Assembly: GCA_963844035.1 (NCBI GenBank)
Contig: CAWJMT010000037.1
Span: forward strand, 64,001-128,000
DNA: 64,000 nucleotides
Direction of reading: 5' to 3'
DNA from: an uncultured Gemmatimonadales bacterium
GTDB lineage: Bacteria; Gemmatimonadota; Gemmatimonadetes; Gemmatimonadales; GWC2-71-9
Shown: one piece after another, positions 1 through 64,000 of the stretch
How the letters are laid out: every line of letters begins with the position of its first letter
How positions within the stretch are numbered: position 1 is the stretch's first letter
Translations under genes and position numbers: made by a program
Notes under the pieces: generated by a model
The model's database searches: none
What the model saw: only the letters and a program-made list of their open reading frames with translations
Told to the model about the DNA's origin: nothing

Positions 1-1991
1 GAACCAGGTCGCGGGCCACGGTGCTGCCGTCGGTCTTGCGCCAGTACTGCTGCTGCAAATAGGTGGCGTTGACACGCACGCGATCCGACGGGCGCCAGTC
101 GAGGCCGGCCTGAACGAACAGGATCCACGCCGGGGCCCACTCGTAGAAGTTTTCGTCCTGGAGCGCGGGGAGCACGAGCAGGGAGGCGTTGAAACGCCGG
201 AACTGGGGTGTTTGCAGCGTGACCTGCAGGTCGTAGTTGGGGATCCGCGGCACTCCGACGAACGGCACCGTGTCGGTCACCCCGGCGGCGGTGTGCTCGA
301 GCCGGTAGGTCGAGTAAAACGCCGAGTCGAACCCGAACGACTCGAGGTACACGGCCGCCGACACGTTCCAACCCCGGACCTGCCACGTCGACGTGACGTG
401 GAAGAACTGATCGTCCGGGACCTCGCCGCTCATGAGGTGGGGATACGTCCAGCGGCCCCGGAGCAGGAGGTCGCCGGTCCAGCTCTCGACGCCAGCGCCC
501 GGGCCGCCGTACCGCGTGACCCGGTGGTCGACTGGTGCCGACCGCGAGGCCGGGGCGGGGGATGAACCCGCTCGCCGTCACGAACTCCGGGGCGATGGCG
601 CTGAACGCGTACGTGTAGCCGAATCCGCGCCCCGTGCGATCGAGGCTCGCGTTCCAGAGCGGGGCCGTCACCGTCACGCCGCCGGTCCGCGTGATGCTCC
701 CCGCGCCCTGGAATGTGGCGGTGTGCGTTCCCCCGAACACGATCCGCCCATTGGCGCCGGCGACGCGATTGTAGTCGGGACCGTCAACCTTCTCCGTGTA
801 CACGATGCCGGCGCTCGACTGCCCGCCCAGGTCGCGACGCACGCGCAGGATGTTGTAGACGGGGTTGCGGGTCCCGCTCGCTGAATAGGCGCGGTCGTCC
901 ACGCCGGACAGCAGACCGACTCCGAACCCCGACACCTTGCCCGTGAGTTTGACCGCCGCCACCGGCTGCACCAGGCGGCGCGTGTACACGAGGTTGTTCG
1001 GCGTGCTGAACTGCTCCAGGCCCTCGAGGAAAAACGGGCGCTTCTCGGGAAAGAACAGCGCGTCGCGCGGGTCGGACACGAGCTGGCCCGCGTCGGCCTC
1101 CACCTGGGAGAAGTCGGGCCGCGCGGTCGCCGTGAGGGTGAGGTTGTTCGTGACGCCCCAGCGCAGGTTGCCGCCGACGTCGGGGTCGACGGAACCGTAC
1201 GTCCACCCGGCGGGGCCGGGCGCACCGTCGACCTTGGCGGTGAGCTCGGGGTTGACATCGAGCACGAGGCCGCGGCGCAGCTGTTCGAGCCCCGTCAGCG
1301 TCCCCGATTGCGCCAGGAACGATGCGGCGGCCAGGCGTGCCGCGGTCCAGGTGGTGCGGTGCCCCGAATGCTGGATCTGGCGTACGACGTTGACTCCCCA
1401 CTGCTGCACTGCTTGCGGCTGATAGCGGATGCTCTTGAACGGGATGCGGATCTCCACCTCGTAGCCCGTGTCCGTGAGCCGCCCGCGCGATTGGTAGACG
1501 AAATCGGCGGAGAAGTCGACCGTATCCTTCGCCCCGGTCTGGGTCTCTTGGAAGGTCCCGTCTGCCTGGACGCCCAGCGGGTTCACGCCGAACACCAGCG
1601 CCTGGCGACGGTCGTCGAACGTGTCGAGGAAAATCTCGACCCAGTCGTCGTTCGCGATCCGGTCGCGATTGGCATGCGCGGCGTGGACGGCGCCATGGCG
1701 CTCGGAGGCGCGGATGCCGATGTAGAGCGCATGCGGGGAGTACCACACATGCACCATGGTGGAGTCATCGGCGGGACGCCCGTCCACCGGGGAGTACTCG
1801 GAGAAGCCGCACAACAGCGCGGCCGCGCTCCACGCGGGGTCCGAGAGCGCGCCGTCGACCGCTATGTCGGCATCGTCGAGCCGCGGGATCGCGACCGCGG
1901 TGTGTCCGTCGGTCCCTGAGTAGGGGCAGGCGCCCGAGAGGGCGGCCGCGAGCAGCGGAGATGCCGAGCATGAGACACGTACGGGCCGCAT
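1..1991 (-). CDS. CBM9-like/DUF5916 domain outer-membrane protein (runs off window; frameshift near 500-540)
   Basis: Manual minus-strand translation from ATG 1991: ...IPRLDDADIAVDGALSDPAW...DDWVEIFLDTFDDRRQALVFGVNPLGVQADG...PDFSQVEADAGQ...FFPEKRPFFLEG, typical of CBM9+DUF5916 proteins. Confidence 0.8.
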   Translation of the reverse strand, partial: MRPVRVSCSASPLLAAALSGACPYSGTDGHTAVAIPRLDDADIAVDGALSDPAWSAAALLCGFSEYSPVDGRPADDSTMVHVWYSPHALYIGIRASERHGAVHAAHANRDRIANDDWVEIFLDTFDDRRQALVFGVNPLGVQADGTFQETQTGAKDTVDFSADFVYQSRGRLTDTGYEVEIRIPFKSIRYQPQAVQQWGVNVVRQIQHSGHRTTWTAARLAAASFLAQSGTLTGLEQLRRGLVLDVNPELTAKVDGAPGPAGWTYGSVDPDVGGNLRWGVTNNLTLTATARPDFSQVEADAGQLVSDPRDALFFPEKRPFFLEGLEQFSTPNNLVYTRRLVQPVAAVKLTGKVSGFGVGLLSGVDDRAYSASGTRNPVYNILRVRRDLGGQSSAGIVYTEKVDGPDYNRVAGANGRIVFGGTHTATFQGAGSITRTGGVTVTAPLWNASLDRTGRGFGYTYAFSAIAPEFVTASGFIPRPGLAVGTSRPPGHAVRRPGRWRRELDRRPPAPGPLDVSPPHERRGPGRSVLPRHVDVAGPGLERVGGRVPRVVRVRLGVLLDLPARAHRRRGDRHGAVRRSAADPQLRPAGHAANTPVPAFQRLPARAPRAPGRKLLRVGPGVDPVRSGRPRLAPVGSRACQRHLFAAAVLAQDRRQHRGPRPG

Positions 1992-2016
1992 GGCGGTGGG
2001 TTTCGCGGGACAGCCG

Positions 2017-3132
2017 TCAGTGGCGCAACACCGGGGTGAGGGAGAGCACGATCTCGAGCGCGATCAGCGCGATGATGATCCATTCGAGCACTTCCGAGCG
2101 GCGGATGGCCGCGCGATCGGTCAGTTTCGCATAGATGCCGTCGATCGTCTGGAGCTTGCGCGTGATGCTCGCGTCCCACTCGGCCAGGTGGAAACGGTGG
2201 GAGATGAGGGTGTACACCCGCGCCAGGTACTGCTCCCCGACGAGCTTCAGGGCGTTGGTCACCTGCTCGAACAGAATGGCCCCATCGAGCTGCAGCTCCG
2301 CGAGCCGGCGCAGATCCGGGCCCGGCTGGCCCAGCAGGGCGAACCGCGCGGCGCCCGCGTGCCGAGCGTTTCGTACGCCCGGTCCAGCGAATTGTCGAGC
2401 TGCTGATCGAGGAAGCGCATCTCGAGCAGCTGGGTATTGGCGAACTCGATCACCGCCCGCACGTCGTCGCCCTCGGGGTCGAACAACAGCGTCGCGTCGC
2501 CGTCGATGATCGTCGCGTCGTTCGGCCCGAACGACAGCCGCAGCGCGGTCGCGTCACTCACTTCCTGCTGGGAGAGGTTGTGCGGCGACGGCGCGCAATA
2601 CCTGCGCGACCGTGTGCGCGTGCTCCGTCCACAGGGCCGCCGCTTCGCACGTCGCGTTGAACGCCTCGATCTGGAAGATGGAGTAGTCCTCCACGAACTC
2701 GGCGATCCGGGGGCGCTGCACCGCGTCGCCCAGGGTGCGGAGCAGCTCCTCGACGTGGCGGCGCGAGTCCGCCACCAGACGCTCGTTCCCCCACAGGGCC
2801 TCGGCGAGCCCGGGCAGGTTGCTCACGGGTCCGTCGATGGCGATCACATAGCTCAAGGATACGGCGCCGAAGTCATAGATGACCGCCTCGACACCTGCCG
2901 CCGTGTGGTAGCCGCCGATCGTGTGCGGCTCGCCCGCGCGCGTCACGCGGAGCGGGGCAGGGCTGTACTCGAAGAAGGCAGGGGCGCGCCGCTTGTGCTT
3001 CACGGTCTGGCGGGCTGCGTCCGCCCGCAGCAACTGCCGCTCGGCCGCGTCCAGGTCGATCGCGCGTCCCACCTCGTAGGCGAAAAGGGGGAAGCAGGTC
3101 CCCTTGGCGATGACCAGGCTCGTGGATGTCAG
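2017..3132 (-). CDS. RMD1/DUF155-like membrane-anchored protein (frameshifted; start uncertain)
   Basis: Three collinear fragments (2554-3132, 2259-2561, 2017-2262): FAYEVGRAIDL, YDFGAVSL, EFANTQLLEMRFLD, YLARVY...W...LEWIIIALIALEI. Confidence 0.7.
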
Positions 3133-4871
3133 TTGAGCACCGCCGCGGTATCGCCCGGGAGCAGAATGCGCCGGATCAACGGGATCGGCACACCCCCCTG
3201 GCGGACGAACTGGTCGTGGAATTCCCGCAGCGAGAACGCCGAGCCCTTCGCCCGGCGGTAGTCGGCGCGGAGCTTGTAGATGGCGAGCTTCCCCAAGGTG
3301 TAGTAGAGGTACGTGGGATCGTACGCACCGCGGCGGGCTTCTTCGTACGCGTTCGCGGGCTGCTGAAAACACTTGTCGGTGAAATACTGCTTGGCGGCAT
3401 CGTCCACCGACAGACCTTGCGTGTGCTCCTTGATTCCCGCCACCCAGCGGCAGTCCCGCAGCAACGCTTCGGATAGCTGCGCGAGCCGGATGCGCGGGTT
3501 GCCGTTCCCGAACCCCTCCTCGACCATCATCTGCTCACCGTAGTGCGCCCAACCCTCCACGTTCGTGTTGGCGTACAGCAGCTTGCGGGTCTTGGTGGGG
3601 AACTGTTTTGCATAGATGAACTGCAGGTAGTGGCCAGGGAACGCTTCGTGAATCGTGATGATGCTCATGACATTGCTGTTGTAGAGCCGCAGGTGTTCCT
3701 CGACGTGCGTGGAATCCCAATCGGCCTCGGGCGGGGTGACATAGTAGAACGCCTCGGTGGCCTTCTGCTCGTAGGCGCCCGGCGTATCCATCGACGCGAA
3801 TGTGCCGACGCGCGCGTAGGGCGGGGTCTCGGCGACGATCGGGCGCACCTCGGAGGGAAGGTCCACGATCTTGTGATCGATGAGGAATTGACGCGTGCCT
3901 TCGAGGGTCGCCCTGGTTGACGGCAGCAGCGTCGCTGCGCTGGGGTGATCGGCTTCGAGCGCCGCCATCGCCTGCTGCGGCGTCGCGCCCGGCGCCACCT
4001 CCTGCGCGGTGGCGAGGAATGCCCGATGGTCCTTGTCCAGCGTGGCCTCCCCCAGCGCGAGCAGGCGGTCGAGGGGGATTTCGATCATCTCCTCATAGCG
4101 GAGCTTGTCGGCGAACGCGCGAGCCCCAATAGCGAAGGTTCCCTGCGAGCGGGGCAGCAGGTCGGTCTTGAGCCACGCCGCCGCCGCGGCCATCGCGGAC
4201 ACGACCGAATCGTTTACCAGCGTGAAAGCACGCAGCGCGGCGCTGTCGGTGCCGGCGGATTCGCGCGCCCATTTCGCCACGTCGTCACGGAAGAATCCTA
4301 CGGACCCGCCGGCGATGCGAATCGCGAGATCGGTGAATTCCCGGGGTGGATTGGCGACGTTGGCGCGCATGGCGACGAGCAGGGCCGGGACCCCGCGCAG
4401 CCGCGCCGTCACCAGACGAAGCCGCGCGACGGGCGGCGCGAAGCGGCGCTTCATGAGCAGGTCGACCGCGTTGCCCGCCAGCCCGACGTACCCCATCGGG
4501 TTCTTGCGCCACGACTGGATCACCTCCAGCTCGAGCAGCTCGGCGCGGATGGCGCCCGCCAGGACGCCCGCGTCGATCGAATCGTCGGTGGCCAGCCGGC
4601 CTGCGCGGAGCGAGTCGAGCCGGGCCCGTTGCGCCGTGAGCGTGGTTACGCGGCGTGCGATCGTGGCGGCGGAGCGGTTCTCGAGGAGGGAGTCGTATTG
4701 ATGCAGCCCCGCCGCCGTGCCCAGAGAGGGGGCGTACGCGTACAGCGAGTCGAAGTAGGCATCGACGAATGCGGCAAACGGCGGCGGAGCAGGCCTCGAC
4801 CCCGCGAGGGCGACCACCAGGACGATGGGAAGGAACACCGTGAGCCTCCTCGAGCAGAGATGTGGCAGCAA
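3129..4871 (-). CDS. DUF885 family exported protein (putative metallopeptidase)
   Basis: Signal peptide; HEAFPGHYLQ, NVEGWAHYGE and YLYYTLGKLAI motifs. Confidence 0.9.
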   Translation of the reverse strand: MLPHLCSRRLTVFLPIVLVVALAGSRPAPPPFAAFVDAYFDSLYAYAPSLGTAAGLHQYDSLLENRSAATIARRVTTLTAQRARLDSLRAGRLATDDSIDAGVLAGAIRAELLELEVIQSWRKNPMGYVGLAGNAVDLLMKRRFAPPVARLRLVTARLRGVPALLVAMRANVANPPREFTDLAIRIAGGSVGFFRDDVAKWARESAGTDSAALRAFTLVNDSVVSAMAAAAAWLKTDLLPRSQGTFAIGARAFADKLRYEEMIEIPLDRLLALGEATLDKDHRAFLATAQEVAPGATPQQAMAALEADHPSAATLLPSTRATLEGTRQFLIDHKIVDLPSEVRPIVAETPPYARVGTFASMDTPGAYEQKATEAFYYVTPPEADWDSTHVEEHLRLYNSNVMSIITIHEAFPGHYLQFIYAKQFPTKTRKLLYANTNVEGWAHYGEQMMVEEGFGNGNPRIRLAQLSEALLRDCRWVAGIKEHTQGLSVDDAAKQYFTDKCFQQPANAYEEARRGAYDPTYLYYTLGKLAIYKLRADYRRAKGSAFSLREFHDQFVRQGGVPIPLIRRILLPGDTAAVLN

Positions 4872-4987
4872 ATCTCACTGCAGCACCGTTCGCAGTGCAA
4901 CGCGGGCCGGGCGAACCCATCGTAGATTCCTGAGGTCCCCGGTCGGCGAATCCTGTTGAAGTAGACATCCACTCGAGGGTCAGTGCA

Positions 4988-5476
4988 ATGAGTGACCGAG
5001 GCCTGCTGGCCGCCGGCGCCGCCGCGCCCGACTTCGCCCTCCCCAGCGGCCCCGATCGCGTGGTCACCCTCCGCGAGTACCGGGGGCGCCCCGTGATCCT
5101 GGCGTTCTATCCGGCGGACTGGAGCCCGGTGTGCGGCGATCAGATGGCGCTGTACAACGAGATCCTCCCCGAGTTTCGGGCATTCGGCGCCGAGCTGCTG
5201 GGAATTTCGGTCGACGGCGTCTGGTGCCACGGAGCATTCGCGGAGCACCGCAAGCTACACTTTCCCTTGCTCGCGGACTTCGAGCCGAAGGGCGCGGTGG
5301 CGCGCCAATACGGGGTGTACCGCCCGGCGGATGGCACCACCGAGCGGGCGCTGTTCGTGATCGACGCCGGGGGGATCATTCGCTGGAGCTACGTCTCGCC
5401 GATCGGCGTGAACCCCGGCGCCGACGGGATCCTCGAGGCGCTCGAGACGATCGCGCCGGCACGGGGAAAGCCATGA
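4988..5476 (+). CDS. AhpC/TSA family peroxiredoxin (AhpE-like, 1-Cys)
   Basis: FYPADWSPVC, FPLLADFEPKGAVARQYGV, ERALFVID. Confidence 0.9.
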   Translation: MSDRGLLAAGAAAPDFALPSGPDRVVTLREYRGRPVILAFYPADWSPVCGDQMALYNEILPEFRAFGAELLGISVDGVWCHGAFAEHRKLHFPLLADFEPKGAVARQYGVYRPADGTTERALFVIDAGGIIRWSYVSPIGVNPGADGILEALETIAPARGKP

Positions 5477-6009
5477 GACACGGGCAGGCGGAGCTGAGCG
5501 TGCCGGTGGGTCCGGACGATCACGCGCAGGGACCCGCGACGGCGCCGGTGACGCTGGTCGAGTACGGCGATTTCGAGTGCCCGCATTGCGGCCGGGCGTA
5601 CCCGGTCGTGAAGGAGGTGCAACGGCGGATGGGGCAGCGGCTGCGGTTTGTGTTCCGTCACTTTCCCCTCACCGAGATCCACCCCAACGCCCAGCATGCC
5701 GCGGAAGCGGCCGAAGCGGCTGCGGTGCAGGGGAAGTTCTGGGAGATGCACGACCGTTTGTTCGAGCGGCAGTTTGCGCTCGAGGATGGGCACCTGACCG
5801 AGTACGCGCGGGACCTCGGGCTCGACGCGCTCCGCGTGGCGCGCGAGATCGCGGCCCACACCTACAAACCACAGGTGCGGGAGGACTTCATGAGCGGCGT
5901 GAAGAGTGGCGTGAACGGGACCCCGACCTTCTTCATCAACGGCCTGCGGTACGACTACACGTGGAACGAGGACACGCTGACGGAGGCGCTGGAGCGGGCG
6001 ATCGGCTAA
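5473..6009 (+). CDS. DsbA-like thioredoxin-fold protein (no signal peptide)
   Basis: ATG 5473 overlaps upstream stop (ATGA); EYGDFECPHC, FRHFPL, GVNGTPTFFING. Confidence 0.9.
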   Translation: MRHGQAELSVPVGPDDHAQGPATAPVTLVEYGDFECPHCGRAYPVVKEVQRRMGQRLRFVFRHFPLTEIHPNAQHAAEAAEAAAVQGKFWEMHDRLFERQFALEDGHLTEYARDLGLDALRVAREIAAHTYKPQVREDFMSGVKSGVNGTPTFFINGLRYDYTWNEDTLTEALERAIG

Positions 6010-6032
6010 CCGTCTAGCCGTCTAACCGTCTA
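6006..6032. repeat. Octamer tandem repeat (CTA[A/G]CCGT)x3 between convergent genes
   Basis: ctaaccgt ctagccgt ctaaccgt cta. Confidence 0.8.
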
Positions 6033-7305
6033 TCAGCGCAGCAGCTGCAAGCAGGTGTAGATCGCGAGCCCGACCAGCCCACCCACGAGCGTCCCGTTGA
6101 TGCGCACGAACTGCAGGTCCCGTCCGACCGCCAGCTCGAAGCGTCGCGACGTCGCCTCCGGGTCCCACCCCGCCACGGTCGTGGCAATCAGATCTCCGAT
6201 CTCGTGCCGGTACCGCTCCACCACCATCGCCGCCAGATCGATCACCAGGTCGTCGAGCTCGGCGAGCAGGGGGTCGTTGGCGAGGAGCGCCGCCCCGAAT
6301 TCGCTCAGGCCCCGCTCGCAGGGGACCAGGCTCCGGACCGTCGGCCCGGCTCGCATAGCGGACCAGCGCGCCGCCGGGTCGATTCCCACAGGCGCACCGA
6401 CAGATCGGCGACCGACGGGTCGGCGAGCCACTCTTCCTTGAGGGACTCGGCCCTGGCGATGACGTCGGGGGAGTGCTGCAGGCGATCGATAAAGTCCCAC
6501 AGGCCCGTCTCGAACGCCGCGCGGAGGGGATGATCGGCGCTTGGTGCCGATGTCGCGCAGCAGGCCTTCGACCGTGTCGAGGATGCGCTGGTAGATCTTG
6601 TCGTCCACCACGCCCGGCACCCACCAGGGGCTCTCGGTGCGCACCTTCTCGCGGATCAGCTCCCGGTTGTCCCGGATCGCGCCCGCGGCCAGCCGGACGA
6701 CCACGTCGAGCAGCTCCTGTTGCCGGTTGCCGGCCAGGACGAGCGCCAGGGTCTTGCCGAGCGCGGGGGCGACGCGGATCGCCCGCAGGCGCGCGCTCAC
6801 CACCTGGTGCATCAGCTCACGGACATCGTGATCCGGGAGCGTTTCGAGGGTCTTCGCCAGGCCGCTCGCCACCTGCCGCGCGATGTCGCGGGCGTGGCTG
6901 GGGTCGCTGAGCCACCGGGCGGCGCGTTCCGCGGGGCGCACGGCGCGAAGGTTGGTGGCGATCACGGTGCGCGACGAGGAAGTGGTTCTCGACGAAGGTC
7001 CCGAGGATGCGCCCGATCCGCTCCTTGCGGGTCGCCACGATCGCGGTGTGGGGGATCGGTATGCCCAGGGGATGGCGAAACAGCGCCGTCACGGCGAACC
7101 AGTCGGCCAGCCCGCCCACCAGCGACGCCTCGGCGGTGGCCTTCACGTACCCGAGCCAGGGATAGGCGTCTTCGTATACCGTCGCGGCTACGAACACGGC
7201 GGCGGCGAGGGCCAGGAGCCCCGTCGCGCGCCGCTTCATCACGTCGAGCCGCGCCTGCCGTGCGGCGTCGTCGGGCCGCGACCACGGTGACGGCGGGACC
7301 GTCAT
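6033..7305 (-). CDS. DUF445 family membrane protein (frameshifted)
   Basis: AEASLVGGLADWFAVTALFRHPLGIPIPHTAIV at N-terminus; GRDLQFVRINGTLVGGLVG at C-terminus; frame breaks near 6965 and 6380-6540. Confidence 0.9.
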
Positions 7306-7534
7306 CCCGATCTTCCCCAGCAGCCCATATCGGGTCGGGATGGCATTGAGCGACTCCTCCGTGTGGGCCGACAAGCGCCGGAACCGGGACTAGTTACCCG
7401 GCGGGTAGCGCGCTGCGCAAGCATCGACCTCGCTCCAAGGAGCTAGATCCCCATGGCAGCAACTTCATTCTCCCGACCGATGGTACGTTGCGTGAACGCG
7501 CCCAAAATTTGATTCAACGGAAAGGGAGGCACCA

Positions 7535-8167
7535 CTGAGAGCGACCTTAGCACGCGAGACTGTCCGCGAGCCCGTCAGCGAGCCCGTCGGCGAGAACGCC
7601 GAAGCGCAGTGGGTCACCGAGCACCTGGCCGGCGACCCTCGCGCGTTCGGCGCGATCGTCGATCGCTATCAGGTCCGGCTCCTCAACTTCATCAATCGGA
7701 GCCTGGGGGACCGCGCGCGGGCCGAGGACCTGGTGCAGGAGGTGTTCATCCGGGTCTACCGCCATCTGCACCGGTTCGACCGAACGAAGAGGTTCTCGAC
7801 ATGGATCTACACGATCGCCTCGAACCTGACGAAGAATGAGCTGCGGAATCGCCGGCGCAGTCCCGTGGTGTTGTTCCAGACGATTACCAGGCACTGGGAC
7901 GAGGACCACCGGCCCGTCGAGTTCGAGGACCGGAGCCAGCATCCCGACGACCGTCTACGTGAAGCGCCAGTCTGCGGGAGATAGTCGACGCGCTCGGTGC
8001 GCATGCTTCCCGAGCTCCATCGGGTGGTCTTCGTGCTGCGCGAGATCGAAGGGAAGTCCTACCAGGAGATCGCCGACATCGCGCGCTGCTCGCTGGGCAC
8101 CGTGAAGAGCCGCCTGAATCGCGCGCGCAGCAGGTTTGCCGAGATCGTGCGTCCGCTGCTCGACTGA
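7535..8167 (+). CDS. ECF-type RNA polymerase sigma-70 factor (frameshifted ~7950-7990)
   Basis: GDPRAFGAIVDRYQ...AEDLVQEVFIRVYRHLHRFD...FSTWIYTIASNL (region 2); VFVLREIEGKSYQEIA...GTVKSRLNRAR (region 4); GGAGG precedes in-frame CTG at 7535. Confidence 0.85.
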
Positions 8168-8728
8168 CCTTCAGCCGTTCGATCTGTGGTTCCACGTACT
8201 TGCCGTAGCATTCGGGACAGATGCTGTGGCTCAGCAGGCTGCCCGACCGGATTTCGATGTAGCGCTCCAGCGAAACCCAGGCTCCGGCATCGTCACGCAG
8301 CCGCCGGCAGTAGCTGCAGATCGCCAGGAGGCCTTCCAGCTGGAACAGCTCGTTCCGGACGCCCAGGATGCGCTCGGCGGCGGCGACGCGGGCCACCAGC
8401 TCTTCGGGGTCCACCGGCTTGGTGATGAAATCGTCTACGCCCGGCCCGCATCGCTTCGAGAAAGTGTCCCCGGCCGCTCCGGACCGTGACCAGGATGATG
8501 TAGGTGTACGCTTCCGGGGGCCTCGCGCGAATCCGCCGGCATCAATTCGAGGCCGTCCATGTCGGGCATGAGCCAGTCGGCGACGATGAGGCGGAAGCGC
8601 GTGAGCAGCCAGCGGTCCCACGCCGCGCGCCCATTCTCCGCGGTCACGACGTCGTGGCCCTGGGCGGTGAGTATCGCCTGATACGTCTCCCGGGCGACCG
8701 GATCGTCTTCTACCAGGAGGATCTTCAT
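8164..8728 (-). CDS. Response regulator with C-terminal CxxC...HxxCPxC domain (frameshifted; 3' end uncertain)
   Basis: MKILLVEDD...ADWLMPDMDGLEL...GVDDFITKP...LLAICSYCRRLRD...SHSICPECY. Confidence 0.8.
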
Positions 8729-11380
8729 GCGCGGCCCGCTGGCGGGGCGACGTGCGCGTCGCGGTCCGCCGTACGTAGTCCAGCACGGTGGCGGCTTCGA
8801 CCCGCACGCGCTCGAGTCCGCCGCGCGCCTGGCTCGACGTTCCCCTGCTGCGCCGCCGTTTCGACGTGCTCGAGCAGCGCCGGCGAGCTGATGGGCGCCG
8901 ATCGTCGCCGCGGCGCCGCGCAGGACGTGCGCGGCGCGGGTGGTGGCGTCGGCGTTGCCGCTGTCCGCCGCGGCCTCGAGGGTCGCGAGGCGCTGCCGGC
9001 ACCTGGCTGATGAAGGCATCGAGGATCGAGCCGATCGCGTCTCCCGCGCCGGCTTCCCGCAGGGAGTTCTTGAACCCCTCCAGGTCCACCCGGTCGGGGG
9101 TCATGGGCGCCTCGGCGACGATCGGCGGAGCGGCCGACGGCTCGCGGCGTCCCTCGATCATCCCGAACAGCTCGTGTCCCTTGAACGGCTTGGCGAGATA
9201 GTCCGTCATGCCGTGGCCGATGCAGCGCTCCCGCTCGCCGCTCAGCGCGTGCGCGGTGAGGGCGATGATCGGGAGATCCCCGGCCGCTGCGGCAGCGCGC
9301 GGATGGCGTGCGTCGCCTCGAAGCCGTCCATCTCGGGCATCTGGATGTCCATCAGGACGACGTCGTACGCGCCGCGCTGGACCGCCGCGACGGCCTCGCG
9401 GCCGTTGCTCACGACGTCCACGAGATGCCCCCGGCTCACGAGCATGGCCGTTGCCACCTGCTGGTTCATCTGGTTGTCCTCGGCAAGAAGGATGCGAAGC
9501 GTGGGCCGCGACTCGGCGATCGAGTGGCGGGTGATGACCGAGGGCCCCCCGGCGGTCGGTGCGCCGGCGAATATCGCGCCGAGGGCCTCGATCAGGTCCG
9601 CGCGTGACGCGGGCTTGGTGAGATAGGCCTCGATGCCGAGCGTCCGGCAGCGCTCCCCGTCGCCCCGCTGGCCGGCGGATGTGAGCATCAGGAGCCGGGT
9701 GACCGCGACGCTGCGGATCGGAGCGGATCTCGGTCGCGAACTCGAACCCGTCCCGGTCCGGCATCTGGACGTCGAGGATGGCGAGGTCGTAGGAGGACCC
9801 CTGCGCGGCGCCGCGCGTTGCAGTGCCTGCGAGCCCGGCGGCGGCGCTGGCCGCCTCGTCGACCACCATCCCCTCGGCCGCGAGCATGTCGCGGAGAATG
9901 CGGCGGTTGGTCGGATTGTCGTCCACCACGAGCACGCGGCGCCCGCCCAGGGCGGCGCGACCGGGCGCGAGCAGCATCTCGCGGGCTCGACCGGGAACGT
10001 CAGCGTGAAATGGAAGTCGCTCCCGCGGCCCACTTCGCTCGTGACGGCGAGCTCGCCCCCCATCAGCCGCACCAGCCGCTGCGAGATCGCCAGCCCGAGC
10101 CCGGTGCCGCCGTAGCGGCGGGTCATGGAGGCATCGGCCTGCGCAAACTCCCCGAAGATCATCTGCACCTGCTCGGGCGCGATGCCGATCCCCGTATCGC
10201 GCACGCTGAACTTCAGGCGGGCCCGGTCGTCGTCCATCTCGACCACGGTGATCGACGCGACCACCTCACCCTCCTCGGTGAACTTGATGGCGTTGCTGAT
10301 CAGGTTGGTGAGGATCTGCCGCAGGCGGGTGGGATCGCCGCGCAGCGCGCGGGGCAGGGCGCGCGGCACGTCGGCGAGCAGCTCGATGTGGCGCTCGCGC
10401 GCCCGCACCGCGAGCAGGCTCGCGGTCGCGTGGACCAGCTTCGCCAGGTCGAACGAAATCGCCTCGAGATCGAGGTGCTCCGCCTCGATCTTCGAATAGT
10501 CCAGGATGTCGTTCAGGATGGTCAGCAGCGCCTCCGACGACGCGCGCACCAGCTCGAGCGCGCGCCGCTGCTCGTTTCCGAGCTCGGTGTCGAGAATCAG
10601 CTCCACGAATCCCATGATGGCGTTCATGGGCGTCCGGATCTCGTGGCTCATGTTCGCGAGGAAGGCGCTGCGCGCCCGTGCCGCCTGCTCGGCGGCGTCG
10701 CGCGCCTCGCGCATGGCGATCTCGGCGCGCCGCGCCGTCTCTTCGCTCACCGCCAGCTGCGCGGTCGCCCGCAGGTGATCGACGATCCCCGCGTGGGCGC
10801 GCCGGAAAATGAACGCCATGAGGGCTCCGAACAACGCCGTGCCGACGGCGGTGGCGATGTGCAGGCGATCGGTCCCGTTGGCCAGGAGCCCCACGATGAC
10901 GGGCACGGTGATCGAGCCGACGAACCCCAGAAAGCTCACCGAATCGGCGGACAGGGTCGTCAGGGCGGCCGCGATCATTGCAGAGAGCACGACGAGCAGC
11001 AGTGCCGCGTGGGAGAACGGCAGGTCCTGGATGACGATCGCCACCCCGACGCCCCAGCAGAGGCCGAGCAGGGTGACGGTGAGGCGGACCCCCAGCCAGA
11101 TGTCCCGGTCCGTGAGCGCGCGCTGATGGACGGTGCGCAGCCACACCGACCGGAACCCCGTCGCCAGCAGGACTGCGAGCGCCCAGCCCGCGGCGACGAG
11201 GTGCGGCACCTCGTCCCACGTGGCATACACGACGAGGCCCATCATGAGCGGGTGCCCGAACAGCACGATGCCGCTCTCCCGGATCAGGCGCTCTTGCAGC
11301 AGACGCCGCAGATCGGCCCGTACGCCCGCCTCGGTGGTGGGTGCGCCCGCCGGGAGCACGGCGGAATCCGCGGTGGTCAC
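8725..11380 (-). CDS. Membrane hybrid sensor histidine kinase (HisKA-HATPase-REC-REC-HPt), frameshifted
   Basis: TM region; FLANMSHEIRTPMN; NLISNAIKFT; GGTGLGLAI; two receivers (VDDNPTNR, AEDNQMNQ); HPt AHVLRGAAATIGA. Confidence 0.9.
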
Positions 11381-11787
11381 GTGCCCGCCATGTCGTCCAC
11401 CCGCGGCGCGAGCAGGCGGTCCAATGCCTCGCGGAGCTTCTCCGGCGCGACCGGCTTCGAAAAGAACTCGTCGGCGCCCATCCCGAGCACGCGGCCCCTG
11501 AGCTGCGGATCGGTCACGCCGGTGAGGACGATGATCGGAACCGTCTTCAGCTGCTTGTTGGTGCTGGCCTTGAGCCGTTCGAGGACCTGGTACCCGCCGC
11601 CGCCCGGCATGCCGATGTCCAAAATGATGGCGTCCGGCGGCGTGCGGACCGCCAGCATGATGGTCTGCATCGCGTCCGCTGCGATCGAGATCTCGAACCC
11701 GCCCGCCTTCAGCACGCCTTCAAGCATGCTGATAGTGACGAGATCGTCGTCCGCGATGAGGATGTGTTTCCGCTTGAGTTTGCGCAC
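11377..11787 (-). CDS. Single-domain response regulator
   Basis: GTG 11787; ILIADDD...IILDIGMPGGGG...GADEFFSKP. Confidence 0.85.
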   Translation of the reverse strand: MRKLKRKHILIADDDLVTISMLEGVLKAGGFEISIAADAMQTIMLAVRTPPDAIILDIGMPGGGGYQVLERLKASTNKQLKTVPIIVLTGVTDPQLRGRVLGMGADEFFSKPVAPEKLREALDRLLAPRVDDMAGT

Positions 11788-11792
11788 GGACG

Positions 11793-13880
11793 CTACCGGC
11801 CGTTCCCGGGCTCGGGTGGAGCATCCAGCAGCTCCCGCACCCGGCGCGCCAGGTTCTCGGGCGTAAACGGTTTTTGGAGGAAGGCCAGCCCCGGCTCGAG
11901 CACGCCGTGGCTTACGATCGAGTCGTCCGCATGGCCGGACAGATAGAGCACGCGCATGTCTGGTCGTTCTGCTGTGAGGCGCCGCCCCACCTCCCGGCCG
12001 CTCATGCCCGGCATCACGACGTCGGTCACCAGGATGTGGATGGTGCCTTGGTGGAGCGCGGCCACGCGCAGCGCCTCCGGCCCGTCCGCGGCGGCGAGTA
12101 CCGCGTAGCCCTTGGTTTCCAGAATCTTGCGCGTCAACCGCCGCACCGGCTCCTGGTCCTCGACCACCAGGATCGTCTCGGCCCCGCCGTGCGGCGCGGC
12201 GTGGGTGATGTCCGATACCTGCCGGCTCGACGCGGGTGCCGGTGCGCGGCAGGTACACCTTGAAGATGCTACCGCGTCCCGTCTCGCTCTCGATCGACAC
12301 GTATCCCCCGCTCTGCTTCACGATTCCATACACGGTCGAGAGGCCCAAGCCCGGTTCCCTTGCCCCGCTCCTTGGTCGTGAAAAACGGCTCGAAGATGTG
12401 AGCCCGCGTCGCGGCGTCCATGCCGTGCCCGGTGTCGCTCACCGTCAGCACCACGTATGCGCCCGGGGGCCGGGACCTGGTCCGGCTCGTGTCCGGCACC
12501 GACCTCGATGTTCGCCGTTTCGATCGTCAGCGTCCCGCCGGTGGGCATGGCATCGCAGGCATTGACGACGAGGTTCATGATCACCTGCCCGATTTGCCCG
12601 GGGTCCGCCCGCACGGCGCCCAGGTCCGGTGCGAAGCGGGTGCGAAACGTGACGTCGGCCCGGATGAGCCGGCGCAACATCTTGTCCAGGTCGCTGACGA
12701 CCTCGCTGAGATCGAGCACCTGCGGGTCCAGGACCTGTTGCCGGCTGAAGGCGAGCAGCTGGCGGGTAAGGTCGGCCGCCCACATCGCCGCGTTGCGGAT
12801 CTCCTCCGCCTCTATGCGATCGGGGTGGTCCAGTCCGAGACGCGCGAGCAGCAGCTCGGACGACCCGAGGATGGCGGTGAGCAGATTGTTGAAGTCGTGC
12901 GCGATGCCGCCCGCCAGCCGGCCCACCGCTTCCATTTTTTGCGCCTGGCGGAGCTGCTGCTCGAGCCGCTGGCGCTCGGTGACGTCGAGCACGGTGCCCA
13001 CCATGCGGACCGGCCGGCCGGCCGGGTCCCGCAACACGGTGGAGCGCTCTTCGACGATCCGCTCCGACCCGTCGGGCCGGATCACCCGATGCTGAATGAA
13101 GTACGGCAAGCCGTGCTGCAAGGACCCTTGCACTGCGGCGTTGATGCGAGGCACATCTTCCGGCGGCACCGCCTTGAAGAACAGATCGTTGGAGACGGGG
13201 ACCGCACGGGGCTCGTACCCGAAGATCCGATACGTCTCGTCCGACCACCACAGCGGATTCTCATTGACGTTCTGAAGGTTCGTGAGGTCGAGCTCCCAGC
13301 TGCCGAGGTGTGCGGTCTCCTGCGCGCGGGCCAGTCGCGTCTCGCTTTCGCGCAGCGCGACTTCCGCGCGCTTACGCTCGATGGTCATGGCGATCTGCGC
13401 GGACACGAATGCCAGCATGCGCTCCTCCGCCTCCCCATACCGCACGCCCGGGGTATAGCTCTGCACGGCGAGCACGCCGATCGTCTTGTCGCCGATCTTC
13501 AACGGGACGCCCAGCCATTGAAGCGACGGGGTGCCGATCATCTCGGCGTCCCCGCGTTCCGTCAGCATGCGGTGGAGAGTCGTCGTCGGCCAGGAGCGGC
13601 TCGCCCGGTCCGCAGCACGTACTCCGTCAATCCCCGCCCGCTCCGCTTCGGGGGCGTGGGGCGCGTCGAACTCGTCCACGAAGTACGGGAAGCTGACGAC
13701 GTCGGTCGCCGCATCGTAGAGGGCGATGTAGAAGTTCGTGGCGGGCATCAGCTCGCCCACGATGCGGTGAATCTCGCGAAACAGCTCGTCCAGCGTGGCC
13801 GATGAGTGGGCCGCTTCCGAGATCCGGTACGTGGCGAGCTGGGTCTGCTCCGCCCGGTTGGAAGGCGTCGGGTCGCGCAT
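11793..13880 (-). CDS. Cytoplasmic GAF-PAS hybrid histidine kinase/response regulator (frameshifted)
   Basis: GAF ([21 protein letters not shown]), PAS ([10 protein letters not shown]), [30 protein letters not shown]-terminal REC ([17 protein letters not shown]). Confidence 0.9.
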
Positions 13881-14305
13881 CACGCGGACCGGAACCCGAC
13901 CGCGCGATGGCTGTTGTCGCAAAACGGCTTGTTGCCGGATGCACCGCAGCGGCACAGCGCCATGCGGGTGTCGGCTCGCACGAGCGCGCCGGCTCCGTCC
14001 TGGACTTCGACGCGACCGCGGATGTGCAGGGGACCGTTCGGGATCACGAGCACCTCCGGCTCCGGAGGCGGCGCTTCGGCAGGCCCGCCGTCCAGGAGGT
14101 CGGCGTGGAGGGCGCCGCTGGGGCAGCGCGCTACGACCGCCGCCACTGCGTCCGCAGCCGCTGCGTTCGGACGGATCCACGGGACCGCGTCCCGGTCGAA
14201 CACCGGCGGGAGGCCGCGCAGGCACTCCGCGGCGTGGATACAGAGGCGGGGATCGAAGTACACGACGAGTTCCTGACCGCGGTACGCCTTGCCCTTCCGC
14301 TCCAT
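13880..14305 (-). CDS. Divergent 4Fe-4S (YjdI-like) + CDGSH iron-sulfur domain protein
   Basis: CIHAAECLRG...CPSGAL then LCRCGASGNKPFCDNSH. Confidence 0.9.
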   Translation of the reverse strand: MERKGKAYRGQELVVYFDPRLCIHAAECLRGLPPVFDRDAVPWIRPNAAAADAVAAVVARCPSGALHADLLDGGPAEAPPPEPEVLVIPNGPLHIRGRVEVQDGAGALVRADTRMALCRCGASGNKPFCDNSHRAVGFRSA

Positions 14306-15985
14306 CTAGATCTCTCCTCGGCGCGCGAAGCCGGCGATGTACTCCCCGGCGCGGTACGCCAACGCCTGGATCGTACAGGTGGGCTGCCCCCGACCCGACG
14401 TCACGAAGCTGCTGCCGTCGCACAGGAAGAGGTTGGGGACGTCGTGGGTGCGATGGTGGCGATCCACCACCGACGTGCGCGGGTCGTCGCCCATCCGGCA
14501 GGTGCCCAGGAGGTGGACGGCGAAGGTGGACGGCTGCACCGGGGTCTTCCAGACGCGCCGCGCGCCCGGCCGCCTCGAGGATCTCCACCGCCTTGTCCTG
14601 AAGAAAGCGCATGGTGGCGAGGTCGTCGGGGTGATCCTGGTAGGTGAATCGCAGCGCCGGCAGCCCCCAGGCGTCCTTCAAGGCCGGATCGAGCGACACC
14701 GCGTTCGACTCGAGCGGCAGCGACGTGGTGTGGCCGGCCGCGACCATCGAGTGGGAGTACGACTCGCGCAGCAGACGCTTGTACTCAGGCCCCCAGGTCG
14801 GGTCGTCGGGCGCGAGGCCGCCGAACACCCCGCCGAGTGCATACCCGACCGGATAGCCGGTGAACCGGGCGTCGATCCCGCCGCCACCGTAGAAGCCGCG
14901 CGCCGGGTCGGTATCATAGAAGTCGTGGATCATGCGCGACGCCGCGACACTCTTCCATTCGTTGAGCGGCCGCTCGAAGGTTGCTCCCGACCTCAGCGTA
15001 GCCGTTGAACATCAGATGCTTGCCGACCAGCCCGCTCGAGTTCGCGAGGCCCTGCGGGAAGCGCTTCGACTGCGACATCAGCAGCAGCCGCGGCGTCTCG
15101 GCGCCGTTGGCGCACAGCACCACCGCCCGGGCGCGCTGCAGGTGCTCGACCTTGTGGTCGTCGAAATAGACCACGCCGACGGTGCGACCGGTGCGCTGGT
15201 CGATCTCGACCCCGCGCACGTAGCTGTTGGGCCGGATCTCGCAGTGGCCCGTCGCCTCCGCCATCGGGATGACCGTCGCCAGCGTGGACGACTTGGCGCC
15301 GAATTCGCACCCGAACGCGAGACAGAAGCCGCAATGGTGGCAGGGTTCGCCGTCCATGGAACGGCTGCGACAGGATCGCGAGCGGCGTCGGCTGCGAGTG
15401 GAATCCGAGCTTCGGCGCAGCCGCGCTCGAACAGCACGCCCGACGACTTCACCGGCAGCGGCGGCAGCGGGTACGGGCGCGAACGCGGCGCGTCGAACGG
15501 GCCGGGTACCCCCGACACACCCAGCTCCCATTCGGCCTTCGTGTAGTAGGGCTCGAGGTCGGCGTAGGTGATCGGCCAGTCGGCGAATCCGGTACCGCTG
15601 ATCGCGGCCGTGGCGGCTCGCTTCGATAAAGTCGATTTCGTGGAACCGCCAGTAGTTGGCGGTGAAGTGCACGCTGCCCCCGCCGACCAACCGGGCGTAC
15701 AGCAGCGGTGCCGGCGCCCTGCTTGGCCGGTTCATTCGGTGTCGGGGCGAAGGTCTGGGGCTGGAGCGCGGGGTTGTTGACGATCCCGCTGCGGAAGAAA
15801 TACTTGAACTCGTCGTGCTCGAACTGGCTGGGGTCGAGGCGCGGTCCCTGCTCGAGCACCACCACGGATAGCCCTGCGGTCGCGAGCTCCTTGGCGACGA
15901 TTCCCCCGGCCGCGCCGGAGCCCACCACGACGAAGTCCACGACGTCTTTGGGACGGAACCGCGCGCTCGGTCGCCGCATGCGCAC
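14306..15985 (-). CDS. GMC family oxidoreductase (gluconate 2-dehydrogenase flavoprotein-like), frameshifted
   Basis: VVGSGAAGG FAD motif, VGGGSVHF, CHHCGFC...C, ETPRLLLMS, HLLGTCRMG, PTCTIQALAYR across four frames. Confidence 0.9.
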
Positions 15986-15986
15986 T

Positions 15987-16578
15987 CTACTTCTTCCCCT
16001 CGGCGCCGGGCGGCGTCGTAGTCGCCGAACGGCGGCTGCCAGCGAAGCGGTCTTCGAAGCCGAGGATCCGCCAGCCGATGTGGTCGCGGTTGCCGCCCCA
16101 GGAGGGGTTCGCGAACGTGCCCGCGACCGTGACGAACCGTATCATCTTGAAAGAACGGCGTCTTCTCGGTCGCGCGCAGCAGCTCGATCTGGCGAGCGGG
16201 GGAGAGCGTGGCAAAGCGGCCCGCTCCGGGCCAGCGCTGTCTGCGCGTCGCCGATTGAGCTCGTCCAGCCCCTGGGCAAACGGGTCACGCTGGTCCTGCC
16301 CCCAGGTGGCGAGCGAGTGATCCACGAAATGGACCACGCCGGCCTCGCGTGCGCCCGGGAGATCGTCGGTGGGGATGATCTGCGCGGCGATCGCGTCTAC
16401 GTCGGCCGCTTGATCGGGGGTGAGGAACTCCCAGGTGGCGGCCCGGCGGCAGGCGAGCGGTGCGCGCATGGGCGAGGCTCGCGCGCAGCTGTTCCGGATC
16501 GGCGGCGAGCCACGCGGAGGCGATGGCGGTGCAGGAGGCGGTGAGGAAGGCGCGGCGGCCGAGCGAGTCATCGAACAT
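15987..16578 (-). CDS. Gluconate 2-dehydrogenase subunit 3 family protein with Tat signal (frameshifted)
   Basis: LGRRAFL Tat motif; IIPTDDLPGAREAGVVHFVD; GGNRDHIGWRILGF. Confidence 0.85.
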
Positions 16579-16646
16579 GGCGCCGGTAAGTATGCGGCTG
16601 GGCAGCCGTGGCCGCCACGCGGGGCGGCGGCTATTATACCAGAGCG

Positions 16647-17661
16647 ATGAAACAGCTCGTGATCACCCGTTATGGTCCGCCCGAAGTGCTGGCGGTGCGC
16701 GACGCCCCCGATCCTCCCGTTACGCCGGGCACGGTGCGCATCCGCGTCGCGGCCGCGGGGATCAACTTCTCCGACGTCATGGCCCGCCAGGGTCTCTATC
16801 CCGACGCGCCGAAGCCACCGTGCGTCATCGGGTACGAGGTCGCGGGTGTCGTGGACGCCGTGCGGAGTGGGGTGGTCGCGCCGCGGGTTGGTGACCGGGT
16901 GGTCGCGACGACGCGGTTCGGCGGCCAGAGCGAGCTGGTGGTGGTTCCCGCCCCGAACGTGTTTCCGCTCCCCGACGCCTGGAGCTTCGCACGAGGGCGC
17001 GGCCTTCCCGGTCGTCTTTCTCACGGCGCACCACATGCTCGTGCGGGTCGCAGCGGCGCAGCGCGGCGAAACCGTCCTGGTGCATGCGGCCGCGGGTGGG
17101 GTGGGACTCGCGGTGGCCGAGCTGGCCCGGATCCACGGCGTGCGGGTGCTCGGCCTCGCGTCGCCCGGGAAACACGACATCCTGCGAACCTACGGGGTTG
17201 AGCCCCTCGACCGCCTCGATCCTCGCTGGCCCGATGCCGTCCGCCGCCTGGCCCCCGGGGGCGTGGACATTGTGCTCGACGCAGTGGGGGGCGACTCGTG
17301 GCGCCAGGGGTACGCCCTGCTCGCACCGGTCGGCCGGCTGATTTGCTTCGGCGCCTCGGAGCTGTCGAGCGGCATGCGCCGCAATCTCTTCGCGCTCGTG
17401 TGGAAGGCGTTGCGGTGGCCCCGCTTCGCGCCGCTGACCCTGATGAACCGCAACCGCACGGTCGCGGGCGTGAACCTGGGGCACCTGTGGGACGCCGACC
17501 ATATCCTCCGGCCCCAGATCCAGGCCCTGCTGGGCTACGCGCGGGAGGGACGGATCCGACCCCGTGTGGACCGGGTATTTCCCGTGGCGGAGGCCGCCGC
17601 AGCCCACCGTCATATTCACGAGCGCCGCAACGTCGGTAAGGTCGTGCTGGCCTTTGGGTAG
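16647..17661 (+). CDS. Medium-chain dehydrogenase/reductase (VAT-1-like), frameshift ~16990
   Basis: GINFSDVMARQGLYPDAP, VLVHAAAGGVG, RRNVGKVVL. Confidence 0.9.
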
Positions 17662-17729
17662 GGATCCTGGGACCGCCTCCCGGCGTTATGGGAGGCGCGT
17701 AGCAGCTATACCTCACCGGAGTCTCCATA

Positions 17730-18314
17730 ATGCTTTTCGACTCGAGGATCGTCAGTTTGGGCTTGGTCGGCGCATTTGTCATGGGCCTGGCGGTCGCGCC
17801 GGCGCCTGCGACCGCCCAAAGCCATGGAAAAGGATGGAACCCGATGGAGTTCAAGAAGCCGAGCGATGCCGCCCTGAAGAGCTCGTTGACCCCGCTGCAG
17901 TACCAGGTGACGCAGCACGAGGGGACCGAGCGAGCTTTCAATAATGAATACTGGGATAACCACCGGGCGGGGATCTACGTGGATGTGATCTCCGGCGAGC
18001 CGCTGTTCAGCTCGCTCGACAAGTACGAGTCGGGCACGGGATGGCCCAGCTTCACGAAGCCGCTCGAGACCGGGAACGTGCGGGAGAAGACCGATCGGTC
18101 ACTGGGCATGGCGCGCACGGAGGTGCGGTCGGCCCACGCGGACTCGCATCTCGGGCACGTGTTCAACGACGGGCCGGCACCGACCGGCCAACGCTACTGC
18201 ATGAACTCGGCGGCGCTGCGGTTCATTCCGGTCGAGGAGCTGGAGAAAGCGGGATACGGGCAGTACCTGTCGCTCTTCCAGGGCGCCAAGGCGAAGGACC
18301 CAACGCACAAATAA
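17730..18314 (+). CDS. msrB: Peptide-methionine (R)-S-oxide reductase with signal peptide
   Basis: [30 protein letters not shown]; hydrophobic N-terminus ending ATA. Confidence 0.95.
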
Positions 18315-18603
18315 GCCGACGGCGCGCGGGCGTCACATGGTGAGGGTGGCGCCCGCCGCTTGAGGTCCCCCCGCCGCTTGATCGTCATCCCCCTGTGGCC
18401 GCAGTTCCTCGTCTGAAATAGTGAACGAAAACCGAAGAACCGGTTACACGTCGGCCCGACGCGACGACTCGCCCGGCGCGTTAGGGTCACGCGTTGCCAC
18501 GCGACCCCGACTTTGGGTAACCCGCCGACCTGTGACCCTGGCCCGGGTAACGGCACTCACCGATCTCCCCGCCGAGTCCATGCCACCATACCACGTGCTG
18601 GAA

Positions 18604-18627
18604 ACGCACCCGGGGGACCGGGTGCGT
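18604..18627 (+). promoter_or_regulatory. Perfect 10-bp hairpin with GNRA loop in the leader of the di-heme protein gene
   Basis: acgcacccgg-GGGA-ccgggtgcgt, ending 31 nt upstream of ATG 18659. Confidence 0.45.
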
Positions 18628-18658
18628 GTCGCCCTAACCATCATTTTGGAGTACTTCC

Positions 18659-19906
18659 ATGGCATCGTCGTCGAAGGTATTTCTCCTCCTGTGTGCCGGT
18701 GTTCTCCTCGGCGCCTGCGAAGAACAACCGACATCCGACGTCACCGCCCTCAATGACGACCCCGTTGAGGTCATCCCCTCGGCGGTGACGGCCGATCTGC
18801 AGTTCGCGAATGCCTCCACTTCCTTTGGCGATCCCCTGCCGCGCTTGACCGCGGAGCAGCAGGAACTGTTCGAGGAGGGGCTCGACGAGTTCTCGGAGGT
18901 GGAAGAACCGGACGAAGGGCTTGGCCCGGTCTTCAATGAAGCGGCCTGCCTGGTGTGCCACACGGACCCTGTGGGAGGCACCACGGGACGGCTGGAGACA
19001 CGCTTTGGGCGCAGGGGCAACAGCGGAAAGTTTGATCCGCTCGAGGCTCTTGGGGGCTCGCTGTTGCAAGACCAGGGGATCGGCGCGGTGGAAGACGGCT
19101 TCGTCTTCAAGGCGGAGAGAGTTCCGCGCGGCGCGAATGTGGTGGCGTCGCGGCTGACCACACCGCTGTTCGGCCTCGGCCTGGTGGACGCCGTCCCCGA
19201 CGCGGAGTTGATCGAACTGGCTCAGAAGCAAAAACGGTTCACGCACACCCCCGGCATCGCGAACATGGTAACGGACCTCGCAACGGGGGAGCAGCGCGTC
19301 GGCCGGTTTGGGTGGAAGGCGCAGGTGGCCACGTTGCAAACCTTCTCGGGTGATGCCTACCTGAACGAGATGGGCATCACGAATCCCATCTTCCCGAACG
19401 AGAGCTGTCCGCAAGGGAATTGTGCCGCACTTGCACACAACCCCATGCCGGAGCTGAACGATTCGGGGGCCGGCATTGAGGCGTTCAAGAACTTCATGAC
19501 GCTGCTCGCCCCGCCGCCCCGCGGGTCGGGGGCCAGCCGGACGGGGGAGGACATCTTCCAATCCATCGGCTGTGCGACATGCCACACCCCCAAATTGGCA
19601 ACGGGACCCAGCCCCATCGCCGCACTCGACCGCAAGGTCTTCCAGCCGTTCTCAGATTTTCTGTTGCACGACATGGGGCGGCTGGGGGATGGGATTACCC
19701 AGGGCAACGCGACGGGACGGCTGATGCGTACCGCCCCCCTCTGGGGTCTGCGCGTGCGGCCCGTTTTCCTCCACGATGGCCGGGCGACGACCGTCACGGC
19801 AGCGATCTTGGCGCACGATGGCCAGGGGCAGCGTGCCCGCGAGCGGTTCATCAACTTGAGCAGGGACAAGCGGCAGGCCCTGCTGGCGTATTTGAACTCG
19901 CTGTGA
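18659..19906 (+). CDS. Di-heme oxidoreductase (DHOR family) lipoprotein
   Basis: Lipobox LLGAC; GLGPVFNEAACLVCH, GRFGWKA, GCATCH, SDFLLHDMG, RTAPLWG, LHDGRA. Confidence 0.9.
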   Translation: MASSSKVFLLLCAGVLLGACEEQPTSDVTALNDDPVEVIPSAVTADLQFANASTSFGDPLPRLTAEQQELFEEGLDEFSEVEEPDEGLGPVFNEAACLVCHTDPVGGTTGRLETRFGRRGNSGKFDPLEALGGSLLQDQGIGAVEDGFVFKAERVPRGANVVASRLTTPLFGLGLVDAVPDAELIELAQKQKRFTHTPGIANMVTDLATGEQRVGRFGWKAQVATLQTFSGDAYLNEMGITNPIFPNESCPQGNCAALAHNPMPELNDSGAGIEAFKNFMTLLAPPPRGSGASRTGEDIFQSIGCATCHTPKLATGPSPIAALDRKVFQPFSDFLLHDMGRLGDGITQGNATGRLMRTAPLWGLRVRPVFLHDGRATTVTAAILAHDGQGQRARERFINLSRDKRQALLAYLNSL

Positions 19907-19943
19907 TGCAGCCGGCCGCTTTCCGATAACAGGCTGGCTCAAT

Positions 19944-19989
19944 GCACAACCGGGGCTCCTCGCAAGTGCGAGGAGCCCCGTTGTTGTGC
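19944..19989. terminator. Intrinsic terminator-like hairpin between convergent units
   Basis: cggggctcctcgc-aagt-gcgaggagccccg (13-bp stem) followed by ttgttg. Confidence 0.75.
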
Positions 19990-20149
19990 CGATTGTCGTC
20001 CACGGTACTCGCCCTGGAGGCACCATGTTCTACCACAGCCGCGTCAAACTGCTGTGCCTGACGGCGTTCCTCGCCGCGGTCCCCCGCGTACGAACAGGAT
20101 TTGCCGTCCTCTGCGATTGTCTCTCCTGTCGCGAAGCGGTGGTCAGACG

Positions 20150-22144
20150 TCAGGGCAGACTGATTCGATATACGGCCGGCATGAAGATCCCACGCCCCCG
20201 GTCGCTTGCGAAGTAGACGCTGCGCCCGTCTTCGGCCCAGGCAGGCTGGTTGTCGTTTCCCGTGCTGCGGCTGAGCTGCCGCTCGGCGCCGCTGGCGAGG
20301 TCGCGGAGCCATACGGTGTCCCACCCGCCGACCCGCCGCGAGAACACGAGTTGCGCGCCATCTGGCGAGTAGCGCGGGCCGCGCTCGTCGCCCCGCGCTG
20401 CCACGAGCGGGCGCAGCACGCCGCGCCCCAGATCGAGCTCGTGGAGGTGCCAGTGCCCCGCGCTGAGCCGCGCGAACGCCACGCGCCCGCCGTCCGGTGA
20501 GAGCGCCGGATCGGCGATCTCACCATCCGCGAGGGGCAGCGCGTGCCCCTGCCCGGGCGCGTCGAGGAGATACAACCGACCATTACACACCGCGACCAAG
20601 CGACGCCCATCGCTGGAGCTCGAGGGCAGCCCGCAGCTGAGATCCGCCGGGCTCCAATCCGTTCCGGACCCCGCGTGGACCCGGACCACGCGCGAGCGCC
20701 CGCCGGTCGCGATCTCGACGAACAAGTCCCGGCCCGCCGCGAACGCCGGGGCGAGCTGATGTCCATCCGCGGGAACCCCGGACGGCACGGCGCCGCGCAG
20801 CTGATAGTGGGCGCAGCCGGCGCACCCCAACACAGCGTAGACGAGCGCGCCACCCCCCGCCGTCGGCGACTCGAGGTGGAAGCCGTCCCAGGCCACCGGG
20901 ACGGCCCCGTCGACCGCGTGCGGGCGTGCGGCCCAGCCGGCATGCGCGAGCGAGACAATGACGATCGTGACCGCCGCGGCACGAGGCAGCCGCCACGGTC
21001 GCACCTCGCGCAACAGCAGGAAGAACAGCGCGGCCAGCGCGCAGAGCCGCAGGTGCAGCATCGGCCACGCATCAACGAGCGGCGACACCGCGAACAGGTA
21101 CAACCCGAGGGCCGCCGCCAGCGGACCCCAGCGGCGTTGGCGCCAGAGCTGCGGGATCCAACACGCGACGGGGACAATCGCCAGGAACGTATGGTAGGAA
21201 AACGCCGACGTGGACAGGAGGAGGAGCGCCAGCACCATCAGGCTGAGGGCCGGCGCGTCGCTGCGGTCGCGAATCGTGTAGAGGAGCAGGGCGAGCAGCG
21301 CCAGCAGCGACCCGACGCGCAGGAAATCGAACAGGAACGGTGAGTCGAGCAGCGGGTGTGGGTTCAGGGTCGGCTCGCGCACCAGCAGCACGCGCAGCAC
21401 GCTGGTCCAGCTCTGGAGCGCCGGGTGGAACGGCGTGTCGGTTTGGCCGGCGAGCGAGGCAGGGAGGATGCTCGCGAAGTAGTGCTCGTGGAGCGGCCAG
21501 CCGAGCACCCCGATGGACACGGCGTAGGTGATTGCGATTGCGGCCGCGAATGCCAGTGCCGCCCGCCACTCGCGCCGGACGAGCAGGTACGCGAGGAGCG
21601 GAGCGGGATAGAGCTTGAGGGCGGTCCCCAGGCCCAGCAACGCTCCCGCGCCCAAAGAGCGGCCGTTGCGCAGCAGCAGGAGCGCCACGGCGATGAGGAG
21701 CGTGAGCGCGATGTAGAACTGCCCGAACAGAAAGTTGTCGTGGAGGCTGGTCCCGGAGAGGGCGGCGAGCGCGAGTCCGGCCCACAGCGGCAGGCCGCCG
21801 AGGCGCCGCAGCGCCAGGAGCAGCGCGATGAGCATCACCAGGTTGGCGGCGGTCCACGCGGTCTTGGCCGCGATGGGGTCCAGTCCGCCGATGGGGACGA
21901 GCGGCAGCGCCGCGGGGGGCGGGAAGTAGTTGAACCCGCCCAGGGCGCGGTGGATCCCTGCGTATTCCATCTGCCGCTGAAACCAGGAGAACTCGTACAG
22001 GCGCGCGGTGGACTCGCCGCGCACGATCAACCGCGCAGGGATGTAATAGTTCGAGAAATCCGTTTCGATGCGGCGGGCGGCCGGGAGGACGGCGCTCCAG
22101 AGGATGTAGGCGAGACTCACCCCGGCGACGAGAATCTGTCGCAC
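20150..22144 (-). CDS. GT87/DUF2029 glycosyltransferase fused to a TolB/PD40 beta-propeller
   Basis: GTG 22144; TDFSNYY, FNYFPPPA, GQF, ALKLYPA (GT87); C-terminal PALSPDG, PRYSPDG, PAWAEDG repeats. Confidence 0.8.
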   Translation of the reverse strand: MRQILVAGVSLAYILWSAVLPAARRIETDFSNYYIPARLIVRGESTARLYEFSWFQRQMEYAGIHRALGGFNYFPPPAALPLVPIGGLDPIAAKTAWTAANLVMLIALLLALRRLGGLPLWAGLALAALSGTSLHDNFLFGQFYIALTLLIAVALLLLRNGRSLGAGALLGLGTALKLYPAPLLAYLLVRREWRAALAFAAAIAITYAVSIGVLGWPLHEHYFASILPASLAGQTDTPFHPALQSWTSVLRVLLVREPTLNPHPLLDSPFLFDFLRVGSLLALLALLLYTIRDRSDAPALSLMVLALLLLSTSAFSYHTFLAIVPVACWIPQLWRQRRWGPLAAALGLYLFAVSPLVDAWPMLHLRLCALAALFFLLLREVRPWRLPRAAAVTIVIVSLAHAGWAARPHAVDGAVPVAWDGFHLESPTAGGGALVYAVLGCAGCAHYQLRGAVPSGVPADGHQLAPAFAAGRDLFVEIATGGRSRVVRVHAGSGTDWSPADLSCGLPSSSSDGRRLVAVCNGRLYLLDAPGQGHALPLADGEIADPALSPDGGRVAFARLSAGHWHLHELDLGRGVLRPLVAARGDERGPRYSPDGAQLVFSRRVGGWDTVWLRDLASGAERQLSRSTGNDNQPAWAEDGRSVYFASDRGRGIFMPAVYRISLP

Positions 22145-22188
22145 ACGGCTGCGTCCCGGCGGCGCCGGGGGCTGCACGCTGCTCGTAC

Positions 22189-23445
22189 TCAGTCGGCCGC
22201 TGTGTCGGCGTGCCGCGTGGCCGTCTCCGAGTGCCGTGCGGCCTCGAGTGGAGGCTTGCTCAGCACGCCGCAGCAGCGCGCACAGGCGGGCAATGTCCCT
22301 CCGGCCCGCTGCAGCGTCTGACGAAACCCGCGGAAGCGCTCGTGGTTCCACAGGTCCGACAGCGGTGTCGTCTGGATGTTGCCGATCGGGAAGTTGTAGC
22401 AGCGGTTCTGGGCGGGGATCACGCTGCCGTCTGTTCTGATCATCATCATGTTCCACGGATCGGTGCATCGCGGACCCGTGACGGGCGTCAGGGGCTCGTG
22501 GTACAACGCGTCGATGCCTTCGCGGCTGGTGAAATCGGGGCTGATGGTGACGCGGGGGAGGGCGGGGCCGCGCGAGCGCACATAGGCGCGTACACGTTGC
22601 AGCTCGGCCCAGATCGCGCCGGTGTCAAAGGTCGCGGGGTCCATGGCACCCAGGTTCGAGCGCGTCACGGGCAGATCCGCACCGTACCTCGCGTTGTGAG
22701 CCTGGGCCATGCCGTCGGTGATGAAGTTGAGATGCGAGATGTGGATCGATTCCGGCTGCAGCGGCTCGACCGCCTGAATGAACTCCAGGAGGTGGCCATA
22801 GTTCTCGTCGGTGATCGTGAGCGAGAGCTGCAACTTGGGGTACCGCCGCTTGAGGCGGGCCTTGGTGGCGGTCAGGAGCTCCGCTCCGCGGTACAGCTTC
22901 TCGAACGAGTCACGACTGCCGCGGATCCGGTTGTGCACGTGGGCGGGCCCATCCACCGAGAGCGCGAGTCCGTGCAGGCCACTCTCCACCAGGGCGGGCG
23001 CCAATCGCGGCAGCATGGTGCCGTTGCTGATGATGACGCAGTACAGGCCTTCCCGTACGATGGCACGTGTGAACTCGATGATCTCGGGATGGATCAGGGG
23101 CTCGGTGCTGCCGATGGACACGTGGGGGCGGGGTCGGAACGCGCGCGCCTGACGCAGGATCCCGTGGAGCATGTCCAACGTCATGTTGTGCGGGTTCGGT
23201 CCTATCAAGTTCGCCCAAAACGCCGTCCCGTTCTCCCCCAAACCGACGTCGCACATCTTGCAGTGCAGGTTGCACACGTTGTTGACGGTGAGTACCAGCC
23301 ACTCGGGTGAATGGCGGCAGCGGCCATCCAGGCGGTCGTAGTCGTCGCCGCGGAGACGCCGAAGCAGGCGCCGCGAAACACGGGCGATGCCGTGTCGGTC
23401 GAGCCGCCTGAGTCGCGCGAGTGTGTGAGAGAGGCTGTTTGCCAT
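22189..23445 (-). CDS. Radical SAM protein with SPASM/twitch domain
   Basis: CNLHCKMC; EPL, SNG, SVDG...HNRIRG; C-terminal CTDPW...DGSVIP...C...IGNI...LWN...CARCC. Confidence 0.92.
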   Translation of the reverse strand: MANSLSHTLARLRRLDRHGIARVSRRLLRRLRGDDYDRLDGRCRHSPEWLVLTVNNVCNLHCKMCDVGLGENGTAFWANLIGPNPHNMTLDMLHGILRQARAFRPRPHVSIGSTEPLIHPEIIEFTRAIVREGLYCVIISNGTMLPRLAPALVESGLHGLALSVDGPAHVHNRIRGSRDSFEKLYRGAELLTATKARLKRRYPKLQLSLTITDENYGHLLEFIQAVEPLQPESIHISHLNFITDGMAQAHNARYGADLPVTRSNLGAMDPATFDTGAIWAELQRVRAYVRSRGPALPRVTISPDFTSREGIDALYHEPLTPVTGPRCTDPWNMMMIRTDGSVIPAQNRCYNFPIGNIQTTPLSDLWNHERFRGFRQTLQRAGGTLPACARCCGVLSKPPLEAARHSETATRHADTAAD

Positions 23446-23520
23446 GCAGCTATCGTTCGTGAAGGTACATCCCCAGATAGGGGGCCGTGAATGGGCGAAT
23501 TCGAGTTGTTATACCGCGCA

Positions 23521-24108
23521 TCAAATCTTCTTCAGGAGGAATTGCCGGTTGCGCTGTAAGACAAGCTCGACTGACCCCGTGGCCACGAACTCGTCTACCG
23601 CCCGCACGATGCTTCCCTCCCACCAGCCGTCCTCGGTGTAGTCATCGCCCGAGATGTAGCCGCCCGGCTTCACGATGTTCAAGCACAAGGCCAGGTCCCG
23701 TTTCACGTATTCGTACACGTGGTTGCCGTCGATGTAGACCCAGTCGAAGGATGCCTCGGGGAACCGCGGCAGCACGGCATCCGAGCGCCCGCGATGAACC
23801 TTCACTCGGCCGTCGAATTGAAAGCGCGCGCATACACTGCGGTAGCGTTCGTCCATCTCCGCTTGCCCGCCCGGTGCCCCGCCACCGTAGAGCGCGTGTC
23901 GGTAGGTGTCGGATTCTTCGTATTGCCATGGATCGATCAGGTGGAGCTCGCGAGGAGATGTCGTCCGCAGGATCAGTTCCGAGAAATCGCCCGCGTGTAC
24001 CCCTATTTCGGCGCACACCGCATGCGTCGGCAGCATCTTCAGTAAGAACTCCCGCCCGTGGCGCGGCGTGAGGGCGAGCGCGCGGGCGAGTCGTTCGAGG
24101 ATACTCAC
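23521..24108 (-). CDS. Class I SAM-dependent methyltransferase (Methyltransf_24-like)
   Basis: EIGVHAG, IDPW, DWVYIDGNHVYEYVKRDL, KPGGYISGDDY. Confidence 0.9.
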   Translation of the reverse strand: MSILERLARALALTPRHGREFLLKMLPTHAVCAEIGVHAGDFSELILRTTSPRELHLIDPWQYEESDTYRHALYGGGAPGGQAEMDERYRSVCARFQFDGRVKVHRGRSDAVLPRFPEASFDWVYIDGNHVYEYVKRDLALCLNIVKPGGYISGDDYTEDGWWEGSIVRAVDEFVATGSVELVLQRNRQFLLKKI

Positions 24109-25592
24109 GGGTTTGGCGCGTAGTACAGGCGGACCCAGACGCTGTCCTGATGAAACACCTCGCGAGGGTCGCGAGCGAGGACCTGGGCGGCGAGACCGGT
24201 CTCGATGGCGTTCGTCGGCACGAAGTCACTCCACAGCACGATCCATTGGGGGCGCCCGCCGGTCGGGGCGGTGCTCGTCGTCTCTCCATACCGCCCAAGC
24301 TCCAGGCTCGCGAAGCTCACCAGGCGATCCTTGCTGCGGCGGGAGTGAACGAAGATGCGCTGGTAGTCCTCGGGCTTGGCCATGTCGAGGTCCCGCAGGG
24401 TCTCGAGCGCCTGTTCTACGGCCGCGGGGCCCCGCTGCCGCTCCAGCCGGACGAGTGCGCGCTCGGCGTCGGCTCCCCGGCCGCGTGCCAGTACAGCGAC
24501 GGTGTCGCCCGGTGGGACCTGGCTGTCGACGTATCGCGCGACCCGGTAAGACAGCGCGAGGTGCGGCTCGCGGGTTGCCCGCTGGATCATGCGGTCGGCA
24601 GCCCACAGGCCCACCGAGACGGTGAGTATCGTCGCCAGTTCCCGGAAACGGGGGAGCGCGCCCAGGCCGAGGGTTGCGAGTATCGCGACGCCCACCAGCG
24701 GGATGTGTGCCTCGCGCCCGGTCACGACTTGGTCGGGCCGGTCCCCGACGCCGTGCGCTGAGAACAGGATGGCGACGAGGAAGAGCGCGAGAGCGGCGAG
24801 GAGCATCTGGAACGGTGCGGTCTTCAGCAGGCGCTTCCGCAGCACCACGACGGCGCCCCCCGCGGCGAGGAGCAGGGTCGGCACCGTGCTTCCGCGCATG
24901 GTCCCCGACACCAGGTGCGCCCAGCGCAACAGGCGTTCCGGGCTCGACCAGCGTTCGATGGCGTAGCTGCCAGCGGGCGTGATGCCGACGTTGTAGACCA
25001 TCCATCCGAGCGGAGCCCATCCAAACAGGGCGCCGGCCGCGAGGAGGGCTCGCGGCGTGCGGTTGTGCGCGTTCACGTACGCCAGGGCGAGGACCGGGCA
25101 GGCGATCCAGGCCTCGTAGCGGCTCAGACACGCCAATCCCAGACTCAAGCTCGCGAGGTACCACCGCTCCGTGAACGCGAAATAGAACCCGAACAGCATC
25201 CCCGCCAGCATGAGGATCTCCGGGTAGGGGACGATGGAGTCCACGAGCACCAGCGGCGTCGCAAGGAATAGGAACGAACCGTCGAGGGCGACGCGGGGCG
25301 GCACGAGCGTCGAGAGCAGGAGATAGAATCCCGCGCCGGCCACCGAACCCACGACGGCCATGAAGCACTGCACGGGGAGGGGGCCGCGCGACAGGACCGC
25401 GAGATAGTGAATCGCTGCCTGCAACAAGGGAAGGTTGTGTGACAGGACAATGTGGTCTGCCTTCGCGAGCCGGGCGATCGTGTCCCCGCCGAAGATGATC
25501 GGGTGGCGATAGATGAGGTACAAACGAACGACGAGGCCGGCGGCGAGAATGAGCGAGAGATACGTCGCCTGAGTGCGACGGTCAGGCGTCAT
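24105..25592 (-). CDS. Polytopic GT-C fold glycosyltransferase-like membrane protein
   Basis: ATG 25592 overlaps upstream gene; ~11 hydrophobic segments; GD loop after TM1; PYPE, LACLSRYEAW motifs. Confidence 0.6.
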   Translation of the reverse strand: MTPDRRTQATYLSLILAAGLVVRLYLIYRHPIIFGGDTIARLAKADHIVLSHNLPLLQAAIHYLAVLSRGPLPVQCFMAVVGSVAGAGFYLLLSTLVPPRVALDGSFLFLATPLVLVDSIVPYPEILMLAGMLFGFYFAFTERWYLASLSLGLACLSRYEAWIACPVLALAYVNAHNRTPRALLAAGALFGWAPLGWMVYNVGITPAGSYAIERWSSPERLLRWAHLVSGTMRGSTVPTLLLAAGGAVVVLRKRLLKTAPFQMLLAALALFLVAILFSAHGVGDRPDQVVTGREAHIPLVGVAILATLGLGALPRFRELATILTVSVGLWAADRMIQRATREPHLALSYRVARYVDSQVPPGDTVAVLARGRGADAERALVRLERQRGPAAVEQALETLRDLDMAKPEDYQRIFVHSRRSKDRLVSFASLELGRYGETTSTAPTGGRPQWIVLWSDFVPTNAIETGLAAQVLARDPREVFHQDSVWVRLYYAPNP

Positions 25593-26517
25593 CGTAGCCG
25601 AGCTTCGCGAGGGTGGGCCCCAGCAGTCGCTGGAGCTCGGCCGTTTGCGCGGCGTCGAGGTCGGTGCGCCACCGTCCAATCGACGTCTGATGCACGGCTT
25701 CGCGGACGCCTTGGAGGTGGACCATTCGCTCGACGTCGCCGAAGTGGAGACCGAGCTCGTGATGACGCAGCATGCGCTCGTCGAAGGTCAGGCCCAGGAA
25801 CGTCGCGACCCCCTGGATGGTCTCGCGGGGCGAACGCACGAGGTTCTCATAGCGAATCTCGAGATACTGCCCGGGGTGGCGGGCGCCGAACGCCCGGGCA
25901 GCACGCACGGCTTTGACCCAGTGGCGGGCAGTCGCCGGTAGCGCATCCTTGTAGATCCGCATGAACGATCCCACCACGTCCCGTCCGTCCCGGAGTATGT
26001 GGATCACTCGGAGATCGGGGAAGATCGCGGGCAGCGCGCGCAGCACAAACGTATTGCCCGGCGTCTTGTCCCCCCATCGGATCGCCGACGGCTTGTGTTG
26101 CCTCAGGTGCGCGCGGTACACCGCCTCCAGCACCGCGGCGAGGTCGCGTCCCGCCCGCGGGCGAGCGTCCACCTCGCGAAACACGTCGTCGAGATCGAGC
26201 TCCCATCTCCCCCACGCCGGATGATGCTCGAATCCGCCCACAATGATGCGCAGCACGACGTTCCACGGGGCGCGGCAATACCATCGGTAGTCCCGTACGG
26301 TGGCGCGGAGGTCGTTCTCGGGAGGGATGTGAACGTCGGGATGCGCTTCGAGCATGGCGCGCAGCAGCGTCGAGCCGCAGCGGCCGGACCCTACGATAAA
26401 GAAGGGCCCGTAGCGTTCCGGGCCGTGCAGCGGCCACCCACCGACGAGCACGGGGATGTGGCGAAGCACCTGACGGAGGGAGCGATTCACCTCGGGCGCG
26501 GAGTCCTGGAGGGCCAC
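25582..26517 (-). CDS. Sulfotransferase (Sulfotransfer_3)
   Basis: FIVGSGRCGSTLL (5'-PSB), WGDKTP, IHILRDGRDV (3'-PB), RYENLV. Confidence 0.93.
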   Translation of the reverse strand: MALQDSAPEVNRSLRQVLRHIPVLVGGWPLHGPERYGPFFIVGSGRCGSTLLRAMLEAHPDVHIPPENDLRATVRDYRWYCRAPWNVVLRIIVGGFEHHPAWGRWELDLDDVFREVDARPRAGRDLAAVLEAVYRAHLRQHKPSAIRWGDKTPGNTFVLRALPAIFPDLRVIHILRDGRDVVGSFMRIYKDALPATARHWVKAVRAARAFGARHPGQYLEIRYENLVRSPRETIQGVATFLGLTFDERMLRHHELGLHFGDVERMVHLQGVREAVHQTSIGRWRTDLDAAQTAELQRLLGPTLAKLGYDDA

Positions 26518-26530
26518 CTCAATCGGGGAC

Positions 26531-28194
26531 CTACTTCCCCATCAGATGATACGCGTACAGCCCCTGCCCATGATCGCTCGTCGTGACGCCGGCCGGGAGG
26601 CATTCGATGAAGTAGTGGAGCGGCACCCAGCTGAAATCCGGATCCTTGGCCGTTACGAACACGAGCCCCACCCCCCCATGCGGCTGACGGCGGAACAACG
26701 ATCGCAGCGATTGATGGACTTGCGCGTTGGGAGCGAGGACAATGTCCTGGCGGTCAACGACACACCCGTCTTGATCCACCAATTCACAACTGAAGCCGGC
26801 GGAGTCATGGTAGTCCCACGCGTGTGACACGTTCGCGAAATTGATGTAGGTCTCGAGCGCGTCCGTACAGAAGTAGGGGAGCACCATGAACACCGTTTGA
26901 TATCTGAGGACCCACGCCGGCCGCACAAAGCCGCGCGGTGAATGCCACGGCACCGAGGCACCAACCTGGGTCGACTCGCGGGCGTTGGGACCGTCGTAGC
27001 GCACCTGACCGTGCAGACTGGTGGCGAACCGGCCGTCGGCCGTACAGGGCTCGGCGTGGTAGATCTCGAAATGCCCCTCGAACGTCTCGCCTGGCCCCAG
27101 GTTGAGATAGTCCCGGAAATCGAGGTGTACGAAGCCGCGCGGCGGTATGCGGGCGGCGCGTCGGTTATGTAAGACCAGAACTCCCTGCGCGTCGTAGATC
27201 AGCAGCCCGACGATCTTCTCCGTGTCCTCGAGCTCCGTGTTGAAGAGGATCACCGACGTCGTCAAGGCGTCGGTCAGGAGGAGCGAATGGGGGAACATGA
27301 AGCCCTTCCCGAGGCGCTCGTGATCGGCGGCCGGGTACGTGTTGCGCGCGACCTTGGACATGTAGAACGAGTGGTCGAGCGAGAAAGCGCCCGTGCGTCG
27401 ATCGGTCGTCTTCACGAGGAAACGATAGCGCCGCAGATCGTCGGGGTAAGACTTGACGAGGATATTGCCGGGGCCGCCATTCAGGAACGCGCGCGCGTTC
27501 GGGAAGGCCTCGCGAATCGGCACCTCGAGGACCTGATGCGGTCCCAGGCCCGGCAGGCGCACCGACAGCGCCTCGCCGGCTGCGTTCCGCAGCTCGAGGG
27601 GGATGTTGCGCCACCCGTGCTCGTAGCTCTGGAGCACCAGTGCGCTGGCTGACCGATCGTCTTCGAACACGGCGATCGCGCCGGCATAGGTGTGGTTGCG
27701 GTGGGTCAGCTCCCGCGCCGCCCATTCGACCTCCCGCAGCAATCGCCAGGGCAGCGGCGCTGCACCGGTCGCCATGTTGGCGTGGGTGCAGGTGCAGGTG
27801 CGTCGCTCGTCGGTCCACAGCAGGAAGGCGTCCGGCGAGGTATCGGACTCGAGGAGCACATCGTCGAGCGAATCTCCGGCCACATCCCAGCAGTGGATCG
27901 CGAACTCCATCGAGCCCGTGACGATCTGATCGGAGGATAGGAAATCCGTGGAGGCGAGCCTCGCAAACGGCCGCCGTGCCCGGGTACCGCGTTCGTGGAT
28001 TCGTGGAGAATGGTTCCGTTGGCGGCGCGGATCGTGACTGCGATATCGTAGCCGTCGACCGTCCGGCCCAGATCGGTGAGGCGCCGCCTCAGGATCTCCA
28101 GGACGATGAGGATGGTCGTGTAGTAGCCGTCGCCATGCACGAGGTACTCCACGTAGCCGAGGCGCTTCACTCCGCGCCAGGGAAGTACTGCCAC
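26531..28194 (-). CDS. Hypothetical protein with about four beta-sandwich-like repeats (frameshift near 27930-27980)
   Basis: 27706-28194 and 26531-27910 ORFs are collinear and tightly packed in the operon; repeated motif described in findings. Confidence 0.65.
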
Positions 28195-28195
28195 C

Positions 28196-29224
28196 TCAGT
28201 CGCGCTGTTCGAGCGCCGTGAACATCTTGTCGAGGAAGGGCAAGGCGTCGTTCGGATCGTCGGTCAGCTTCAGCTTCCAGCCGCCTCCCGCAGCCACCCG
28301 CCGCAAGGCCTCATCCACGCCGTCCCCGAACATGGTGCGGGCGATCCCCAAACCGTTGCGCAGGAAGGTCTCGACCTCTTTGGGTGCCACCGGAGTCAGG
28401 GATGCCTGTCCCCCGTTGCGCTCGAGCAGACACACGCCCACATGCGGTGCCATCGGCGCGCCGCCCCCCGCGCCCGACCACGCATAGGGGAATTGGATGA
28501 AGAGCTTCTCGGTGCCGTTCGCCACGAGCGACGGGACGTCGCCGGCGAGCTCGGGAAAGCGCGCGCGGGCCTGCGGGGTCAGGTACACCTGGCCCGGGAT
28601 CTCGCCCCACACGCGGAACTCGGGACGCAGCTGGATATGCGCCACGTCGTCCGACAACACGCGCAGACCGCGGCGGTGCGCTTCGAATGCGATCGTGCTC
28701 TTTCCCGTTCCCGCCGGGCCCGCCAGCAGCAACCCCACCTGCCCGCGCGCGATGAATGCCGCGTGTACGGGATAGCGGTTATGGGTATCGACGAGCGGCA
28801 CCGTCATGGTGTGCAGCACCGCATACTCGAAGTGCGCCCGGTCCGCGAGCAGCGCGGGGGTGAAGTACACGACCGAGTCCTGGCGGTCCATATCCATGAG
28901 CCCCACGCTTCCGGCCGTGTGGATGAGCAGCCGACGCGGGTCGACCAGGCGCCAGATCACTTTTGCATGCGAGGCGGCGCCCTCAACGTCGTCATGCACG
29001 ATCAGCCTGACCCGCACCGAACCCTGATCGATCAGCTCAGGGCTCTGGAGCAGTGCCCGCCACTCGCCGAACGTTTCCTCCACCGCCTCGAGTACCGCCG
29101 CGCTGTTCGATTCGTACCGCACCATCACGCCGAGGACGGGCAGCTCGAGGACGTGGCGCAGCGGAACGTTGAGATACACCGGATCCGACGCCGCCGGTCG
29201 GTCAAATTGGATAGGCGAACTCAT
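28196..29224 (-). CDS. HPr kinase-related P-loop kinase
   Basis: VHAAFIAR, LAGPAGTGKST (Walker A), VLSDD signature. Confidence 0.8.
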   Translation of the reverse strand: MSSPIQFDRPAASDPVYLNVPLRHVLELPVLGVMVRYESNSAAVLEAVEETFGEWRALLQSPELIDQGSVRVRLIVHDDVEGAASHAKVIWRLVDPRRLLIHTAGSVGLMDMDRQDSVVYFTPALLADRAHFEYAVLHTMTVPLVDTHNRYPVHAAFIARGQVGLLLAGPAGTGKSTIAFEAHRRGLRVLSDDVAHIQLRPEFRVWGEIPGQVYLTPQARARFPELAGDVPSLVANGTEKLFIQFPYAWSGAGGGAPMAPHVGVCLLERNGGQASLTPVAPKEVETFLRNGLGIARTMFGDGVDEALRRVAAGGGWKLKLTDDPNDALPFLDKMFTALEQRD

Positions 29225-29271
29225 GTCGAAAGCATTTTAGCGAGGGGTTCCACGTTTGGGTAGCTTCTGTT

Positions 29272-30339
29272 ATGGAAGCAGAAATCGATGCGCGCCTCGC
29301 GCGTTTCAGTGTGACTCGCGATGCGAGCGACCTCTGGCCCGCCGTGCCCGTGGCGTCGTTTCGCGCGGCTCAAGAAGAGGTGGCGCGAGTGGCCAGCGCT
29401 GTCTTACCCGGTGCTTCCCCTCTCGTTCCGATGCAGCGGTCTCACACCGTGGACGCGCAGGCGCTGAACGCCGCCGCGTTCGCCGGGGGTATGGGCCCGC
29501 TGATCGGGTACTGGTGCGAGATGGGCTGGGTCGCCGCCGACCGGGAGGTCGCGGAGCAGTTCGCCACGGCGCTCGATCACGGCCGGCGCCGCGCCACGCG
29601 CATGCGCCAAGCCCTGGAGCAAATCGCCGCACGGCTCGCCGATCGGGGGATCGACGTCGTCGTGATCAATAGCGCGCACACCCGGCACTGCTATTTCCCG
29701 GACCCGGGCACCCGCACATCGGCCGACGTCGACTTGCTCATGCGACCGTCGGACCGGGCTGCCGCACGCGCCGCGCTCCAAGATCTGGGGTACCAGCGGG
29801 CCACGTCGTCCGCCCGTTCTCGCCAGAGTGGCTGGACTCCGCCGGGCCCCGCCGGGAGGGTGCAATCGCTCGACTTCGCTCATGCGGACGATCCCTGGTC
29901 GGTGCGCCTGCACGAGACGCTCGATCGCGGGCTTGGCACTCCCGATCCCTCGGCCGAGGTGGCGTGGCCCGAGGTCGGCCGCACCGTCCGGGTGCTGCGA
30001 CACCCCCTCCTGTTCGCCCATCTGGCGCTGCGCGCGTCGCGGAAATTCCCGATGATCATGCTGGTCCAGCTCGTCGAGCTCGCCTGCGTCGCGCGGCAGG
30101 ATATGGCACGCCGTCCGGCCGCGTGGGAAGCGTTCGACGAGCTGGTGGCTCGGACGGGCACCGCAGGCGCTCTATTCCCGGCGCTCGATCTGACGGAGCG
30201 GCTCGTCCCGGGCACGGTCGATCCGGCGGTGCTCGAGCGCGCCGCGGCTGCCGCGTCGGGCCGGGTACGCCGCGCGGTCCGGGCCGCGACGCCCGCAACA
30301 ACGCTGCGCATGCACCCGCTTCCTGCTCGTCGCGGCTAG
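29272..30339 (+). CDS. Nucleotidyltransferase family protein (NTP_transf_5-like)
   Basis: LADRGIDVVVINSA, YFPDPGTRTSADVDLLM, VRLH, LFAHLALRA. Confidence 0.75.
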   Translation: MEAEIDARLARFSVTRDASDLWPAVPVASFRAAQEEVARVASAVLPGASPLVPMQRSHTVDAQALNAAAFAGGMGPLIGYWCEMGWVAADREVAEQFATALDHGRRRATRMRQALEQIAARLADRGIDVVVINSAHTRHCYFPDPGTRTSADVDLLMRPSDRAAARAALQDLGYQRATSSARSRQSGWTPPGPAGRVQSLDFAHADDPWSVRLHETLDRGLGTPDPSAEVAWPEVGRTVRVLRHPLLFAHLALRASRKFPMIMLVQLVELACVARQDMARRPAAWEAFDELVARTGTAGALFPALDLTERLVPGTVDPAVLERAAAAASGRVRRAVRAATPATTLRMHPLPARRG

Positions 30340-30352
30340 CGCCCGAGCGATC

Positions 30353-31576
30353 TCACCGGACTGCTGCCGGGGCGGACCTGCTGCGCGCGCGGACGCTTGC
30401 GATGACGCCGACGGCCCCGATGAATGCGATCGCCCCCGCGACGAGGAACAGCGTGTGGAACGAGCTCGCGGCCAGGAGGCGGCCGCCGAAGCTCGCGCCG
30501 GTCATGGCGCTCACATCGGCTGCGACCTGACGCCAGCTCGACACGACGCCCTGGCGTTCGGGCGGTGCCTGGCCGAGCAGCCACTGGTCGATGAGCGGCG
30601 TGGTGAGCGGCGCGATCACTCCCTGGACAAAGTACAGTGCCACCGCCAGCCCGACGTTCGTCACGAGCGACAGGCCCCAGATCGCCGGTGCGAAGGCGAT
30701 GAGCGACGCGAACAGGACGCGGCGCACCCCAAGCCGGCTCGCCAGCTCGCCGCTCGCCAGCACTGCGAGCGCCCAGCACCAGCTCGCGGCAGCGAAGACG
30801 AGCCCGATGCGCTCGATGGAAAGCTTGTGCATGTGAGAGAAAAAGATGTTGAGGAACTGCGAGCAGAGCGCCGGCCCTACCAGCCACACGGTGAGGAGCG
30901 CGATGAGCGGGAGCATCTCACGGGCGAGGTGGGGGTCCACCGGTGACGCAGCGGTCGGTGCAGCGTTGGGGGTCGCGGGATCGGTTTGCAGTCGCAGCGC
31001 CCGGTACAGCAGCAAACTCGCGGCGCTGCCGGCGGCACCCATCAGGAGCGTCGCGCGCAACGCCGCCAGACGCGGGAGGCCCCACCGTGTCTCGAGCCAC
31101 GCGGACGCGGCCCCTCCGGCCCAGACGCCGGCGCCGTTCCAGGCGGCGAGCAGCCCGATGTTCCACGCGAATGCTCGCGCGCGGCTGCGCGGCTGCGTCA
31201 GCTGCATCAGGACCGGCGCCATCGCGACGCGCCAGAAGGCGCTCCCCGCGCCGGCGATGACCGCCGCGCCGCACACCGCGAACGGATTGGTGACGACCGC
31301 GCCGAGGCCGAGACCGACGGTGAGCACGAGCGCCCCGGTCATCACCGTCGTCCGGTGGCCCGCGCGGTCCGCGAGCAGGCCGCCGGGGATCAATGTCAGG
31401 AGGCTACCGGCGGTCAGCGCCGCGGCCGCGTATCCCATCACCGTCGCGGAGACGCCCAGCGCTTCGAGATAGAAGTTGTAGAGGAACGCATGGGTGATGA
31501 GGCCGGTGGCGAACAGCACGTTGCCGGCGACGAAAAACACCAACGGGAGCGGGGCGCGGCGCTCAGGGATAGCCAT
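30353..31576 (-). CDS. MFS transporter
   Basis: ATG 31576; 12 TM pattern; GLLADRAGHR and GELASRLGVRR motif A. Confidence 0.9.
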   Translation of the reverse strand: MAIPERRAPLPLVFFVAGNVLFATGLITHAFLYNFYLEALGVSATVMGYAAAALTAGSLLTLIPGGLLADRAGHRTTVMTGALVLTVGLGLGAVVTNPFAVCGAAVIAGAGSAFWRVAMAPVLMQLTQPRSRARAFAWNIGLLAAWNGAGVWAGGAASAWLETRWGLPRLAALRATLLMGAAGSAASLLLYRALRLQTDPATPNAAPTAASPVDPHLAREMLPLIALLTVWLVGPALCSQFLNIFFSHMHKLSIERIGLVFAAASWCWALAVLASGELASRLGVRRVLFASLIAFAPAIWGLSLVTNVGLAVALYFVQGVIAPLTTPLIDQWLLGQAPPERQGVVSSWRQVAADVSAMTGASFGGRLLAASSFHTLFLVAGAIAFIGAVGVIASVRARSRSAPAAVR

Positions 31577-31694
31577 TGACCGTGTCCACCTGGGGTAGAT
31601 AGAATGCCACGCCGCGTAGATCGCCATGCCGCCTCGGTCGGCGGCCGCGAAATCTGTAGCCGAGAGTCTGCTTCCGACACCCTGAATCCTGAAT

Positions 31695-33743
31695 ATGGAC
31701 GGTGCAATGCTGGATCGATCATTCTCGACCCTGACTCTGTGTGTGCTCTTGACGGCCCCGATCGCGCTCGGAGCACAGCAGCCTGGGCAGCCCGATTCCA
31801 GCCGCCGCGACACGGCGGGCGCGTTCGCGCTGCCGCCGGTCGTCGTGACCGCGACACAAGTCCCGGCTGAACCAACCAAGATCGGGGTCGCGACCTCGGT
31901 GCTCGACTCCCTGGCGCTGGCTGAGGAGCCGACGCCCCTGGCCTCCCGCGCACTCACCTTCCTGCCGGCCGTCTCGCTCGACCAGGGCAACGGCCCGGGC
32001 GGTCCCGCGGTGCTCCACGTGCGGGGCGGGGATGAGCCGTTCACCCAGATGATGTTCGACGGCGTGCCGGTAAACATCAGCGGCGGCTTCAACGACATCC
32101 TGGGCCTGATGCTGACGAACGTCGAACGGGTGGAGATCGCGCGCGGTCCGCTGTCCGCGCGATGGGGATCGTCTGCCATGTCCGGCGCCGTGCAGTTTAT
32201 TACCCGCGAGGGGCGGCCCGGCCCGGCCCACGTGGAGCTGCTTGCGGAAGGCGGCCGCGCGACGGAGGAGGGCCAGCAAGCGCATTCGGAGGTCAATGTT
32301 TCGGGTGGGAGCCCGCAGCTGCGCTACTCGAGCGGCCTGGGCTACAGCTACGATCGCGGCATCTACGCGCTGCCGCACGATCTGAGCACCGGCGACGCGT
32401 CGCTCCGTATCGACGCGAGTCCCTCGCAGCGTTTGACGTTCACGGGCACCGCACGCTATCTCGACGTGCAGACGAACCTGCCGGTCCGCGACAAAGGAGT
32501 GACCCGAGTACCGCTCGATCCCAACCAGCGCGACAGCCGGCATCGCTGGCTAGGATCGGTCGAGGCCAATTGGGCAACGACCGCTACGTGGCACAATCGC
32601 CTGAATGCCCACGTGTTGTGGGACGACTTCACCTACCGGGATGAGCGGGACGGCGTGGCAGACTCGACCGACTATCCGTTCATCGCCGGTGACTCGGGCT
32701 TCGTGGCGGACTTCAACTTGACCTACCAGAGCAAGATCCTGCGGCCGGCCCTGGAGTATGTCGGGAGCAACGTCCTGCCCTTGGGCCAGTCGGGGTCCAA
32801 GCTCAACCTGTCCTACGGCGGCTCGCTGCAGACCGAGTCGGAGGTCGACGTTCAGTCGGGGGACTTCGGCAATACGCGCAACGAGTATGACCGCAGCAGC
32901 ACCGCGCTGTTCACCGAGCTACAGGGCGACGTCGGGAAACGCCTTTCGGTGCTCGGCGGCGCACGGTTAGAGCACTACGAAGGCCTGCCCACGCAGGCGC
33001 TGCCGCGCGGGAGCGTGGTGTTTGCGGTCGTGCCCGGCAGGCTCTCGTTGCGCGCCGCCGCCGGGCGGGCGTTCCTCGTCCCGAACCTGACCAACCAATT
33101 CCTCAGCAATCCGTCCTATCAGCCGAATCCCGACTTGAAGCCGATGACCAGCACGAGTTGGGAAGTGGGCGCGCGGGTCACCACCCCCGACCGGAAGCTG
33201 ACATTCAGCCTGGGCTACTTCCACCAGCAATTCAACGACTTGATCCGGACCGTCCCGGCCGACACCGGCACGAAGGTCACCAACAAGAATCTCGGCGCCG
33301 CGCAGTCGGTTGGCGTGGAGGGCGAAGTCGAGGGGCGATTGTCCGACCGGTGGCGCAGCGGGCTGAACCTCACCTGGGTGAAGACCGAGATTCTCGACAA
33401 CCGTGGCCTCGACCCAACCAACTACCCGGTCGGGGGCTCGCTCCCATACGTGCCGAATGTCACGGGCAGCGTGTTCGTCGCGGGCGATCTTATCCGCGGG
33501 CTCTCAGTGGTCGCGCGCGTCACGGTGGTGGGTGAGCAGACGGTTCTCACTGAGCGGTTTGGAGGTCATCGCACCACCCTCGACGCACATGCGCCGCTCG
33601 ACCTGGTGGTGCAGTGGCATGCTACCCGAGGTCTCGACATGTACACGCGGCTCAGCAATATCCTGAACACGAGCTATTACGCTGCATTCGACAAGCCGGG
33701 CAGTCCTTTCACGGCGGTGGTGGGTTTCCGGACCCGGACCTAA
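31695..33743 (+). CDS. TonB-dependent receptor
   Basis: Signal peptide; PPVVVTAT; plug RGG...FDGVPVN; VERVEIARGPLSARWGSSAMSGAVQFIT; NPDLKP; beta-barrel C-terminus. Confidence 0.95.
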   Translation: MDGAMLDRSFSTLTLCVLLTAPIALGAQQPGQPDSSRRDTAGAFALPPVVVTATQVPAEPTKIGVATSVLDSLALAEEPTPLASRALTFLPAVSLDQGNGPGGPAVLHVRGGDEPFTQMMFDGVPVNISGGFNDILGLMLTNVERVEIARGPLSARWGSSAMSGAVQFITREGRPGPAHVELLAEGGRATEEGQQAHSEVNVSGGSPQLRYSSGLGYSYDRGIYALPHDLSTGDASLRIDASPSQRLTFTGTARYLDVQTNLPVRDKGVTRVPLDPNQRDSRHRWLGSVEANWATTATWHNRLNAHVLWDDFTYRDERDGVADSTDYPFIAGDSGFVADFNLTYQSKILRPALEYVGSNVLPLGQSGSKLNLSYGGSLQTESEVDVQSGDFGNTRNEYDRSSTALFTELQGDVGKRLSVLGGARLEHYEGLPTQALPRGSVVFAVVPGRLSLRAAAGRAFLVPNLTNQFLSNPSYQPNPDLKPMTSTSWEVGARVTTPDRKLTFSLGYFHQQFNDLIRTVPADTGTKVTNKNLGAAQSVGVEGEVEGRLSDRWRSGLNLTWVKTEILDNRGLDPTNYPVGGSLPYVPNVTGSVFVAGDLIRGLSVVARVTVVGEQTVLTERFGGHRTTLDAHAPLDLVVQWHATRGLDMYTRLSNILNTSYYAAFDKPGSPFTAVVGFRTRT

Positions 33744-33753
33744 GGGGAAGTTG

Positions 33754-33780
33754 CCGGGCGTGGTTGAAAACCGCGCCCGG
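33754..33780 (+). terminator. Hairpin immediately after the TonB receptor gene
   Basis: ccgggcgtggtt-gaa-aaccgcgcccgg, 12-bp stem with one G-U pair; weak U-tail. Confidence 0.5.
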
Positions 33781-33859
33781 ACTGATTACCATCACGTATC
33801 GCTAAATCAGCGAAGCGTTTAGGGTTGCAACGCGCCACACGTACGGTCTGGAGGTTGGG

Positions 33860-34066
33860 ATGTCTCGCTTACTCTCGTTGATCGGTTTGGTCGCCTTCGC
33901 AGGTCTGGGTATGGCAGGCTGCCACAGCAACGGCCCAGGCGGTGATCCTCAGGACCCGGGGATGATGGGCGGCGAGGGCCCGATGATGTACCAGGCGCCC
34001 ACCCCGGCGACTGGGTGCAGCTCACCCTCGTTGGCGGCCAAGTGCTCGCCGCTCCAGCGGCGCTAG
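33860..34066 (+). CDS. Small (68 aa) putative lipoprotein
   Basis: GGAGG 5 nt upstream of ATG; signal MSRLLSLIGLVAFAGLGMAG-C; Gly/Pro/Met-rich mature part. Confidence 0.6.
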   Translation: MSRLLSLIGLVAFAGLGMAGCHSNGPGGDPQDPGMMGGEGPMMYQAPTPATGCSSPSLAAKCSPLQRR

Positions 34067-34091
34067 AGTAACCCACCTCCCGGGCGGCGGG

Positions 34092-35189
34092 TTATCCCGC
34101 GGCGCCGCCCGGAAACCGTTCCGCTACGAGCATCCGCAGGGCTTCCTCGACCGATTCCACCGGTATTTTGGGAACGCCCCCGACGTGCGAGGCCGCACGG
34201 TAGGGGGCGCGGTATGGGAACCACGGCATGACCTCCGCCGACCCTCGAAACAGCCCCACGAGTGGCGTCTTCCACGCCGCCGCGAGGTGTACGACCGACG
34301 TATCCGGCGTCAACAGCATGTCAAACTCCCGCAGCACCGCCGCGAACTCGTGAAACGAGGCTAGGGCAGGGAGCGATGCGGCGCCGGTCGCGCGTGCAAT
34401 AGCGTCGACATCTGCCTGGTAGTCCGGGGCGCCACCCACCCAAATCGCAAATCGCGGATCGAACTCCTGCATCCAGCGGATGCAGGCGATGAAGTTCTCG
34501 TTCCCCCAATACCGCAGCCGGCTCGATCCCGCAACGTTGACGCCCAGCCGTAGCGGCCGCTCGGTCGGCCCGAGCCGAGTGCGGGCGAGCGCGCGGTCCG
34601 CATCGCTCAGCCGGTACTCGAGGTCGAGCGGAACCTGGGAGGGGTCGATGCCAAACGGCAGCAGCAGCTGCGCCATCCGCTCGACGATGTGGACGCGGCT
34701 GCGGTCGAGCAGCGGGACGGCGTGGGTGTAGCGGCCGGCGCGCTCGTGGCGGATCCCCAAGCGGTACGGCGCCCCGCTCCATTGCGCGAGAAGTTGCGAG
34801 CTGACCGACGGGTTGTCCGTCAGGTTCACGACGATGTCGTAGCGCGCCGCGCGCACCGCGCGGATCACGCGCACCGCGCTGGCAACGGTCTTGTCGTAGC
34901 GCCAGGAGTGGTCGACGTACTGGGCGACCGCGTGGCGGACGCCGAAGTTCGCGCGGCTGAACAGCATGTGAATCCGGGCCCGCGGGTAGCGCTGGCGCAG
35001 CGCGCGAATCACGGGGATGGAAACGAGCACGTCGCCGATCCGGTCCTGGCGCAGCAGCAGGATCCGCGGGGCGTCCCCCAGGTGAAATGCATCGCGCGGC
35101 GCGGTCACGAAATCGCCCGTGAATGGCCGATCGGTGACGGCGAGGAACCGGCGGCGTAGGGTGCGCTCGAGCGATTTGAGCAGCGTCAT
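34092..35189 (-). CDS. Glycosyltransferase family 9 (heptosyltransferase-like)
   Basis: LLRQDRIGDVL; TPDTSVVHLAAAWKTPLVGLF. Confidence 0.92.
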   Translation of the reverse strand: MTLLKSLERTLRRRFLAVTDRPFTGDFVTAPRDAFHLGDAPRILLLRQDRIGDVLVSIPVIRALRQRYPRARIHMLFSRANFGVRHAVAQYVDHSWRYDKTVASAVRVIRAVRAARYDIVVNLTDNPSVSSQLLAQWSGAPYRLGIRHERAGRYTHAVPLLDRSRVHIVERMAQLLLPFGIDPSQVPLDLEYRLSDADRALARTRLGPTERPLRLGVNVAGSSRLRYWGNENFIACIRWMQEFDPRFAIWVGGAPDYQADVDAIARATGAASLPALASFHEFAAVLREFDMLLTPDTSVVHLAAAWKTPLVGLFRGSAEVMPWFPYRAPYRAASHVGGVPKIPVESVEEALRMLVAERFPGGAAG

Positions 35190-35259
35190 CGGTGCAGAAT
35201 CTTAACGCAAGTGCGCCTTCTTCAAGGACCTAGCCTCCGCCGCCTGCCGTTCGCGTTTC

Positions 35260-35276
35260 TTGACGCCATTTTGATG
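35260..35276 (+). promoter_or_regulatory. Putative KdpE (OmpR-family) binding direct repeat
   Basis: TTGACG-ccatt-TTGATG, 11-bp period, upstream of the kdp operon. Confidence 0.5.
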
Positions 35277-35330
35277 ACCATTCTCCTACCATTGGCCCCG
35301 TGGCGCATGACCTCCTGAACGGAGTGCACA

Positions 35331-35447
35331 ATGCTCGACATCGTCTATATCGCCGTGACGCTGGCCTTCTTCGGCTTGATGCTCGCCTACGTCCGCGGCT
35401 GTGAGCACCTGGGCCGCGAGAAGACGGGCGAGGAGGAGCGGTCGTGA
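35331..35447 (+). CDS. 38-aa single-TM membrane peptide preceding kdpF
   Basis: GGAG RBS; MLDIVYIAVTLAFFGLMLAYVRGCEHLGREKTGEEERS; stop overlaps kdpF start (GTGA). Confidence 0.8.
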   Translation: MLDIVYIAVTLAFFGLMLAYVRGCEHLGREKTGEEERS

Positions 35448-35530
35448 GCGAAACGATCTTCGGGGGACTCGTATCCCTCCTGCTCCTCGTGTACCTGGTG
35501 TACACGCTGCTCCGCCCCGAAAAGTTCTGA
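35444..35530 (+). CDS. kdpF: K+-transporting ATPase subunit F
   Basis: MSETIFGGLVSLLLLVYLVYTLLRPEKF; YL.Y.L.RPEKF signature; GAGGAG RBS. Confidence 0.93.
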   Translation: MSETIFGGLVSLLLLVYLVYTLLRPEKF

Positions 35531-35540
35531 GGATCGAGAC

Positions 35541-37258
35541 ATGACTGCGAACGGCTGGCTGCAAATCCTGTTCTACAGCGCTGTCGTGCTTGCGATCACC
35601 AAGCCGGCGGGTGTGTACATCCTCCGCGTGTACGACGGCTCGCTCCGCTGGCTCGCTCCGCTCGAGCGGGCGATCTACCGGATCTCGGGGGTCGATCCCG
35701 ACGAGGATCAGCACTGGACCCGCTACGCGGCCGGGCTGCTGCTGTTCAGCGCGGTTTCCATGCTCGTGACCTACGTCGCGCTGCGCCTCCAGGACTCTCT
35801 GCCGCTCAATCCGTTCGCGCGCGCTGCGGTGCCCGACCGGCAGGCGTTCGAAACGGCGGCCTCGTTCACGACGAACACCAATTGGCAGTCGTACTCGGGC
35901 GAGACGATGATGTCGTACTTCTCGCAGATGACGCAGCTGGCGTTCCACAACTTCACGTCGGCCGCGTGCGGCGTAGCCGCCGCCGTGGCGCTGGCGCGCG
36001 GCATCGCCCGACGCTCGGCCGGCAAGATCGGCAACTTCTGGGTCGACCTCGTCCGCGGGACGCTGTACCTCTTCCTCCCGTTGTCGTTCCTGTTCGCCCT
36101 GTTGTTCGTGCAACAGGGGGCGATCCAGAATTTCGCCCACTACGTCACGGCGACCACCCTCGAGGGCGCGAAGCAGGTGCTCGCCATGGGACCGGTCGCG
36201 AGCCAGGTCGGCGATCAAGCAGCTGGGGACGAACGGCGGCGGCTTCTTCAACGCCAACGCCGCGCATCCGTTCGAGAGCCCGACGCCCTGGACGAACTTC
36301 CTGTCGATGTTCGCGATCTTCGTCATCCCCGCCGGGCTTACCTACACCTTCGGGCGCATGGTGAAGAACCAGCGCCACGGGTGGGCGCTGTGGGCGGCGA
36401 TGTTCGTGCTGTTCTTCGGCGGCGTGACGACGGCCTACTGGGCCGAGGCGCGCGGCAACCCGATCCACGCGGCGCGCGGCATCGACCTCGTCGCATCCGC
36501 CGGCAATCCCGGCGGCAACATGGAAGGGAAAGAGGTCCGTTTCGGGATCGCCAACTCGGCCCTGTACGCCACGGTGACCACCGACGCGTCCTGCGGCGCC
36601 GTCAACAGCATGCACGACTCGTTCACGCCCATCGGCGGGATGGTGCCGCTCGTCAACATCCAGCTCGGCGAGCTGATTTTCGGCGGGGTGGGGTCGGGCC
36701 TGTACGGGATGATCGTGATGGCCGTACTCACGGTGTTCATCGCCGGGCTCATGGTGGGCCGAACGCCCGAGTACCTCGGGAAGAAGATCCAGAGCCGCGA
36801 AGTGCGCATGGCGATGCTGTACGTGCTGATCTTCCCGGCGGTGATCCTGCTGTTCACCGCGGCGTCGTCGGTACTGCCGATGGGGCTCGCGGGGCGGAAC
36901 AACGCGGGGCCGCACGGCCTGTCGGAGATCCTGTACGCGTTCACGCTCGGTCACCGGCAACAACGGCAGCGCGTTCGCCGGGCTCACCGGCGGGACCTAC
37001 TACTACAACACGCTGCTCGGTCTCGGCACGCTGTTCGGGCGCTTCGCGATGATGGTGCCGATGCTCGCGCTCGGCGGATTCCTCGCCGAGCGGAAGATCG
37101 TCCCCGAATCAGCCGGGACGTTCCCGGTGACGACTCCGATCTTCGTGACCCTGCTCATTGGGGTCATCCTGATCGTCGGCGCCCTCACGTTCTTTCCGGC
37201 CCTGGCGCTCGGTCCGATCGTCGAGCACTTGCTGATGCACACAGGGAGGCTGTTCTAG
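35541..37258 (+). CDS. kdpA: K+-transporting ATPase subunit A (frameshifts ~36210, ~36950)
   Basis: [62 protein letters not shown]. Confidence 0.95.
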
Positions 37259-37259
37259 T

Positions 37260-39363
37260 ATGGCACTCACCAAGCGACCCTTGTTCGACCCGCCGATCGT
37301 CAAGCGGGCGATCCGCGACGCCTTCCTCAAGACGGTGAACCTGCGCCACATGGTGCGGAACCCCGTCATGTTCGTGGTGCTGGTCGGCAGCGCCCTGACC
37401 ACGCTCGTGCTGATCCGCGACGTGCTGGGTGGTGCGGGGGACACCGGCGTTCACGCTGCAGCTCGCGCTCTGGCTGTGGTTCACGGTGGTGTTCGCCAAT
37501 TTCGCCGAGGCGATGGCCGAGGGCCGCGGCAAGGCGCAGGCCGAGACGCTGCGGCGGTCGCGGACGGAGTCGACGGCGAAGCGCCTGCGGAACGCCAACG
37601 ATCGCACCAAGTTCGAGTCGGTGTCCGGCGGCGGGCTGCGCAAGGGCGACCTCGTGCTATGCACCCCCGGCGACATGATCCCCGGGGACGGCGAGGTGAT
37701 CGAAGGCGTGGCGTCGGTGGACGAATCGGCGATCACCGGCGAGTCGGCCCCGGTCATCCGCGAGTCGGGCGGCGACCGCTCCGCGGTCACCGGCGGCACG
37801 AGAGTGCTGTCGGACTTCCTGGTCATTCGTATCACGGCCAATCCCGGCGAGACGTTCCTCGATCGTATGATCGCGCTGGTGGAAGGCGCGTCGCGCCAGA
37901 AGACGCCGAACGAGATCGCCCTGATCATTCTGCTGTCCGGGCTGACCATCGTGTTCCTGTTCGCGGTAGTGACCCTGCAGCCGTTCGCGATCTACTCAGG
38001 CGGCGCGGTGTCGATCCCGATTCTCGTTTCGCTGCTGGTTTGCCTCATCCCCACCACGATCGGCGGCCTGTTGTCCGCGATCGGGATCGCGGGGATGGAC
38101 CGCATGATCCAGCACAACGTGATCGCGATGAGCGGCCGGGCCGTCGAGGCGGCGGGCGACGTCAACACGCTGCTGCTCGACAAGACCGGGACGATCACGC
38201 TCGGCAACCGGCAGGCGGTCGAGTTCGTGCCGATGGACGGTGTGACGCCTGAGTACCTGGCGGATCGCGCCCAGCTCGCCTCGCTCCCCGACGAGACGCC
38301 GGAGGGGCGCAGCATCGTCGTGTTCGCGAAGGAGAAGTTCAGCCTGCGCGGACGCACGCTGTCGGAAGGGAAGGGCGGAATCGCGGGCGCCGGAGCGGCT
38401 CCCACCAAGGATCAGATGGTGCTGGTGCCGTTCTCGGCGGCGACCCGGATGAGCGGCATCAACGCCGGTACGCTCGAGCTCCGCAAGGGCGCGAGCGAGG
38501 CGGTCGTGACCTGGGTGCGGACACACGGGGGCGATATCCCCGCGGGTCTCGCTCCGGTGGTGGAGCGGATCGCGCGCCAGGGCGGCACGCCGCTCGTCGT
38601 CGCCGAGCGCGGTAACGGGTCCGCTCGTGTGCTCGGCGTGATCTACCTGAAGGACGTGGTCAAGGGCGGCATGCGCGAGCGGTTCGGCCAGCTCCGCGCC
38701 ATGGGGATCCGCACGGTGATGATCACCGGTGACAATCAGCTCACCGCGGCGGCGATCGCGGCGGAGGCGGGCGTGGACGACTTCCTCGCCGAGGCGACGC
38801 CCGAAGACAAGATGGCGCTCATCAAGCGCGAGCAGGGCGGTGGCCGCCTGGTCGCGATGACCGGCGACGGCACGAACGACGCGCCGGCGCTCGCCCAGGC
38901 CGACGTCGCGGTCGCCATGAACACCGGCACCCAGGCGGCGAAGGAAGCGGGGAACCTGATCGACCTCGATTCCAACCCGACCAAGCTCATCGAGGTCGTG
39001 GAGATCGGGAAGCAGCTGCTCATCACGCGCGGCGCGCTCACCACGTTCTCGATCGCCAACGACGTCGCGAAGTACTTCGCCATCATCCCGGCGATGTTCG
39101 TCGCCACCTACCCTGCGTTGCAGGCGTTGAACGTCATGCGGCTGCACTCGGCGCAGTCGGCGATCCTGGCGAGCGTCGTGTTTAACGCCCTGATCATCAT
39201 CGCGCTCATTCCACTGGCCCTGCGCGGCGTGCAGTGGCGCCCCGCGGCCGCGGCGGCCATTCTGCGCCGCAACCTGTGGATCTACGGCGTCGGGGGCATC
39301 ATCATCCCGTTCATCGGCATCAAGGCCGTGGACGTGCTTCTCGTCGCCCTTCACCTGGTCTGA
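37260..39363 (+). CDS. kdpB: K+-transporting ATPase subunit B (frameshift ~37440)
   Basis: [42 protein letters not shown]. Confidence 0.97.
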
Positions 39364-39365
39364 CC

Positions 39366-39950
39366 ATGCTCAAGAACCAACTCCGCCCCGCCATCGTCGT
39401 GACGATCGTCATCATGGTGATCACGGGGCTCGTGTATCCCGGGCTCGTAACCGGCGTGGCACAGCTGCTCTTCCCGCGCCAGGCGAACGGCTCCCTCGTG
39501 ACGGTGAACGGCCAGGTTATCGGCAGCGAGCTGATCGGGCAACCGTTCACGAGCCCTAAGTACTTCCATCCGCGCCCGTCGGCCGCCGGGGCGGGCTACG
39601 ACGACACGCTCTCGGCCGGGACGAACAAGGGTCCCACCGATCTCAAGCTGGCGGACACGCTGATCGCGCAAGCGGTGGACAACGCGGTGCAGCTCGACAG
39701 CGCGGTGAAGGGGCAGATCCCTTCCGATCTCGTCACCGCGTCGGGATCGGGTCTCGACCCGCACATCTCGCCGGCGAGCGCGTTCCTGCAGGTGCGCCGG
39801 GTGGCGCGGGCGCGCGGGCTCGATTCAGCCGTCGTGCGGGCACTGGTCGAGCGGCACGTCGAAGGGCGGCAGTTCGGGTTCTTCGGCGACCCGCGCGTGA
39901 ACGTGCTCCTGCTGAACCTTGCGCTGGATAGCCTCGCGGGCCGACGCTAG
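39366..39950 (+). CDS. kdpC: K+-transporting ATPase subunit C
   Basis: QANGSL, GSELIGQPF, YFHPRPSA, VTASGSGLDPHIS, RVNVLLLNLALD. Confidence 0.97.
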   Translation: MLKNQLRPAIVVTIVIMVITGLVYPGLVTGVAQLLFPRQANGSLVTVNGQVIGSELIGQPFTSPKYFHPRPSAAGAGYDDTLSAGTNKGPTDLKLADTLIAQAVDNAVQLDSAVKGQIPSDLVTASGSGLDPHISPASAFLQVRRVARARGLDSAVVRALVERHVEGRQFGFFGDPRVNVLLLNLALDSLAGRR

Positions 39951-39967
39951 ACCACTAGGTTGGGAGA

Positions 39968-42661
39968 ATGAACGAGCGCCCCAGTCCCGAGGCCATGCTC
40001 AAGCGCGTGCGCGAAGAGGAAGCGCGCGCGAGCCGCGGGAAGCTGAAGATCTTCTTCGGCGCATCGCCCGGCGTCGGCAAGACCTACGCGATGCTGGAGG
40101 ACGCCCGGGCCAAGCGGCGCGCGGGCGTCGATGTCGTCGTCGGAGTCGTGGAGACGCACGGGCGCGCCGAGACGACGGCGCTCGTGGAGGGTCTCGAGGT
40201 CCTGCCCCGCCACTCGATCGAGTATCGCGGCATCACCCTGCAAGAGTTCGACCTCGACGCCGCGCTCGCCCGCCACCCGTCCCTCATCCTGGTGGACGAG
40301 CTGGCGCACACCAACGCCCCGGGCTCGCGCCACGCGCGCCGCTGGCAGGACGTCGAGGAGCTGCTCGCCGCCGGGATCAACGTCTCGACCACGCTGAACG
40401 TTCAGCACCTGGAGAGTCTCAACGACGTGGTCGCCCAGATCACCGGCGTCCAGGTGCGCGAGACGGTGCCCGATGCGCTGCTCGACGAGGCGGACGAGGT
40501 CGAGCTCGCCGATCTGTCGGCGGAAGATCTTCTGAAGCGCCTGCAGGAAGGCAAGGTCTACGTCCCCGACCAGGCCGCCCGCGCCATCCAGGAGTTCTTC
40601 CGCAAGGGCAACCTCATCGCCCTGCGCGAGCTCGCGTTGCGCCGCACTGCGCAACGGGTGGACGCGCAGATGCGCGGCTACATGCAGGAGCACGGGATCC
40701 GCGAGACCTGGCCCGCCGGGGAGCGGCTGCTCGTGTGTATCGGACCCAATCCCGCCGGCGCCCGCCTGGTGCGCGCGGGCAAGCGCATGGCGACGAGCCT
40801 CAAGTGCGATTGGGTCGTCCTCTACATCGAGGCCCCGGGCCAGCGGATCTCGGCGAGCGACCGCGACCATCTGGTGCAGAATCTGCAGCTCGCCCAGGAG
40901 CTCGGCGCGCAGACGGTCACGATCTCAGGGCTGAACGCCGCGGAGGAGGTGCTGGCGTATGCCCGCGCCCACAACGCCACGAAGATCGTGGTCGGGAAGC
41001 CGACCCATCCTCGCTGGCGCGACAAGGTGTTCGGGTCGATGCTCGACCAGCTCGTGCGGGGCTCGGGCGACGTGGACGTGTACGTCATCACCGGCGATGT
41101 GGAAGATGAGCGGGTGCGGCGGCTGCCACTCACGTTACGCCCAACGCCCGCCGCAGAGTACGTCCGGGCGGGGTTGGTCCCGGCGTTCTGCGCGCTCGTG
41201 GGCTTCGCGCTGTATCCGTACTTGTCCCTCACCGATGTCGCGATGGTGTTCCTGCTGGGCGTGGCGCTGGTGGCGTCCCGGTACGGACGCAGGCCCACGT
41301 TCTTCGCCTCGATTCTGTCCATCGCCCTGTTCGATTTCTGCTTCGTGCCGCCGCGCTTCACCTTTGCCGTCTCCGACGTCAACTACCTGCTCACCTTCCT
41401 GGTCATGCTCACGATCGCGATGATCATGAGCACCTTGACCCTGCGGATCCGGGCGCAGGCGGAGACGGCGCGGGAGCGGGAGCGGAGCACGGGCGCGTTG
41501 TACGGCATGAGCCGCGAGCTGGCGGCGATCCGCGATGAGCGGGACATCGTGGTCGCGGCCGTGCGGCACGTGCGAGACACGTTCGGTGCCCCGGCGCAGA
41601 TTCTCCTGCCCGATGAAGCACGGCGCCTGCAGGTCCCGATCGGCACGTCCGCAGCCTACCCGATCGACGAAAAGGAGCTCAGCGTCGCGATGTGGGTCCT
41701 CGTGCAGGGCCGCATCGCCGGCGCCGGCACGGACACCTTGCCGGCCGCTCAGGGCCTGTACGTGCCGCTCGTCGCATCAAGCGGAACGGTTGGAGTGCTC
41801 GGCGTGCGGCCGGACGATCCCAAACGGTTCCAGGACCCCGCGGTGCAGCAGCTGCTCGAGACCTTCGCCGCGCAGGCCGCGGTCGCGCTGGAGCGCGCGA
41901 TGCTGGCTGCGCGGACGCAACGGGAGCAAGTGGAAATCGAAGCCGAACGGCTGCGCACGTCGCTCCTCAGCTCGCTCTCGCACGACCTGCGCACTCCCCT
42001 CGGCGTCATCACCGGCGCGGCGAGCAGCCTGCTCGAAGATCGGGCAAACGTTCCCGAGGCGACCCGCCGCACGCTACTCGAGTCGATTCTAGGGGAGTCG
42101 CAACGCATGAACCGCCTGATCGGAAATCTGCTCGACATGATCCGGGTGGAGAGCGGCGCGCTCCAGGTGCAGAAGGAATGGCAGCCACTCGAGGAGCCGG
42201 TCGGGGTGGCGCTGATCCGCCTGGAAGATCGTCTGCGAGATCATCCCGTGACGGTGAACCTGCCTGCCGACCTCCCGCTCGTGCCGCTCGATGAGGTTCT
42301 GATCGAGCAGGTGCTGATCAACCTGCTCGAGAACGCGGCCAAGTACACGCCCGCCGGCACGCCGGTCGAGCTCTCGGCCGAAGCGCTCGACGGCCTCGTG
42401 CGGGTGGACATCGCCGACCGCGGACCCGGGCTCGAGCCGGGAGAGGAAGCCCGGATCTTCGAAAAGTTCTACCGGGCTCCAAGCGGCACGGCGACGAGTG
42501 GGGTCGGACTCGGGTTGACGATCTGTCGCGGGATCGTCACGGCGCATGGCGGGAAGATCTGGGCGGAGAACCGCCCCGGGGGCGGCGCGGTGTTCCGGTT
42601 CACGCTGCCCCTGTCCGGACCGCCGCGCTCGGCTGTCCCAACTGAAGTGGAGGGAGTATGA
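39968..42661 (+). CDS. kdpD: Sensor histidine kinase KdpD
   Basis: GASPGVGKTYAML, VDELAHTN, USP, DUF4118 TMs, GAF, SHDLRTPL, HATPase. Confidence 0.97.
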   Translation: MNERPSPEAMLKRVREEEARASRGKLKIFFGASPGVGKTYAMLEDARAKRRAGVDVVVGVVETHGRAETTALVEGLEVLPRHSIEYRGITLQEFDLDAALARHPSLILVDELAHTNAPGSRHARRWQDVEELLAAGINVSTTLNVQHLESLNDVVAQITGVQVRETVPDALLDEADEVELADLSAEDLLKRLQEGKVYVPDQAARAIQEFFRKGNLIALRELALRRTAQRVDAQMRGYMQEHGIRETWPAGERLLVCIGPNPAGARLVRAGKRMATSLKCDWVVLYIEAPGQRISASDRDHLVQNLQLAQELGAQTVTISGLNAAEEVLAYARAHNATKIVVGKPTHPRWRDKVFGSMLDQLVRGSGDVDVYVITGDVEDERVRRLPLTLRPTPAAEYVRAGLVPAFCALVGFALYPYLSLTDVAMVFLLGVALVASRYGRRPTFFASILSIALFDFCFVPPRFTFAVSDVNYLLTFLVMLTIAMIMSTLTLRIRAQAETARERERSTGALYGMSRELAAIRDERDIVVAAVRHVRDTFGAPAQILLPDEARRLQVPIGTSAAYPIDEKELSVAMWVLVQGRIAGAGTDTLPAAQGLYVPLVASSGTVGVLGVRPDDPKRFQDPAVQQLLETFAAQAAVALERAMLAARTQREQVEIEAERLRTSLLSSLSHDLRTPLGVITGAASSLLEDRANVPEATRRTLLESILGESQRMNRLIGNLLDMIRVESGALQVQKEWQPLEEPVGVALIRLEDRLRDHPVTVNLPADLPLVPLDEVLIEQVLINLLENAAKYTPAGTPVELSAEALDGLVRVDIADRGPGLEPGEEARIFEKFYRAPSGTATSGVGLGLTICRGIVTAHGGKIWAENRPGGGAVFRFTLPLSGPPRSAVPTEVEGV

Positions 42662-43434
42662 AGAACTACGTTCTCGCAAGCGTAGTGATGGGGGCGTGCA
42701 CGGTCGTCGGCACCCTGCTCATGGACGTGCTCTCGCTCACCGACATCGCCATGCTGCATCTGATCGGCGTCGGTGTCGTCGCGGCGCGGGCGACCCGGCG
42801 GCAGGCGGCGTTCGCCGCCATCCTGTCGGTGGCACTGTTCGACTTCTTCTTCGTGCCCCCCAGGTTCACCTTTACGGTATCCGATCTCCACTACGTCGGG
42901 ACATTCGGGGTGATGCTCGTGACCGCACTGGTGATCAGCTGGCTCGCCGAGCGCGTCCGCACGGAAGCCGCCGCCTCGCGGGAGCGGGAGCGGGGGACGG
43001 CAGCGTTGTATCCCATGAGCGAAGACCTGCTGAGTGCTGAGACGCTGAGCGACGTGGTCGGGATCATCGCCCGCCACGTGCGCGGCGCCTTCGGGGCCGA
43101 TACGCGGGTGCTGTTGCGGGAGCCCGGCGGTCGCCTTGCGCCCGCCGGTGGCCCGCCCGAGGCCGAGCAGCCGGACGGCGACCTGGCCCAGCTGGCGTTC
43201 CAGACGTGGGAGGCGGTCGGCGTAGGAACCACGCAATTCCCCAAGGCCAAGAATCTCTATCTGCCGCTCGTTGGCTCACACGGACGGCTCGGCGTGCTCG
43301 AGCTGCATCCCGACGATCCCGAGCGCTTCGCCGAGCCGGCGGTGCGCTGGCTGTTGCAGACCTTCGCCGCTCGGGCGGGGCTGGCGCTCGAGCGAGTGCT
43401 GCCGGACGTATCCGCGGCGCCGCGCGAGGCGTAG
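42658..43434 (+). CDS. Kinase-less KdpD paralog (DUF4118 TM + GAF only)
   Basis: ATGA overlap with kdpD; ALFDFFFVPPRFTF; LYLPLVGSHGRLGVL; ends just after ALER. Confidence 0.85.
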   Translation: MKNYVLASVVMGACTVVGTLLMDVLSLTDIAMLHLIGVGVVAARATRRQAAFAAILSVALFDFFFVPPRFTFTVSDLHYVGTFGVMLVTALVISWLAERVRTEAAASRERERGTAALYPMSEDLLSAETLSDVVGIIARHVRGAFGADTRVLLREPGGRLAPAGGPPEAEQPDGDLAQLAFQTWEAVGVGTTQFPKAKNLYLPLVGSHGRLGVLELHPDDPERFAEPAVRWLLQTFAARAGLALERVLPDVSAAPREA

Positions 43435-43462
43435 GTTCTGTCCCTCCGAATCCTTGGAAGAC

Positions 43463-44161
43463 ATGGCCGAGCCGCTGCCGGTGGTGCTCGTCGTCGAGGA
43501 CGAACCCGAGATGCGTCGTTTTCTCACGACGGCGCTCGAGAGCCACGACTGCCGCCCGGTTGAGGCCGCCACCGCGCGCGAGGGGCTCGCGCAGGCGAGC
43601 GGCCGCAACCCCGACGTGATCCTCCTCGATCTTGGCCTCCCTGACGGCGACGGCATCGATGTGACCCGCACCATTCGGGGGTGGTCGCGCGTGCCCATCA
43701 TCGTCCTCTCGGCGCGAGGACGGGAGCAGGACAAGATCGCCGCGCTCGATGCCGGTGCCGACGACTATCTGACGAAGCCGTTCGGCGTGGGGGAGCTCAT
43801 GGCGCGCCTGCGGGTCGCCTTGCGACATGCCGCTCAGCCGGAGTCGGCGCAGGCCGCAGCCGTCTTCACCGCTGGCGACCTGCGCGTCGACCTCGGCCGG
43901 CGCCAGGTGTGGGTGCGAGACGCCGAGGTTCACCTGACACCGCTGCAGTACAAGCTGCTTGCCGCCCTGGTGCGCCACGCGGGACAGGTGCTTTCCCACC
44001 GGCGCTTGCTGAGCGAAGTGTGGGGCCCGAACGTCACCGAGCATACGCACTACCTCCGGGTCTACATGGCGCAGCTGCGACACAAGCTCGAGCGCGACCC
44101 CGCGCGGCCGCGGCTGCTGCTCACCGAGTCGGGGGTGGGGTATCGGCTCAAGGTCGACTGA
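43463..44161 (+). CDS. kdpE: Response regulator KdpE
   Basis: VVEDE, LDLGLPDGDG, DKIAALDAGADDYLTKPF, HYLRVYMAQLRHKLE, TESGVGYR. Confidence 0.96.
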   Translation: MAEPLPVVLVVEDEPEMRRFLTTALESHDCRPVEAATAREGLAQASGRNPDVILLDLGLPDGDGIDVTRTIRGWSRVPIIVLSARGREQDKIAALDAGADDYLTKPFGVGELMARLRVALRHAAQPESAQAAAVFTAGDLRVDLGRRQVWVRDAEVHLTPLQYKLLAALVRHAGQVLSHRRLLSEVWGPNVTEHTHYLRVYMAQLRHKLERDPARPRLLLTESGVGYRLKVD

Positions 44162-44211
44162 GCCGGCGGGCGGGACGTGGCGACCCCGGCCTGATGCCCG
44201 TAGGTTCGCGC

Positions 44212-45564
44212 ATGCCTAAACTGGCGTTCCCTCACCCCCTCACATTGCTCGTGGTCTGCACGGTGCTCGCCGCGGCGGCGAGCTACGTGGTGCCGGCCGG
44301 CGAATACGAGCGGCGCGAAGATCCCGCGACGGGACGGCAGGTGGCGGTCGCCGCGACCTACCATCGCGTACCCCAAACGCCCGTCGGACTGTTCGCAGCG
44401 GTGATCGCGATTCCGCGCGGGATGGCGGACGCCGCCGCGGTGATCTTCTTCGTCTTCCTGGTCGGCGGGGCCTTCGCCGTCGTGGACCGCACCGGCGCGT
44501 TGCGCTGGGGCGTGGACCGGCTGGCGCGCGCCCTCGCGCGCCGCGACACGCTGGTGATTCCCATCTCCTGCCTCGCATTTGCCACGGGCGGCGCGCTCGA
44601 GCACATGTCGGAGGAGCTCATCGCCTTGATCCCGGTGATCCTCGTCCTCACCCGCAGCCTCGGCATGGACGCGGTGACGGCGGTGGCGATGAGCCTCGGT
44701 GCGGCGTCGGTCGGCGCCGCCTTCAGTCCCATCGACCCCTTCCTGGTGGGCATCGCTCAGAAGGTGGCGGGTCTCCCGCTGCTCTCAGGCGGGCTGTTCC
44801 GCACCGCGTTCCTGGCGCTGGCGCTCGGCCTGTGGATCTGGGGAACGATGCGCCACGCGGCGCGCACCCGCACCGCGCCGCCGGCGGCGCGCGACACCAG
44901 CGTCGCGCCGTCGGCAGATCTCGGCTCCCGCCATGGGTTCGTGCTGCTGCTCGTCGTCGTCACGTTTGCTGGGTTCGTGTACGGCGTGTTGCGGCTCGGG
45001 TGGGACTTCGAGCATATGGCGGCGCTCTTTTTCGTCATGGGCGTCGTGGCGGGCTTGATCGGCGGGCTGCGCGTCACCGGCACCGCCGCGGCGTTCGCGG
45101 ATGGGTTCAGCTCGATGGCGTCCGCCGCGCTGCTGATCGGGTTTGCGCGCGCGATCTTCGTGGTCCTGAACGACGGGCACATCGTGGACACGATCGTGCA
45201 CGCGTTGTTCACGCCGCTCGGCGACCTGCCCGTCACACTCTCGGCGTTGGGCATGATGGTGGCGCAGACCGCCGTGCACGTTCCGGTGCCGAGCACCAGC
45301 GGGCAGGCGGTCTTGACGATGCCGGTGCTGATCCCGTTGTCTGATCTGTTGGGTCTGTCGCGCCAGGTGACCGTGCTTGCTTTCCACTACGGAGCCGGGT
45401 TGTGCGAGCTCCTGACCCCGACCAACGGCGCGCTGATGGCGGTGCTCGCGGTGGCGGGCGTGAAGTACGAGGACTGGTTTCGGTTCCTGATGCCGCTGTA
45501 CATGCTGCTGTTTGGCTTGGGTGCCGTGGCGGTTGCCGTGGGAATCGCGGTCGGGCTGTCGTAG
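44212..45564 (+). CDS. YfcC/DcuC-like ion transporter superfamily protein
   Basis: FPHP, PAGEYERR, FFVFLVGGAF, PF.VGIAQ, VPSTSGQAVLTMP, LTPTNG; start may be 44194. Confidence 0.85.
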   Translation: MPKLAFPHPLTLLVVCTVLAAAASYVVPAGEYERREDPATGRQVAVAATYHRVPQTPVGLFAAVIAIPRGMADAAAVIFFVFLVGGAFAVVDRTGALRWGVDRLARALARRDTLVIPISCLAFATGGALEHMSEELIALIPVILVLTRSLGMDAVTAVAMSLGAASVGAAFSPIDPFLVGIAQKVAGLPLLSGGLFRTAFLALALGLWIWGTMRHAARTRTAPPAARDTSVAPSADLGSRHGFVLLLVVVTFAGFVYGVLRLGWDFEHMAALFFVMGVVAGLIGGLRVTGTAAAFADGFSSMASAALLIGFARAIFVVLNDGHIVDTIVHALFTPLGDLPVTLSALGMMVAQTAVHVPVPSTSGQAVLTMPVLIPLSDLLGLSRQVTVLAFHYGAGLCELLTPTNGALMAVLAVAGVKYEDWFRFLMPLYMLLFGLGAVAVAVGIAVGLS

Positions 45565-45591
45565 ACCGCAATCCTCGAACCGGGAGGACGA

Positions 45592-47174
45592 ATGAAACGC
45601 AGAGACTTCCTCACGACCGGTGCGATGGTGAGCGCTGCGCTCGCAGCGACCCCCTCGCGGCGGGGACGAGCGGCCCCGCGCCCCGCGTCGGCGCCTGCCG
45701 CCCGACTTCGAGCTCGACGAGCTGACGATCGCCGAGCTGCAACAGGGGATGCGGGCGGGGAAGTACACCTCCCGGAGCCTGTGTGAGCAGTATCTCGCGC
45801 GCATCGACGCGCTCGACGCCCGAGGTCCCGCGATTCGGGCCGTGCTGGAAACCAATCCCGACGCACTGAGTATCGCGGCCGCGCTCGATGCGGAGCGGCG
45901 GGCCAAGGGCCCGCGCGGACCGCTGCACGGCATTCCGGTGCTCATCAAGGACAACGTCGCCACCGCCGATCGCCTGGCGACCGCCGCCGGCTCGCTGGCG
46001 CTGCTCGGCGCCAAGGCGCCGCGCGACTCGTTCGTCGCCGAACGCCTGCGCGCTGCCGGCGCCGTCATCCTCGGCAAGACAAACATGAGCGAGTGGGCCA
46101 ACTTCCGCTCCACTCGCTCGTCGAGTGGCTGGAGCGGACGCGGCGGCCAGGGGCTCAACCCCTACGCCCTCGACCGGAGTCCCTGCGGATCGAGCTCAGG
46201 CTCTGGGTCGGCGGTGGCTGCGAGCTTTTGCGCAGTGGCGGTGGGCACTGAGACCGACGGTTCGATTGTGTGCCCCTCGGCCGCGCATTCCCTGGTGGGC
46301 ATCAAGCCGACGGTCGGCCTGGTGAGCGGCGCCGGCATCATTCCCATCGCCCACAGCCAGGACACCGCCGGGACCGATGGCGCGGACCGTCGCCGACGCG
46401 AGCGTCTTGCTCGGCGCGCTGGCCGGCGTGGACTACGCGCCCTCCCTCGATCCGCAGGGCCTGCGCGCGGCCCGCATCGGGGTCGCGCGGGCGAAGTTTT
46501 TCGGCTATCACCCGCCGACCGATCGCCTGGTCGAGGACGCGATCGATGCGATGCGTAAACTCGGCGCCGTCATCGTCGACCCGGCGGACATTCCCCACGC
46601 CGGTCGAATACGACGACACCGAGCTCGAAGTCCTGCTCTACGAGTTCAAGGCCGACGTGAACCGCTACCTCGCCGACCTGGGACCCGGACGCACCGGTGC
46701 GGTCCCTGCAGGACGTGATCGCCTTCAACGAGCGGGAGCCGCGCGAGGCGCTCCGGGTGTTCGACCAGGATCTCCTGCTCAAGGCGCAGGACAGGGGGCC
46801 GCTCACGGACGCCGCCTATCGCACGGCGCTGGCCACGGACCAACGCCTCTCCCGCGACGAGGGGCTCGACGTCGTGTTCGCGACGATGAACCTCGACGCG
46901 ATCGTGGCCCCCACGGGCAACCCCCCCTGCGCCATCGACGCCGTGAACGGGGATCATTTTCTCGGTTCGAGCTCGACGCCCGCGGCGGTGGCGGGCTACC
47001 CGAGCATCACGGTCCCGGTGGGCTTCGTGTTCGGACTTCCCGTCGGGCTGTCGTTCATCGGAAAACCGCGCAGCGAGCCCCTGCTTATCAAACTGGCGTT
47101 CGCGCTGGAGCAGGCGACCAAGGCCCGCCGGCCGCCCAGGTTTCTGCCGACGCGCCGATCTGGCGGGGGCGTGA
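45592..47174 (+). CDS. Amidase-signature family protein with Tat signal (several frameshifts)
   Basis: MKRRDFL; GPLHGIPVLIKDN; GSSSGS; GTETDGSI; AGYPSITVP; probable stop 47172-47174. Confidence 0.9.
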
Positions 47175-47242
47175 CTCGAGACACGAACGGCCGGGGCTAC
47201 CGCGCCCCGGCCGTTCGCCGCTCACAACGCTGCTGTGTTCGG

Positions 47243-48669
47243 CTAGAAGGTGAAGGTCTCCGCGCGCCGCGTTCCCGGGGCGTTCACGTCGTCCCCACCC
47301 GCCACCAGCACGTGGTAGGACCCGTTGCCGCGCCACATAGCCCGTGGTCGCCTGGTTGAAGAGGTTGCAGGAGCACAGCGCGTTGAGGGAGGTGGCGGGA
47401 GCGGCGGTCGTAAACGTGCCGGCGGTGCCGTCCTCGTTGATCGCGGCGTATTCCGACTCGCTCGTGTGGGTCGACGCGCCGGTGTACAGCCCACCGATGA
47501 CCAGCGCATTCCCCGCTGAAAACACGGCGGTGGTCGCCGCGCGGGCGTGCCCGAGCCCGGTCGTTGGCGACCAGGGGGTCGCGATGTCACGGGTGCTGGG
47601 GTTGAGCTTGGCGACGTACACCGTGCTCTGCGAGCTGCTGGGACCGGTGTCGTTGGGTGCGATCGCGCTGCCGTCACCGCCCACTACGTAGAGGTACAGT
47701 CCCAACACGTCGAATCCGAAGCGGGCCCGCCCGCCGGGGAGCGGCTCCCTGCACTTTCCAGGGCCCGTTCAGCGCGCCATCCACCTGAATCGGCAAGCGA
47801 TAGGTGGCCATGACAGGGTTGTTGCTGGCACCTGCCCCCCCAACCACATACATCGAGCCGTACTGAACGGCGGCGCCGAGGGAGCGCAGCGGTGCGGGCA
47901 GGGCAGTGATGGACGTCCAGTTGCCGAGGATCCCGGTATTGGCGATCGGCGCGCGATAGATCGTGGTGACAGGCGCGCCGCCGGCGCTGGTGGAGCCGCC
48001 CAGCACGTACAAGAACCCGAAGGTGAGGATTGCGGAATTCCACTGAGTGACGGCCACGACTGCGGGGAACGCGAGCGCAGTGGGGAGTGGCGTCGTCGCC
48101 GTCCACGCCCCGAGTGTGCCGGTGGTGCCCACTGGCGAGTAGTACACGGTGTTCACCGGCGCTCCGCCGGCCGCGCCGCCGCCCACGACATAGACGAAGC
48201 CGTTCGCACCGATTTTCGCGTACGCCGCCGCGGCTCCACTGATGCCCTCGGGAAGAGCGGGACCTGCCGTCCATGTGACCGCGGACGGAGTGAAGGGTTG
48301 GGCCGGTGTCAGGGTGAAGGTCCGCTGGCCGCTCGAGATGCTGCTATTTCCGTTAATCACGCTTATGAAGTAGTCACCGGGCGTCACCGTCGGCGCGACG
48401 ATCGTAATCGCAGCCGCAGTCCAGCTCAACACCGTCGGGTTGATGCCGACGCCGCCCGTTTGTGGGACGAAGTTTACCCGGCCGGCCCCCTGGGTTTCAC
48501 CGAATCCTGCGCCCGCGAGCACCACCACGCTTCCCACCGCGCCCATGGGCGTGGTCGCCCCATTCACGTTGGAAAGCACGGGCTGCGTCTGCGGCAAGAT
48601 GTTCCCGAAGCTGCAGGCGGTGAGCGCGATGCACAGCGCGAGCGACAGGGTCCGAATTGCAAGTCGCAT
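47243..48669 (-). CDS. IPT/TIG + Kelch-repeat lipoprotein (frameshifts ~47720-47750, ~47335)
   Basis: Lipobox LTAC; G.GFG...SWT...I TIG motif; repeated YVVGG...W...T.LP Kelch units. Confidence 0.75.
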
Positions 48670-48850
48670 GACAGACTCCCAAAAAGGGTCGAAGATGCAC
48701 TTTAAGATAGCAGGGACAAATAGCGCCTCAGTACGTACACCACAGAGGTTCGGAGGTCACACCCCCCCCACCGCACTCGGGCCAGGGGCTACCAGTCCCG
48801 GGCACGGTCGCGCTATGCTTCGCGCGATTATCGTCCCCACGACGGGAGCA

Positions 48851-50412
48851 ATGCGCTGATACGAACTTCGCTGCTCGGGCCCACCCGCCACTTGCTGGTT
48901 CTCGGGGCGCTGGCCACGTCTGCCGGAGCGCAGGCCCGTGTCCCGCCGCGTTTCGACGCCGACGTCACCCGGGCGCTACGCGCGTTCCAGATTCCCGGTA
49001 CGGCGATCGTCGTCGTGAAGGACGGGAAGGTTGTCCTCGCCAAGGGCTACGGGGTGCAGCGGGTGGGCGATCGCACACCGAGCGATCCGCACACCCTCTT
49101 CCAGATCGCCTCCATGACCAAGGCCTTCACGGCGGCCTCCTTGGCGATGCTCGTGGACTCTGGGAAAATCGGGTGGGACGACCCGGTCATCCGCTATCTC
49201 CCCGACTTCCAGATGTTCGACCCCTGGGTGACGCGGGAGATCACCATTCGCGATCTCCTGACCCATCGCAGCGGGCTCGGGCTCGGCGCGGGCGACCTGC
49301 TCTGGCTGCACTCGGACTACAGCCGTAAAGAGATCATCTACCGCATGCGCGCGGCCCGGCCGGTGTCGAGTTTTCGGAGTCAGTACGCCTACGACAATGT
49401 GCTGTATGCCGTGGCTGGGGAGATCATCCCGGCCGTGACCGGGCTGAGCTGGGAAGAGTTCGTGCGCCAGCGGATTTTCGCGCCCTTAGGGATGACCCAG
49501 TCCAGAACCGGTGTGGCCGCCCTCGCGGCCGGCGACCGGCTCGCCGCGGCGCACGGCGTATCGGGCGGCGCGATCCGCGTCATCCCGATCGACACCGTCG
49601 ACAACATCGGTCCGGCCGCTTCGATCATCTCGAGCGCGTCCGATCTCGCCAAGTGGGTGATCGCCCAGCTCGATTCCGGGCGGATGGGGAGCACGCGCCT
49701 GTGGAGTGCCCGGCAGACGCGCGAGATGTGGTCTCCACAAACGATCATGCCCATTTCCGATCCGGGGTCTGCGCTCGCCGCCACGCGGCCCAACTTCGCG
49801 GCGTATGGGCTCGGGTGGCGGGTGCGCGACTACCGCGGCCGCAAGCTGGTGTGGCACACCGGTGGCCTGGCCGGCATGACGTCGAAGACGACCCTCGTTC
49901 CTGAGCTGCGGCTCGGCATCATCATGCTCACGAACGGCGAGAGCTCGATGTACGAGGCGCTCACCTACGGCTTGCTCGACCATTTCTTCGGCGCTCCCTC
50001 CAAGGACTGGATCGCGGCGTACCAGGCGGCGGCGCGGCAGGACCAGGCCAGCGCCGACTCCGAAATGGCGGCGCTGCGGCGCTCCCGCGATACCACGGCC
50101 CGTCCGTCGCTCCCGCTCGCGCGCTACGCGGGCCGCTACACCGACGCACTCTACGGCGACGCCACGATCACGCTGGAAAACAACGCCCTGGTGTTGCGGT
50201 TCACGCGCTCGCCCGCGTTCGTCGGGGATCTCGTCTATTGGGGCTACGAAACGTTTCGCACCAATTGGCGCACCCCCAACCTCGCCGACGCGTTCGTCAC
50301 CTTCACCCTCAAGCCGGGCGGGACGGTGGAGCAATTCACCATGGACGCCGTATCGCCGCAGGCGGACTTCAGCTACGACTATCAGGATCTGAGATTCGTC
50401 CCCACGCGATGA
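48851..50412 (+). CDS. Serine hydrolase (beta-lactamase family) with DUF3471 C-terminus
   Basis: IASMTK, LLTHRSG, YAYDN, HTGG; GGAG-preceded ATG 48851 is out of frame, in-frame TTG at 48892. Confidence 0.92.
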
Positions 50413-51377
50413 AAGCGATCCGCGTTCACTCGCACGGTGCCCCCGAAGTCCTCACGTACGAAGATGTCCCACAGCCGGTGCCGGGTCCGCTCGAGGCCCT
50501 CGTGAAGCTCGAGGCGGCCGGCGTGAACTTCATCGACGTGTATCACCGCACCGGGCGCTATCCCACGTCGCTCCCGTACACGATCGGCCAGGAGGGTGCC
50601 GGGACGGTGGTCGCGGTGGGCGCCGAGGCGCGCGGCGTGCGCACCGGTGACCGGGTCGCCTATACGGGCGTGCAGGGCGCCTACGCAGAGTATGCGGCCG
50701 TTCCCGCCGAACGGCTGATCGCGATCCCCGACGGGGTGAGCACGCGGCAGGGAGCGGCCGCAATGCTGCAAGGGATGACCGCTCACTACCTCGCCTGCAC
50801 GACCTATCCCCTCAAAGCGGGCGACACCTGCCTGGTGCATGCCGCGGCGGGGGGCGTCGGCTTGTTGCTGTGCCAGGTTGCCAAGCTGCGGGGCGCGCGG
50901 GTGCTCGGTACGGTCTCGACCGAGGCCAAGGCGCGCCTCGCGCGTGAGGCCGGTGCCGACGAAGTGATTTTCTATACCACGAGCGACTTCGAGGAAGCCG
51001 TGAAACGCCTCACCGGAGGCGCGGGGGTTCAGGTGGTTTACGATGCGGTGGGGAAGACCACGTTCACGAAGGGACTGAACTGTCTGGCGCGCCGTGGCAT
51101 GATGGTGCTATACGGTCAGTCGAGCGGGGCCGTCGATCCGGTCGATCCTCAGGTGTTGAACCAGAAGGGTTCGCTCTTCCTCACGCGGCCCAACATCGCG
51201 CACTACGTGGCGACGCGCGAGGAGCTCGAGTTGCGGGCGGGCGAGGTGTTCGCCTGGATCCGCGGGGGGCGGCTCAGGGTGCGCATCGGCCGGGAGTTTC
51301 CCCTTGCCGACGCCGCCGAGGCGCACCGGGAGCTCGAAGGGCGACAGACGACGGGCAAAGTTCTGCTCATTCCGTAG
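50409..51377 (+). CDS. qor: NADPH:quinone oxidoreductase
   Basis: GVNFIDVYHRTG, MLQGMTAHYL, VHAAAGGVG, KGSLFLTRP, TTGKVLL. Confidence 0.9.
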   Translation: MKAIRVHSHGAPEVLTYEDVPQPVPGPLEALVKLEAAGVNFIDVYHRTGRYPTSLPYTIGQEGAGTVVAVGAEARGVRTGDRVAYTGVQGAYAEYAAVPAERLIAIPDGVSTRQGAAAMLQGMTAHYLACTTYPLKAGDTCLVHAAAGGVGLLLCQVAKLRGARVLGTVSTEAKARLAREAGADEVIFYTTSDFEEAVKRLTGGAGVQVVYDAVGKTTFTKGLNCLARRGMMVLYGQSSGAVDPVDPQVLNQKGSLFLTRPNIAHYVATREELELRAGEVFAWIRGGRLRVRIGREFPLADAAEAHRELEGRQTTGKVLLIP

Positions 51378-52441
51378 CGGCCTCCCGCGCGAGCAGCGCC
51401 TGCTTGCGCTTCAACCCCCAACGGTACCCGCCCAGTCCTCCGTCCTCGCGCACCACGCGGTGACAGGGGACGACAATCGCGACGGGATTGGTCGCGCAGG
51501 CGCGGGCGACGGCACGCGCGGCCGTGGGCTTCCCGATGGCGCGCGCGATCGCGGAATACGAGCGCGTCGCTGCCGTACGGGATCCGCTGCAACGCCTCCC
51601 AGACGCGTCGCTGAAACGCGGTGGCGCGAACGTCGATGGGGAGATCGAGTGGCGCCGTGCCCCCATCCACGTGGGCCGTGAGGCTGGAGACCCAGGCCTT
51701 CAACCGCCCGTCGTCCCGCGCGACCGTCGCCGCGGGGAATTCCGACCGGAGCGCCCGCTCGAGCGGTGCGGCGCTGTCGCCGAGACTGATCCGGCAGAGG
51801 CCGCGCTCGGTGGCGGCGACCAACAGCCAACCGAGCGAGCAGGGCACGGTGGCGAAGCGAACCGCGACGCCCGGTCCGCCGCGGCTGTAGGTCGCGGGCG
51901 TCATACCGAGGTGGGCGTGCGTGCGCTCGTACACGCGGCTGGTCGAGCCGTATCCGGCCTCGTAGAGAGCTGGACTCACTTTTTTCCCTCCTTTCAGCTG
52001 GGTCTTGAACCGGGCGAGGCGTCGCTCGTCGGCGTATTGGCGCGGGCTGATGCCCAGCACGTGTTGAAATGCGCGCAGCAGCCGATGCGGCGTGGTGCCG
52101 CCACGCGCGGCCAGCGTCGCCAGGGGCGTGGGTGCATCGGGGTGTGCGTCGATGAGCCGGCACGTGTCCCGCACCAGGGCCACGCGCGGATCGGCGACGC
52201 TGGCTTGTCCCGGGCGGCAGCGCCGGCACGCGCGGAATCCGGCACGCTCGGCGGCGTCTGTCCGGGCGAAGAACTCGACTTGACCGCGGCGCGGTTTCCG
52301 GCTCGGGCAGGAGGGAAGGCAGTAGATCCCGGTCGAGCGCACGCCGTACACGAATGCGCTGTCGTAGCGGCGATCGCGCGCCAGCACGATCCGCCAGCGG
52401 CGTGCGGCACTCAGGGTCGAAACGGCAGCGGCACGGCTCAC
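51367..52441 (-). CDS. ada: Bifunctional transcriptional activator / O6-methylguanine-DNA methyltransferase (frameshift ~51570)
   Basis: TGIYCLPSCPSR, GFRACRRC, AraC HTH, ARACATNPVAIVVPCHRVV. Confidence 0.95.
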
Positions 52442-52508
52442 GCAAGTAACGTAGCGCGCTGCCGTGCCGCTTTCTATCCGATTCTTGTGCTCGAAGTGCC
52501 TGCCTGCC

Positions 52509-52535
52509 CGTCTACGCGTCTATGCGCCTAGCCTA
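52509..52535. repeat. Degenerate octamer tandem repeat at the DinB 3' end
   Basis: cgtctacg cgtctatg cgcctagc cta. Confidence 0.55.
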
Positions 52536-53018
52536 ATTCCACGGCTCGTCCGCCGTTGGCCCGTAGATCGAGGGCACTTTTCCGTCCGTCATGCGAAGGT
52601 ATACGGAGAACTGACCGCGATGGTGCACGGCGTCCATCAGCATCATCCAGAGGATGTCCATCGTACGGAGATCCCCCACCTTCTTGGGGCCGGTGGCGAA
52701 CTTCACCGTCTTGTTCAGGTCGGCGTCGGGCGTACGCTTCACGCGCTCGACGAACGCCGCATGCGACTTTTCATAGCCCGAGATCACCTCCGGGAACGTC
52801 GCGGGCGAGGGTGGCAACTTTGCGAACTCGATCGCGCCGTCCAGCGCCATGTCGCAGGCCTTTTCCTCGAGCACAAAGTTCCAGGCGAGATCATGGGCGC
52901 TTCTCGACTTGGCGTGAGGCTTGAAACCGCCTTTCGCCGCAGGATAGGCCTTCAACACCTTGATCGTGGTCGGAAACTCCCGTGCCACTGCGGTCAGGTA
53001 CTGCTCCTTCTCCGTCAT
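52533..53018 (-). CDS. DinB family protein
   Basis: FKPHAKSRSAHDLAW; HHRGQFSVYLR; VPSIYGPTADE. Confidence 0.9.
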   Translation of the reverse strand: MTEKEQYLTAVAREFPTTIKVLKAYPAAKGGFKPHAKSRSAHDLAWNFVLEEKACDMALDGAIEFAKLPPSPATFPEVISGYEKSHAAFVERVKRTPDADLNKTVKFATGPKKVGDLRTMDILWMMLMDAVHHRGQFSVYLRMTDGKVPSIYGPTADEPWN

Positions 53019-53079
53019 GATGCCCGTCTCCTTAACTGGCGCCAACGCGCCTGCTTCGGGTTTGTGAACGAACCGGCTC

Positions 53080-53532
53080 TCAGACTACCGGCTGAAGGAT
53101 CGCGTCGAGCTTATCGAGGCTGCCGCGCCACCCATGCTCGTGCTTTTCCAGAGCCTCGGCGGCCAGGAACAGCTCGTGTTTGAGCACCACTTCGGTCGCG
53201 CGGCCGCGCTCGAAGAACTCGACCGTCACCAGCGTTTCGCCCATTTCGGGACTGGTCTCCCAGGTCCACGTATAGACGAGTTTCTTCGGGGGATCGACCT
53301 CACGGTACACACCCACGAGACGCGCTTCGCTGCCGTCGGGCGCCCGCATGTGTACCCGGTAGGCGCCGCCGACCCGCAGGTCCACTTCGACGAGGGGGGT
53401 CGAACGGTCGCCCGGGCCTTTCCACCGCTTCATTTCTTCCGGCGTCGTCCACGCCCGGAAGACGCGCTCCCGGGACGCTTGGAAGGTGCGTCGGAGCGTG
53501 AGGGCGGTGGTGCGCTGTTGCTGAGTGGCCAT
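53080..53532 (-). CDS. SRPBCC/AHSA1-like START domain protein
   Basis: [35 protein letters not shown]. Confidence 0.92.
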   Translation of the reverse strand: MATQQQRTTALTLRRTFQASRERVFRAWTTPEEMKRWKGPGDRSTPLVEVDLRVGGAYRVHMRAPDGSEARLVGVYREVDPPKKLVYTWTWETSPEMGETLVTVEFFERGRATEVVLKHELFLAAEALEKHEHGWRGSLDKLDAILQPVV

Positions 53533-53876
53533 GGGAAGGTCTCCTCCGGTTCCGTGGCGGCGAGGTAGGTAGCGAGCGCGTCGAACTGGTGCTCCCAGAA
53601 CCGCCGATAGTGTTCGATCCACCGGGCGGCGCCCTTCATCGGACGCGCCTGGAGCCGGCAACGTCGCACGCGTCCGTGCTTGGCGTGCACCAGCAGGCCG
53701 GCCCGTTCGAGCACCCGGAGGTGTTTGTGCACCCCGGGCAGCGAAATGCGAAACGGCTGCGCCAGTTCGGTGACCGACGCTTCCCGCGTAGCGAGATGCG
53801 CGAGGATCGCGCGCCTCGTTGGGTCCGCGAGAGCGGCGAACACCGCGTCCAGTTCGCCCGCCGAATGGTTAACCAT
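53430..53876 (-). CDS. ArsR/SmtB family transcriptional regulator
   Basis: [37 protein letters not shown]. Confidence 0.92.
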
Positions 53877-53912
53877 ACGGTTAAGTGTTGCCTGTCGGCC
53901 CGCGCCTGTCAA
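53865..53912 (-). promoter_or_regulatory. Sigma70 promoter with overlapping palindromic operator for arsR-SRPBCC-dinB
   Basis: Minus strand TTGACA (53907-53912), 17-nt spacer, AACACT (53884-53889), ATG 7 nt later; TTAACC-atac-GGTTAA at 53869-53884; ATGGTTAACCAT at 53865-53876. Confidence 0.7.
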
Positions 53913-53943
53913 GCGGCGCGCGCGCGCCATTATCTTCCACACG

Positions 53944-54339
53944 ATGCCGAGCGACCGGCGGACCTATTCCAGCGGCACGACCTGGGAGCCCCTCGTGGGT
54001 TATTCCCGCGCGGTGCGGGTCGGCAACGCGATCTACGTCGCGGGGACGACGGCCACCGGGCAGGACGGGCGCATTGTGGGGCCGGATGACGCCTATGCGC
54101 AGACGGTGCAGACGATCCGCAACATCGAGCGCGCGCTGCGGGCGTTGGGCGGGGGCCTCGAGTCGGTCGTCCGCACGCGGCTGTTCGTGCGCGACATCGC
54201 GGACTGGGAGCTGGTCGGCCGCGCCCACGGCGAGTTCTTTCGCGACATTCGTCCCGCCTGCACGCTGGTCGAGGTCTCGGGTCTGGTCGACCCCGCCATG
54301 CTGGTCGAAATCGAAGCGGACGCGGTCGTCGCCGGGTGA
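53944..54339 (+). CDS. RidA/YjgF family protein
   Basis: [36 protein letters not shown]. Confidence 0.93.
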
Positions 54340-56093
54340 CCCTCCCGGGTGACACTCTCGAGCCGCGCCCGCGGGGCGAGCAGCCGCCGCTCCCCGGGTG
54401 GGCCAAGACACTCCAGCGCCGCATCCGGCAGCGGGGGATCGACTTTTTCATCCTCCACGGACCCGGTGTGCGCGACCTCCACCCGCTCGGCGCGCGACGC
54501 TTCGGCGCCATGGGCGAATTTCTCACACAGGTACTGCTCAGCGACCGGTCGGCGATCATCAGCTACGATCGCGGTGCCGGGATCGGGTTCAGCGATCGCG
54601 ACGTCGAAAACGATTTCAAGACCGTCCTCAAAGCCTACGACAAGATCGGCGGGACGAACCTCGCGCAGCTGCAGCCGCGCGAGCCGGAGCGAGCGCTCCA
54701 GCTGATCGAAACGTATCTGCGCTACCAGCTCGCCGAGAACCGCCGTTTTTCGGCGGCGGTCGTCGTCGACTTCGGGGAGACGGTAGCACCCGCCGGCGAG
54801 CCCGGTCAGCTCCCGGCCGAAGATCGCAACGCGATCGTCACGCTGCGCCGTTGGGCCAGTGAACCGCTGTTTCTGCAGCGCTACGTGACCTTCTGCCTGC
54901 TCGCCGAGACGGCGGCGGCACTGTCTGCTGCCCTCGTGGGCGATGCCCGGACATTTGAGATCACCGTGCCGGTGCCCGACGAGCAGGAGCGCCACGCCTA
55001 CCTGGCGGGCCGCGGCAGCCGGCCCGAGACCTTCGCGAGCCTGGACTCGCGCCGCGCGGCGATCCTCACCGCGGGACTCACGCGGCTGCACCTCGAGAGC
55101 CTGCTCGCCGAGGCCGAAGCCAACGGCGCGGGGCTCGATCAAGACGCCCTCACGCGTGAGAAGAAACGGCTCATCGAAGAGGCCAGCGGTGGCCTCCTGA
55201 CGTTTATGACCAGCAGCCTCGGGTTGGACGCGGTCGCCGGCCACACGGGTGCCAAGGCACTGCTGCGGGAGACGGCGGGGGCACTGGCGCAGGGCCGCCT
55301 CGACGTGGTGCCGATGGGCTACCTGATCTGCGGTCCGGTCGGGACCGGCAAGAGCTTCATCGTGCGCTGCTTTGCGCGCGACATCGGGATCCCGGTCGTG
55401 GAGCTCCTCAACTTTCGCTCCAAGTGGCAGGGCCAGACCGAGGCCAATCTGGAGCGCGTCCTCGGGCTGCTCGATGCGATCGGTCCCGTCGCCGTGGTGG
55501 TGGACGAAGCTGACGCGGCCCTCGGCACGCGCGAGCGGGGGGGCGGGGACTCGGGCGTGTCCGAGCGAGTGTTCGCGTCGCTCGCGGCATTCATGGGCGA
55601 CACGAGGCGCCGGGGCAAGGTCGTCTGGTTCCTGATGACGAGTCGGCCCGACCTGGTTCCGGTGGACTTGAAGCGTCAGGGTCGCGCCGAGGAGCACATC
55701 GCGTTGTTTCCGCCCGCGACGATCGAGGAGCGCGCCCAGGTGTTCGAGAGTCTGCGCCGGCGGCTCGGCATCGCGCTCGAACCCGGGGTCGAGCCCGGCT
55801 CGCTCCTGGCGGAGAGTCCCGACGCGGTGTCAGCGGCGGACCTGGAGGCGATTCTGGTGCGGGCGGGGCGCCGGATGGCGGCGGGTGGCAGTACGGCGCT
55901 GAGCGCGTCTCTGCTGCGGGAGTTGATCCGCGATTTCCAGCCGCCGTCCTACCCGCTGGAGCTCGAGTATCAGCGCCTCATCGCCGCGTTCGAATGCACC
56001 AGCCGGCAGCTGCTCCCGCCCGATTTGGCGGCGCTTTCGCCGCAGGATATCGGCGCCCGGCTCGCCGAGCTGCGAACCGCGTTGGGTCGATGA
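54336..56093 (+). CDS. AAA family ATPase with degenerate N-terminal domain
   Basis: [21 protein letters not shown]...KRQGR. Confidence 0.9.
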
Positions 56094-56196
56094 GCCGCGG
56101 GTCGCCCGGCCCGGAGTGCCTGTCCACCCGCGCCGGGGGTTGTTACGTTCTCGCACTCACCGACGCGGTACGTATCACCAGCCCTTGGGGGAGTCG

Positions 56197-57303
56197 ATGA
56201 AGATTGGGGTCCCGAAAGAGACCGCGGTCAACGAGCGCCGGGTGGCGGTGACCCCGGACGTGAGCCAGCGGCTCGTCAAAGCCGGTCTGACGGTGCTGGT
56301 CGAACGGGGCGCCGGCGAGGCGGCGTCGTTCACCGACGAGGCCTACCGCACAGCCGGCGCCGAGCTTGCCGGAACCGCGGCGGATATCGTCGGGCAGAGC
56401 GACGTCCTGCTCAAGGTGCAGCCCCCAACCACCGCGGAGGCAGGGCTGTGCCGCGAAGGGTCCGCGTTGGTGGCCCTGTTCCAACCCTCCGCCGCCCGGG
56501 AGGCCGTGGCGCGGCTCGCCAGCCGCAAAGTCACGGCCTTCAGCCTGGCGCTCCTCCCCCGGATCACGCGGGCGCAGCCGATGGACGTGCTGTCGTCCCA
56601 GGCCACCGTCGCGGGGTACCGGGCGGTGCTGATGGCCGCGATGCAGACCGGCCGGTTCTTCCCGATGCTGGTCACGGCCGCCGGCACGCTCACTCCGGCG
56701 CGCGTGCTGGTGTTGGGCGCCGGTGTTGCGGGCCTGCAGGCGATCGCCACGGCGCGGCGCCTCGGCGCCGTCGTGTCGGCGTTCGACGTGCGCCCCGCGG
56801 TCAAGGAGCAGGTCGAGAGTCTCGGGGCCAAGTTCGTCGCGATGGAGATCACCGAACAGGCGGAAACCGCCGGCGGGTACGCCACCCAGCTGTCCGACGA
56901 GACGCATCGGCGCGAGCTCGAGTTCATCGCGCAGCAAGTAAGAGACATCGACATCGTGATCACCACGGCGGCCATCCCCGGCAAGAAGGCGCCGACGCTG
57001 ATCAGCGCGGCGGCGGTCGAGGGGATGAAACCGGGCTCGGTGATCGTGGACCTGGCGGTCGAGACGGGCGGCAATTGCGAGCTGTCGCAGCCGGGGAAGG
57101 ACGTGGTGCGCAAGGGTGTCACGATCCTCGGGCCGCTGAACGTGGCGAGCACGTTGCCGTATCACGCCAGTCAGATGTACGCGCGCAACATCTCGAGCTT
57201 CCTGCTGCACCTGGTCAAGGACGGTGCGCTGGCCCTCGATTTCAATGACGAGATCATTCGCGACACGTGTGTGACTCACGCCGGGGAGGTACGGAAAACA
57301 TGA
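56197..57303 (+). CDS. pntAA: NAD(P) transhydrogenase alpha-1 subunit
   Basis: MKIGVPKE..ERRVA, PRITRAQ.MDVLSSQ, GAGVAGLQAIATA. Confidence 0.95.
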   Translation: MKIGVPKETAVNERRVAVTPDVSQRLVKAGLTVLVERGAGEAASFTDEAYRTAGAELAGTAADIVGQSDVLLKVQPPTTAEAGLCREGSALVALFQPSAAREAVARLASRKVTAFSLALLPRITRAQPMDVLSSQATVAGYRAVLMAAMQTGRFFPMLVTAAGTLTPARVLVLGAGVAGLQAIATARRLGAVVSAFDVRPAVKEQVESLGAKFVAMEITEQAETAGGYATQLSDETHRRELEFIAQQVRDIDIVITTAAIPGKKAPTLISAAAVEGMKPGSVIVDLAVETGGNCELSQPGKDVVRKGVTILGPLNVASTLPYHASQMYARNISSFLLHLVKDGALALDFNDEIIRDTCVTHAGEVRKT

Positions 57304-57626
57304 CCGAAGGATTGCTGGCGGCCCAGGCTGCCACGGGCGATCACGGGACGGTCGACTACTGGTCGATGCTGTTCGTGTTCGTGCTCTCGACCTTCATCGG
57401 GTTGGGCGTGATTCGGCGCGTGTCCCGGCTGCTGTACACGCCGCTCATGTCGCTCACCAACGCGATCTCGGCCATTGCGGTCGTCGGCTCGATCGTCGTC
57501 GCCGGGGCCGAGTACCCGGTCGTCATCCGAGTCATGGGAGCGGTCGCGTTGTTCGCGTCGATGACGAACATCGTGAGCGGGTTCATGATCACGGACCGCA
57601 TGCTGAAGATGTTCAAGAAGCAATGA
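57300..57626 (+). CDS. pntAB: NAD(P) transhydrogenase alpha-2 subunit
   Basis: TPLMSLTNAIS, GFMITDRMLKMF. Confidence 0.93.
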   Translation: MTEGLLAAQAATGDHGTVDYWSMLFVFVLSTFIGLGVIRRVSRLLYTPLMSLTNAISAIAVVGSIVVAGAEYPVVIRVMGAVALFASMTNIVSGFMITDRMLKMFKKQ

Positions 57627-59029
57627 CGCACGCCGTCGCCGAGTTCGCCGCCGTTCTTGCCACGGCGCTGTTCATTTTCGCGTTGTACTGGATGGGCGAC
57701 CCGAAGACCGCGCGCCGCGGTGTGATGGCGGGGATCGGGGGAATGGTCGTGGCCGTCCTGGCGACCTGGATCCAGCCGGAGATCGTGCACCACGCGTGGA
57801 TCGTCGTGGCGATTATCGCGGGCTTCGCCGTTGGCATTCCCCTGTCGCGCGTGCCGCTCACCGCCGTCCCGCAGCGGACCGCCCTCTCGCACGCGTTCGG
57901 CGGACTCGCGGCCGGCCTCGTGGGTACCGCAGAGTACTTCCTCGGCGCGGGGCACAACCCGGAGCAGCTCACGGCGTTCCGGATGAGTGCCATCGTCGTC
58001 GAGGTGATTCTGGGATTCCTCACGTTTACGGGGAGTCTCATGGCGGCCGGGAAGCTGCAGGAGGTGAAGTGGATCCCGCAGCGTCCGGTCACCTACCCGG
58101 GGCAAAACGTCGTGAACGTCGGCGTGCTGGTGCTCGCCGCGATCCTGGGTGTCCTCGTCGTGCTGCATCCGACGGCGGCCTGGTCGGGACAGGCATTCTA
58201 CGGCATCGTCGCTCTGGCGATCCTGTTCGGGGTGCTGCTTATCATCCCGATCGGGGGCGCGGACATGCCCACGGTCATCTCGATCCTGAACGCCTACGCC
58301 GGCCTCTCGGCGGTGGCGATGGGCTTCGTGCTCAACAACAAGCTGCTCGTCACGGCAGGCGCGCTGGACGGCTCGAGCGGCCTGATTCTGTCGATCATCA
58401 TGTGCCGCGCGATGAATCGCTCGTTCACGAACGTGCTGTTCGGGGCGTTCGGCACGGTGCAGAAGGCCGTGGCGGTCGGGGAGCAGAAGACCTGGAAGCA
58501 GGAGACCCCGGAGGGCGCCGCGCAGATGCTGGAGCAGGCCCGACTCGTGGTGATCGTCCCGGGATACGGGATGGCGGTGGCGCAGGCGCAGCACAAGGTG
58601 CGCGAGCTGTACGATCACCTCACCAAGCGGGGGATCACGGTCAAGTTCGCGATCCACCCGGTCGCAGGGCGAATGCCCGGCCACATGAACGTGCTGCTCG
58701 CCGAGGCCGACATTCCCTATACGGCGCTGGTCGAAATGGACGAGGTCAATCCGGAAATGCCGCAGTGCGACGTCGCACTCGTGATCGGTGCCAACGACGT
58801 TGTGAACCCGGCCGCCCGCTACGCCAAGGGGAGTCCCATCTACGGCATGCCGATCATTGCGGCGGACAAAGCCAAGACCGTCCTGGCTATCAAACGCAGC
58901 AAGAATCCCGGGTTCGCCGGGATCGACAACGAGCTGTACGTGCTCGACAATACCTGGATGTTGTTCGGCGACGCCAAGGCGGTGCTGGGCGACCTCGTGA
59001 AGCAGTTCAGCGGGGGCGGCTTACACTAG
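57623..59029 (+). CDS. pntB: NAD(P) transhydrogenase beta subunit
   Basis: IGGADMP, CRAMNRS, VPGYGMAVAQAQH, HPVAGRMPGHMNVLLAEA, IGANDVVNP. Confidence 0.97.
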   Translation: MTHAVAEFAAVLATALFIFALYWMGDPKTARRGVMAGIGGMVVAVLATWIQPEIVHHAWIVVAIIAGFAVGIPLSRVPLTAVPQRTALSHAFGGLAAGLVGTAEYFLGAGHNPEQLTAFRMSAIVVEVILGFLTFTGSLMAAGKLQEVKWIPQRPVTYPGQNVVNVGVLVLAAILGVLVVLHPTAAWSGQAFYGIVALAILFGVLLIIPIGGADMPTVISILNAYAGLSAVAMGFVLNNKLLVTAGALDGSSGLILSIIMCRAMNRSFTNVLFGAFGTVQKAVAVGEQKTWKQETPEGAAQMLEQARLVVIVPGYGMAVAQAQHKVRELYDHLTKRGITVKFAIHPVAGRMPGHMNVLLAEADIPYTALVEMDEVNPEMPQCDVALVIGANDVVNPAARYAKGSPIYGMPIIAADKAKTVLAIKRSKNPGFAGIDNELYVLDNTWMLFGDAKAVLGDLVKQFSGGGLH

Positions 59030-59045
59030 CCGTCCTACCAGACCC

Positions 59046-60668
59046 GTGCCCCCGCTTTCCGCCACGACGTTCACGACCACCCTCGCCCTCGTGGGCGTGG
59101 TCGTGATGGTGGCGGCGCTGTTGTCGGGCGTAGTGGATCGGTGGCGCCTCCCGCAGGTCGCGGTCTTTCTGCTGCTCGGCCTCGTGCTCGGCTCGAACGG
59201 GCTCGGGCTCGTCGTCTTCGACCTCACCTCTCCCATCCTGCAGACGATCGCCACGATCGCACTCGTCCTGGTGCTGTTCACGGACGCCGTGTCGGTGGAC
59301 GTGGCCAAGGTCAGCCGGCACCGGCGCCTCGCATTCCTGGTGCTGGGCCCCGGCACGATGCTGACCGCGGGCCTCATCGCCCTCGCGGGGTGGGCGCTGC
59401 TGGGGCTGCGACCTGCGCCCGCCGTCATCCTCGGCGCGGCGCTCGCCTCCACCGACCCCGTGATGATGCGTGGCCTGCTGCGCGGGACCGACGTGCCGGG
59501 CGCCGCGCGACAGGCGCTGGGGCTCGAAAGCGGTCTCAACGACATCGTCTTGCTCCCGGTCGTGCTTGTCGCGATGGCGTTCCTCGGCGGGAGCGGCGGC
59601 GAGGCGCACTTCGGCCGCATGGCGCTGGATCTGTTCGTGCTGGGCCCAGGGGCGGGCGTCGTGCTCGGGTTCCTGGGCGTTGCCGCGCTCGACCAGGTGC
59701 GCCGCAAGCTCACCGTACGCCGCGACTACGAATCGCTGTACGCCCTCGGCGTCGCGTTCACGGCGTACGCGGCGGCGGAGGCCGTGCACGGCAGCGGGTT
59801 CCTGGCCGCGTTCACCGCCGGCCTGACGATTGCCGTGGTCGATGCCGAGCTGTGCGATTGCTTTCTCGATTTCGGCCAGGCGGCCGCCGAGATGTTTCTC
59901 TTGCTGACGTTTGTGGCGCTTGGCAGCTCGCTCATCTGGACCGGGCTCTCCGGCGTCACCTGGGCCGCGCTCGCGTTCGCAGGGATAGCCCTGTTTGCCC
60001 GCTCAGCGGTGCTGCTCGTGGCGCTGCGCGGCCAGCCGCTCGACCCCCGCAGTCGTCGCCTGATCGTCTGGTTCGGGCCGCGCGGCCTGAGCTCGCTGCT
60101 GCTGGTGCTGCTCCCGGTATTCGCGGGCCTCCCGGGCGCGGAGGGGTTGTTTGCCCCAGCCGCACTGGTCGTGCTGTTATCGGTCGTGATTCACGGCGGA
60201 GCGCAGATGATCCTGGGGAAGGGGGACGGGGGAAGAGGGAAGGGCGCTCCCTTGCCGATCGCCGACGCGGCTCCCGCTTCCGACCCGGTGCCCAGGAACG
60301 ATCTTGTTGCGAACACTGAGACGATCACGCTGGATGAGCTGCGACGGGTGCAGGCCGCCGGTGAACGCGTCTGGCTGCTCGACGTGCGGAAGGAGGGGGC
60401 CTACAGCGAGGCGGACACCCAGGCGCGCGGTGCACTTCGCGTGTCACCCGATGGCAACGTTGCGGTACGCGCCGCGGAGCTCGCGCTGCCGCGCCACGAC
60501 TGGCTCGTCGCATACTGCGCCTGACACAGCGAAGCCACAAGCGCCCGGGTGGCGCTAAGCTTGAGAAAAGCCGGCTGGTCCAGGGCGCGGGCCCTGGTGG
60601 GTGGGTGGACGGTGTGGCAGGCGGCGGAGATGCCGGTGGAGCCGAAGCCCGCTACTCCTCCTGGATGA
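59046..60668 (+). CDS. CPA1 (NhaP-like) cation:proton antiporter fused to a rhodanese domain with predicted selenocysteine at UGA 60522-60524 (540 aa if read through)
   Basis: ASTDPV, ESGLND, WFGPRG (CPA1); LLDVR...GALR...LVAYCA-UGA-HSEATSARVALSLRKAGWSRARALVGGWTVWQAAEMPVEPK; next stop 60666-60668. Confidence 0.8.
60532..60562 (+). promoter_or_regulatory. Candidate bacterial SECIS element
   Basis: Upper stem AGCGCC (60540-45)/GGCGCT (60551-56), loop CGGGT starting 21 nt after the UGA; lower stem AAGC (60532-35)/GCTT (60559-62). Confidence 0.6.
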
Positions 60669-61137
60669 CGGTGATCTTGTACCCGTCGGGGTCGGTGATC
60701 GCGAACGCGTAGTCGCCCCACGGGGTTTCCCGGGGCTCGTAGTCCAACCGGACGCCGCTCGCCTTGATGCGGGCGGCGATCGCCGCGATGTCCTGCGCCG
60801 TCGCGAGCCACAGCCGCACCCCGTCACCTTTCGCGCGATCGCGGCCCTTCGTGAAATCGTCCTGCGACAGCATCAGGTCGCACACGCCCGCTTTCATCTG
60901 TATGCCCAGCAGTTTCCCGTTGTCTTCCCATCGCTCCCCCGGCCAGAAGCGCAGCACATCGCGGTACCAGGCGATGCTGCGCGTCAGGTCGTTCACCGTG
61001 AGCGAGGCGGCCAGGGAACGCAGCCGCAGCGACTCGGGCTGCTGGCGTTGAGCGAGCGCGGGGGACTTCGGGGCACGCTTCGGGGTGGACTTCTTCGGTG
61101 CGGGTTTGCGGGCGGGCTTCTTTTTCTTGGGCGCCAT
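60652..61137 (-). CDS. VOC/glyoxalase family protein with Lys/Pro/Ala-rich N-terminal tail
   Basis: LTVNDLTRSIAWYRDVL; PWG...F...DPDGYKIT. Confidence 0.9.
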   Translation of the reverse strand: MAPKKKKPARKPAPKKSTPKRAPKSPALAQRQQPESLRLRSLAASLTVNDLTRSIAWYRDVLRFWPGERWEDNGKLLGIQMKAGVCDLMLSQDDFTKGRDRAKGDGVRLWLATAQDIAAIAARIKASGVRLDYEPRETPWGDYAFAITDPDGYKITVIQEE

Positions 61138-61247
61138 CGGACGTCCCTCCCTGGTACGGTCCGGAATCGAGGCATGGACGGGAGCAAGCGTAGCGTCCGG
61201 TGCACCCTTGCGCCAGATTTCACGCCCCCACGCTCACGGAGCCTGTC

Positions 61248-61676
61248 ATGACCACCAGTCGCGCCAGCGCCGTATGGGAAGGCAAGCTTAAGGACGGGAA
61301 AGGCAGCTACAAGGCGGCGAGCGGGACCTTCAGCGGCGCCTATTCGTTTCGTACACGATTTGAGGGAGCCGCGGGCTCGACCCCCGAGGAGCTGCTCGCC
61401 GCCGCCCACGCGGCGTGCTACAGCATGGCGCTGTCCCATGACCTCGATGGGGCCGGCACCCCGGCGACTCGGGTGACCACGGAGGCCGCCTGCACCATCG
61501 ACAAGGTGGGTGACGGCTTCAAGATCACCACGATGGAGCTCAAGGTGCGCGGGAAGGTGCCGGGGATCGACCAGGCCAAGTTCCAGCGGGTGGCCGAAGC
61601 GGCAAAGAACGGCTGTCCGGTGTCTGGCGCGCTCAAGGGCAACGTGCAGATAAAGCTCGACGCGAAGCTCGAGTAA
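61248..61676 (+). CDS. osmC: OsmC family peroxiredoxin
   Basis: AVWEG, YSFRTRFE, PEELLAAAHAACYSMAL, AKNGCPVS. Confidence 0.93.
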   Translation: MTTSRASAVWEGKLKDGKGSYKAASGTFSGAYSFRTRFEGAAGSTPEELLAAAHAACYSMALSHDLDGAGTPATRVTTEAACTIDKVGDGFKITTMELKVRGKVPGIDQAKFQRVAEAAKNGCPVSGALKGNVQIKLDAKLE

Positions 61677-61689
61677 CCGAGGGGGAACG

Positions 61690-62397
61690 GTGCAGCGGCG
61701 TGGTCGCGACCTGTTGGGAGTGGGAATCGCGCTCGTCCTCGCGGCCACGTGTGTGCGGTTGGGGTTCTGGCAGCTCTCCCGCCTCCACCAGCGCCAGGCG
61801 CGGAACGCGAGCGCGCGGGCCGGGTGGGCGCTGCCGCCACTCGAGGTGACGGGGACCACCCCGCTGGACTCGGTCCACAACCGCCGCGTGCACGTACGGG
61901 GAGCGTATGACTTCGGCCACGAGCGTATGTGGCGGCCGCACATGCTGGACGAAGCACCGGGCGTGAATCTCGTCACGCCACTCAAGCTTGGCGACGGCGC
62001 TGCGGTGCTGGTGGATCGTGGCTGGGTGGCGTCGCCCGACGCCTATCACGTGGACGAGCGCGCGTTCCAGGAGCCTGAGTCGGCTGATGTCGCAGGACTC
62101 GCGTTCGCCGCACCGCGCGGTCACGGCGATGTGGATCCGGCGAAGTTGCAGGATTCTGTGCCGTACGCGTTGCTGCCGTTCGTCGTCCAGCAGCTCCCCG
62201 ACTGTCCGTCCGTTGTGCCTGGCAGTACCTGTGTGCCTCCTGCGTCTCCTGCGCCTGGTGGTCTCCCGCGCCGGTTGCCGCCGCCCGAGCTTACGAACGG
62301 CCCTCATCTTTCCTACGTGATTCAGTGGTTCAGTTTCGCCACGATCATCCTCGTTGGCTCCTTCGTGCTGTTCCGTAAGAAGCCGCAGACAGCGTAG
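61690..62397 (+). CDS. SURF1 family protein
   Basis: RLGFWQLSR, VLVDRGWV, HLSYVIQWFSFA. Confidence 0.92.
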   Translation: MQRRGRDLLGVGIALVLAATCVRLGFWQLSRLHQRQARNASARAGWALPPLEVTGTTPLDSVHNRRVHVRGAYDFGHERMWRPHMLDEAPGVNLVTPLKLGDGAAVLVDRGWVASPDAYHVDERAFQEPESADVAGLAFAAPRGHGDVDPAKLQDSVPYALLPFVVQQLPDCPSVVPGSTCVPPASPAPGGLPRRLPPPELTNGPHLSYVIQWFSFATIILVGSFVLFRKKPQTA

Positions 62398-62634
62398 TTG
62401 CGAGCGCGGGGCTACCGCGAACCCGGCCGAATCGTTACCTTGTTTGCGCAAGGCAAGAACCGCGAGCTGGCATCCTTCCGAAGGACGGTCCCGCTCAGGA
62501 GCGGGCACCGGCGCTGTACACACGCTCGGTCTCATTCCCAGGGTTCAAAAAACAAAATTGTGACGCTGCAACGCAGTGGCCTGGCCACTGGCGGCGTGCG
62601 TGTGTGTGTATTTCAGAAAGGGAAGTGTTTCCTA

Positions 62635-63849
62635 ATGCCATTTACATCCCTGGGGCTTGCCCCAGAGCTCGTCCGCGCCGTAGCCGACGAAGGCTACGAG
62701 CTCCCGACACCCATTCAGCGCGAGGCGATTCCGCTGGCGCTCGCGGGCCGCGACCTGATCGGCTCCGCGCAGACCGGCACCGGTAAGACCGCTGCCTTCC
62801 TGTTGCCGATCCTGCAGCGCCTGTCCACCGGCCCCCAGCATGTGCTGCGCGCCCTGATCCTCGTTCCCACCCGCGAGCTGGCCGAGCAGGTGGTCGAGAG
62901 CGCGCGAACCTATGGCCGGCATCTCCAGGTCACAGCGGCGGCGATCTATGGGGGAGTAGGCATGGAGCCGCAGACGCGGGCGTTAGCCCGGGGTGTGGAC
63001 ATTGTCGTCGCGACGCCCGGCCGGCTGCTCGATCACATCGGGCGGGGCCACCTCAACTTTTCACGCATCGAAGTGCTGGTGCTCGACGAAGCCGATCGCA
63101 TGCTCGATATGGGCTTCGCACCCGACGTGCGCCGCATCCTGGACGAGCTGCCCGCCGAGCGGCAAACGATGCTCTTCTCGGCAACGATTTCCGCGGATGT
63201 CGACCGGCTGGCGCAGCGCGCGATGCAGGGGCACGCGTCGGTCGAGATCGGCCGCCGGGCGGCGCCTGCCGAGGGCGTCGAGCACGTGCTGGTGGCGGTG
63301 GACAAGCTGCAGAAGCGGGGGGCGCTCGCCCGCGTGCTTCAGGCGAAGCCCGCCGGGCAGACCCTCGTATTCACCCGCACGAAGTACGGGGCCGACAAAC
63401 TGGTCACGTTCTTGCGGCGCGAGAACATCATGGCCCACGCAATCCACGGCGACAAAGCGCAGAGCCACCGCCAGCGCACGCTCGAGCTGTTCCGGAGCGG
63501 CGAGGCGGACATCCTGGTCGCGACCGACATCGCCGCCCGGGGGATCGACGTGGACGGCATCCGCATGGTCGTGAACTTCGACGTTCCCACCGATCCCGAG
63601 GTGTATGTGCACCGGGTCGGCCGGACGGCGCGGGCGGGCCACAGCGGAGTAGCGCTGACGCTGATGTCGCCGGACGAGTGGCTGCTCGTGGCGGACATCG
63701 AGAAGCTGATCGGGCAGTCATTCCCGCGGGAGGTGGTCCCGGGGTTCGAGCCCGTGGCCAAGCCGCCCGCATCCCGGGCGGCCATCGTGGCGACGCCCAG
63801 GCCGGCGCGGTCGATGGGGGTACGCGCGGGCGGGCGGCGCCGCCGCTAA
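62635..63849 (+). CDS. DEAD-box RNA helicase (RhlE-like)
   Basis: PTPIQ, AQTGTGKT, PTRELA, TPGRL, DEAD, SAT, ARGID, HRVGRTAR. Confidence 0.97.
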   Translation: MPFTSLGLAPELVRAVADEGYELPTPIQREAIPLALAGRDLIGSAQTGTGKTAAFLLPILQRLSTGPQHVLRALILVPTRELAEQVVESARTYGRHLQVTAAAIYGGVGMEPQTRALARGVDIVVATPGRLLDHIGRGHLNFSRIEVLVLDEADRMLDMGFAPDVRRILDELPAERQTMLFSATISADVDRLAQRAMQGHASVEIGRRAAPAEGVEHVLVAVDKLQKRGALARVLQAKPAGQTLVFTRTKYGADKLVTFLRRENIMAHAIHGDKAQSHRQRTLELFRSGEADILVATDIAARGIDVDGIRMVVNFDVPTDPEVYVHRVGRTARAGHSGVALTLMSPDEWLLVADIEKLIGQSFPREVVPGFEPVAKPPASRAAIVATPRPARSMGVRAGGRRRR

Positions 63850-63850
63850 G

Positions 63851-64000
63851 CTACTTCAGGCTCTTCAGGAACTCCGGGACCGGGATCGCCGGCAGCGTCA
63901 GCAGCCGCACGCTGCCGCGCGCTCCCAACGCCGCGGAGACGCGGGCGATGGTGGAGTTGTCCGGCGCTTCCACGATGTTGACGAAATCATAGGCGCCCAG
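63851..64000 (-). CDS. GYD domain-containing protein (C-terminal part)
   Basis: LGAYDFVNIVEAPDNSTIARVSAALGARGSVRLLTLPAIPVPEFLKSLK*. Confidence 0.85.
   Translation of the reverse strand: MGAYDFVNIVEAPDNSTIARVSAALGARGSVRLLTLPAIPVPEFLKSLK

Follow-up and report, generated by a model that had tools for sequence, protein, structure and literature searches.

A candidate selenocysteine-containing CPA1 antiporter with a C-terminal CxU rhodanese domain behind an in-frame UGA codon in Gemmatimonadota

The locus and its in-frame UGA codon

In an uncultured Gemmatimonadales bacterium, the open frame of a cation/proton antiporter ends at a UGA codon in the middle of a rhodanese-like domain. The question raised by this locus is whether the codon is a stop or is read as selenocysteine (Sec), and what a Sec-containing domain would do on an antiporter. 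The window (the whole stretch of DNA that was analyzed, 64,000 nucleotides) has a GTG codon at 59046 that starts a frame of 492 codons, ending in YCA followed by TGA (60522-60524), and 47 more codons follow in the same frame to a second TGA (60666-60668). Frame translation confirmed this reading of the initial annotation and gave a product of 540 aa. Relatives L062 and L064 have ATG at the equivalent N-terminus, which supports the GTG start. The features are listed below in window coordinates.

59046..60668, + strand, full gene; 540 aa with Sec493, final stop TGA 60666-60668
59046..60221, + strand, CPA1/NhaP membrane domain, aa 1-392; 13 predicted membrane helices (Pfam PF00999, E 7.8e-36; AF2 model; Foldseek to PaNhaP/MjNhaP1)
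59283..59543, + strand, ion-binding residues D80, T136/D137, E161/S162, and N165-D166 (profile alignment to 4cz8)
59853..59861, + strand, C270-x-C272 in motif ELCDCF, at the cytoplasmic start of helix 10, aligned beside PaNhaP E290/H292; in 45 of 45 sequences
60000, + strand, R319, equivalent to PaNhaP R337 (profile alignment to 4cz8)
60081, + strand, R346, equivalent to PaNhaP R362 (profile alignment to 4cz8)
60225..60311, + strand, variable, low-confidence linker, aa 394-422 (pLDDT <50, column conservation 0.51)
60309..60647, + strand, CxU (NF041203-like) rhodanese-fold domain, aa 422-534 (NF041203, 81.6 bits; PF00581)
60516..60524, + strand, C491-A-U493, with TGA 60522-60524 as the inferred Sec codon (sequence and homolog alignment)
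60532..60562, + strand, bacterial SECIS-type hairpin; upper stem 60541-60545 with 60551-60555, weaker lower stem 60532-60535 with 60559-60562
56116..59029, + strand, context outside the gene: three NAD(P) transhydrogenase genes, with 16 nt between the last of them and the GTG start
60652..61137, - strand, context: convergent VOC/glyoxalase gene, overlapping the read-through 3' end by 17 nt

Some of the first arguments for read-through did not carry weight. Open-frame length was rejected as evidence, since at least 47 open codons follow the TGA in 154 of the 332 long, gene-like ORFs of this GC-rich genome that end in TGA (46%), and the 47 codons of the window are no support by themselves. The gap of 127 nt that would be left before the convergent VOC gene is real, but it has no weight alone, and read-through gives the 17-nt overlap instead.

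Selenocysteine as the probable reading of the UGA codon

The initial annotation had suggested tabulating the codon across homologs. The aligned codon is TGA in all 50 loci that span the site, among 54 loci examined (8 and 46 from two separate searches). L089, L098, L103, and L104 do not span the site. Without the duplicates L065 and L082, 48 of the spanning loci are distinct including the window's own, which leaves 47 others; L068, which has a frameshift after the TGA, was left out of alignment A1. Carriers in the 46-locus search were Gemmatimonadota MAGs, apart from "bacterium HR33" and a single Actinomycetes MAG. An even sample of 401 genomes of the order gave 51 domain matches at E 1e-12 or better, and one TGA was present in 50 of them, the weakest match being the one without. 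Among 100 relatives of the actinobacterial carrier MAG there were nine further matches, with TGA in every stretch spanning the site (unpublished genome G474, locus L144, was left out of this evidence). The gene is patchy in its distribution and was found in none of six same-genus genomes. In some loci (L037/L134 of G033, L116, L125, L068, L087, and L099) the frame is short or broken around the site by a frameshift or split; the TGA and hairpin are retained in them.

Read-through completes the rhodanese domain, as had been proposed. PF00999 is matched on both the 492-aa and the 540-aa products, and Pfam Rhodanese (PF00581) is matched on the read-through product only (aa 429-527, E 8.9e-7). Mean column conservation is 0.70 before the UGA, 0.69 after it, and 0.71 in the membrane domain; the downstream stretch is conserved.

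Protein records bear out the expectation that standard pipelines cut the gene short. Among 106 protein matches to aa 380-540, the residue before the TGA is the last one in 102; the other four comprise three full-length Cys fusions and one DedA-rhodanese with Cys. A set of 384 proteins covering the helix-10 loop (415 fetched, less 31 that do not cover the CxC loop) has 34 full-length Cys forms and 247 that end at the Sec site, a label taken from the shortened product in protein records alone. Natural homologs thus have Cys where the UGA stands, which agrees with the proposed Sec/Cys pairing at the second Cys position: homolog P0003 is 81% identical, and the DNA of four Cys-form loci has TGC at the Sec position. 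The Cys forms are scattered on the tree, with 9 Fitch changes among 76 labelled tips (FastTree only, with an arbitrary stand-alone sequence as root, and not usable for the order of events). By NCBI/JGI names, relatives come from Thermomicrobiales, Ktedonobacterales, Rubrobacter, Nitriliruptor, and Thermoanaerobaculia, and one protein match (P0413) is named from Ktedonospora formicarum.

For the family as a whole, base-call error is excluded as the source of the TGA. A search for raw reads of the source sample found no run with half of the words (best 0.21). Four read runs at 85% likeness had contigs of relatives only, two of which bridge the site with 60522-60524 identical among the rows listed (310 more stand beside these); they were not counted as evidence on the codon.

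Insertion of Sec in bacteria is directed by a hairpin (bSECIS) behind the UGA. The bSECIS model is described in a figure legend of a review (PMC13188914, Figure 2) as a loop of 3-9 nt on a stem of 4-16 bp, with G in the first two loop places, spacing of 16-37 nt, and MFE of -7.5 or lower. The window hairpin is within all of these ranges: a 5-nt loop with G second on an upper stem of 5 bp (5-6 bp), the stem starting 16 nt and the loop 21 nt after the UGA, and a 45-nt region that folds at -12.9 kcal/mol. Hairpin energy alone is unremarkable (z -0.22 against shuffles). Across 45 distinct sequences, all 225 stem cells are paired, compared to 18-79% in slid controls, although kinship among the sequences inflates these counts. 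Two-sided changes occur in 10 cells at 2 pairs; this cell count was reached in 0 of 500 shuffles, and the number of covarying pairs was no better than shuffles (86 of 500). The 10 cells may represent only two events. On both sides, these substitutions are nonsynonymous, and the majority-codon share is 0.96 over the seven hairpin codons versus 0.58 over 35 flanking positions. The stem is kept in 28 of 28 further loci (from genomes partly overlapping the earlier set) and likewise in all 12 loci of the actinobacterial relatives, the DedA type, and the stand-alone type. In the four Cys-form loci (two distinct sequences, probably of one lineage), two to three of the five stem pairs are broken.

Decoding of UGA as Sec depends on tRNA-Sec (selC), selA, selB, and selD. 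The source genome (G000) is 83.7% complete. Its tRNA-Sec (75.9 bits) and selD are whole, and selA and selB are present, each split by a frameshift as assembled (C35:264063-265149; C3:152940-154801). The search for the selABCD set proposed at the outset was thus answered cleanly for selC and selD only. A further gene, which we take to be EF-Tu-like by its motif and tRNA neighbours, is split likewise (C31:10095-10977). Altogether, 4 of 21 matched gene keys, representing three distinct genes, are split across frames, which makes assembly indels the likely cause; the selA and selB frameshifts are probably assembly errors. Same-genus genomes have selA whole in six of six and selB over the cut-off in four of four. 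selA is present in 35 of 40 carrier genomes, and it is over the cut-off in 53 of 60 sampled relatives (G001-G060) regardless of the antiporter gene, so co-occurrence of selA and the antiporter does not discriminate. No formate dehydrogenase alpha gene was found in G000 (84% complete). Scans of the whole genome for further Sec genes, scored by hairpin or by codon, were overwhelmed by chance matches and overlapping stop/start pairs. The selenoproteome of the order looks little studied. Elsewhere in the window, a gene at 51203-52441 (- strand), presumably an Ada-like regulator/methyltransferase by its sequence, departs from frame near its C-terminal third, probably through another assembly indel.

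The TGA could be a true stop here, or a sequencing error, leaving a 492-aa antiporter with half of a rhodanese domain. The broken selA and selB and the failure to find raw reads of the source sample would fit this reading, but the breaks belong to an indel-rich assembly in which the EF-Tu-like gene is split too, the same-genus genes and the tRNA-Sec and selD of G000 are sound, and the TGA, hairpin, and downstream sequence are conserved in the 47 other distinct loci. We consider a true stop or error highly improbable. Sec/Cys pairing, downstream conservation, the conserved bSECIS, and the Sec trait in the lineage all support the 540-aa selenoprotein proposed originally, and the TGA is very likely decoded as Sec by way of SelB reading the hairpin.

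The antiporter domain, the rhodanese tail, and the CxC pair

CPA1 antiporters of the NhaP type are represented by PaNhaP and MjNhaP1, and these (PDB 4cz8 and 4czb) are the best structural matches of the AF2 model of the window protein (Foldseek E 1e-10). In the model (pLDDT 86.6, pTM 0.76), 13 membrane helices are followed by a disordered linker (394-422) and then by a rhodanese domain. Cys homolog P0003 aligns with NhaP structures at VIA Z 38-39 and rmsd 3.3-4.0 over about 380 residues, and the NhaP fold of 13 helices with two unwound helices is present. In the profile alignment to 4cz8, D80, T136/D137, E161/S162, and N165-D166 correspond to PaNhaP E73, T129/D130, E154/S155, and N158/D159; the roles of these residues and of R337 and R362 in PaNhaP are described in the sections of PMC4381880 that deal with them. 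Across 44 sequences, the ion ligands, ND motif, R319, and R346 are each either invariant or conserved to 90% or more. The CPA1/NhaP hallmarks were all found, namely the ND motif, T-D in helix 5, the E-R pair, and the GPR arginine. The ND motif points to exchange that is likely electroneutral, as in CPA1. The top NCBIfam antiporter models are potassium/proton antiporters (PRK05326), all under cut-off. By its likeness to PaNhaP, the membrane domain is probably a dimeric exchanger of Na+ or K+ for H+. G000 also encodes a second, distant CPA-type antiporter (C22:27871-28992), with 28% identity and a match in the membrane domain only.

In the neighbourhoods of 45 loci, no shared operon and no redox context were found: transhydrogenase genes are directly upstream in only 12, and a gcvT-like gene is nearby in 15. 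In the window, a 585-aa gene with a Walker motif (54336-56093, + strand), whose product we take to be an AAA-type ATPase, immediately precedes the transhydrogenase genes and shares their strand.

Rhodanese-like selenoproteins with a CxU motif are listed as "form 3" (COG0607 form 2), with function given as predicted only in the relevant entries of PMC13188914 and PMC9312934. Among NCBIfam models, NF041203 (rhodanese_LYCAU), titled "rhodanese-related (seleno)protein," matches the tail best (E 3.6e-23, profile positions 18-126 of 126). Its 81.6 bits fall short of the curated cut-off of 115 bits, and the Cys fusions score 58.8-92.1; by profile score, the antiporter tail is a domain related to NF041203 and not a member. 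The tail also has a weak match to the ChrE rhodanese model (E 3.9e-4). C491 aligns with the Cys of YCG-type rhodaneses, which is the classical catalytic position, and Sec493 does not stand there. The active-site loop has a two-residue insertion relative to L051, L052, and YnjE. Since C491 and not U493 is at the catalytic place and the loop is longer, plain sulfurtransferase activity should not be assumed.

The same domain occurs on other partners, and the comparison with DedA-rhodanese proteins made in the initial annotation is sound. P0104 is a DedA-rhodanese with Cys (motif YCTCPSE), and in L047 (1501-1812, G015) a 287-codon frame precedes a rhodanese domain that has YCS-TGA and the same hairpin, the size and motif being those of a DedA-rhodanese fusion. 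DedA-rhodanese fusions are mentioned in PMC10127716, where the link is called unclear and Sec is absent from the text on them. Separately, L057 (1501-1839, G009) encodes the rhodanese on its own, with YCA-TGA followed by the same hairpin.

In the family, Cys/Sec is conserved at just four columns, positions 270, 272, 491, and 493 (45 of 45 sequences). By alignment, C270 and C272 are on the cytoplasmic face near the dimer axis, next to the PaNhaP allosteric residues His292 and Glu290. The near-invariant RRDYES motif (aa 225-230, window 59718-59735) at the start of helix 8 aligns with the region of PaNhaP Glu233, the partner of His292, and may be a docking surface for the rhodanese tail. C270-x-C272 is present in 282 of 285 rhodanese-tailed proteins and in 8 of 42 stand-alone relatives; a query without the motif still gave matches with CxC in 104 of 105. 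In a reduced tree (132 of 298 near-whole sequences), CxC is in 77 of 79 tail-bearing and 8 of 42 stand-alone sequences. A single clade (FastTree support 0.96) unites the tail-bearing proteins; the 77 sequences are hence not 77 independent events, and co-occurrence of CxC and tail may be a single inherited event. With a deeper alignment, AF2 gave pTM 0.86 for the whole Cys homolog P0003, above what we would expect with an unplaced 115-aa domain, which suggests that the rhodanese domain may dock on the transporter. ESM Atlas gave only clusters of the same architecture, at 0.86-0.90.

Two cluster representatives (P0164 and P0165) have the same CxC motif with an AhpC/TSA tail in place of rhodanese (E 2.4e-4 and 6.2e-6). 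Their tails end in RGHW, and the S/T-P-x-C motif of the peroxiredoxin-like proteins encoded in G000 begins at the very next aligned column. PMC9312934 lists a UxxC family of Prx-like selenoproteins, and from their protein sequences these antiporters are a probable second, independent Sec (UxxC) fusion. CxC antiporters with a shortened AhpC/TSA tail comprise P0164, P0293, and P0165, and the cluster includes MFB0545922.1 (Anaerolineae).

Proposed mechanism, alternatives, and known systems

In the mechanism that we propose, SelB would read the hairpin and Sec would be inserted at the UGA, giving the 540-aa protein. The dimeric NhaP-type domain would swap Na+ or K+ for H+, likely in an electroneutral manner. 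The reactive selenol of the tethered C491-x-U493 would sense an oxidant or reactive sulfur/selenium species, and the CxU domain would exchange with C270/C272, which lie close to the dimer axis in the region through which pH signals reach the ion site in PaNhaP. A change in the state of the C270-C272 disulfide, formed or broken, would raise or lower transport. Such a redox relay of the Sec domain on C270/C272, switching transport, stands at about an even chance in our judgment. More tentatively, the cysteine pair at the CPA1 allosteric site might have recruited a Sec oxidoreductase domain twice (rhodanese CxU and peroxiredoxin-like UxxC), so that in Gemmatimonadota, Chloroflexota, and Actinomycetota a selenol would directly gate exchange and link redox state with pH and ion balance.

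Other functions can be proposed for a genuine selenoprotein of this architecture. The rhodanese may be a mobile module that acts on outside substrates, by sulfur/selenium transfer or protein reduction, and is only anchored by the antiporter, the CxC being structural (for example, an inter-subunit bond). The domain and hairpin alone in L057 and on DedA in L047 and P0104 are consistent with this, as are C491 at the classical catalytic position and the CxC of the eight tail-less relatives, and inter-domain covariation was noise, with nothing clear in 243 rows (effective 92). On the other hand, CxC is fixed in the tail-bearing clade only, the loop is longer by two residues than a sulfurtransferase loop, and the pTM of whole P0003 is high; we consider an independent module unlikely. 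The CxC and CxU might instead form together a soft-metal or metalloid site (e.g., Zn, Cu, Hg, or As) that senses an ion or hands it to the transporter. There are four invariant thiol/selenol ligands per protomer, the two CxC pairs lie near the dimer axis by alignment, the tail resembles ChrE rhodanese weakly, and most known transporter selenoproteins are implicated in metal/metalloid resistance in the relevant part of PMC13188914. However, the monovalent-ion site is fully retained, no recurring metal-resistance genes are nearby, and a peroxiredoxin-like tail, which has a thiol oxidoreductase fold, replaces rhodanese in two relatives. A metal site seems rather improbable, and the redox relay on C270/C272 is the reading that we carry forward.

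The initial annotation knew of no described selenoprotein antiporter, and this agrees with the published literature covered, in which no selenoprotein antiporter or Sec antiporter-rhodanese fusion was found (one could stand elsewhere under the rhodanese family). The word "antiporter" has no occurrence in the available main text of a 2026 review (PMC13188914), the available text of PMC9312934, the main text and one supplement of PMC13326102 (BSepDB) as available, the main text and four supplements of PMC12013277 (deep-Sep), or PMC13745706. The CxU rhodanese is already on record as a predicted selenoprotein type, and Cys forms are annotated as antiporter/rhodanese; new here are the Sec reading of the antiporter fusion and the link to CxC. 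On the Sec reading, a cation/proton antiporter would be added to the selenoproteome from a family that databases have cut short, with 247 of 285 rhodanese-tailed proteins stopping at the Sec codon. The CxU rhodanese domain would gain a candidate substrate on its own polypeptide, and for CPA1 antiporters covalent redox control becomes open to test at a position with an allosteric role in PaNhaP. Natural Cys forms such as P0003 open the way to expression without Sec machinery, and Ktedonospora formicarum (P0413) is a named species for selenium labelling.

Known transporter selenoproteins include the mercuric transport protein, an E1-E2 ATPase, YeeE/YedE, SaoP/SaoB/SaoX, and SO_0444, as named in the section of PMC13188914 on them. 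They share with the window protein a Sec in or on a membrane transport protein; none of those named there is a cation/proton antiporter. NF041203 and form 3 share the rhodanese fold and Y-C-A-U motif with the tail, but NF041203 is a model of 126 positions, and in the window protein the domain forms the end of an antiporter with 13 helices. The DedA-rhodanese fusions (P0104 and L047) carry the same CxC/CxU domain on a membrane protein, and the membrane partner differs. The active-site loop of a classical rhodanese has six residues. The active-site Cys of classical rhodanese sulfurtransferases is shared (C491), but the loop length is not. PaNhaP and MjNhaP1 have the fold, ion ligands, ND motif, and E-R pair in common with the membrane domain, at about 20% identity; a cytoplasmic Sec-rhodanese tail and a CxC beside the His292/Glu290 site distinguish the protein described here. 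KefB and KefC are CPA2 K+/H+ exchangers gated by glutathione. They work in a like manner, in that thiol status would be tied to cation/proton exchange through a C-terminal cytoplasmic domain in both. In contrast, the window protein is CPA1, with Pfam matches to PF00999 and PF00581 only and no KTN/TrkA-N domain, and the rhodanese CxU domain takes the place of KTN. Covalent thiol/selenol chemistry is proposed for it, compared to binding of a glutathione adduct in KefB and KefC.
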